Source: Gammaproteobacteria bacterium (GTDB taxonomy: Bacteria > Pseudomonadota > Gammaproteobacteria > GCA-002705445 > GCA-002716945). From it: a DNA stretch of 48,250 nucleotides. Shown in pieces: positions 1 through 48,250 of the stretch; position 1 is the stretch's first letter; every line of letters starts with the position of its first letter. Location of the stretch: positions 1 through 48,250 of the forward strand of contig JBJKYD010000001.1 of NCBI GenBank assembly GCA_045561295.1, in the 5' to 3' direction. The position numbers and the translations under genes were made by a program. The notes under the pieces are model-generated. The model saw only the letters and a program-made list of their open reading frames with translations. It ran no database searches and had not been told where the DNA came from.

Positions 1-244
1 CGCCAATTTTTAATAACTTATCTCTCGATTTAAGACTTTCTTCAAGAATTAATATATCTAAAGGTTGGTCATTTATTTGAAGGTCGTAGATTTCAGAAAA
101 GACATCACGATTTTTTGTATCATAAAAGTCTGCAGGAGTAATAATATTTGATATTTTCTCCCAAGATTCAGAATCAATAATTAAAGATCCTAATAGTGCT
201 TTTTCAGATTCTATTGATATCGGTGTTTTTGGAAGAGAGCTCAT
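1..244 (-). CDS. dnaB: Replicative DNA helicase DnaB, N-terminal part (runs off window start)
   Basis: Manual translation from ATG at 244: MSSLPKTPISIESEKALLGSLIIDSESWEKISNIITPADFYDTKNRDVF..., matching the DnaB N-terminus; follows rplI as usual. Not in ORF track. Confidence 0.92.
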   Translation of the reverse strand, partial: MSSLPKTPISIESEKALLGSLIIDSESWEKISNIITPADFYDTKNRDVFSEIYDLQINDQPLDILILEESLKSRDKLLKIG

Positions 245-287
245 TATCAGTATATTAGCTGATAAATAATAGATTTAGAATCTTGAC

Positions 288-758
288 TTAGGCAGTTTCT
301 TCAGTATCTTCAGATTTTTCGGCAATTATTTCAATATCACATGCTACTTCTGGATGAAGCGAAATATTAGCACGATAAGTTCCAAGCTCTTTTATAGCAC
401 CATTAGGTAAATTAATTTGTTTCTTTTCAATTACGTGACCGTCTTCTTTCATTTTATCAATGATATTTTGTAACGTAATAGACCCAAATAATTCATTGCT
501 GTCTTCTTTTATTTTAACTTTGTGCAACTGATTGTAACCATTTAGTTTTTCTTTAAATGACATAGCAATTTCTTTTATTTCCTGTTCTTTTTTGATAAGT
601 TCATCCTTCATTTTGCTGATAGTTTCTAAATTTTCACTAGTAGGTGTTAGCGCTGATTGAGTAGGTAACAAATAATTTCTAGCGTAACCAGCTTTAACAT
701 TGATTTCTTCGCCAACTTTACCTAAATGCTTGACATCTTTAAGTAAAACTAACTTCAT
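288..758 (-). CDS. rplI: 50S ribosomal protein L9
   Basis: LGKVGEEINVKAGYARNYLLP and LFGSIT motifs; rpsF-rpsR-rplI order. Confidence 0.98.
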   Translation of the reverse strand: MKLVLLKDVKHLGKVGEEINVKAGYARNYLLPTQSALTPTSENLETISKMKDELIKKEQEIKEIAMSFKEKLNGYNQLHKVKIKEDSNELFGSITLQNIIDKMKEDGHVIEKKQINLPNGAIKELGTYRANISLHPEVACDIEIIAEKSEDTEETA

Positions 759-949
759 TGTCTTTTGTGATTATCGCAATATGGAATCAATGCTAGAAAT
801 CTTGCTATTTTGACAGCTTTATTCATTTTTCTTTGCTCGCTAGCATTTAAACCTGAAACTCTACAAGGAATGAGTTTTCCAGCTTCAGATATATACTTTT
901 TAATATACCCTAAGTTTTTGTAGTCAATTATATTTTTACTTTTATCCAT
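755..949 (-). CDS. rpsR: 30S ribosomal protein S18 (short N-terminus)
   Basis: IDYKN...ISEAGKLIP.R.SG...AVKIARFLALIPY. Confidence 0.97.
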   Translation of the reverse strand: MDKSKNIIDYKNLGYIKKYISEAGKLIPCRVSGLNASEQRKMNKAVKIARFLALIPYCDNHKRQ

Positions 950-954
950 AAATT

Positions 955-1287
955 TTATGCTGATTTTAATTGTTCTTTATTCATGAATGACGGCTCCGTA
1001 TGAGCATCTTTTGTACTAATTATTAAGTGTCTAAGTATATGATCATTGAATTTAATTAGCTCATTCAATTGTTTAATTATAGTATTATCTGCTTTGAAAT
1101 TTATTAATATATATCTAGCCTTATTCTCGTTATTAATGTCATAAGACATCTTTAGAGAGCCCCAATCTTCATATCTGTCGATAGTACCTTTATTTTCAGT
1201 AATTACCGACTTATATTTATCGATTGTCTGATTCGTCAGGGTATCTTCGCCGACCGAAAACATTAGTACTAGTTCATAATTTTTCAT
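955..1287 (-). CDS. rpsF: 30S ribosomal protein S6
   Basis: MKNYEL...EDWG...Y.I...ARY; first gene of rpsF-rpsR-rplI. Confidence 0.96.
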   Translation of the reverse strand: MKNYELVLMFSVGEDTLTNQTIDKYKSVITENKGTIDRYEDWGSLKMSYDINNENKARYILINFKADNTIIKQLNELIKFNDHILRHLIISTKDAHTEPSFMNKEQLKSA

Positions 1288-1303
1288 AATTTTACCTAGG
1301 GAG

Positions 1304-1332
1304 ATACTACAGCACTAAGTTAGTTTTTTCAA
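1304..1332 (-). promoter_or_regulatory. Putative sigma70 promoter of rpsF operon
   Basis: Minus strand TTGAAA-17 nt-TAGTAT, 16 nt before the rpsF ATG. Confidence 0.5.
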
Positions 1333-1348
1333 ATATTGACTGCATTAT

Positions 1349-4311
<2,963 letters not shown>

Positions 4312-4313
4312 GT

Positions 4314-4505
4314 CTACAACACCAAATAATATATAGTCAACCCAAAGATAATACATCCAAGACCAATCATTCTCAATGATTTATCATCCATATCTATTAT
4401 AGAGGAAAGTAAATTTTTGAACTTATTTGGGTATATAAGTGGAATAATGCCTTCAATTATTAAAATAAATGCAAAAACTATTGCTACTATTTCTAAAGTT
4501 GTTAT
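4314..4505 (-). CDS. DUF2065 (YjeT-like) small membrane protein; no ATG/GTG/TTG start visible
   Basis: Manual translation ITTLEIVAIVFAFILIIEGIIPLIYPNKFK...DDKSLRMIGLGCIIFGLTIYYLVL*; EG..P and LR..G motifs; canonical position after hflC. Missed by the ORF track. Confidence 0.85.
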   Translation of the reverse strand: MTTLEIVAIVFAFILIIEGIIPLIYPNKFKNLLSSIIDMDDKSLRMIGLGCIIFGLTIYYLVL

Positions 4506-5371
4506 TTCGTAACACCGTCAGTATCATTAAAATATTTAAAGAAATCAGAATCTGGTTTTAGGAGTATCATATTGCCTTTATCATTAAATGTTGATTTATA
4601 TGCCTCTAAACTTCTATAAAATGAGTAAAAATCAGGACTAGCAGAAAATGCATCAGCGTAGATTTGTGTAGATTGGGCATCACCTTCCCCTTTTATTTCT
4701 TGAGACTCTCTATAAGCTTCAGCTAAAATTGTTTCGGACTCTCGCTCTGCAAGAGAAGTAATCCCCTTGGCTTCTTCTTTACCTTTAGATCTAAATGATT
4801 TAGCCACGGTTGCTCTTTCTTTTACCATACGAGCATATACAGAATTACTAACCTCGCTTGGTAAATCAACTTTTTTAAGCCTTACATCAACCACAGTAAT
4901 ACCTAATGTTTGAGATAATTGGTTAGCTTCTTTTGTAACTTTAGCCATTATTTCTACTCGATCACCAGATACCACGTCATTAACTGTTCGTTTACTAAAC
5001 TCACTTTTTGTTAAATCATTAACTATTTGCGATAAACGATTGACCCCGATTCTCTCATCACCCTTGGATGATCTGTAAAAGTTTCTAGGATCAGATATTC
5101 TCCACTTAACAAATGAATCAACTATAACGTTTTTCTTTTCACTTGTAAGAAACTGTTCAGGTTTAGAATCCATTGTTAAAAGCCTAGAATCATATTTTTT
5201 TACATTATTCAAGAAAGGAATCATGAAGTACAAGCCAGGCTCATTATAGGTAGTTACGATTTCGCCTAATCTGAATTTTATAACAACTTCCCTTTCATCA
5301 ACTATGAATGTTGCAGATATTGCAAGTAATACTAAAGCTATTAATCCTGTAAGTAAGTTTCTATTATTCAT
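4502..5371 (-). CDS. hflC: FtsH protease modulator HflC
   Basis: N-terminal TM, SPFH domain, FYSFYRSLEAY. Confidence 0.97.
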   Translation of the reverse strand: MNNRNLLTGLIALVLLAISATFIVDEREVVIKFRLGEIVTTYNEPGLYFMIPFLNNVKKYDSRLLTMDSKPEQFLTSEKKNVIVDSFVKWRISDPRNFYRSSKGDERIGVNRLSQIVNDLTKSEFSKRTVNDVVSGDRVEIMAKVTKEANQLSQTLGITVVDVRLKKVDLPSEVSNSVYARMVKERATVAKSFRSKGKEEAKGITSLAERESETILAEAYRESQEIKGEGDAQSTQIYADAFSASPDFYSFYRSLEAYKSTFNDKGNMILLKPDSDFFKYFNDTDGVTK

Positions 5372-6482
5372 TATATAAATCTCTTTTTCTTAGATTAAAA
5401 TTATTTTTATTTGCATTGATGCGATCCATTATGCTGGTTTCATTATCTGATTCTTGCATTTCATTATTACTTTTAGGCTGCTTATTATTATTTATAAGTT
5501 GATCCAATGGGAGATACATTAAGTTATTGCCGCCTTCAATATCAATCATCACTTTACTGCTATTAGATAAAACTGATTGAACCGCCTCAATATATAACCT
5601 TTCTTTTGTAACATCAGGGGCTTTTTTATATTCATTATATAACTGAGTAAACCTAGATGCCTCACCTTGTGCTGCATTTATCAATTTAACTCTATATGCT
5701 ATAGCTTGCTCCAACATTTGTTTTGCCTCACCTCTTGCAAGTGGGATAATTTCATTTCTATATGCTTCAGCTTCATTGATATATCTTTGCTCATCTTCTC
5801 TTGCTTTAATTGCATCAGAAAACGCATCCTGAACTTGCTCGGGTGGCTGCGCCTCCAAAATATTAAGTGTTTGAATATTTACACCAGCTCCATAGCTATC
5901 AAGAACGCTTTGAAGTAATTTTTTTGTATCTGCAGCTACTCCGGTTCTACCTTCGGTAATAATATAATCCATTGTGTTTTGACCCATTACTTCCCTAATA
6001 GCACTCTCCCCAGCTTGTGAGACAGTAATATCTGGTTCACGTAGATTAAATATGAAGTCACTAGCATCTTTTATGTCATACTGAATTGCAAAACTGATAC
6101 TTACGATATTCTCATCCTCTGTAAGCATCACAGCTTTTTGTTGAACAGATCTTAGATTACTTACATCTACAATTTCAACAGCCTGTATGAATCTTGGATA
6201 CCAATGAGGCCCTGGCATAGTTATCTCATTAAAGCCACCAAACTGAAGAACGACACCTCTTTCTCCGTCGTTTACGATGTAGATTCCAGATAAAAGGTAA
6301 ATTACTAGAATTATTACAGATAAAAATCCTGCACTTTTTTGAGAGGAAGGTGGAGTGGAACTTCCTTTACCGCCCAATAAATCGTCTATTGTTTTTTTAA
6401 AATCTTTGATAACTCCATCTAAACTAGAGTTATTCTTGTTTCTGCCCCAAGGGTCTTTATTACCAGGTTCGTTCCATGCCAT
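5364..6482 (-). CDS. hflK: FtsH protease modulator HflK
   Basis: MAWNEPG..DPWG, MLTEDENIV, PPEQVQDAF, YLPLD. Confidence 0.98.
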   Translation of the reverse strand: MAWNEPGNKDPWGRNKNNSSLDGVIKDFKKTIDDLLGGKGSSTPPSSQKSAGFLSVIILVIYLLSGIYIVNDGERGVVLQFGGFNEITMPGPHWYPRFIQAVEIVDVSNLRSVQQKAVMLTEDENIVSISFAIQYDIKDASDFIFNLREPDITVSQAGESAIREVMGQNTMDYIITEGRTGVAADTKKLLQSVLDSYGAGVNIQTLNILEAQPPEQVQDAFSDAIKAREDEQRYINEAEAYRNEIIPLARGEAKQMLEQAIAYRVKLINAAQGEASRFTQLYNEYKKAPDVTKERLYIEAVQSVLSNSSKVMIDIEGGNNLMYLPLDQLINNNKQPKSNNEMQESDNETSIMDRINANKNNFNLRKRDLYNE

Positions 6483-6542
6483 ATAAATTATCTCCAGTTA
6501 GATAATATACCATAGATATCAGCTCATCAATTTTATATTAGT

Positions 6543-7460
6543 TTAATTTAATATTTTTTTAATATAATCAAAAAGACTGTGGTAATTATTCTCAGGATAT
6601 GAAAAACGATAGTCGATTTTGAATTTATTCATCCAAGTTACTTGCCGTTTAGCAAGCTGTTGAGTTGCAATTGTTATTGACGAATTTAGCATCTCAAGAG
6701 AAATGTCTTTATTAAGGAACTGTATAGTTTCCTTGTAACCTATTGCTTTCATACATTGATTCTTATTATTTAAATTAAATTTGCTCAATAGATTTTTAAC
6801 TTCCTCAACCAGTCCATCTTGTAACATATCGGAAGTTCTTTTCTTTATACTCTCCCTCAAAAATTCTCTATTATCGATAGTAATAAAGATAATATTAATT
6901 TTTAGATTTTTTCCTTCATACAAACCTTTAAAATTATTTTTTTTATTGTCATTTGATATTAGACGCTCTAAAAGTTTTTCTATACGGTACGAGTCGTTAA
7001 TGTTAATTTTTTCAGTTAAAGCAGGTGTAATGTTAGAAATAGCCTTAAGTATTTGTTCATTACTATATTGATTTTGTATAGAATTGATGAGTTTTGAATC
7101 AGTTTCTAAAACATTATACTCATGAGAAAGTCCATTTAATAATTGATAAACATACATCATGGTTCCACCGGTAATTAAAGGAATTTTATTTGAAGATAAT
7201 ATCTCATTAATACATTTATTTGCATCTTTACAATATTGAGCTACATTATATTGCATTGTAGGCTCAAGGATATTAATTAAATGGTGCTTATATTTATTTA
7301 ACTCTTCTTCTGAGGGTTTTGCTGTTCCTATGTTTAACCCTTTGTATGCAGAATATAAATCTGCATTAATAATTTCAAAAGGAAACTTACTTATCAACTT
7401 CATGGCTAAAGCAGATTTCCCAGAAGCAGTAGGTCCTATGAGGATAAAAATATTATTCAT
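6543..7460 (-). CDS. miaA: tRNA dimethylallyltransferase
   Basis: GPTASGKS, IGTAKP, GGTMMY, AIGYKE, QLAKRQ.TW. Confidence 0.97.
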   Translation of the reverse strand: MNNIFILIGPTASGKSALAMKLISKFPFEIINADLYSAYKGLNIGTAKPSEEELNKYKHHLINILEPTMQYNVAQYCKDANKCINEILSSNKIPLITGGTMMYVYQLLNGLSHEYNVLETDSKLINSIQNQYSNEQILKAISNITPALTEKININDSYRIEKLLERLISNDNKKNNFKGLYEGKNLKINIIFITIDNREFLRESIKKRTSDMLQDGLVEEVKNLLSKFNLNNKNQCMKAIGYKETIQFLNKDISLEMLNSSITIATQQLAKRQVTWMNKFKIDYRFSYPENNYHSLFDYIKKILN

Positions 7461-7879
7461 ATGATATTGATAGATATTATTCGTTCTTTAGAAAGTGATT
7501 GAAAGTTAATTATAATATTCGGTCTAGAGATTTGTTTTGGAATTATTTCAGGCCACTCGATAAAATGAAGAGCGTTTCTCTCTAAATTATCATATAACCC
7601 AATATCATTGAGCTCAGCGGGTTTTGTAATTCTGTATAAATCATAATGATATATCATTATTTCATTGATTGGATAGGTATTAACTATTCCAAATGTTGGG
7701 CTAGAGGCATTTGTAAATCCATATTCATATGCAAGATACTTCTGAACAAAAGTTGTTTTTCCAGACCCAAGTTCTCCTTTTAAAAAAATCACTGTTCTCT
7801 TGTTTCTACAAAGACTGATGTTTTTAAAAAGTGATTCATAATCATCAAGATCTTTAATGAGATAATTCTTATTAGGCAT
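7457..7879 (-). CDS. tsaE: tRNA t6A biosynthesis ATPase TsaE
   Basis: GELGSGKTT, SPTF, HYDLYR, IEWP. Confidence 0.97.
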   Translation of the reverse strand: MPNKNYLIKDLDDYESLFKNISLCRNKRTVIFLKGELGSGKTTFVQKYLAYEYGFTNASSPTFGIVNTYPINEIMIYHYDLYRITKPAELNDIGLYDNLERNALHFIEWPEIIPKQISRPNIIINFQSLSKERIISINII

Positions 7880-9332
7880 GTGTTAGTTCGCTATATTTAT
7901 TTGATAAGATTGATGGTGTAATGTTCTTATTCTTTAATTCCTGGTACAGAACATCAGATGTATAAGAGTGAAAAACAACACTTTTTATACAAGCATCTAG
8001 ATTGTTTTTAAATAATGCTGTTTCCGTTAATAAAATTCCACAGAGTGTATCACCCATACCTGCGGTACCCATTTTATAATTTCCATCCATACAGGTATAA
8101 AATCTATTACCATCAAATATAATTGATCCTGAACCTTTGAGTATTATAAGACAATTAAATAAATCATATAGCTTACGTGCCGTTTTATATCTATCTGCTT
8201 GAACTTCTGGTACCGAGATATTCAATATTCTAGCTGCTTCACCTGGATGAGGTGTGATAATTAATTTATCTGAGTATGATTTACTTTTATCAATATAGTT
8301 CAATGCGCCTGCATCAATAATTAATGAGCTCAATGAATTAATATTCTCCAGTGCAACATCGACATATTTTTTAACATCGGTGGTTCCTGGACCGATCAGT
8401 ACCTGTTTTAACGTTCCAATGCTATCTTTAAAATCTGATATAGAAAATGGCTTTGCTATGACTTGAGGCATAATCATTGGTAAAGTATGGGCATACTCTG
8501 AGTCTGTATAAACTTGTAGATATTTTAATCCAGTTTGAATAGCTGCTGAGGCAGCTAGTATCATTGCACCATGATATGGTTTGTCTCCTGCGACAATACA
8601 ACTTATTCCTTTTGATTTTTTGTGAGTTGAATGCAATTCTTCATGATAATAGTCTTTAGATTTAATATTAGAGTCATCACCGAATTTATTATTGGCAGTT
8701 ACTAAATAGTTCTTAGATTCAATCTCTTTATTTATAAGCCTGCAAAAAGTTATTTCTTTCCAAGAATCTCTACCTTGATTAGTAAAAAGACCTCTTTTCA
8801 TCGTTAATAATGAAATTAAAAGCTCACATCTAAGACTTACAGGCATAGATTGTCCAGTAGCATTGTTAAGTCCGCTTGGTATATCCACAGATATCACTTT
8901 AGATGATGATTGATTAATTGATTTAATTAGATCTATGAAATTATTATCAAGATTTCTATTTAACCCATATCCAAAAATACCATCTACGATATATGTATAA
9001 CTATCACTTACATCATAGGTATGAATAATAAAATTATTTAGGTCATATTTTTCGATATATTCAAGATGGATATTTTTTTCTGTAAAAAGGATTGAGATAT
9101 TATATTTCAGCATTAAAAGTTTATGTGCAGTAAATAAACTATCGAGGCCATTATGACCAGGTCCACAAATGAAAAGAATGCTATCTGTTTTTTTTACTAA
9201 TTTCTTTAATATTTTGCAGATGTAATCTGATGCTTCATTAATCAAATAATCTTTATCAATAGAAGTATATTTATTTTCAATATCTTTTATCCCTTGATAA
9301 TCAATATCAGGATGAAAATATATTTTAGTCAT
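7872..9332 (-). CDS. nnr: Bifunctional NAD(P)H-hydrate epimerase/dehydratase
   Basis: YjeF_N (IVDGIFGYG, VDIPSG) plus dehydratase (TPHPGEAAR, LKG, GMGDTLCG); nnr-tsaE synteny. Confidence 0.92.
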   Translation of the reverse strand: MTKIYFHPDIDYQGIKDIENKYTSIDKDYLINEASDYICKILKKLVKKTDSILFICGPGHNGLDSLFTAHKLLMLKYNISILFTEKNIHLEYIEKYDLNNFIIHTYDVSDSYTYIVDGIFGYGLNRNLDNNFIDLIKSINQSSSKVISVDIPSGLNNATGQSMPVSLRCELLISLLTMKRGLFTNQGRDSWKEITFCRLINKEIESKNYLVTANNKFGDDSNIKSKDYYHEELHSTHKKSKGISCIVAGDKPYHGAMILAASAAIQTGLKYLQVYTDSEYAHTLPMIMPQVIAKPFSISDFKDSIGTLKQVLIGPGTTDVKKYVDVALENINSLSSLIIDAGALNYIDKSKSYSDKLIITPHPGEAARILNISVPEVQADRYKTARKLYDLFNCLIILKGSGSIIFDGNRFYTCMDGNYKMGTAGMGDTLCGILLTETALFKNNLDACIKSVVFHSYTSDVLYQELKNKNITPSILSNKYSELTHA

Positions 9333-10234
9333 TAATAATTTATTTTACTTTGAAACAAATAATGAAAAGATGTTTGTATAAGCTGATTGATTAAATTATT
9401 TTCACTATTATATTTTTGAATTTTCATATTCTCATATTCTTCATTATTCAGCTTATAAATTGAAGATATGTCATCTACCAAACCAATAGCTTTAGCTTGA
9501 TTGCCAGTATAAAATAGGCCTGAATAAATAAGTGTATCATTAGGATTGATTTTATCTTTTCTGCTACTTTTTAAGTCATTGATAAACTGTGTATGAATCT
9601 CATCTGTTAAACTTTTTACATGATTATATTGTTTAGAGGTCAATTCATGAAATGGATCCAATATTAATTTATTTTCTCCAGAATAAATTGTTCTTGCCTT
9701 GATACCTAGATTATTAAATAAGCGTCTTACATCGTAACTATCCAACCTTACTCCAATAGAACCAACTATACTTGTTTCGGACGCGATAATATGATCGGCT
9801 GCCATAGCTATATAATAACCACCAGATGCGCCAACATCCTCTATTACAGATATAATCTTTTTACTCGATGTGTTTTTAATTTTTATAATTTCGTCAAAAA
9901 TAATCTTAGATTGAGTTGCACTTCCGCCTCCACTGTTGATTTTGATAATAATAGCTGATGCATTTATATTTTGACTTGCTCTATGCAAAAGCGGGACAAT
10001 CTTCTCAGCGCTAGATTGAGTTTCTGATGAAATTAGTCCATTTATTTCAATCATAGCAACATGTGGATTATTAAAATTAATATCTTTTGCCATAGATGTA
10101 AAAAAGACAATAAAAATAATAACTAATACAAATAATGACCTAAGAATAAGTTTATTTCTATAATCTCGTTTCCTTTCAGCTAGAAGTGTAGAGACTATAT
10201 CATTTAATGTTTTATCGTTTTCATTCATTATCAT
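9332..10234 (-). CDS. sppA: S49 family signal peptide peptidase (short SppA)
   Basis: N-terminal TM, INSGGGS, ASGGYYIA, GSIGV, GLVD. Confidence 0.92.
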   Translation of the reverse strand: MIMNENDKTLNDIVSTLLAERKRDYRNKLILRSLFVLVIIFIVFFTSMAKDINFNNPHVAMIEINGLISSETQSSAEKIVPLLHRASQNINASAIIIKINSGGGSATQSKIIFDEIIKIKNTSSKKIISVIEDVGASGGYYIAMAADHIIASETSIVGSIGVRLDSYDVRRLFNNLGIKARTIYSGENKLILDPFHELTSKQYNHVKSLTDEIHTQFINDLKSSRKDKINPNDTLIYSGLFYTGNQAKAIGLVDDISSIYKLNNEEYENMKIQKYNSENNLINQLIQTSFHYLFQSKINY

Positions 10235-11135
10235 TCTCTAGTATAGATAATACTTCTTTTAAGTCATCAGGTAAATCTAATATGAATTCATATTTTTTAT
10301 CATAGTAAAAAGATAAATAGTAAGCATGCAAGAATAACCTTTTCAAATTTAATTCTTTATTAATTATTTTACTATTTTGTATATCGTATTTACTGTCTCC
10401 TACTACCGGATGTCCAATTGATGATGTATGAACTCTAATTTGATGTGTTCTGCCTGTTTCAATCTCAATTTCAACAAATGAAAAAGATTTATATTTTTGT
10501 AGAAGCGTTATCTTAGTATATGCTTCTCTTCCATCTTGTTCATTCACAATCATTTTTTTATGCTTAGCATTTTTTTCTATTTTGGATTCGATTTCAATAG
10601 TTTCCTGCTCTATTACTCCTGTTAATAAAGCATAATATTTTTTTTTAATATTTTTATTCATTAGTTCCTTACCTAAGTTAGATGCCACCTGATAATTTTT
10701 TGATACTAAGAGGCAGCCGGAGGTATTTTTGTCTAAACGATGAACTAATGATAAATCATTATTATTTTGAGCCTTTCTTAATGAAGATAAGAAATCAAAT
10801 TCTTGATTAGTGCCAGAATGGACTGATATGCCGTATGGTTTGTCAATTAATATAAAATTTTCATTCTCATAATGTATATATTCGCTGGTATTTAATAAGA
10901 TTTTATCTGCAATTACATTTTCTTGAATAAGATGGGGTGGTATTCTAATAAGATCGTTATCAGAAATTCTATATGATACTTTACTGCGCTTCTTATTAAC
11001 CCTGACTTGCCCGCTTCTAACAAGTTTATAGATAAGACTTTTTGGTAAACCTTTTAGCTTTTTAATTAAGAAATTATCAAGTCTTTGTCCGCTTAGTTCT
11101 TGATTTATTTCAAAAATATTAGATTTTTTCATCAT
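10221..11135 (-). CDS. rluC: 23S rRNA pseudouridine synthase RluC
   Basis: S4 domain (QRLDNFL...GQVRVN), VHRLDKNTSG, TGRTHQIRVH; divergent from rne. Confidence 0.95.
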   Translation of the reverse strand: MMKKSNIFEINQELSGQRLDNFLIKKLKGLPKSLIYKLVRSGQVRVNKKRSKVSYRISDNDLIRIPPHLIQENVIADKILLNTSEYIHYENENFILIDKPYGISVHSGTNQEFDFLSSLRKAQNNNDLSLVHRLDKNTSGCLLVSKNYQVASNLGKELMNKNIKKKYYALLTGVIEQETIEIESKIEKNAKHKKMIVNEQDGREAYTKITLLQKYKSFSFVEIEIETGRTHQIRVHTSSIGHPVVGDSKYDIQNSKIINKELNLKRLFLHAYYLSFYYDKKYEFILDLPDDLKEVLSILENDNE

Positions 11136-11151
11136 CTGATTATGTATTTTA

Positions 11152-11171
11152 GATTGATGATAGCATCAATC
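11152..11171. repeat. Perfect 8-bp inverted repeat GATTGATG-atag-CATCAATC in rluC/rne spacer
   Basis: Seen directly; function unknown (operator or hairpin). Confidence 0.5.
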
Positions 11172-11335
11172 ATTGCTATATTAGTGTTTTATAAAGTTCA
11201 AATGTATTAACATAGACATTTTATATAATAAAGAACATATATAAATTAGATAGAAGCGCGAGCATAAAATAGCTTAAAAATTGCGCAATAAATAAAGAAA
11301 TATATACATAAATATAATGATAAACAGGATTCATA

Positions 11336-13158
11336 ATGAAAAAAATATTACTCAATGCCTCTCAGAAGGAAGAGGTGAGACTTGCTGTCATAGAAGACAA
11401 CAAGCTGATAGATTTAGATATAGACTTTCCATCAAGGAACATCAAATCAAATATATACAAAGGCACAATCTCAAGGGTTGAACCAAGCTTAGAAGCCGCA
11501 TTCATTAACTTTGGAAGAACCAGACACGGTTTTCTGCCATTTAAAGAGATATCCCCTGAAATATTCTCCCATACAAATAAGTCAGCCCGTGATTGTCTTC
11601 AATCTGGAAAAGAAATAATAGTACAAGTTGATAAGGAAGAACGAGGAAATAAAGGTGCCGCATTAACTACTTATCTAAGTCTTGCTGGGAAATACTTAGT
11701 TTTACTTCCAAAGAATCCATCTACCGGGGGCATTTCCAGGAGAATAGAAGGTGAGGACAGAGTGAAGGCAAAAAAACTTATGGAATCACTTGAAGTTCCT
11801 GAAGGAATGAGCGTAATACTCAGAACATCAAGTCTAGAAGCGTCAAATGAATCAGTTAAATGGGACATCGAGTATTTAATCCAGATATATGAATCAGTTT
11901 TGGAGACATCTGTACAGCAAACTGCTCCGTTTCTCATCTATCAAGAAAGCAGTATGATGGCTAGGCTCATCAGAGATTATTGTGATGAGACCATAGATGA
12001 AGTCTTCATTGATGATAAGAAGTTTTATGATGATTTTATTGGCGCAAAGAAACTTTTTATGCCTCATCATAAAGTTAAGACAGAGCATCACTCAGACCTG
12101 ACGCCAATATTCAGTAAGCATAAAATTGAAAGGCAAGTACAAACTGTATACAAAAGAAACATTAACTTGCCCTCTGGTGGAAATATAGTAATTGATTCAA
12201 CAGAAGCATCTGGTGAGCATTGATGTTAACTCTGCTAGAGCGACTAAAGGAAGTGATATAGAAGACACGGCACAAAATACAAACATTGAAGCTGCAATAG
12301 AAATATTAACTCAACTCAGGCTTAGGGACATAGGCGGACTTATTGTCATTGATTTTATTGATATGATGTCTATTAATTCTCAAAAAAATGTAATGAGAAA
12401 GGTTGCGGAATATGCGAAAAAGGATAAAGCCAAAATACAATTTGCTAGAATATCAAAATTCGGTCTAATGGAGCTGTCTAGACAAAAACTAAAATCATCA
12501 ATAATACAAAATAACTATGAAAATTGTCCTACTTGTGGCGGAACAGGACAAATAAAGTCTCTATCTTCTACTGGCAATATCCCTTCTAAGAATCATAGAA
12601 GAAGAAGCAATGAATGCTGAAGACAAAACAAACAGTATATCTTCCAGTAAGATTGGCAACTTTTTTGTTAAATGAAAAGAAAGGAGACAATACAAAATAT
12701 TGAGTCTAGACATAATGTAGCTATTAAAATTGTACCTGATCCAGAACTAGATGCCTCTGGTTATGAAATAGACAATGAGGGTCTAAGTGAATCTGACTTT
12801 AAAGAAAAATTGAAAAATAAAAATAAAAATCAGCGTCACAACAAAAATAATAATAAAGCAGTAGATGGAAAGATTATTCAAGATCAAGAGGTTGCTCTAA
12901 TGGCTGCAGTTGCGCCAAAGAGCGCGCCGCCTAAACCGCGAAGAACTACTGCAAACACATCAAAATCTAAAATGAATATATTCAAGAAGAATATTTAACA
13001 TGCTCTTTGGTAAGGAAGAAGAAAAGAAGTCTACAAAACCAAGAAGATATTATAATAAGAATAGACGTTATAATAAAAATTATAAATATAATAAATATAA
13101 ATCCAATAATAGAAGAAATTATACAAAAAATACTCGGTCAAAAAATAACGAAGAGTAA
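11336..13158 (+). CDS. rne: Ribonuclease E (about 600 aa), broken by about 5 frameshifts in this sequence
   Basis: NIYKG...EPSLEAAF, ERGNKGAALTT, IDVNS, IDFIDM, CPTCGGTG spread over ORFs 11336-12223, 12192-12620 and 12672-12998; shifted frames restore LATFLLNEK and the IFNMLFG membrane helix; stop TAA 13156-13158 overlaps the mltF ATG. Confidence 0.93.
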
Positions 13159-14468
13159 TGTTAAGGTTATTTGCTAGATTTTTAGCTGCAATGGCTCTCT
13201 TTGCTGTGATCTATTTACTGTACACAAATACTACTCAAACATCATTTACACAATTCAAAAAAAAGGAAATAATTTTTATTAGCCTTGCAAATTTACCGGA
13301 AATAATTCTTCCCACAAAAGAGGAAAATGCTGGATATCAATATGAACTGTTAATAAAGTACCTAGATAGTTTAAATAAACAAAAAGTAAAATTCAATGAC
13401 AGCAAGTTTGATTTAAAGATATTTTATTCTAAGGATATTTGTAAAAAATGCATTGTTATCAATAATCAAGATTTACTGTTAGTTTCTAATGATTATGATA
13501 ATGAAGATAATGATATTGAAATTATAGAGACATTTCAAAAAAGTTTAATTGATAATACTATTTTAAGAAATTATAAAATAAGCTATGTAAACAATGATTT
13601 GGATGACTTAATTTATAATCTGAGTAAAAACCTTATTTCTCATACAATTATAACAAGAAGCTCATACTTATTTTATAAAAAATATTATCCAAACATATCT
13701 ATAAAAAAAGTAATTGGCAATATTAATCTATTGTGGAAATTTTCAGTAGATGATGGTTCATTACAAAATAATCTTTTTGAGTTTTTAGAATCAAGCGAAA
13801 CATCATCTTTAATTGCTAATTTAAATAATAAGTATTATTCAAAGAATTCTATATCATCATATATATTTATAGGATCTAGAATATTTATTTCAGATATGGT
13901 TACAAAGCTTCCTGTATATGAAGATAAGTTCAAAAAAGCAGCATCACAAAATAATTTGGATTGGAAATTACTTGCTGCAATTTCGTATCAGGAATCAAAA
14001 TGGAATAATGACGCAATATCACCAACAGGGGTCAGAGGATTAATGATGCTTACAAAGAATACTGCTGATATGCTAGGAGTTAATAGGCTAATACCTGATG
14101 AGAGTATAATTGGAGCTTCTAGGTACTTAAAAAAACTAAGAGGAAAATATACTGAATTTAATGAAGATACACAAATCAACATGACTCTTGGCGCCTATAA
14201 CCTTGGTCCTGGTCATATAAGTGATATTATAAAGCTTTCCATTTTAGATAATAAAAGCATTGAGGACTGGGATACGTTTAAAGAATATTTACTAAAGTTA
14301 AATAAAAAACAATTTTATAAACAAATGAAATATGGATATGCACGAGGCTGGGAAGCAGTTCAATATATAGAAAATGTTAAACAATACTATGATATAATCT
14401 CATTTTTAGAACAAAAAGATAATAAGATAGATAATAAAATACTTGACGAGGTTCCGGATACATTATGA
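13158..14468 (+). CDS. mltF: Membrane-bound lytic murein transglycosylase F-like
   Basis: SLT domain: [40 protein letters not shown]; N-terminal binding-protein-like part very divergent. Confidence 0.88.
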
Positions 14469-15274
14469 ATAACACAGATATAATTAATGAAGCATTTGAG
14501 AGTGGTATAACTGATGATAATAAGAAGCACGTATCAAATGCTGTATCGGAAACTATATCTTCTCTAGATCAGGGTATATTAAGAGTTGCTGAAAATAAAG
14601 ATGGCCAATGGACTGTAAATGAATGGGCTAAAAAAGCTATTTTACTATCATTTAGATTAAATCAAAATAAAGCTATTGATACAGGCTATACAAAATTTTA
14701 TGATAAGGTTGATTCAAAATTTTTACACACTTCAGAACAGTATCTAAAAGAAAAAAATATTCGAATAGTTCCACAGGCTATAGCGCGTCATGGGTCCTTT
14801 ATAGATAAGAATGTAGTCTTAATGCCATCATTTGTAAATATTGGTGCATACGTGGGTGAAGGGACAATGGTTGACACATGGGCAACTGTAGGATCATGTG
14901 CTCAGATAGGCGAAAATGTACACTTATCCGGTGGTGTAGGTATAGGTGGTGTTCTGGAACCTTTGCAAGCCTCCCCTACGATAATTGAAGATAATTGCTT
15001 TATAGGAGCAAGGTCTGAAGTTGTAGAAGGCGTCATTGTAAGAAAAAATTCAGTAATTTCTATGGGAGTCTTTATAGGAAAAAGTACAAAGATATATGAC
15101 AGAGAAACCAAGTCAGTTTCATATGGTGAAGTTCCCGAAGGCTCTGTTGTAGTCTCAGGTTCGCTTCCATCAAAAGACGGTACATGCAACTTATACTGCG
15201 CAGTAATTGTAAAAAAAGTTGATGCAAAGACTTTGAGTAAAGTCGGTATCAATGAGCTTTTGCGAGAAGCTTAA
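14465..15274 (+). CDS. dapD: Tetrahydrodipicolinate N-succinyltransferase
   Basis: [36 protein letters not shown]. Confidence 0.99.
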
Positions 15275-17249
15275 TAAGCTCATCTTCATAAATAATTTCA
15301 ATACCTAGGTCATTGGCTTTTTTTTGTTTACTTCCTGGCTTTTCTCCACAGATTAAAAATTCGGTCTTTTTAGATACAGTGTTGGAAACACGATATCCAA
15401 GTTTCGTAAGATCATTAATAATTTCATCTCTAGAGAGTGTTAGAAATTTTCCGGTTATAACTACTTTTTTATAGTTACTTGTATGTGATGGATAGTTAAG
15501 ATTAATCCCAGAATTTAAGAGGTCCGTAATATTTTTTTTATTATCAGGGTCTTTTATAAAATCAATAATATTGTCAGCAACTATTGGGCCAATATCATTG
15601 ATCTCGATAAGGTTATCTTTATTACATTTTAAAAATTCATTAATACTTTTAAAGGTCCCTGCTAATGATTTAGATGATGCTTCACCTACCTCTTTGATAC
15701 CTAGTGCAAAAATAAACTTATCAAATGTTACAGTTTTAGATTTCTCTATAGCAGACAAATAATTATTAATCGACTTATCCCCTACACGATCAAGTTTTTC
15801 AAAGCTAGCCTTATCAAGGATAAATAAATCAGCAGATCTAGATATTATTTTTTTAGAAACAAGCTCTTTTATTATTTGATCGCCTATTCCAACTATATTC
15901 ATGGCTTTGCGTGAGATAAAATGAATTATAGTTTGCTCTATCTGAGGAGTACATTTTTTTGCATTTAGGCATCTGAAAGCAATTTGTCCTTCAAGCTGTG
16001 ATAATAGGCTGTTGCAACTTGGACATCTTTTTGGTGTGCTAATTTTTTTTACATTATTCCTCTTTTTCAATTCAACTCTGTCAATATCTGGAATTACATC
16101 ACCTGCTCTTTTAACATAGACATAATCGTTTATATGTATATCTTTCGATCTAATTTCTGAAAAATTATGGAGTGTTGCCCTTGAAACACTTACGCCACCA
16201 ATATTTACTTTATCAAGTTCAGCAACAGGCGTTATGGTACCTGTTCTCCCAACTTGGAAAGTAACATCACGTATTCTTGTTAGTGCTTCCAGCGCTTTAA
16301 ATTTATATGCAATTGCCCATTTAGGGGCTTTTGAAGTAGAGCCTAGGGTTTTATAATCAGTTAAGTTATTTATCCGATAAACAAGGCCATCAATCTCATA
16401 AGGAATAGAATTTCTAGTTTTTTTCATCTCATTGAAATATTCAATTGCCTCGTCTAAATCTTTTAATACCTTATAATATTTATTTATTGGGAAACCAAGA
16501 TCTTTCAGATGTTCTATTAAGATATCATGCTTATTGATATGTCTGAATTTTTCATAATCTGAGATTCCATGAATAAATAACTTTAAATTACGATTTGATG
16601 CAATGCAGGGATCTAATTGTCTGATGCTTCCAGCAGCTAAATTTCTAGGGTTTGAATATTTTTTATCTTCTTTGTTATAAAGATCCTTATTAATTATTTC
16701 AAAATCTTTTTTATCTATAAATACCTCTCCTTTGAGTGTGAATTTACTAGGGAGATGCTTATCCTTTATGAACAATGGTATAGATTTAATCGTCTTCACA
16801 TTTTGTGTTACATCTTCTCCAGTATATCCATCGCCTCTTGTAACGGCTTTATCAAACTTGCCATCTTTATAAGTAATGCTGACAGCTAAACCATCAAATT
16901 TTGGCTCAGCAAATAATTCAACATTAGATGAAGATAATGACTTTGTTGTTCTTACATAATAGTCTTTAAATTCAGATTCATCAGCTGCATTCGATAAGGA
17001 AAGCATGGGAATATCATGTTTAATTTTATCAAAATGGTCTAGTAAGACTGCACCTACCCTTTGAGTAGGAGAATTAATTTTAATAATTTTTGGATTATTA
17101 CTTTCAATTATCTTTAACTCTTTATATAAATTATCATACTCAGAGTCAGATATCTCTGGGGAGTCATACGAGTGGTACAGCAGATTATGTTTATTAATGA
17201 TACTGATTAGTTCTTGATAACGCATCTTTATATTTTTTTCATCAGTCAT
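15249..17249 (-). CDS. ligA: NAD-dependent DNA ligase
   Basis: EPKFDG, TRGDG..GEDVT, QVGRTG, Zn finger, HhH, BRCT. Confidence 0.99.
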
Positions 17250-17270
17250 AAACGATTATTGGCAGATAAA

Positions 17271-20051
17271 TTAATTTTCTGATGTCATTTGAAGAGCATC
17301 TTCCACATTGACAGATACCATCTTAGAGACTCCAGCCTCTCTCATGGTGACACCTGATAGAACATCTGCCATTTGCATAGTTGATTTGTTATGAGTAATA
17401 AATATAAATTGGACTGTTTCAGACATCTCTTTAACAACGTTACAAAACCTTTCGTTATTAGCCTCATCTAGTGGTGCATCTACCTCGTCAAGTAAACAGA
17501 AAGGAGCAGGATTGATTCTAAAGATAGAAAAAACAAATGCAATTCCTGTACCTGCTTTTTCACCACCTGATAGTAAGTTTAAATTTTTAACTAATTTACC
17601 GGGCGGCTTAGCCATAATATTAACACCTGTATTTAGTAAATCGTTATCAGTTAGCTCCAAATAAGATTTTCCACCGCCAAAGATTTTTGGGAAAAAGTAA
17701 GAAAGATTTTTATTGATAGCATCAAAAGTATCTTTAAATTTAGATTTTGTTTCAATATCGATTTTCTTTATTGCGCTTTCAAGTATTTCCACAGATTTTG
17801 TGAGATCTTCAAATTGCTTATCAAGATATGTCTTACGTTCCTCCTGCTCCTTAAGCTCGTCTATAGCTGCAAGGTTGATAGCACCTAACTTATCAATTTT
17901 ATTTTTAGTCTCAGACAATATCTTTTCATTATCATCCAATGCAGTTTCATCAATAGTTTTAATTATTTGCAATATTCTATCTTTATCAAAGTCTGAATTT
18001 TCTAATAAAGCAAGTTTATTTGTTTTTATTTCAGCTAGAGCAATATTCGAATCATTTATTTGCTTCTCCACAGATTGTGATTTGATTGATAATTTGCCTA
18101 TCTTATCTTCATATTGCCTAATTTCATTATCAATGTAAGATATTTTGTCTTGAGATTTTGTAAGCTGTATATCTTTTTCTTTTTTACGATTTATAAAATT
18201 ATTTAGTTTGTTTTTAATATTTAATTCAATGGGTTTTTCAGAGTTAGACAATAATTCTTGTTTTTTTTGGACGAGTACATCTATATCAGCTGATGATCTA
18301 GCAAGGTTATCTGCATAAGATGAGATTTCAGTCTTTAAAGTTGTAACTTGAACATTTTTAACATTAAGCTCTTCAGAAGACTCATTAAATTGCCAGTTTA
18401 ATTTATCATGGACTTGTTTTAAGTCTATTTTTTGTTTTTCAAGATAATTTTTATGTTTTTCATATTCATCATTTTGATTAGCAAACTTAATTAGCAGATC
18501 CTCGCTTGATATAATTTTATCTTTATAAATTTTGATATTATTTTGTATATCTTTAATTTGTTGTCTAACAGATTTATTGTTTTCCTTAATTTTGATAACA
18601 ATCCCTTTAAATTCATCAATTAAATTATTTAACATCTGATTTAGAGATTTAGTTGCATCAGATGGAAGTTTTTTTATATACCTTTCATAGTCAACTTTGA
18701 AATTAATTAACTTTTTTTGGTATGACTCAGAGTTTTCTAGAAGTTCTATTTGAATATTATTTTCAGTAGAGTCATCAGATTCATTATATTTATCTAGTCT
18801 TTTTTCTAGATTTTTAATATTTTCAATATAAGACTCTATTCTGGATTTTTCTAGTTCAATTTTCTTTTGTAGCTCAAGTTTATCAGTAAGGAATGTATTA
18901 AAGTTCGACTGCCAGTTCTGAAGTGAGAATGAAGAATCTTTAATTGCTTTATCGATATTTTTTATTTTTGTTTCTAATTCTTTTTTATTAACTTCATTTT
19001 TATTAATTAAATCATTATTTAATAATTTTTTATTATTTAAATCATCTATCTGTGTTTGAATTTTTTCAATATCTGTATTTATGTCATTAATATTATCTTT
19101 TTTGCTTGTTTCGATTTGTTGGGTGTATTCTATATCTTTTTCTGCTCTAGCAATCTCAGCAGCAATATGAAATGACTCTGATTGAATTTTTGTATACCTG
19201 TCTTGTTCAGTATCTCTGGATAATCTTAATTCATCAACTTTACTAACATATCCTGTTGACTCTGATTTATATTTCTCTTTTTGGACTAAGTATGTGTGAT
19301 TTTCTTTTTTAGAATCTTCTAATTTTTCATCAAAGCTTATGATTTTTTTTGCAGTGATTTTTATTTTCAAACTTTCTTCTTTAGATTTTAATTCTTTGTA
19401 TAATTCAGCATCTCTGGCTTGTTTTTGAAGTTTTGTCAAAGATGAATTTATTTCACGCATAATATCATTTAATCTAGATAAGTTTTCAGAGGTATGCTTT
19501 AATCGCAATTCAGTTTCCCTTCTTTTTTCTTTATATTTACTAATTCCAGCTGCTTCTTCTAAATATGTTCTTAGTTCCTCAGGTTTTGAATCTATAATCT
19601 TCGATATCATACCTTGCTCGATAATCGCATAACTTCTAGGCCCAAGTCCCGTTCCAAGAAAAACCTCTCTAATATCTTTTCTTCTACAACGAGCATTATT
19701 CAAAAAATACGTTGAAGTCCCATCACGATTAGCTTCTCTGCGTATCATGATCTCACTGAATTTTGCAAATTTTGAATCTAGTTTATTGTCTGAGTTATCA
19801 AATAATAGTTCGATGCTAGCATGGCTTACTTCACTTCTTGATGATGAACCTGAGAATATGACATCATCCATTGTTTCTCCCCGTAAATTTCGAGCTGATG
19901 ATTCTCCCATAACCCATCTGATTGCATCTATAATATTTGACTTGCCGCATCCATTTGGTCCTACGATACCAGTTAGATTACTTGGGAAGTTTAGAGAAGT
20001 AGAATCAACAAATGTTTTAAAGCCTGATAATTTTATTCTAGATAATCTCAT
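17271..20051 (-). CDS. smc: Chromosome segregation protein SMC, shortened (926 aa)
   Basis: GPNGCGKSN, IIEQG, LGAINLAAI, LSGGEK, LLDEVDAPLD, FITH; long coiled coils; smc-ligA synteny. Confidence 0.97.
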   Translation of the reverse strand: MRLSRIKLSGFKTFVDSTSLNFPSNLTGIVGPNGCGKSNIIDAIRWVMGESSARNLRGETMDDVIFSGSSSRSEVSHASIELLFDNSDNKLDSKFAKFSEIMIRREANRDGTSTYFLNNARCRRKDIREVFLGTGLGPRSYAIIEQGMISKIIDSKPEELRTYLEEAAGISKYKEKRRETELRLKHTSENLSRLNDIMREINSSLTKLQKQARDAELYKELKSKEESLKIKITAKKIISFDEKLEDSKKENHTYLVQKEKYKSESTGYVSKVDELRLSRDTEQDRYTKIQSESFHIAAEIARAEKDIEYTQQIETSKKDNINDINTDIEKIQTQIDDLNNKKLLNNDLINKNEVNKKELETKIKNIDKAIKDSSFSLQNWQSNFNTFLTDKLELQKKIELEKSRIESYIENIKNLEKRLDKYNESDDSTENNIQIELLENSESYQKKLINFKVDYERYIKKLPSDATKSLNQMLNNLIDEFKGIVIKIKENNKSVRQQIKDIQNNIKIYKDKIISSEDLLIKFANQNDEYEKHKNYLEKQKIDLKQVHDKLNWQFNESSEELNVKNVQVTTLKTEISSYADNLARSSADIDVLVQKKQELLSNSEKPIELNIKNKLNNFINRKKEKDIQLTKSQDKISYIDNEIRQYEDKIGKLSIKSQSVEKQINDSNIALAEIKTNKLALLENSDFDKDRILQIIKTIDETALDDNEKILSETKNKIDKLGAINLAAIDELKEQEERKTYLDKQFEDLTKSVEILESAIKKIDIETKSKFKDTFDAINKNLSYFFPKIFGGGKSYLELTDNDLLNTGVNIMAKPPGKLVKNLNLLSGGEKAGTGIAFVFSIFRINPAPFCLLDEVDAPLDEANNERFCNVVKEMSETVQFIFITHNKSTMQMADVLSGVTMREAGVSKMVSVNVEDALQMTSEN

Positions 20052-20114
20052 TTGATGATTTTAAATTATAATATGTTATTTTGTATTATACTATAGATTG
20101 ACTTTATAATTCAT

Positions 20115-20483
20115 ATGAAAGATATTTTAGAGACATTTGAAAATCCACAAAAGAAAGATGATTATCTTATAAAAATGGATATACCTGAATTCACATGTAT
20201 TTGTCCTTTAACGTCGCAACCAGATTTTGCAGAATTTTATCTTGAATATGTTCCTGATAAGTTATGTGTTGAGCTCAAGTCGCTCAAATTATACATGGGT
20301 TCGTATAGGGATATTGGGGCTTTTCACGAAGACATCACTAACAAGATCTTTAATCACCTTTTTACGCTCATAAAACCCAGATTCATGAAAATTAATGCTC
20401 ATTGGAAAGTTAGAGGTGGCATAACTACATACGTAGAAATAAAGAAAAAGAAAAATGGATGGAAAAATACCAATCTTATCTAG
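20115..20483 (+). CDS. queF: NADPH-dependent preQ0 reductase QueF, short unimodular type
   Basis: PEFTCICPLTSQPDF, VELKSLKLY, FHE, RGG. Confidence 0.96.
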   Translation: MKDILETFENPQKKDDYLIKMDIPEFTCICPLTSQPDFAEFYLEYVPDKLCVELKSLKLYMGSYRDIGAFHEDITNKIFNHLFTLIKPRFMKINAHWKVRGGITTYVEIKKKKNGWKNTNLI

Positions 20484-21270
20484 ATTACTAATATTATCGA
20501 TACTTTTTATTTTTTCTGTAAATACATATTCAGATACAGATTATAATCCTGGTGATATTGTATTTATTTCATTAGATGAAAATGAAAGATCGATGAACTT
20601 TTATTATAATAGCAATCTAACTACTAAGGTCTTAAAAGATAACAGGCCCTATCTACTATTTGGTATCCCTTATTATACAAAAGATGGTAAGAATCAGTTT
20701 ATATTCAAAAGTGAAAAAATCATTAAGAAAGTAACTTTAAATATTTTAAAAAAAAAATATCCTATTCAAAGAATTGAAATTACAAAGTTTAAAACTAAAA
20801 CAGAAGATGAATATAAGCGTATAGCAAAAGAAAGAGCCGAAATGATTAAAGCAAAAAAACAAACCTATGATAGGTTTCCTGATTATAAGTTTACTATGCC
20901 AGCGGTAGGACCAACATCAGGAATATATGGTACAGTCAGATATTATAATGGTAAAAAAGGTAATTATCATAATGGATATGATATTGCTGCAGACTTAGGT
21001 TCTCCAGTATATGCACCTTCATCAGGAATAGTGACTCTCACTGGAGACTACTACTACAATGGTAAATTTATAATGGTAAACCATGGAAATAATCTTATTA
21101 GTATATTTCTTCATCTAGATGAAATAGCTGTGAAAAAAGATGATGTTATAGAGAAAGGTCAAATCATAGGAGCCATTGGATCAACAGGTTTATCAACAGG
21201 GCCACACTTGCATTGGTCGGTCATGCTCAATAATAGTTACATAGATCCGCTAGAATTGATTAATAACTAG
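20455..21270 (+). CDS. Exported M23 family peptidase
   Basis: Signal-like N-terminus; HNGYD, HL, STGPHLHW Zn motifs. Confidence 0.93.
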   Translation: MDGKIPILSRLLILSILFIFSVNTYSDTDYNPGDIVFISLDENERSMNFYYNSNLTTKVLKDNRPYLLFGIPYYTKDGKNQFIFKSEKIIKKVTLNILKKKYPIQRIEITKFKTKTEDEYKRIAKERAEMIKAKKQTYDRFPDYKFTMPAVGPTSGIYGTVRYYNGKKGNYHNGYDIAADLGSPVYAPSSGIVTLTGDYYYNGKFIMVNHGNNLISIFLHLDEIAVKKDDVIEKGQIIGAIGSTGLSTGPHLHWSVMLNNSYIDPLELINN

Positions 21271-21281
21271 ACCATGTATGC

Positions 21282-21310
21282 TTGATAATTAATTAATATA
21301 ATAAGATAAT
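21282..21310 (+). promoter_or_regulatory. Putative sigma70 promoter for the DUF4242 gene, overlapped by an inverted repeat
   Basis: TTGATA-17 nt-GATAAT; CTTGATA (21281-21287) and TATCAAG (21310-21316) are reverse complements; SD AAAGGAGG downstream. Confidence 0.55.
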
Positions 21311-21338
21311 ATCAAGACATAAACAAAGGAGGGGTAAT

Positions 21339-21611
21339 ATGCCACAATATGTAATAGAAAGAGAGATAGCAGGTGCTGGAGATCTTACATCTGATGATCT
21401 CAAGGGTATTTCACAGAAATCATGTGGAATTCTTAAAGATATGGGTACTGGTATCGAATGGGTACAAAGTTATGTAACAGGAGACAAAGTATACTGTGTC
21501 TATAATGCTGATAATGCAGAACTTATCAAAGAGCACGCTAACACAGGTGGTTTTCCTGCGAACAGCATCTCAGAAGTAAAAAATATAATTAGTCCAAAAA
21601 CAGCCGACTAA
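21339..21611 (+). CDS. DUF4242 domain protein
   Basis: MPQYVIER...W..SYV..DK.YCVY.A......EHA...GFPANSISEV pattern typical of DUF4242; strong SD. Confidence 0.88.
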   Translation: MPQYVIEREIAGAGDLTSDDLKGISQKSCGILKDMGTGIEWVQSYVTGDKVYCVYNADNAELIKEHANTGGFPANSISEVKNIISPKTAD

Positions 21612-21616
21612 TTAAA

Positions 21617-22942
21617 TTATTTTGAATTAGAACCCATATCAAATGGGTTCTTTTCTTTTTTAAAAATTAATCTTATAGGAACACCTGAAAGTCCCAACTG
21701 ATCTGAAAAAAAATTTACTAAATATTTCCGATATGAATCTGGAATCTTATCAGTTTGATTTCCATGTATTGAAATCGATAAATCAGAACTTTTATTTTGT
21801 TTTGCAAATTTAAGTTTTATTAATCTGTTACGATTATTTTTTACTGGATGTTTATTACACGCGTCGTTTAATATTTTTGTCAGCTTTGATGGTCTATATT
21901 CTTTATGTAAGTTAGAAACCAATCCTTTGATTGTAAAAAGAAGTTTTCTTATATTTCTATTTTCAAGTGCTGATAAATAGATAATCTTTGTTCCAAATAA
22001 AATATTAGAAAAATAATCAATACTACTTCTAAGTTTTTTCATATCATTTTTATTTATTAAATCAACTTTATTTATTACAAGAATAAATGGTTTGTTGTTT
22101 TCTTTAATTATATTAAATATATTTTTATCTTGTTTTGATACAAGTTCAGTACCTGATATGACTAGTATGCATACATTTGCATCGTTAATGCATTTTAATG
22201 ACATATTTATAGAATATTTATTGATAATATCTTTAGTAGAGGATTTTTTCATAATACCAGCAGTATCATAAATCAAGTAGTTTTGATCTTTAAATGTAAA
22301 AGGTATTTCAAGTGAATCTATGGTTGTACCTGGAGTATCAGATATTATGGATCTACTTTCATTTAAAATGCTATTAATCAAAGTTGATTTTCCTACATTC
22401 GGTTTTCCTATGAATGCAATTCGATTGGTTTTTATTTCAGAATAAATTCCTGAATTAGTTAAAGAAAAAGTTTTTTTTATTAAATCAAGCAGCCCTTTGT
22501 TTGTTTTGGCTGAGACTTCAAAAGAATTATTAATTCCTAATTCTGAAAACTCATACTTTTTGAGGATAGATTTCTGTTTATCAGATTTATTAATTACCAA
22601 AATAATCTCTTTATTAAGTTTTCTCAATATTGAACATATTTCTTTATCGCTAGATGTAACGCCATCTTCTAACGAGGTAACAAATAGTACGACTGATGAT
22701 TTATCTATTGCTTGTAGTGTTTTTTCATAGGCTAGTTTGGTGAACTGTTCATCTTGTGATGTTATACCTGCTGTATCATATAAATGTAGATATTTATCTT
22801 CATACAAAAGTTTGCCTTGATTGACATCTCTTGTAACGCCATGTTTATTTAGAACTATCGAGTTTTTATACTGAACTAACTTATTAAATAATAGAGATTT
22901 TCCTACATTAGTTCTGCCAACAAGGGCGATTGAATCAGTCAT
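21617..22942 (-). CDS. der: Ribosome biogenesis GTPase Der
   Basis: Two G domains (GRTNVGKS, GKPNVGKST), KH-like tail SYRKYL.N...G.PIRL. Confidence 0.97.
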   Translation of the reverse strand: MTDSIALVGRTNVGKSLLFNKLVQYKNSIVLNKHGVTRDVNQGKLLYEDKYLHLYDTAGITSQDEQFTKLAYEKTLQAIDKSSVVLFVTSLEDGVTSSDKEICSILRKLNKEIILVINKSDKQKSILKKYEFSELGINNSFEVSAKTNKGLLDLIKKTFSLTNSGIYSEIKTNRIAFIGKPNVGKSTLINSILNESRSIISDTPGTTIDSLEIPFTFKDQNYLIYDTAGIMKKSSTKDIINKYSINMSLKCINDANVCILVISGTELVSKQDKNIFNIIKENNKPFILVINKVDLINKNDMKKLRSSIDYFSNILFGTKIIYLSALENRNIRKLLFTIKGLVSNLHKEYRPSKLTKILNDACNKHPVKNNRNRLIKLKFAKQNKSSDLSISIHGNQTDKIPDSYRKYLVNFFSDQLGLSGVPIRLIFKKEKNPFDMGSNSK

Positions 22943-22946
22943 GGAG

Positions 22947-24206
22947 TTATAGATTAATTATAAAATGAACTATATCACCATCTATGGTTTGAAAATATAG
23001 TTTATTTCCATCTTGTATAAATTGTGTCTGAGAGTGTATGTCTAAGTCAAATGCTTTTTCATAAATAAGGTAACCATCCTCATTAAATGCTACTAATGTT
23101 CCTTTGGTAGTAAAAGCCATAACCACATCACTAATAATGAATGGCTGTGTAAGTTGAACACTTGAGGTCTTACTTTTCCAGTTTACAAAGCCTGATGCTT
23201 GATCAATAGAAACAATCATATTATCTGATGTAGACCCGTAGATTGAATTATTATTTATAGTAATATTATTGATAAATGAAAATGGACTAGTCCATATAAT
23301 GTTCCCAGTATTAATATCAAGAGCATTGAGTTCACCCTGGAAATGCCCATAATATAATTTATCATTGTCGATAAGAATCTCCATTTCTGCATCTCTTTGT
23401 GACTCTAGATCATTTCTTCCAGATCTTGAGGAGATTATTGTAAACCAGTTCAGTGTTCCATCGATAGCACTATAAGAAGAAACAGAACCATTGTCTCTAG
23501 CAACGAAGACAGTATTATCAAGATATAATGGTGCAGAGGAACCTTTCGTTCTCAAAGGAATATTTTGACTTTCAGACTTCCAAATGACTTCTGCATTATC
23601 TGGATTTATTAAATATAAATCATCATTATCAAGTTTAAGTAAAAATAAGTTATTAATACCTACAACTGGGGCTGCTAGTTCGGTGATCAAATCCACTTCA
23701 GTATCCACTGGATATTCAGAGAATTTTGTCAGATTGGACAATGAGGTAATTATAGGTGTGTGTTTATTCGAAGCGAGTTGATTAATATTATGACATATTA
23801 ATTTAGCTCTCGCTGTGCCAAGACATATCGAATCATTTAGCACACTTAAGCCAGAACTAATCTCTCTATTTGTAGGTATAGCCCAGTTTACATTACCGTT
23901 CGTCAAATCTATCGCAGATAATAGTCCATCAGTGTCAACAGTGTAAATAGTATTATTATTTTTTACTGGATACAGATATCCACTATTGCCCTCTAATCCA
24001 GAATTTATAGATTTCGACCATACCATATTCGCTGAGATATCGACCTTGACTATAACTTCATTATCATCAACCTGCGCGGATGGTGATTGATTTGCATCAA
24101 TCTTAGCTTGTTTGTGGATACCTTTATCAAGATGCCATGTTAATAAATTAGAACATGATGTAATAAACAAAAGAAATACAATAATAAAGGGCTTAGGAGT
24201 AATCAT
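22947..24206 (-). CDS. bamB: Outer membrane assembly lipoprotein BamB
   Basis: Lipobox-like ITSC, PQQ-type propeller repeats; yfgM-bamB-der synteny. Confidence 0.88.
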   Translation of the reverse strand: MITPKPFIIVFLLFITSCSNLLTWHLDKGIHKQAKIDANQSPSAQVDDNEVIVKVDISANMVWSKSINSGLEGNSGYLYPVKNNNTIYTVDTDGLLSAIDLTNGNVNWAIPTNREISSGLSVLNDSICLGTARAKLICHNINQLASNKHTPIITSLSNLTKFSEYPVDTEVDLITELAAPVVGINNLFLLKLDNDDLYLINPDNAEVIWKSESQNIPLRTKGSSAPLYLDNTVFVARDNGSVSSYSAIDGTLNWFTIISSRSGRNDLESQRDAEMEILIDNDKLYYGHFQGELNALDINTGNIIWTSPFSFINNITINNNSIYGSTSDNMIVSIDQASGFVNWKSKTSSVQLTQPFIISDVVMAFTTKGTLVAFNEDGYLIYEKAFDLDIHSQTQFIQDGNKLYFQTIDGDIVHFIINL

Positions 24207-24796
24207 CTGATTAAATTTATTTTAGCAATAATATTTTTTCTTTCATTCGGTGTGATGCTATAAGTAAGAACATCATTATAATGATTGATTGCTTTGATGT
24301 ATTGATTTTGAATTAAATATAGATCTCCTTTTAATTCAATATGTTGATAATTATCTGGCTCCTCTCCTATTAATAAGTGAGCCTCCTCATATCTTTCCTC
24401 TTCAATAAGTAATTTAGCTTTTCTGTATTTAGCCAGGCTTTTTATTTCTTTATCCGATGAATATTTTATGATGTGCTCTAAAAATACATATGCCTCCTCA
24501 AAATTATTTTGCTTATACATTTCCTTTGCAGAATACAAGCTTGCTAAGCTTGTATATATATTTTCAGGATTTTGAGAAATATTATTTCTAGAAAATTTTA
24601 AAACTTCATTTATCTTTCCACTATTATATTCGTTTATTGCGAGATCATACTCACGAGATAAATTCAACTGTTTGGTATTTTCATTTGATATGTAGGCTTT
24701 GTAACCATAAAGAATGCTTAATCCTATAATTACACCTACAATCAAACCTTTATAGTTTTCTTCTAGCCAACTTACAACCTTTTCTTCATCACTCAT
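24203..24796 (-). CDS. yfgM: YfgM family TPR membrane protein
   Basis: W.EEN + TM, ELKGDL..., hisS-yfgM-bamB synteny. Confidence 0.88.
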   Translation of the reverse strand: MSDEEKVVSWLEENYKGLIVGVIIGLSILYGYKAYISNENTKQLNLSREYDLAINEYNSGKINEVLKFSRNNISQNPENIYTSLASLYSAKEMYKQNNFEEAYVFLEHIIKYSSDKEIKSLAKYRKAKLLIEEERYEEAHLLIGEEPDNYQHIELKGDLYLIQNQYIKAINHYNDVLTYSITPNERKNIIAKINLIR

Positions 24797-26059
24797 TTCT
24801 TATACCCTGTTATTAAATCAATTAGCTGCTCAAATGGGATATTTTGGTCTTTCCTGTCACATTTCAAGTGTTTTACAGTAAACGTATTATTACTTATTTC
24901 ATCATTACCTACAATTATTAAAATATCGCAGTTAGACTTATCTGCTTGCTTTATTTGCTTGGATAATGACTTATCATTATCCATTTGAATAAGGTTATAT
25001 GTGTAGTCAATATTTCTTAAAGAGTTTAAAATTTCATAACTTTCATCATTTGAGTTAGTAATGACAGCTAGCCCAATAATTAATGCATTTGATTCATACT
25101 CCATGAGTTCTACAATTCGATCTAAGCCCATTGCAAAACCAACTGATGGGACAATCTTATCACCAATAGTTTTCGACAGATTGTCGTATCTTCCACCGGC
25201 ACATACGGCATCTTGGGAACCTAGTTTATTACTTTTCCATTCAAATACAAGATCATTATAATAATCAAGTCCTCGCACTAATTTAGGATCATGGATGTAA
25301 GGAATTTTTAATCTCTCGAGTCTTTCCTTAATGCTATCAAAATTAGCTTGTGATTCTTTATTTAGAAAATCACTAATAAGCGGGGCAGATATAATAATAG
25401 ATTTTAATTTAGGATCCTTGCTATCAAGTAACCTCATGGGGTTTTTTCCTTAGAGTATTGCGCTGTGTATCAGATAATTCGTCACTATGAGAATTGAGAT
25501 ATGTAGCTAATTCTTGAGAATACTTTTTTCTGTCAACATCAGAGCCAATAGTATTGATAGTTAACTCAATATCTAACAAATCAAGTTTTTCAAAAATCTT
25601 TGTTATTAACAAAAGAATATCTATATCGTCTGTATATGATGCATTACCAAAGAACTCAGCACCAAATTGGGTGAACTGTCTATATCTTCCTTTCTGGGGA
25701 CGCTCATGTCTAAACATTGGCGCTATGTAGTATAACCGTTGTTTTTTTGAACCTCTATCATAGATAAGATTATTTTCTAATGCCAATCTAACACACGATG
25801 CGGTTCCCTCAGGGATCATACATAAAACATCATTATTTCTATCCTCAAAAGAATACATTTCTTTTGTAACTATATCGGATGTTTCACCTATTGATCTTTT
25901 AAATAAATCAATTGACTCAAGAGCAGGTAATCGAATTTGATGAACATTAAATAGCGGTGCGATTCTATGTATTATATTTTCAATATGAAGAAATTTCTTA
26001 CTTTCAGCAGGGAGAATGTCACGAAAGCCTCGTATTTTTTTAGAAATTAGATCATTCAT
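24793..26059 (-). CDS. hisS: Histidyl-tRNA synthetase, one frameshift near 25445
   Basis: RGFRD, KEMY, PEGTA, FRHERPQKGRYRQF in ORF 25424-26059; LVRGLDYY, GGRYD in ORF 24793-25437; removing one A from an A6 run restores RKNPMRLLDSK. Confidence 0.96.
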
Positions 26060-26461
26060 TTAGTCACCAAATATAATAGAGATTTCTAGCTTTGCATTTT
26101 CAATTGAATCAGACCCATGCACTGAATTAAATGATTTATCAAGTGCATAAAGTTTTCTTATAGTGTTATCGTCAGCTTTAGTTGGATCTGTTGCTCCAAT
26201 TAGTTGTCGATAGCTTGCAACAGCATTTTCTTTTTCTAGAACTAACGCAATAATATTTCCAGAAGTCATATATTTTATTAATTTTTCATAAAATGACTTT
26301 CCTTCATGAACAGAATAAAATGTTTTGGCAAGTTGTTCTGACATTTGAGTCAACTTCATTTGTCTTATTTTAAAGTTATCATTTTCTATCATTACTAATA
26401 TTTTCCCAATTATATTTCTTTCAACAGCATCAGGTTTTATTAGTGCCAAGGTCTGTTCCAT
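26060..26461 (-). CDS. ndk: Nucleoside diphosphate kinase
   Basis: TLALIKPDAV, GATDP, NSVHGSDS. Confidence 0.98.
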   Translation of the reverse strand: MEQTLALIKPDAVERNIIGKILVMIENDNFKIRQMKLTQMSEQLAKTFYSVHEGKSFYEKLIKYMTSGNIIALVLEKENAVASYRQLIGATDPTKADDNTIRKLYALDKSFNSVHGSDSIENAKLEISIIFGD

Positions 26462-26661
26462 TATTGTGATTCCTCTATCCAGTTCATTTGAATTGCTTCA
26501 AGTATTTTCTCATTTGAATTATCAGGATTGTCTTCAAAGTCCTCTAATTCAACAACCCACTTATGGAGATCAGTAAACCGAATGTACTTTGGATCTATAT
26601 CTGGGTATTTTTCAATTAAATCAATTGAAATATCAAGGCTATCAGTCCATTTAAGTGGCAT
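26461..26661 (-). CDS. iscX: Fe-S assembly protein IscX
   Basis: LKWTDS..I...L...P..DP..IRFTDLH.WV...SNEKILEAIQ..W. Confidence 0.97.
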   Translation of the reverse strand: MPLKWTDSLDISIDLIEKYPDIDPKYIRFTDLHKWVVELEDFEDNPDNSNEKILEAIQMNWIEESQ

Positions 26662-27005
26662 TAGTGATTCTCCGAAGCATGATTAATTGTATATTTTGGT
26701 ATCTCTATAACCAAATCATCATCTGCAATCTTGGCTTGACAACTTAATCGTGACTCCGGTCTTAATCCCCATGCTTTGTCAAGGTAATCATCTTCATCAT
26801 CAGTTGGTGATTCTAAAGTATCATAACCGCTACTAATATAAACATGACATGTTGTACAAGCACATGACATTTCACATGCATGTTCAATTTTTATTCCATT
26901 ATCCAAAGCAATTTTGCAAATGGAATCACCCTTTTTAGCATCAACTGTAATTCCTTCAGGACAGAGTTCAGAGTTTGGTAGAAATGTTAATTTTGGCATA
27001 ATCAC
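26661..27005 (-). CDS. fdx: ISC [2Fe-2S] ferredoxin
   Basis: [29 protein letters not shown]. Confidence 0.98.
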
Positions 27006-28801
27006 ACTATATCATTAATATCTTTGCCTGTAATTAATGACTTGATGCTATTATTCATTCTTCGTTCTACATAAAATTCGCAAGTATTTTCAAGATTTTT
27101 ATTTGCGTCTTTAATAGCATTTAGATGATTTGTTTTGATGGTATTCTTTAACTTTGTAACGGCATCATTGATCAATTTAATTTCAGTTTTATTTAATAAT
27201 TCATCGCTGTCTGTCTTCAAGGCCTCCTCTATTGCATAAATTGCTCTTTCAGATTCAACAATATGCTCTTTTAGAGCTCTAAAGTCTTTATCAGTCTCAG
27301 CTTTTTTATTAGATGAAGTGATCATTTCTTGAATTTTCTCAGGAGTTAAACCATGTGAAGGCTTAATTACTATTGATGCTTCCTTATTGATGGTTTGTTC
27401 TTTTGCACTAACAGTTAATAGGCCGTCAGCATCAACTTGAAACCTAACAAGTATTCTTGCAGCACCAGCAACAAGAGGTGGAATATCAGATAAAACAAAT
27501 TCACCTAAAGATATACATTTCGATATATCCTCTCTCTCGCCTTGGACTATTTTAATCATCATTTTAGTTTGTCCATCTTTAAATGTAGTAAATGTTTTTT
27601 CTGATGATGTAGGAATTGGAGTATTTCTAGTAATAACTTTTTCAGAGAGTCCACCATATGTTTCAACGCCAAGTGATAGAGGTAATACGTCTAGTAATAG
27701 TAGATCATCTTTAGTATTTCCTGATAAAATCTCTGCTTGTATAGCAGCACCCTCTGCAACCACAGTATCTGGATTGAGATGATCTAAAATATTGATATTA
27801 TATTTTTTATTAAGCTTTTCTTTAACAAGCTTAAGTCTTGATGATCCTCCAACTAAAATGATATTATTTATTTGATCTATACTTAATGACGATTCATTGA
27901 GCGCCTCAGTTATAATATTTATAGTTTTTTCTATTAGCGGATTAATTATATTATTAAAATCATCGATAGAAACTGAGACATTATGGCTATTTTCTGTAGC
28001 AATATTTTTTTGAGATAACTGATGTTTTAATGATCTTGCTAATTTATACAAATCAATTGTAGATAGGTTTAATAACTTTTCATATCTAGTACATAGATAC
28101 TCAACCAACAATCTATCTATATCATCGCCTCCCAGATGTGTATCGCCTTTAGTAGAGAGAACCTTAAATATCCCTTTATCAATTGTTAGAACTGAGACAT
28201 CAAAAGTGCCACCACCTAAATCATAAATAATAAAATTTCCCTTCTGGTTATCTTGAAAACCATAAGCAATTGCAGCCGCTGTAGGTTCGCTAATTAAGCG
28301 TAATACCTCAATGTCTGCCATCTCTGCAGCTAATTTTGTAGCTTGCCGCTGCATATCATTGAAATATGCTGGTACCGTTATAACAGCAGATTCAACAGAC
28401 TTATCATTATGTGCAATAGAGCATAAATGGGAGAGAATTTTTGATGATAGCTCAATAGCATTATATTTTTTTTCTCCGAGTTTTACTGTTGGCATATCTA
28501 GGCTTGAATCAATTAATAATTCGCCAAAGTCAATTTTTAATGCTTCATCTGAATTCAAGCCTATAAGTCTTTTTATGGATGATATTGAATTGTTGTGATG
28601 TTTTTTACCAATAACTAAGTTTCCCTCAACTTCTGAAACTATAGACGGAATTAAAGATGAGCCATTATCCTCAAAGATTGTAATCTTATTGTTTACTCTC
28701 TCTGCTATCAATGAATGGGTAGTTCCAAGGTCAATACCAACAGAAAATTTCCTTTTTATCTCCGTTTTAATTTCTGGATCAGATATCTGTATTAAAGCCA
28801 T
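27002..28801 (-). CDS. hscA: Fe-S chaperone HscA
   Basis: [43 protein letters not shown]. Confidence 0.97.
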
Positions 28802-28802
28802 A

Positions 28803-29294
28803 TTACATACTGAGTTGATTGATGTTCTTTTTGTAAAATTTTATCATTGAATTATTTTGGTGAAGTATATCAAATTCTTTATTAAAAAGATTATTTTTCA
28901 TCTCTATAATTAGTAAAGATATTTTATTTTTAATATCCATTCTAATAGCGTCATATTTAGATTTTTCACTATCTTTGATTATCTCCGTAAGCTCCATTTG
29001 TTCTACTAAAAATCTACTGTTTTTAAAGGTTTTATTTTCGTCGATAGTAAAGTTATTAATTTTTAAAATATAATCTACTCTTGATACAAGATCTTTAAGT
29101 GTTTTATAACCATCATTGATATGCGTTGATATTCTAACTGCCATAGATTTTTCAATTGAAGATGCGTTGATAAACTTATCAGGATGGAATTTTGACTGTA
29201 GTTTTAGATATTTCGAGTCTAGATCATTTAAATCTATAGAGATGTTAATTTCTACATCAAATATTTCGAAATAAGTAAGGTTTAGTGGTGACAT
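28803..29294 (-). CDS. hscB: Co-chaperone HscB
   Basis: J-domain [11 protein letters not shown]; start set at ATG 29294 (TAATG overlap with iscA). Confidence 0.94.
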
Positions 29295-29614
29295 TACACA
29301 TTGAAGCTTTCGCCGCAACCACAGGTATCTTTTACATTTGGATTCTTAAACTTAAATCCTTCATTGATACCCTCTTTTGCAAAATCTACTTCAGTGCCTT
29401 TTAAATAAACATAGCTTTTTGGATTTACTATTAACTTAATTCCTTTATCTAAAAATACATTATCATCCTCATTTTCACTATCAGCGAACTCTATAACATA
29501 TGCTAATCCTGAGCATCCAGTAGTTTTCACACCAAGTCTTATGCCTACGCCTTTACCTCGATGGCTTAATTGTCCCTTAATATGATCTGCGGCTTTTTCA
29601 GTTATACTAATCAT
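29294..29614 (-). CDS. iscA: A-type Fe-S carrier IscA
   Basis: GCSGLAY, CGCGESF. Confidence 0.97.
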
Positions 29615-29617
29615 GAA

Positions 29618-30865
29618 TTAATGTGTATTCCATTTGATAGATTTAATATCCACGCCATCTTTATACATATCCCATAATGGTGATAAATCTCTAAGCTTGG
29701 CTACAGATTTTTTTAACAACTCCACTGCATAGTCGACTTCTTCTTCAGTTGTATATCTTCCGATAGTAATTCTAATTGAACTATGAGCCAGTTCATCATC
29801 TCTTCCAAGTGCACGAAGAACATAACTAGGCTCTAGACTGGCAGAGGTACATGCTGAACCTGATGATACAGCGATATCTTTAATTGCCATGATTAAGCTT
29901 TCACCCTCAACATAATTGAAACTAACATTAAGATTTCCAGGGATTCTGCTGTCTAAATCACCATTTAGATATATTTCTTCAACATCTTTAAGTTGAGCCC
30001 AAAATTTATCTCTGAGTTTTCTTATACGTATGTTGTCAACTTCCATTTCTTCATTTGCAATTCTGAAAGCTTCTCCCATTCCTACTATTTGATGAGTTGG
30101 TAGAGTACCAGATCTAAAACCTCTTTCATGGCCTCCTCCATGCATTTGAGCTTCTAACCTGACTCTAGGCTTTCTTCTAATGAATAAAGCTCCTATACCT
30201 TTTGGCCCATAGACTTTATGAGCAGATAATGACATTAAATCAATATTAAATTTATTTACATCAATATCGACTTTCCCTGGGCTTTGAGCAGCATCAACAT
30301 GAAATAATGTTTTATGTTTTTTACATAATTTACCAATACTCTCCAAATCTTGTATAACGCCTATTTCATTATTTACATGCATTATAGATACAAGAAGGGT
30401 TCTCTCTGTTATGGCATCTTCAAGTTTTTTAAGATCTACTAATCCATTTGGCTCAGGATCAAGGTATGTTACATTGTATCCTTCAAGCTCTAACTGTCTC
30501 ATAGTATCTAAAACTGCTTTATGTTCAGTTGTCAGTGTAATTAGATGATCACCTTTAGATTTATAAAAATGTGCAGCACCTTTGATTGCAAGATTGTTAG
30601 ATTCGGTTGCACCACTAGTCCAAACAATTTCTTTGCTATCGCATTTAAGAAGATTAGCAACATTTGCTCGTGCTGTTTTAATAAGATGGTCGCTATCCCA
30701 ACCAAAAGAGTGTGACCTTGAAGCTGGATTTCCAAAAGCTCCATCTAGTGTTAGACACTCTGACATTTTATCAGCAACACGTTTATCCACAGGTGTTGTT
30801 GATGAGTAATCCAAATATATTGGAATACTTAAAGTAGAATTTATTTTTTTAGTGTTAGCTGACAT
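29618..30865 (-). CDS. iscS: Cysteine desulfurase IscS
   Basis: [44 protein letters not shown]; start probably ATG 30865. Confidence 0.99.
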
Positions 30866-31301
30866 GAGTCTTGCTCTCCCTTGCATCATGCAAATTATGT
30901 ATAACTTGATTTGTAATTACATCTTCAATAGTTATGCTTTTCATATAGTCCTTTATAATTTTATTAAGTCCGGTCCAAACATGATGCGTCGTGCATGGTT
31001 TATCTTTTAAGCAATTCATGCTTCCTGCGCATTGGGTTTGATCAATATTTTCATCTACAGCTGTAATAATTTGAAACAATGAAATATCACTGCTTTTTCT
31101 ATTCAAAGTGTATCCTCCACCAGGCCCTCTTCTACTTATTACAACTTTTTTGTTTTTCAATTTACAAAAAAGCTGTTCTAAATAAGAAAGGGATATTCCC
31201 TGTCTAACAGAGATGTCCTTGAGAGAAACTGCGCCATTTTGATTTTGCGCAAGGTCAATTATAGCTGTAATAGCATATCTTGATTTAGTACTTAATTTCA
31301 T
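30855..31301 (-). CDS. iscR: Fe-S cluster regulator IscR
   Basis: Rrf2 [16 protein letters not shown]; C-x5-C-x5-C-x2-H ligands ([16 protein letters not shown]). Confidence 0.96.
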
Positions 31302-31307
31302 GACTGA

Positions 31308-31340
31308 ATTATCGTATACCTGACTTATCTAGTCAACAAT
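31308..31340 (-). promoter_or_regulatory. IscR type-1 box overlapping the sigma70 promoter of the isc operon
   Basis: Minus strand ATTGTTGACTAGATAAGTCAGGTAT (31340-31316) matches the type-1 consensus ATASYYGACTRWWWYAGTCRRSTAT (recalled) at 22/25; TTGACT-17 nt-GATAAT. Confidence 0.85.
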
Positions 31341-32050
31341 TATTTTTTTAAGGCTTTTCCTATTTTAGTAAGAATACCTAGGTATAAATTGACTTCATTT
31401 TCAGTAAAATTTGTTTTATTAAAAATAATATGAATATTTTGAACGAGTGATTTTTTATTCTTTTCTGTAATGATATCTAAGTCAGACATTATTGATAAAA
31501 ATTTTTCTATCAAGACAAGTTTACTGGAATGACTTGCTAAATCTTGAAGTTTTTTGGGGATTGGTTTAGCGTCACATGATTTAAAGTACTCATAAGAAAA
31601 TATTTGAACTGAAGATGCTAAATTTAGAGAGGTATAAGCACTGTCTGTAGGAATAGATACAAGATAATTGCACAATTGTAGTTCTTCATTAGATAAACCT
31701 GATTGCTCATTTCCAAAAACAATAGAAACATTTTCTTTATCATACTCATTCAATAGTTCCATCAATTCATTCATTGAAAGTGATGGTATATTTGATTTTC
31801 TAGATCTTGCTGAGAAGCCGATTGCTAATTTTGAGGAACTTAAAGCGTCTTTTAATACTTTAGTAATATTAGCATTATTTAAAATGTCAACACATCCAAC
31901 AGCTTGTGCTTTAGCAATGTCTGATGGAAAGTTTTTTGGTTGCACGAGAGTGAGATTCTTTAAACCCATAGTTTTCATAGCCCTTGCTGTAGAGCCAATA
32001 TTTCCTGGGTGACTGGTCTTAACTAAAACAATATTAATATTACTAGACAT
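31340..32050 (-). CDS. trmJ: tRNA (C32/U32-2'-O)-methyltransferase TrmJ
   Basis: HPGNIGSTARAMKTMG, FGNEQSGLSNEEL, SLNLA; start probably ATG 32050 (MSSNINIVLV). Confidence 0.95.
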   Translation of the reverse strand: MSSNINIVLVKTSHPGNIGSTARAMKTMGLKNLTLVQPKNFPSDIAKAQAVGCVDILNNANITKVLKDALSSSKLAIGFSARSRKSNIPSLSMNELMELLNEYDKENVSIVFGNEQSGLSNEELQLCNYLVSIPTDSAYTSLNLASSVQIFSYEYFKSCDAKPIPKKLQDLASHSSKLVLIEKFLSIMSDLDIITEKNKKSLVQNIHIIFNKTNFTENEVNLYLGILTKIGKALKK

Positions 32051-32083
32051 AATGTAATATACACTATCTAACAAAATTATATT

Positions 32084-32815
32084 ATGCAACCAAGACTGAA
32101 TATAGCAAAATCTGCAGGCGAACTTATTGAAGAGGAAGTCAGAAGATTCTTTATTAATAAAAGTACTGATGCACTAAAAAATATGCCTGTAAGAGAAATA
32201 CTGACGAGTAAAGCTGTAGAACATATTAATACATATTATAAGTTTGGTGAAAATGATTTTATTACTTTTACTTATATAGAGGATGAGAAGCGACTTCGTT
32301 TAGAAGATCCAAATATTGTCTACAACGCATCAAAACATAATGAGGATTCGTATGTATGGGCAATTAACTTTATACATGATTATGATAACTTTTGTAGGAA
32401 ATTGCCTTTTTGGACTTTATCATTATCAATTATTCACAAAAAAAATGTTATATCTTCATTTTTGTTAAACCCATTTCTAGATATATTACTATTTAGTGAG
32501 AAAGGTTCTGGTTCTGTAAATAATCAGAGGAAGATTAGATCAAATAGTAGTGCAGAAAGACTTATTTATGGAACTTCTAAAGATATAATTATTCCTGAAT
32601 ATTTTAATACTATGGAAAAAATATCTCTTAATTCTGTATCTGTTGAATTAATTTACCTTTCAAGAGGTCTAATTGACTTTTATTTATTAAGTATGGATGA
32701 ATACAATCACAATCAAGATTGTATACTTATTGCGAAAGAAGCTGGAATTATCATAGAAACATCTGGTGATTATTTGATACTGGCTAATGAAAATAATATG
32801 AAAAAGCTAAATTAA
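32084..32815 (+). CDS. suhB: SuhB/inositol monophosphatase family protein, catalytic motifs degenerate
   Basis: MQPRLNIA..A N-terminus, W.I......NF...P....S, EKGSG..N..KIR, G.ID, LIAKEAG; divergent from trmJ as suhB normally is. Confidence 0.8.
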   Translation: MQPRLNIAKSAGELIEEEVRRFFINKSTDALKNMPVREILTSKAVEHINTYYKFGENDFITFTYIEDEKRLRLEDPNIVYNASKHNEDSYVWAINFIHDYDNFCRKLPFWTLSLSIIHKKNVISSFLLNPFLDILLFSEKGSGSVNNQRKIRSNSSAERLIYGTSKDIIIPEYFNTMEKISLNSVSVELIYLSRGLIDFYLLSMDEYNHNQDCILIAKEAGIIIETSGDYLILANENNMKKLN

Positions 32816-33702
32816 TTTTCCTCAGGCCTAGTTATCCCAAAATAAGATAAGCTTGCACTCGCTATAAAGATAGAAGAATAAGTCCCAATTATTATGCCTA
32901 TTAGCATTGCGATAGCGAAGTTTTCTACAGCATTACCTCCAAACATTAACAACGATATTATGACCAATAGTGTAGTCAGTGATGTTACAAGCGTTCTAGA
33001 TAGAGTCTGATTTATCGATTTATCAAGAACGTCAAATATTGAAAGTTTCCTAAGTATGATATTGTTCTCCCTTATACGATCAAAAACAACAATCGAATCA
33101 TTTAGTGAGTAACCTATTACAGCTAAAATTGCAGCTAGGACACTAAGGTCGAAGGTTAGATTGAAAAACGAAAATATTCCAAGAGTAATTATCACATCAT
33201 GCACTAGTGCTGATATAGCGCCTAATCCATAGATCAGCTCGAATCTTAGAGCAACATAAATAAGAATGCTAAATAGTGCGATTAACATTGCCCATTCTCC
33301 TTTATCTCTTAATTCGCTACCTACCTGTGCTCCAACGTATTCAAGTTTTGTTATAATAAAAGTATCATCTTTAAAGATTTCATTAATATAATTATTAATG
33401 TTTATTTTTTTAAATATTTCTTCATCTCTAAGCTTTATTAATATTTCACTACTAGAGCCATATAACTGAACTGAAACATCGCTTAAGTTGTTTTCATATA
33501 GTTTTTCCTGAACACCTGCAACCGTAACCTGATTGTCAAATTTCAGCTGTACAATGTACCCACTTGAAAAGTCTATGCCGAAATTAAAGCCTTTCACTGC
33601 TATACTTGACAAAGAAATAAATATTAAAAGAGCAGATATAATTAATGGAACTCTTCTAATGTTCATAAATTTAATATCTAAATCTTTGACAATTCTAAAC
33701 AT
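32812..33702 (-). CDS. secF: Protein translocase subunit SecF
   Basis: GIDFSSG, VG.ELR, HDV, GYSLNDSIVVFDRIRE, GTYSSIF. Confidence 0.98.
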   Translation of the reverse strand: MFRIVKDLDIKFMNIRRVPLIISALLIFISLSSIAVKGFNFGIDFSSGYIVQLKFDNQVTVAGVQEKLYENNLSDVSVQLYGSSSEILIKLRDEEIFKKININNYINEIFKDDTFIITKLEYVGAQVGSELRDKGEWAMLIALFSILIYVALRFELIYGLGAISALVHDVIITLGIFSFFNLTFDLSVLAAILAVIGYSLNDSIVVFDRIRENNIILRKLSIFDVLDKSINQTLSRTLVTSLTTLLVIISLLMFGGNAVENFAIAMLIGIIIGTYSSIFIASASLSYFGITRPEEN

Positions 33703-35485
33703 TATATAGACAGTCCTTTGTTATTTTTATTTTCGTAAATAATACTTACTATAGCTCTCGTCCCAACGATTGCTGTAAACATTGAGGATAGTATTCCTAT
33801 GACGAGAGTGACAGCAAACCCTTTCACAACGCCAGTGCCTATGGTTAGTAGAGCAATCGCAGCTATTAACGTAGTAACATTTGCATCAGAGATAGTTGAG
33901 AATGCTTTATTATACCCAGAAATAATACTAGCATTTGGGCTGTTCCCATTAAGGAGTTCTTCTCTTATCCGTTCATATATGAGTACATTAGCATCTACGG
34001 CCATTCCAACTGTCAGTACAATTCCAGCTATACCCGATAAAGTCAACGTAGCCTGGAATAATGATAATGTTGCAGTAATTATTAAGATGTTAACTATTAA
34101 AGCTATGTTTGCTACAAAGCCAAATTTTTTATAATAAATAAACATAAATATAATAACTAACATCATCCCTAATGCCATTGAGTCTCGTCCTGAGATAATA
34201 TTTTGACTACCCAAGCTAGGTCCAACTGTTCTCTCTTCTACTATAGCCATTGGTGCACTCAATGAACCTGACCTTAAAAGTATTGCTAAATCTTTAGCTT
34301 CTTGAAGATCGAGGCCAGTAATTTGAAAACGCTTGCTGAATGCCTCTCTAATTGTAGCAACATTAATGACTTGATTTTTATCTTGTTCTACAAAGACTAC
34401 TGCCATCCTATTTCCAATATTTCTCGAAGTAGTCTCTAACATATTAGAAGCGCCAAATGAACTTAAGTTAACAAAGACAGCCGGCTGATTAGTCTGACCG
34501 TCAAAACCTGAATTTGCTCCTTCAATATCTTTGCCAGAAGCAATTACATTTCTTGAAAGCAAGATTGGCGAACCATTTTTATGTCTGTAAAGTAGTGATT
34601 CACTGATGGTATTTGTTCCCGCTGCTAGTGATTGATTCCAATCATCAGGAGACCCTTTTGTTAATCTGAATTCAAGAGTTGCTGTAGAGCCAAGTATATT
34701 TTTAGCTCTTGTCGAATCTTGAAGTCCTGGTAGCTGAACTATTATACGTTCTTTTCCTTGTTGTTGAATAATGGGCTGAGAAACTCCAAGTTCATTCACT
34801 CGCGATCTTAGAATAGTGATATTCTTTTTCATTGAGGCTTTAATATCATTATCTAATGATTCTTGAGATAAGTTGGCAATTATATCCAGTCCATCATCTG
34901 AGTCAGTAGTGATTATTTCATAGTCTGAAAAGTTATCTTCAAGTGCAGTCATAACTTCTGGATCAATTATTTTATTCGTTAAATTGAAAGTGACTTTTTC
35001 ATCATTACTTACAAAGCTGCTATACCTTATGCCATTATCAATGAAAAAATTCCTAAGATTACTCTCTAGTTGATTCACTCTAGATTTTTTTACATTTTCA
35101 CTGTCTATTTGAAGTAAGAAATGAACACCTCCTTTTAAGTCAAGGCCCAATGAGACAGGGTTTGCATTAATAGCACTCAACCATCGAGGAATTTGATTAT
35201 AATTACTAAGTGTATACTGATATAATTTTTCTTGAGCTAATTTATTGTATGCTTTTAGTTGATTATCTATCGATTCAAAAAAGATACTGTTTCCATCAAC
35301 ACCAATATTAGAAATTTTATGTTTGTTTGAAAGCGTTAATAACTCTTCCTGAGATATTTCCTTGTTCTCGAACGTTGTAACATTAATAGATGGGTATGTA
35401 TTATAAAAATTAGGTAATGAATAAATTACTGCATAAGTTAAAACTATCAGTACTAAAATATATTTCCAGGTTGGATACTTATGCA

Positions 35486-35486
<1 letters not shown>
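33702..35486 (-). CDS. secD: Protein translocase subunit SecD
   Basis: LGLDLKGG, RVNELGVS, VGPSLG, GMAVDANVLIYERIREE. Confidence 0.98.
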
Positions 35487-37921
<2,435 letters not shown>

Positions 37922-38018
37922 AGGGCTGAATTATAGATCATCATCATTGCAAATTAAAAAGAAATTTGTTACAAAGTAGATAGTTCATAGATTCAATCAA
38001 TACACAAAGGAGTGTTAC

Positions 38019-38462
38019 ATGGCATTAATAAAAGGTTTCCCTCATGATGGTATCGTTACCATTAATCGTGTAATTCTTAAAAAAGGTCGTACTTTAGACG
38101 AACTACAAGAAAGAGTAGCTTTGATGTGCGAAAATGTAAAAACATATCACTCAGAAACTGGTTTCATAGGGGGCATGGTTGTTTTGAACAGTGGACAAAT
38201 ATCAAATGAAGGAAGTAATTTAGGCAAAGCTTTAGAAAGTGATCTAAAGGACAAGGAAGCTCTTATAATAACTTATTGGAAATCATATGAAGAACATGAA
38301 AACTCTCATAAAAGTGATAAGTTCCAACCTTTATTCCAAAAAGTAATAGATCTTTGTGAAAATGGAAATGAAGAAATAGTCTATGATATGCTCTGGCAAG
38401 GTGAGGCATATACACCTGAGATGGCTAAAATGGCTCAGTCTGCGAAAGAAGAAAACAGCTAA
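38019..38462 (+). CDS. Uncharacterised dimeric alpha+beta barrel-like protein, putative half-length sulfur oxygenase reductase homologue
   Basis: Strong SD (AAAGGAG); VTINRVILK, MC37, GFIGG, TYWKSYEEH93ENSH97, GNEE119IVY. The ORF is secure; the function is an inference. Confidence 0.65.
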   Translation: MALIKGFPHDGIVTINRVILKKGRTLDELQERVALMCENVKTYHSETGFIGGMVVLNSGQISNEGSNLGKALESDLKDKEALIITYWKSYEEHENSHKSDKFQPLFQKVIDLCENGNEEIVYDMLWQGEAYTPEMAKMAQSAKEENS

Positions 38463-38656
38463 ACTATTGGCGGGTTCTTTTTATTAGTTCTTTTATGGCG
38501 TCCGCCAATTAACTTATGCTTTTTTAATTTTTCATCCAGTTCTTCTAGTGTTGTATCTTCTAAACGAATATCTCTAGAGAGTAAAAACTGTTTTTTAAAA
38601 TATATGACTCCGAATATTACGAGAACAATGAGAACAATATATGTGATATAATCCAT
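38459..38656 (-). CDS. Small single-pass membrane protein, hypothetical
   Basis: MDYITYIVLIVLVIFGVIYFKK hydrophobic helix plus basic tail; fills the gap between the preceding gene and the tRNA. Confidence 0.65.
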   Translation of the reverse strand: MDYITYIVLIVLVIFGVIYFKKQFLLSRDIRLEDTTLEELDEKLKKHKLIGGRHKRTNKKNPPIV

Positions 38657-38693
38657 TATTCTATAATGATAACACATAAATAAATAATATTAT

Positions 38694-38777
38694 GCCACTG
38701 TGGTGGAATTGGTAGACACGAGGGACTCAAAATCCCTTTTTCGCAAGAAAGTATCGGTTCGAGTCCGATCAGTGGTA
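38694..38777 (+). tRNA. tRNA-Leu(CAA), CCA not encoded
   Basis: Acceptor GCCACTG/CAGTGGT + A; D-arm GTGGAATTGGTAGACAC; anticodon arm AGGGA-CTCAAAA-TCCCT; long variable arm TTTC-GCAA-GAAA; T-arm ATCGG-TTCGAGT-CCGAT. Confidence 0.96.
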
Positions 38778-38786
38778 TTTAAAAAA

Positions 38787-39818
38787 ATGTTTGAGTATAT
38801 TGAAAAAAGTTTGAAAAAAAGAGGTATTGAACTAGATTCATCACAATCAGATTTGATTCATAAAATGATTGAATCTATTCAACCTGAAAAAGATTTATCA
38901 AATAAATTAGAAAATAAAGATTCTAAGAAAGGATTCTATATATGGGGAGATGTTGGAACTGGCAAAACTATAATTACAAAAACCTTTATTAATTTATTAA
39001 CAGAAAGAAAAGCATCATTCCATTATATGGAGTTTATGCAGATTATACATGATGAATTATCAAGCTTGTCTGGTAAAAAAAATCCTTTAAACATTATAGC
39101 TAGAACTTTAAGTAAACAATCTAAGGTTATATTTATTGATGAATTTCAAGTTGAGGATATATCAGATGCTATGATTATTGGAAGCTTACTAAATCAGCTT
39201 ATTAAATTAAATGTTACTCTGTATTTAACTTCTAATACACATCCGGATGAATTATATAAAAACGGACTACAGAGAGAGATATTTATTAGTGAGATGAAGA
39301 TTGTTCAAGCTTCAATTAATCTATATAAAATGGAAGGTTTGATAGATTATAGATCAAGAAATATTGTTAATATGAATAGGCAAAATGTAAATCAAAGTTA
39401 TAATGATGAAGACATTGTAAAGTTTTTGAAAAATAATTTTGAAAATTTAAATTTTAACAAAGAGTTTTGTGTTAATTCTAGAAATTATAGTTGTAAAGCA
39501 ACATCTAGCGATTTTTTATGGATATCATTTTCAAATTTCTTTAGAGAGCCAAGTGGTGACAAAGAATATATTGAGATATCTGAAAACACTGAATGGATAT
39601 TTATAAATGACTTCATTTCATGCAATGATGATTCAGTAGATATTATTAGAAGGTTTATATCATTTATAGATATTTGTTATAGAAATAAAATAAAAATTAA
39701 ATTCTTTTTTAATAACTACTCATGTAATGATCTATATACAGGTGATAAACTAAAAGAGCTGTGGCAAAGATGCAATAGCAGACTAAATGAGATGCAGACA
39801 TTGGAATATTTAATATAA
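38787..39818 (+). CDS. zapE: Cell division ATPase ZapE (AFG1 family)
   Basis: KGFYIWGDVGTGKT, FIDEFQVEDISDAMI, TSN..PDELYKNGLQR, RRFI..ID..Y, R..SRL.EMQ. Start ATG 38787; the track's 38700 start lies inside the tRNA. Confidence 0.94.
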   Translation: MFEYIEKSLKKRGIELDSSQSDLIHKMIESIQPEKDLSNKLENKDSKKGFYIWGDVGTGKTIITKTFINLLTERKASFHYMEFMQIIHDELSSLSGKKNPLNIIARTLSKQSKVIFIDEFQVEDISDAMIIGSLLNQLIKLNVTLYLTSNTHPDELYKNGLQREIFISEMKIVQASINLYKMEGLIDYRSRNIVNMNRQNVNQSYNDEDIVKFLKNNFENLNFNKEFCVNSRNYSCKATSSDFLWISFSNFFREPSGDKEYIEISENTEWIFINDFISCNDDSVDIIRRFISFIDICYRNKIKIKFFFNNYSCNDLYTGDKLKELWQRCNSRLNEMQTLEYLI

Positions 39819-39833
39819 AGTGAGAGGATTAAA

Positions 39834-40826
39834 ATGAAGAGAACTTTTATATGTGGTGTTGGTAACGCGCTTGTGGATAGTGAATATAGAATTACTGACG
39901 ATGAGCTTGTAAGACTTAATCTAACAAAAGGCTGCATGGAACTTAATGATATGGATAATCACAAGAAACTAAGCAATCAGCTTAGAGAGAAATATGGTGT
40001 TGTGAAAATGATGCCCGGTGGATCAGTTGCAAATTCATTATATGCACTTGCTCAATTCGGTGAAAATGTGACGTTCTCTGGAAGAATCTCCAGAGATAAT
40101 GTAGGTGCGACATTTGAAGAATCATTAAAGTTTATTGGAATGCAATCAGCTATTAAACAAGTGGATAATGGAATAACTGGAGAATGTATAGTAATGATCA
40201 CGCCTGATCATGAGAGAACAATGTATACCTATCTTGGCGTCTCATCTGATTTATCCATAGAGGATATCTCAAAAGAAGCTATTATGGAGTCAGAGTATCT
40301 CTTAATTGAAGGTTATCTAGTTACCTCCGATGAAACAAATAACGTTGCAAAATATTGTCTCGATATAGCGAGTGAGAATAATATTAAAAAGATTATTACT
40401 TTATCAGATCCAAATGTAGTGAATTTTTTCAAAGATAATATGTTGGAATTGATTAATAAGAGGTTTGATATTATATTTTGTAATAAACAAGAGGCATATA
40501 ATATCTCTTCAACAGATAATATTGATGCTGCTATAGAATTTCTTAAAAAATTCTCTGATGAAATAATAATTACATCTGGCAGTGATGGTGCGTATGTTTA
40601 TTATGAAAATAATATTAAACATGAGTCGTGTGATGATGTTATACCCGTTGATTTAACAGGCGCAGGAGATATGTTCTTAGCTGCATATCTTTTATCAAAA
40701 GCCAAAAACAAAAGTATTTCTGAATCTATAAAGTTTGCAAATAAATGCTCTGGAAAAATTATTCAAAAATATGGTGCTAAGTTTGATAGTGAACGTGAAT
40801 ACAAAGAGCTCTATTCGGATCTATAG
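39834..40826 (+). CDS. PfkB family carbohydrate/nucleoside kinase (adenosine kinase-like)
   Basis: GVGNALVD, GGSVANS, ERTM.TYLG, EGYL, DLTGAGDMF. Confidence 0.92.
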   Translation: MKRTFICGVGNALVDSEYRITDDELVRLNLTKGCMELNDMDNHKKLSNQLREKYGVVKMMPGGSVANSLYALAQFGENVTFSGRISRDNVGATFEESLKFIGMQSAIKQVDNGITGECIVMITPDHERTMYTYLGVSSDLSIEDISKEAIMESEYLLIEGYLVTSDETNNVAKYCLDIASENNIKKIITLSDPNVVNFFKDNMLELINKRFDIIFCNKQEAYNISSTDNIDAAIEFLKKFSDEIIITSGSDGAYVYYENNIKHESCDDVIPVDLTGAGDMFLAAYLLSKAKNKSISESIKFANKCSGKIIQKYGAKFDSEREYKELYSDL

Positions 40827-41498
40827 AGAATTGACAATTCTTTGAAGTTCTTTGTTTGGATTTGAACTCTGTGTGATACTTCTTCCTATAACTAAATAAT
40901 TCGATCCTAGTTTTAGAGCTTCTTTTGGAGTAATAATTTTATGATGATCATCAGTATTATTATCAGTTCTTATACCAGGTGTTACAAATATTTTATTATC
41001 TGCTCTAAGTATATCAATATCATATGGTGAACACACAAAGCCATCTACATTTGCATCTATACCAATATCTTTTAATCTTTTTAGTTGATCTAATCTTTTG
41101 TGCCCATAAATCTTTATGCAATCATCATCTGTTAAACTTGTTAGAACAGTAACTCCTATTAGTATAGAATTGGATTGACAGTCCTTCTTCGCTTTCATAG
41201 CTGCTCTAGCCATATCATAGCCACCAGACAAATGTATATTTAACATCCAAACATTTAGTGAAAGAGCAGATATGCATGCTTTATAAACCGTCGTTGGAAT
41301 ATCATGAAATTTTAAATCTAGAAAGATTTCAAAACCCTTGTCATGGAGTTCTAATATAGTTTTAGGACCATACTTAGTAAAAAGTTCTTTTCCAATCTTA
41401 AGCCGGCAAAGATTTGGATCTATGTTGTCAATAAATTTTAATACATCTTTATCGTTATTATAATCTAATGCAACAATAATCTTTTTAGAATCAATCAT
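40821..41498 (-). CDS. pyrF: Orotidine-5'-phosphate decarboxylase
   Basis: IVALD, FLDLKFHDIP.TV, VTVLTS, VTPGIR, VIGR.IT. Confidence 0.98.
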   Translation of the reverse strand: MIDSKKIIVALDYNNDKDVLKFIDNIDPNLCRLKIGKELFTKYGPKTILELHDKGFEIFLDLKFHDIPTTVYKACISALSLNVWMLNIHLSGGYDMARAAMKAKKDCQSNSILIGVTVLTSLTDDDCIKIYGHKRLDQLKRLKDIGIDANVDGFVCSPYDIDILRADNKIFVTPGIRTDNNTDDHHKIITPKEALKLGSNYLVIGRSITQSSNPNKELQRIVNSL

Positions 41499-42648
41499 TA
41501 ATTGCTATCTTATCACTGATTGTATTTGTCTTAAATGTTTCCCAATGATTACATGATGGACATTGCCATATATGATTTTTTACAGAGTGTCCACAATTAC
41601 TGCAGCTGTACGTTAAGAAGTTTTCGCGAATAAGAGCTAATAAATCTAAATTAGTTTTTGACTCATTACTGCTCATAATTTTTTCTGAGTATAAATTATC
41701 AAATATATCTGCAAATACATTATTTTTTATTCTATTTAGATATTCACTTGGCGAACAATAATCATTAACATTAAACATAAATTCATAAATTTGAGGTGAA
41801 AATTGATCCTCATTAGAAAATTCAAGAATAATATTAGAAATCCTTTTATCAATATCTCTATCTTGGTGGATAGTAGATAATTCGATTATTTTATTTGATA
41901 ATATCACTAGAAAAGAGGAATCTAAACGCACGAGATTGAGAAGATTATCTAAAGCACTATTTGGATTAGATTGGATATTTAATTCAAATAACATTAAATA
42001 TGATCTTCTACAAGAATCATTAATATTTAACGCTTTTCTTAATACCGTGATGGCTTTGTTCAGCTGATTATCCTTTTGGTATTCAAACGCCTTTTCACAA
42101 TAGTACTGTGAGATTAAATGATTAATTGAAAGATTTCTTATTTTGTCCTTTTTGATATTTTTAGTTAACTTGATAGCCCTGTCCCAATCTTTTGAGAGCT
42201 CATATATCAATAAGAGATATTCTGAACATGATTCTTCATATGATTTATTAACTTGTAAATTGAGTAGTATTTTTTCAGATTTATCATAAAGGCCAGCAGA
42301 GAAGAAATCTTTGCCAAGCTCATAAAGAGTTTGATTTTTAATTCCTCTGTCTAGTTTTGGTCTTGATAATAGATTTTGATGTATCAAAATGGCCTTATCA
42401 AATTCTCCTCTTCTCCTATAGACGCCACCTAATGCTAAGTGTGTTTCAATGGTAGAACTATCTACATCTATAAGATCAGTAAATATTTTAAGAGCTTTGT
42501 CATCTTCATCATTTAAAAGATAGTTAAGTCCTCGATAGTATTCTGCACTATATACATTATTTGATAAGCTTTCTTTTTGATATTTCTTTGTTGTTAGAAA
42601 AATAAAAAGAAAAAATATGACAATCAGTATAATAAGAATTTCTATCAT
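41491..42648 (-). CDS. lapB: Lipopolysaccharide assembly protein B
   Basis: TM, Y..GLNYLL, ETHLALG..YRRRGE, TPRs, rubredoxin CSNCG...WQCPSC. Confidence 0.95.
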   Translation of the reverse strand: MIEILIILIVIFFLFIFLTTKKYQKESLSNNVYSAEYYRGLNYLLNDEDDKALKIFTDLIDVDSSTIETHLALGGVYRRRGEFDKAILIHQNLLSRPKLDRGIKNQTLYELGKDFFSAGLYDKSEKILLNLQVNKSYEESCSEYLLLIYELSKDWDRAIKLTKNIKKDKIRNLSINHLISQYYCEKAFEYQKDNQLNKAITVLRKALNINDSCRRSYLMLFELNIQSNPNSALDNLLNLVRLDSSFLVILSNKIIELSTIHQDRDIDKRISNIILEFSNEDQFSPQIYEFMFNVNDYCSPSEYLNRIKNNVFADIFDNLYSEKIMSSNESKTNLDLLALIRENFLTYSCSNCGHSVKNHIWQCPSCNHWETFKTNTISDKIAIND

Positions 42649-42941
42649 TCAGTTCCATCTCTTAATGGATTTCTTCTAAGATTATCGAGTTCCTCTTGAT
42701 TGTTTTGAAGTGATATTTTCATTTCACGATATTTTCTTTTATATGAGAAGACTATAGCAATAAGATATATTGATGTTGTAACTACACCTGCTATAAAAGA
42801 GTAAAGAATTATAATGGATAAAGGTAGTTCATAACTTTGTAAATAAAAATTAATTTTTGTAAGGTCAATGTTATAAGTGGATATTATAACTGAAATAATA
42901 ATTAATATAGATGTGAATATTAAAAAGAATAGTCTACCCAT
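42645..42941 (-). CDS. lapA: Lipopolysaccharide assembly protein A
   Basis: Two TM helices plus coiled tail ending LR..P; ihfB-lapA-lapB synteny. Confidence 0.85.
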   Translation of the reverse strand: MGRLFFLIFTSILIIISVIISTYNIDLTKINFYLQSYELPLSIIILYSFIAGVVTTSIYLIAIVFSYKRKYREMKISLQNNQEELDNLRRNPLRDGTE

Positions 42942-42978
42942 GTCTATATTCTAATGTAATTTAACGAAATTGAATAGA

Positions 42979-43257
42979 TTATATATTATTAACTCTAGAC
43001 TTAAGTTCTTTGCTAGGTTTGAAATGTACAGTGTTCCTGCTTTCTAGAGCAATCTTATCACCAGTTTTAGGGTTTCTTGCTATGCGTGGCTTATGTGCAT
43101 GAAGACAAAATGTGCCAAATCCTCTTATTTCAATTCTATCGCCCAAGTACAGGTTGGAACTCATGTAATCAATAATTTTTTTTATTGAATACTCAGTATC
43201 AGCTAAACTAAGGCTGTTTTTGTCAGAAACAAGATTAATAATATCAGATTTATTCAC
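42979..43257 (-). CDS. ihfB: Integration host factor beta
   Basis: NKSDII, GDRIEIRGFG.F, ARNPKTG, HFKPSKELK.RV; GTG start at 43257 overlapping the rpsA end. Confidence 0.94.
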   Translation of the reverse strand: MNKSDIINLVSDKNSLSLADTEYSIKKIIDYMSSNLYLGDRIEIRGFGTFCLHAHKPRIARNPKTGDKIALESRNTVHFKPSKELKSRVNNI

Positions 43258-44825
43258 TATCACTGGATAATGTGCAAACCACTTGAAAGCTTTTCTTGTC
43301 AATTGATTTTATATTGCATTTTATAGATTGAGCTACTGCTAATGTATTATTTTCTAACACATCACGCAGTTCTTTTTGAAGAAGCTTAAGTGTACCATTA
43401 AGATTATTTTCTAGTTTTAGGTAAACGCCAGTATCAGAAATACTAACTATATTAGCAGTTATCTCAGACCCGACTTCAATACTATCTGTAAGTGTATCAA
43501 AATTTGCTTCAACAAATTGCTTTAGCCCAAGAGATATCCTCTCTCTTTCGGCATCAATAGACAGAACGATTGTCTCTATCACATCGCCTTTTTTATATGA
43601 TCTAATAAAATCTTCTGGTTTACCAAGGTTTGTGACATCAGATATGTGAACTAATCCGTCAATGCCACCCTCAAGGCCGACAAAAATACCGAAGTCTGTA
43701 ATAGATTTAATTTCACTTTTAATTACATCGTCTTTATTATGTTGAGACGAAAAATCTGACCATGGATTTGGCATGCATTGTTTATAACTCAAAGATAGTC
43801 TTCTTTTTTCTTCATCAATCTCAATAACCTTAACGTTTATTTTATCTCCAAGGTTAAGTACTTTTTTAGGACTTATATTTTTGTTGGTCCAATCAAGTTC
43901 AGACGTTCTAATCAAGCCCTCAATACTATCTCCAAGATCAACGAATACACCGTAATCAGCAATATTTACAACTTTGCTTTCGTATGATGAATTAAGTTCT
44001 ATATTAACCTTCTACTTTATCCCAAGGGTCATCAGTCAGTTGCTTCATACCGAGACTCACTCTATTTTTTTCATGATCAAATTTCAGAACCTTAACATCA
44101 ATCTCGTCTCCAACTTTCAATATTTCTTGTGGATGATTGATACGCTTCCAAGATATATCTGTGATATGAAGTAAACCGTCCATACCACCCAAATCAATGA
44201 AAGCCCCGTAATCTGTTAAATTTTTAACAAACCCTTTAGTTACATTTCCTTCTGCATATTTTTCTTTAATTTCTTCAGAACTTGAATTTTGATCTAGTAA
44301 TACTGCCTTTCTTGATAAAACAATATTATTTCTAATTTTGTCCATTTTGATAATTTTGAAATCTAATGTTTTACCCTCTAGATAATCAGTTTCTTTGGTT
44401 GGTCTTACATCAACTAGTGATCCGGGAAGAAATGCTTTTACATCCATTAGCTCAACAGTGAACCCTCCTTTAACCTTACCGCAAACTTTACCTGGGACAA
44501 TTTCTTGATTTTTTAATAATCCTTCTAATGTCGACCAAACTTTTTTACGTTTAGCCTTATCTCTAGAGAGGATTGTTTCTCCGTATCCGTCTTCAACTAA
44601 ATCAAGAGTAACTTCAACTACATCCCCAATGGCAACTTCGAGTTCTCCATTTGAATTGATGAACTGACTTTTAGGAATTATACCTTCAGATTTGAGACCT
44701 GCATTTGTGATAACGAAGTCATTTTTTATATCAATAACTGTTGCAGGGATGATTTCACCAACTGTCATATTCAATTGTGAGATATTTGATTCTAGCAGTT
44801 GTTCAAATTCTGATGTTGTGGTCAT
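43250..44825 (-). CDS. rpsA: 30S ribosomal protein S1, one frameshift near 44005
   Basis: AGLKSEG, AFLPGSLVD, DGLLHITD, GIDGLVHISD; removing one T in GGTTAAT restores ...EGNIELNSSYESKVVNIADYGVFV (about 524 aa). Confidence 0.96.
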
Positions 44826-44838
44826 ATATTATATTCAA

Positions 44839-45519
44839 TTAATTGTTTGTTATAGTATACAAATTTAATATTTTATCAACAATTGCATCCGGTTTTAGAT
44901 GAGAAGTATCTAATATATGTGCACCTTTAGCTATTTTAAGGGGTGATATGTCTCTATTTATGTCACTATCATCTCTTTTCTTAAGAGAATCATAAATATC
45001 CTGATAATGAACATCATCACCTTTATCTATAAGTTCTTCATATCTTCTTTTGGCTCTTATATCAATTTCAGCTGTAATATATATTTTTAATTGTGCATCT
45101 TTAAATACTTCCGTGCCCATATCTCGACCGTTAGCAATTAACCCATTGCCTTGAATGCATGAATGTTGAAGATTGTACATACTCTCTCTTACTTGAGGAA
45201 TTTTTGAGACTATTGATGCAGCTAAACCAATATTTTCATCATAAAGAAAAGAGTCAATTATTTTGTTTTTATAATAGACTTCATACTCATGAGAGTTAAT
45301 ATTTGGTTTTAATGAAATTTTGGATACTAATCCAGGATAGTCTTCGACCATATCAATTGAATCATATATATCACATGCAATGTAACCTGCTGACCTATAT
45401 AATTTTCCACTATCTAATAATTTAAAGTTTAACTTTTTTGCAAGTAATCTTGAAATTGTAGATTTCCCTGAGCTACTAGTGCCGTCAATAGTGATTATAC
45501 AAGTAGGATTAGAGTTCAT
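44839..45519 (-). CDS. cmk: Cytidylate kinase
   Basis: ITIDG.S.SGKST, LDSG.LYR, GRDMGT.VF, RD..D..R.ISPL. Confidence 0.97.
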   Translation of the reverse strand: MNSNPTCIITIDGTSSSGKSTISRLLAKKLNFKLLDSGKLYRSAGYIACDIYDSIDMVEDYPGLVSKISLKPNINSHEYEVYYKNKIIDSFLYDENIGLAASIVSKIPQVRESMYNLQHSCIQGNGLIANGRDMGTEVFKDAQLKIYITAEIDIRAKRRYEELIDKGDDVHYQDIYDSLKKRDDSDINRDISPLKIAKGAHILDTSHLKPDAIVDKILNLYTITNN

Positions 45520-46813
45520 AGATATCAGCTCCTTGTTGTCTCATTAAATCAATGAAGTTTGGAAATGATGTTGAGATATTTTTGGTATCAATAATAGTAA
45601 TAGATTTTTTTGAGACTAGAGCAGCTATAGCAAATGCCATAGCAATACGATGATCTCCATAACTATTTATCTTACCACCCAATATCTCTCCACCATTTAT
45701 TTCGATTGAATCAATTTTTGATGTAACTTTAATGCCAATTGCAATTAATCCCTCTTCCATAGATTTAATCCTATCACTCTCTTTATATCGTAATTCTTCT
45801 ATACCAGATATTTTTGAAACTCCTGATGAAACAGCACATGCAATAAATAATATAGGCAGCTCGTCTATTAATGTAGATATTATTTCTCCATCTATATTTA
45901 AGGGTTTAAGTTGACTTGATTTAATTATTAGATCTCCTATTTCTTCATTTGAATCAAGGCGTATATTAGTTATAGTTATGTTTGCACCCATTTTTTTTAG
46001 AACAGTAATAATTCCGGTTCTGTACTTATTTATATTTACATTAGGAATTGTAATTTCAGAATTCTTTAATATTAGTGTAGCAACAATAAAAAAAGCGGCA
46101 GATGAAATATCAGAGCCAATATTTATGTCTTTAGCTAAAAGATTTTGACAACCCTTAAATCTAATTTCATGTTCAAATTTATCAATATCATAGCCTAAAT
46201 GCTCAAGTAAGTTTTCAGTATGATTACGTGTTACAATATTTTCATAAAATTTTGATTCTCCCTTTATGAATAATGCAGCTAGCATCAAGCATGATTTTAC
46301 CTGAGCACTTGCTACATCTTGTTTATAATTTATAGGTGAAAGTTTAGTATTACCTGTAATTTTTAAAGGTGCCATAAAATTATTAGAATCTATCGTTGCT
46401 CCGTGCGCAACTAAAGGATTTATAATTCTCCTCATTGGCCTTGTATTGAGTGATTTATCTCCAGTAATAGTTGAACTGAAGTTTTGGACAGAGAGAATAC
46501 CAGCTAGTAGTCGAATAAGAGTCCCAGAATTCCCAGCATTTATAGTATTATTTGGCTTTTTGAAATTATTAAGACCTATTCCTTCTATCATAATTTGTTC
46601 ATTATAATCTGTAATTTTAGCGCCCAGACTTCTCATAGCAGAAATCGTTTTAAGACAGTCATCAGATTTAAGAAAATTAGTTATCGTAAGTTTACCCTTA
46701 GCTATGGAACCTAGAATTACGCTTCTGTGTGAAATAGATTTATCACCGGGAATAATTATCTTACCAAAGAATGGCTTAGATTTGTTAACAATCAGATTAT
46801 TCGAAGAACTCAT
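45509..46813 (-). CDS. aroA: EPSP synthase
   Basis: PGDKSISHR, GNSGT, SAQVKS, ELRYKESDRI, DHRIAM. Confidence 0.99.
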   Translation of the reverse strand: MSSSNNLIVNKSKPFFGKIIIPGDKSISHRSVILGSIAKGKLTITNFLKSDDCLKTISAMRSLGAKITDYNEQIMIEGIGLNNFKKPNNTINAGNSGTLIRLLAGILSVQNFSSTITGDKSLNTRPMRRIINPLVAHGATIDSNNFMAPLKITGNTKLSPINYKQDVASAQVKSCLMLAALFIKGESKFYENIVTRNHTENLLEHLGYDIDKFEHEIRFKGCQNLLAKDINIGSDISSAAFFIVATLILKNSEITIPNVNINKYRTGIITVLKKMGANITITNIRLDSNEEIGDLIIKSSQLKPLNIDGEIISTLIDELPILFIACAVSSGVSKISGIEELRYKESDRIKSMEEGLIAIGIKVTSKIDSIEINGGEILGGKINSYGDHRIAMAFAIAALVSKKSITIIDTKNISTSFPNFIDLMRQQGADIYEL

Positions 46814-47658
46814 TTTGTTTTTGATTGTATTTTGCTTAAAAGACGTTTTATTTTATTTGCATCTGATTCTGATATTATTTTTTTTAGATTTGAAATATTT
46901 TTTTCAATACGATTGATTGATTTTATTAGATTAGATTTATTATTTATAAAAATATCTGTCCACATCTTAGGGTCACTTTTGCTAAGTCTAACGTGCTCTT
47001 TTATACCGCCTCCAAGAAGCAATGATAAATTATTATTTATGATTGATTGGGGTAACGACTGCATAAAGATATAAGACATTAAGTGTGAAATATGACTGGT
47101 CTGAGACATTAAAGAATCATGTTGATTCTTTGTTAAATTATATGTAAATGATCCTAATGATTTCCAAAAGTTATTTAATGATTTATAGGTTGAATTACTA
47201 CATTTAAGTTTGTCTATTAAAAAAATAATTTTATCTTTATACATATCTGATTGATTATTTCGGATACCAGATTTTTCAGATCCTACCATCGGATGAGAGC
47301 TTAAATAGCTTATTTTGGTTTTTGATAATATTTTATAAATATTATTATGCATATTACCCTTAGAGCTTCCAATATCTGTAAGTATAGATTTTTTTGTTAT
47401 TATCTTACTTAACTTCAAAGTGAGTTCTGCATACGAACTTATAGGTGTGCATAAAATAATTAAATCAGGGTGGTCAATATCACTAATTTTAGAAATAGCG
47501 GAGTCTACTATTTTATTTTTTAAAGCATAATCTAGAGATTTGAGGTTAGTATCGTAACCAGTTATTTTTTTTGTTATTTTATTTTTTTTAATTGACTTGC
47601 ATAATGAAGCTCCCATCATGCCAAGGCCTACAATAAATATATTATTATATTTTATCAC
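46810..47658 (-). CDS. tyrA: Prephenate/cyclohexadienyl dehydrogenase
   Basis: GLGMMGAS, TDIGSSK, HPMVGSEKSG, HD......SH..H, SDPKMWTDIF. Confidence 0.93.
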   Translation of the reverse strand: MIKYNNIFIVGLGMMGASLCKSIKKNKITKKITGYDTNLKSLDYALKNKIVDSAISKISDIDHPDLIILCTPISSYAELTLKLSKIITKKSILTDIGSSKGNMHNNIYKILSKTKISYLSSHPMVGSEKSGIRNNQSDMYKDKIIFLIDKLKCSNSTYKSLNNFWKSLGSFTYNLTKNQHDSLMSQTSHISHLMSYIFMQSLPQSIINNNLSLLLGGGIKEHVRLSKSDPKMWTDIFINNKSNLIKSINRIEKNISNLKKIISESDANKIKRLLSKIQSKTK

Positions 47659-48250
47659 TATAAAACAACTTCATATGTTTAATAAAAATATTATTATCAT
47701 GGGGAGTTCCAAGTGAAACACGGAGATAATCTGTGAGTCCGTAATTAGCTAAAGGTCGAACTATCACTCCTTTTTTAAGTAGATATTCAAATAATTGTTT
47801 TGATTGTTTGCCAGCTCTAAAGGTAATAAAATTACAGTATGTCCCCAAATAATCAATAGATAACCTATTAAATAGATTGGTAAGTTTAGTCCTAGCAATG
47901 TCATTGTTCTCTTTGCTTTCCCGCGTAAACGTAAAATCTTTTAAGGCTAGTAGTGCAGCTTTTTGGCAAATAAATTACTGTTGAATGGTTGTTTATAACT
48001 TTTTAATTTAGATATATTATCTTGTGACGATATGCCATACCCGACTCTCAAGGACGCTAAACCATATATTTTAGAAAATGATCTCGTCACATATAAATTT
48101 TTATATTTATTAATTAGACTGACTGCAGTTTTATTGACCTTTGGGTTTAAGTACTCATAATAAGCTTCATCAATAATTACAGAGATATTTTTAGATACTG
48201 ACTGGAGAAAGTTATCGATTTCCGACAAATTTATGTATGTTCCAGTTGGA
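47645..48250 (-). CDS. hisC: Histidinol-phosphate aminotransferase, C-terminal part, one frameshift near 47965 (runs off window end)
   Basis: IDEAYYE, TRSFSKIYGLASLRVGY, PFN, GVIVR....YG...YLRVSLGT; adding one base restores LFAQKAALLAL. Confidence 0.93.

Follow-up and report, generated by a model that had tools for sequence, protein, structure and literature searches.

The window analyzed here is a 48,250-nucleotide stretch from a Gammaproteobacteria bacterium (GenBank assembly GCA_045561295.1, contig JBJKYD010000001.1, positions 1 to 48,250 of the forward strand). It carries on the forward strand an ATG-initiated coding sequence for a protein of 147 amino acids (positions 38019 to 38462, stop codon included), which an earlier note had described as a half-length protein resembling sulfur oxygenase reductase (SOR) and which is referred to here as mini-SOR. 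A Shine-Dalgarno-like AAGGAG (38007 to 38012, forward strand) lies 6 nucleotides 5′ of the ATG, and the open reading frame and all of the quoted motifs were found in place when checked in the sequence and its translation: VTINRVILK (residues 13 to 21), MC37, YHSETGFIGG, TYWKSYEEH93ENSH97, and LC113ENGNEE119IVY. The sequence was read for a signal peptide, and no obvious one was seen. In the lineage of the window, the gene is flanked by queA, a tRNA-Leu gene, and genes for an AFG1-like ATPase and a PfkB kinase, and no sulfur-related gene is among these neighbors.

Sequence homology to SOR and conserved residues

The top Pfam family for the window protein was SOR (PF07682; E value, 1.1e-3; 18.3 bits, below the curated cut-off of 25 bits), with a match spanning profile positions 4 to 107 of 300, and the NCBIfam model SulOxRed (NF047630) was matched with an E value of 1.8e-4 (score, 20.6; likewise below its cut-off of 400). 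A distant member of the family (P0164) scored 28.2 bits with the SOR family model, and Pfam SOR was matched at an E value of ≤0.01 by 12 of 20 family members (Pfam ABM, 2 of 20). When the Protein Data Bank (PDB) was searched with the family profile, the top nine matches were all SOR (alignment covering SOR residues 6 to 131), at E values of 1.1e-4 to 1.5e-3; values near 1e-3 are not clean in this search, because Plasmodium triosephosphate isomerase stood at about 2e-3. The isomerase, which appeared in the PDB searches at E values of 2e-3 to 0.1, was rejected as a relative and taken as a composition-driven chance match. Using hhalign (pairwise E values, without database correction), the family was aligned with an 11-sequence SOR alignment over 111 columns (probability, 91.6%; E value, 8.3e-7) and with the N-terminal half of SOR over 108 columns (probability, 95.3%; E value, 2.4e-8), versus a probability of 4.6% for the C-terminal half. 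Judged from these sequence comparisons, the likeness to SOR goes beyond chance, and mini-SOR is a distant homologue, specifically related to the N-terminal half of SOR that carries the catalytic site (residues about 4 to 130; structures 2cb2, 6m35, and 6qpa), which upholds the single-domain relationship proposed earlier.

SOR disproportionates elemental sulfur in an O2-dependent reaction, and its subunit comprises about 300 amino acids in two fused Dabb halves, whereas mini-SOR is a single domain. The absence of the C-terminal half, which had also been claimed, was borne out by a search for longer forms, which returned one 305-amino-acid protein (44% query coverage) out of 7,490 candidates. 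Identity between mini-SOR and SOR is 18 to 24%, lower than the 31% found between the two bacterial SOR clades, and mini-SOR is therefore not a recent truncation; a recently truncated SOR pseudogene was rejected on this identity, on the intact frame, and on the thousands of conserved clusters.

According to PMC7398979, His86, His90, and Glu114 of SOR ligate a mononuclear iron, Cys31 is essential, and neither activity of the enzyme can do without any of the four residues of this catalytic center. In a joint alignment of 26 proteins (10 stand-alone, 5 archaeal rhodanese-fused, and 11 full-length SOR proteins), the only invariant columns were N16 (codon at 38064 to 38066), C37 (38127 to 38129), G48, W87 (38277 to 38279), H93 (38295 to 38297), H97 (38307 to 38309), and E119 (38373 to 38375), all read on the forward strand and all identical between mini-SOR and SOR. 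Four of these seven are the SOR iron ligands and the essential cysteine: C37 aligns with Cys31, H93 with His86, H97 with His90, and E119 with Glu114, the same pairing as in the earlier note. By homology with SOR, H93, H97, and E119 are putative iron ligands, and the four residues are predicted to lie close together. The claimed agreement in spacing also held, with 56 residues from C37 to H93 and 22 from H97 to E119, compared with 55 (C31/H86) and 24 (H90/E114) by the SOR residue numbers in PMC7398979. Poor conservation of the four residues had been named as a possible objection and was not found; among 14 representatives at 50% identity, C37 and E119 were each kept in 14, H93 in 12, and H97 in 11. 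The Cys101/Cys104 pair of SOR is reduced, as had been noted, to a single cysteine, C113 (38355 to 38357, forward strand), which hhalign aligned with the first Cys of this pair. C113 is often kept and not universal: 4 of the 14 representatives have A or V at this position, and the 5 archaeal fused forms of the joint alignment lack it.

Predicted fold and dimer

The AF2 model of mini-SOR (mean pLDDT, 90.2) has the order beta-alpha-beta-(hairpin)-beta-alpha-alpha-beta plus a C-terminal helix, and its predicted fold is ABM/Dabb (ferredoxin-like beta-alpha-beta-beta-alpha-beta), in common with ABM proteins (PF03992; SnoaB [3kg0], IsdG [1xbw], ActVA-Orf6 [1lq9], and YgiN [1r6y]). The model was compared with known structures using Foldseek, a closer comparison of the top 1,000 Foldseek chains, and a wide search that took in 48,161 chains. 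Generic ABM/Dabb proteins came first in all three, the best match being SnoaB (Z score, 14.3; root mean square deviation [rmsd], 1.5; 97 residues aligned), and on this point the result went against the earlier note, for which such matches were one half of a refuting case, the other half being four residues that do not lie together. SOR ranked 28th in the wide search (6qpa_A; Z score, 10.8) and 38th among the Foldseek top 1,000 chains (2cb2_A; Z score, 11.2; rmsd, 2.8; 122 residues aligned), with both matches running through its noncatalytic C-terminal half. Since ABM/Dabb proteins lie ahead and SOR is reached lower down through that half, the fold comparison cannot decide between an SOR-like and an ABM-like protein. 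Strands 2 and 3 are separated by an inserted beta-hairpin in both SOR and mini-SOR, owing to which 121 to 122 residues align structurally with SOR, versus about 97 with plain ABM proteins. Relative to ABM proteins, mini-SOR is about 45 residues longer and is set apart by the hairpin insertion, the C-terminal helix, and the conserved Cys plus His/His/Glu set, which to our knowledge is not common to ABM proteins as a family.

The earlier note had considered a homo-oligomer probable, and a homodimer is indeed predicted (ipSAE, 0.87; best control, 0.30; contact agreement between runs, at least 81%; partner pLDDT, at least 85). Of 30 proteins with structures solved as one-chain pairs, 20 attained the mark used, as did 1 of 23 solved as single chains; since structures of ABM dimers exist, the high score may stem from resemblance to those dimers. 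In the predicted homodimer, the two copies meet sheet to sheet. The list of predicted interface residues includes 37, 93, 97, and 116 to 133, and pocket and interface are not separable in this list. The SOR oligomer is a 24-subunit hollow sphere (PMC7398979), whereas for mini-SOR the predicted homodimer alone was modeled.

Distribution and gene neighborhood

The mini-SOR family comprises 4,148 homologous clusters at 90% identity, which databases name only “hypothetical” or “ligand-binding protein SH3,” the latter being a propagated mislabel. No description of the family was found in open-access papers and bioRxiv, and a protein atlas search with mini-SOR returned only the family's own unnamed clusters. 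Conservation is strong, the window protein being 67 to 72% identical to homologues labeled Thioalkalivibrio, Thiobacillus, or Sedimenticola.

In a sample of 300 genomes drawn evenly from the class, 58 (about a fifth) carried mini-SOR. The comparison with sulfur-oxidation genes that had been suggested earlier was run for dsrA, aprA, and soxB; dsrA was present in 52 of the 58 carriers versus 41 of the 242 other genomes, aprA in 44 carriers, and soxB in 53; the counts come from related organisms, so that Fisher P values based on them overstate independence. At least one of the three markers was found in 57 of the 58 carriers, which come from several orders and classes, and only 1 of the 175 genomes without any of them had mini-SOR. 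The protein thus occurs almost only in sulfur-oxidizing bacteria. It is no required part of the rDsr pathway, since 41 of 93 dsrA-positive genomes lacked it. Full-length SOR was found in 11 of the sampled genomes, 7 of which had mini-SOR alongside; SOR is known mainly from thermoacidophiles, whereas mini-SOR belongs to mesophilic marine and sediment sulfur oxidizers.

The genome of the window itself has sat, aprA, dsrA/B, and soxB, and in such a dsr/apr/sat/sox sulfur oxidizer, mini-SOR is less odd in its context and more clearly linked to a pathway. Within the window's own 1-Mb family, 20 of 24 genomes carried it, and none of the four misses was a shown loss. The apparent absence from one genus of this family is likewise no demonstrated loss; in one genome (G016), the contig stops inside tgt, beside the expected locus, and in another (G021; 82% complete), the window proteins retrieved neither tgt nor queA. 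Contigs from four of four marine metatranscriptome runs (four studies) covered the mini-SOR gene, although they neither show nor rank transcription, because RNA libraries may hold DNA.

A set of archaeal proteins of about 195 amino acids (249 clusters, P0260 and 248 more), likewise uncharacterized, joins the same single SOR-like domain and hairpin to an N-terminal rhodanese domain, whose loop is of the CxxGxR type and which mini-SOR does not have. The N, C, G, W, H, H, and E positions are invariant in these fused proteins, which lack C113 and the C-terminal helix and are 23 to 33% identical to the window protein. They are labeled Bathyarchaeota and Thermoplasmatales, groups usually regarded as anaerobes, and these labels count against an obligate need for O2.

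Neighborhoods were counted at 110 mini-SOR loci and are variable. Directly downstream and on the same strand, sat was found at nine loci, from two Sat lineages (46% and 86 to 100% identity to the reference), and in two sampled genomes, aprA followed mini-SOR and sat on the same contig and strand. Upstream, a single-domain CheY-like response regulator was directly adjacent at nine loci, and hsp20 (14 of 110) and a DegP-like protease gene (17 of 110) lay on the same strand, giving the frequent order hsp20-degP-(regulator)-mini-SOR-sat. A shorter subfamily (about 130 amino acids, P0153-like) showed no recurrent informative neighbor at 33 loci; in one of its lineages, the gene lies among H4MPT-pathway genes and cysS. 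The role in sulfur metabolism put forward in the earlier note fits the phyletic pattern, the sat neighborhood, and the recurrent archaeal rhodanese fusion.

Proposed role and alternatives

The best explanation of mini-SOR, and one that we hold with about even confidence, is a single-domain protein of the cytoplasm that is related to SOR through the latter's catalytic N-terminal half. Its most likely role, to which we give the same even weight, would be that of a homodimeric Fe/Cys enzyme that converts persulfide sulfur to sulfite. Two copies joined through their sheets would re-create the barrel for which SOR uses its pair of fused halves, and each such barrel would therefore hold two Fe/Cys sites. 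A rhodanese, a TusA or DsrE-type carrier, or a low-molecular-weight persulfide would deliver sulfane sulfur to C37, where it would sit as a persulfide or a short polysulfide, and the nearby 2-His-1-carboxylate iron would oxygenate the bound sulfur to sulfite. Either APS reductase with ATP sulfurylase or a different sulfite oxidase could then take over the sulfite. The enzyme would in that case offer persulfide sulfur a secondary, oxygen-dependent outlet or safety valve that operates alongside the rDsr or sHdr route, and it would act in the manner of persulfide dioxygenase (ETHE1/PDO) and of SOR in its oxygenase half-reaction. Persulfide dioxygenases are metallo-beta-lactamase-fold enzymes with a mononuclear non-heme iron on a 2-His-1-carboxylate triad. 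The chemistry proposed for mini-SOR would be the same, persulfide sulfur being taken to sulfite at such an iron; the two folds are unrelated, and the parallel is a mechanistic analogy and not one of membership. Fusion to rhodanese occurs both for persulfide dioxygenase (PMC6060420) and for SOR-like domains.

The phyletic and context evidence would serve equally for a sulfur-handling protein that is no oxygenase, in which the Cys/Fe site binds or relays sulfane sulfur, sulfide, or sulfite; it might hand sulfur or sulfite over to Apr/Sat, act as the sulfite or persulfide sensor of the CheY-like regulator next to it, or carry out an oxygen-independent, disproportionation-like reaction. The regulator found directly upstream at 9 of the 110 loci and the supposedly anaerobic archaea that carry the fused relatives favor such a protein, as do the many carriers labeled Sedimenticola and Thiobacillus, genera that include denitrifiers. 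We nonetheless consider it unlikely, as we know of no sulfur carrier with this fold. The strict combination of a 2-His-1-carboxylate set with a cysteine is, moreover, the catalytic signature of SOR as described in PMC7398979. A protective function is most improbable of all; mini-SOR would then guard sulfur oxidizers from reactive sulfur or oxygen species, perhaps scavenging O2 or persulfides near the oxygen-sensitive Dsr and Apr enzymes, and would be coexpressed with the chaperone and protease genes that lie upstream on the same strand (hsp20 and degP). That arrangement, however, is present at under a fifth of loci and absent from the lineage of the window, and DegP-type proteases are periplasmic, whereas mini-SOR has no obvious signal peptide. 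The protective function also overlaps our main reading, as removal of persulfide is both detoxification and metabolism.

The fold leaves room for an ordinary ABM protein, that is, a cofactor-free or quinol monooxygenase or an IsdG/HmoA-like heme degrader, with the link to sulfur a matter of shared ancestry, and this we regard as improbable. SnoaB, IsdG/IsdI, and other ABM proteins are the top structural matches, with identity highest for IsdG (24 to 29%); the distant members P0164 and P0260 match Pfam ABM at E values of 1e-8 to 1e-11, and the fused forms are entered in one source as “heme-degrading monooxygenase HmoA.” By sequence, however, the PDB profile search pointed to SOR only, with no ABM chain at an E value of ≤1, and no IsdG chain was found in the PDB sequence searches at E values of ≤10 or ≤1. 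Pfam ABM also reached far fewer of the 20 family members than Pfam SOR did. The window protein itself matched Pfam ABM at an E value of 0.18 (12.4 bits, below the 23.1-bit cut-off) and heme oxygenase PRK13315 at 0.34 (11.4 bits; cut-off, 119 bits). IsdG uses an Asn/Trp/His catalytic triad, in which the invariant Cys and Glu of mini-SOR have no counterpart. An ordinary ABM protein would also have to be squared with carriers that span several orders and classes and yet almost all have a sulfur-oxidation marker, and with the archaeal rhodanese fusion, which points to sulfur.

If mini-SOR is the proposed Fe/Cys enzyme, then, more tentatively and with less than even confidence, it may be the first representative of an unrecognized, widespread class of single-domain SOR-type Fe/Cys enzymes, a living half-unit of the duplication that gave rise to SOR. 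Members of this class would work in the cytoplasm of sulfur oxidizers of the Dsr, sHdr, and Sox types, abundant streamlined marine ones included, where they would convert carrier persulfide to sulfite, and the archaeal rhodanese-fused counterpart may work without oxygen. Few parts of bacterial sulfur oxidation have been studied more than the cytoplasmic steps from carrier-bound or stored sulfur to sulfite, and yet mini-SOR has neither a name nor a family model; if the proposal is true, a common enzyme is missing from the textbook picture of this process. An active mini-SOR would provide an extra oxygen-linked route to sulfite, a small and tractable system in which the SOR active site could be studied free of the 24-mer shell, and a better annotation marker than Pfam SOR for marine sulfur oxidizers, and it would bear on the evolution of SOR. 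Mini-SOR may thus represent an overlooked step in bacterial sulfur oxidation.

Gene and locus

The 147-aa stand-alone protein mini-SOR is encoded by an intact coding sequence (38019 to 38462, + strand) with AAGGAG 6 bases 5' of its ATG. The earlier note had read it as a half-length sulfur oxygenase reductase (SOR) with a Cys and 2-His-1-carboxylate pattern, and the motifs that it quoted were all found in the translation at the given residue numbers. Upstream, on the divergent side, lie queA (36902 to 37921), tgt, yajC, and secD. A 72-aa open reading frame (ORF) with one hydrophobic stretch (38459 to 38677, − strand) is convergent to mini-SOR, the two sharing 4 bases at the mini-SOR stop codon; the ORF matched no family in the Pfam scan, and a related ORF occupies the same position in 4 loci (cluster c73, locus comparison). 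Downstream are tRNA-Leu(CAA) (38693 to 38778, + strand), an AFG1-like ATPase, whose mechanical ORF (38700 to 39818, + strand) starts inside the tRNA and whose true start is probably near 38790, and a PfkB-family kinase. By Pfam family, none of the flanking genes in the window is a sulfur gene.

Relationship to SOR

Searched alone, mini-SOR had SOR as its top family in Pfam (E 1.1e-3) and NCBIfam (E 1.8e-4) and as its top solved structure by sequence (6m35; E 7.6e-3), all under curated cut-offs. With the family profile, the best nine PDB matches were all SOR (E 1.1e-4 to 1.5e-3; SOR residues 6 to 131), and no chain of the dimeric alpha-beta barrel (ABM/Dabb) type appeared at E ≤ 1; Plasmodium triosephosphate isomerase, which also matched near E 2e-3, was taken as chance. 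Family members scanned singly matched Pfam SOR in 12/20 cases and ABM in 2/20 (E ≤ 0.01). Profile-profile comparison (hhalign, pairwise E-values) with 11 full-length bacterial SORs from the sampled genomes gave a probability of 91.6% (E 8.3e-7, 111 columns); with that alignment split in two, the N-half reached 95.3% (E 2.4e-8, 108 columns) and the C-half 4.6%. Judged by these profiles, the homology is specific to the catalytic (N-terminal) half of SOR.

According to one paper (PMC7398979), the SOR iron ligands are His86, His90, and Glu114; both activities require Cys31, and a roughly tenfold contribution comes from Cys101 and Cys104. In HMMER and hhalign alignments, the three iron ligands correspond to H93, H97, and E119 of mini-SOR, Cys31 to C37, and the first Cys of the Cys101/Cys104 pair to C113. 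When full-length representatives were chosen at 50% identity, C37 and E119 were each kept in 14/14, H93 in 12/14, and H97 in 11/14, the deviating proteins being singletons of degraded appearance; C113 is not universal (A or V in 4/14; missing from archaeal fused forms). The strongest single result is a joint alignment of 10 stand-alone mini-SORs, 5 archaeal fused proteins, and 11 full-length SORs, in which only seven columns are invariant across the 26 proteins (N16, C37, G48, W87, H93, H97, and E119). The match of C37, H93, H97, and E119 to the SOR Cys/His/His/Glu set, proposed from the sequence alone, is thus borne out at the level of alignment: mini-SOR retains the putative iron ligands and essential Cys, and by homology to SOR the four residues would line one pocket.

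Mini-SOR is 18 to 24% identical to SOR, below the 31% between two bacterial SOR clades, and therefore represents an old lineage; a recent truncation of SOR was ruled out by the same comparison. A search for longer forms (267 to 2000 aa) gave a single match among 7490 candidates (305 aa, 44% coverage).

Two other SOR forms were seen. A divergent full-length SOR-like clade (~315 aa; loci L125 to L130 in G164, G171, G267, G043, G210, and G077; 6/301 sampled genomes) matches Pfam SOR at E ~1e-60, shares ~31% identity with canonical bacterial SOR, and retains all catalytic residues; its motifs INRV, KMC, and TYWDSWEAHENFH are closer to mini-SOR than those of canonical SOR. One canonical SOR (L124, G094:C3) is extended at its N terminus by a segment in which an RRKFLK motif precedes a hydrophobic stretch; the segment resembles a twin-arginine signal, which would be unexpected for a cytoplasmic enzyme.

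The AlphaFold2 model of mini-SOR (20-sequence alignment; mean pLDDT, 90.2; pTM, 0.80) runs beta-alpha-beta, beta-hairpin, beta-alpha-alpha-beta, and C-terminal helix, and three structure comparisons concur that the predicted fold is an ABM/Dabb barrel. The top structural match was the cofactor-free oxygenase SnoaB (Z 14.3, rmsd 1.5, 97 aligned residues), and Foldseek ranked SnoaB and IsdG/IsdI first; SOR came 28th in the structure search (6qpa_A, Z 10.8) and 38th in the structure comparison (2cb2_A, Z 11.2, rmsd 2.8, 122 aligned residues), superposed through its non-catalytic C-terminal half (residues 150 to 300). Generic ABM barrels are hence the best structural hits, one half of what the earlier note had said would count against its reading. 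SOR itself is two ABM/Dabb-type domains in tandem, so the fold comparison does not decide between SOR and ABM. The longest structural alignment was nevertheless with SOR (121 to 122 residues versus ~97 for plain ABM proteins), because a hairpin insertion is common to SOR and mini-SOR.

A two-copy prediction with iron included reached 0.87 (best of three controls, 0.30). The same mark was attained by 20/30 proteins solved as one-chain pairs and by 1/23 solved as single chains, although this pass may echo likeness to ABM dimers, which are solved structures. At least 81% of contacts agreed between runs, with partner pLDDT of at least 85. Mini-SOR probably dimerises, in keeping with the homo-oligomer envisaged in the earlier note.

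Distribution and gene neighborhoods

Homologues fall into 4148 clusters (80 to 258 aa; word-indexed search), with only "hypothetical protein" or "ligand-binding protein SH3" as source names and no dedicated Pfam or NCBIfam model. Species-representative genomes encode a relative at 574 loci; among the best 80, the ~20 closest (L011 to L029; 81 to 100% identity) are mostly gammaproteobacterial assemblies, and the remainder (66 to 75%) are labelled Thioalkalivibrio, Thiohalophilus, Sedimenticola, Thiogranum, Thiohalomonas, Thiobacillus, Hydrogenophilus and similar, as well as Acidiferrobacterales, Arenicellales, and Magnetovibrio. A shorter subfamily (~130 aa) reaches Thiotrichales, Rhodospirillales, Sulfuritalea, and Aquificota labels.

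The window's genome (1.03 Mb, ~31% G+C) encodes sat, aprA, dsrA/B, and soxB. Mini-SOR is present in 20/24 other genomes of the window's family; it was not found in three incomplete assemblies (G006, 73% complete; G010, 69%; G021, 82%) or in G016, whose contig stops within tgt, adjoining the expected locus. Elsewhere in the phylum it occurs in 9/301 sampled genomes, 7 of them outside the class. The soxB of the window's genome (G000:C5:2817-4510) matches as two pieces (profile positions 1 to 497 and 493 to 555), the second holding TAG and TAA, which could be a frameshift, pseudogene, or assembly error; aprA of the same-genus genome G010 (69% complete; G010:C1:52216-54010) likewise matches as two pieces, with TAA within the second.

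A phyletic profile of the kind suggested in the earlier note was run on about 300 class genomes (≥90% complete, evenly drawn; dsrA in 93, aprA in 83, soxB in 114). Mini-SOR matched in 58, including two fragments and one match that is a full-length SOR. Carriers had dsrA in 52/58 cases (others, 41/242), aprA in 44/58 (39/242), soxB in 53/58 (61/242), and at least one of the three in 57/58 (68/242); with the three doubtful rows dropped, dsrA was in 49/55 and aprA in 42/55. Only 1/175 genomes lacking all three markers has mini-SOR, and this genome (G320) has sat and a sub-threshold soxB-like match. Mini-SOR is restricted to sulfur oxidisers in this sample, in which kinship among genomes makes P values for marker overlap overstate independence. 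It is missing from 41/93 dsrA-positive genomes and is therefore accessory, not a core Dsr component. Full-length SOR occurs in 11/301 class genomes, 7 of which also carry mini-SOR, so mini-SOR is no substitute for SOR.

Neighbors vary across 110 loci. Divergent queA is constant in the window's lineage (29 loci); outside it, the recurrent order is hsp20, degP-like protease, single-domain response regulator, mini-SOR, sat. On the same strand, sat lies directly downstream in 9/110 loci (one more nearby, other strand), and upstream are degP-like protease (17/110), hsp20 (14/110), a response regulator (directly, 9/110), and a PNP-family phosphorylase with a phosphoribosyltransferase (6/110). The nine sat-adjoining loci hold two Sat lineages (46% and 86 to 100% identity to the reference), and in two sampled genomes (G068, G245) aprA follows within 5 kb on the same contig and strand; mini-SOR thus sometimes stands in front of sat and aprBA. 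Marine metatranscriptome contigs on the gene (four runs, four studies) are at most a hint of expression, such contigs neither proving nor ranking transcription.

In the shorter subfamily, one member is separated by 141 bases from soxB, the two genes being on opposite strands (G108:C96:292-2528). In one gammaproteobacterial lineage (L143 to L149, L115), members sit between a pyridine-nucleotide-disulfide-oxidoreductase-like gene and cysS, in a cluster with an H4MPT-pathway formyltransferase, GXGXG subunit, amidohydrolase, and methylene-H4MPT dehydrogenase.

Possible function

A distant relative from an uncharacterised archaeal family (P0260, ~195 aa) consists of a rhodanese domain followed by a single SOR-like domain retaining N, C, G, W, H, H, and E. 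This architecture recurs in 248 other clusters (249 in all; Thermoplasmatales and Bathyarchaeota labels), and 119 of the 120 listed have precomputed SOR and/or ABM family matches besides rhodanese. Since rhodanese carries its sulfur in the form of a cysteine persulfide, the fusion suggests that the SOR-like domain acts on a persulfide; persulfide dioxygenase is also known fused with rhodanese, a parallel case.

Two mini-SOR copies would pair into a homodimeric barrel containing two Fe/Cys sites, in which C37 would take up sulfane sulfur and the iron site would oxygenate it to sulfite, feeding Apr/Sat; we give this whole mechanism an even chance. The archaea that carry the fusion likely live anaerobically, which argues against a strict O2 need across the whole superfamily, and mini-SOR may handle sulfur as a carrier, a sensor, or in oxygen-independent chemistry, a reading that we consider distinctly less probable given the retained putative iron ligands. 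An ordinary ABM function with no sulfur link would suit the lead of SnoaB and IsdG/IsdI in the fold comparisons; set beside the sequence matches to SOR and the restriction to sulfur oxidisers, it appears improbable. The hsp20 and degP-like neighbors would suit a role in stress protection, which, as they occur at fewer than one in five loci and not in the window's lineage, we regard as very improbable.

No description of a half-size SOR, the "SH3" label, or the accessions was found in searches of open-access papers and bioRxiv preprints. Mini-SOR lacks three features that define SOR (length/architecture, curated score, and Cys pair) and therefore ought not to be classed as SOR. This conserved protein of Dabb fold stands alone, is homologous to the SOR catalytic half, and adds a new single-domain variant to the SOR/ABM superfamily.
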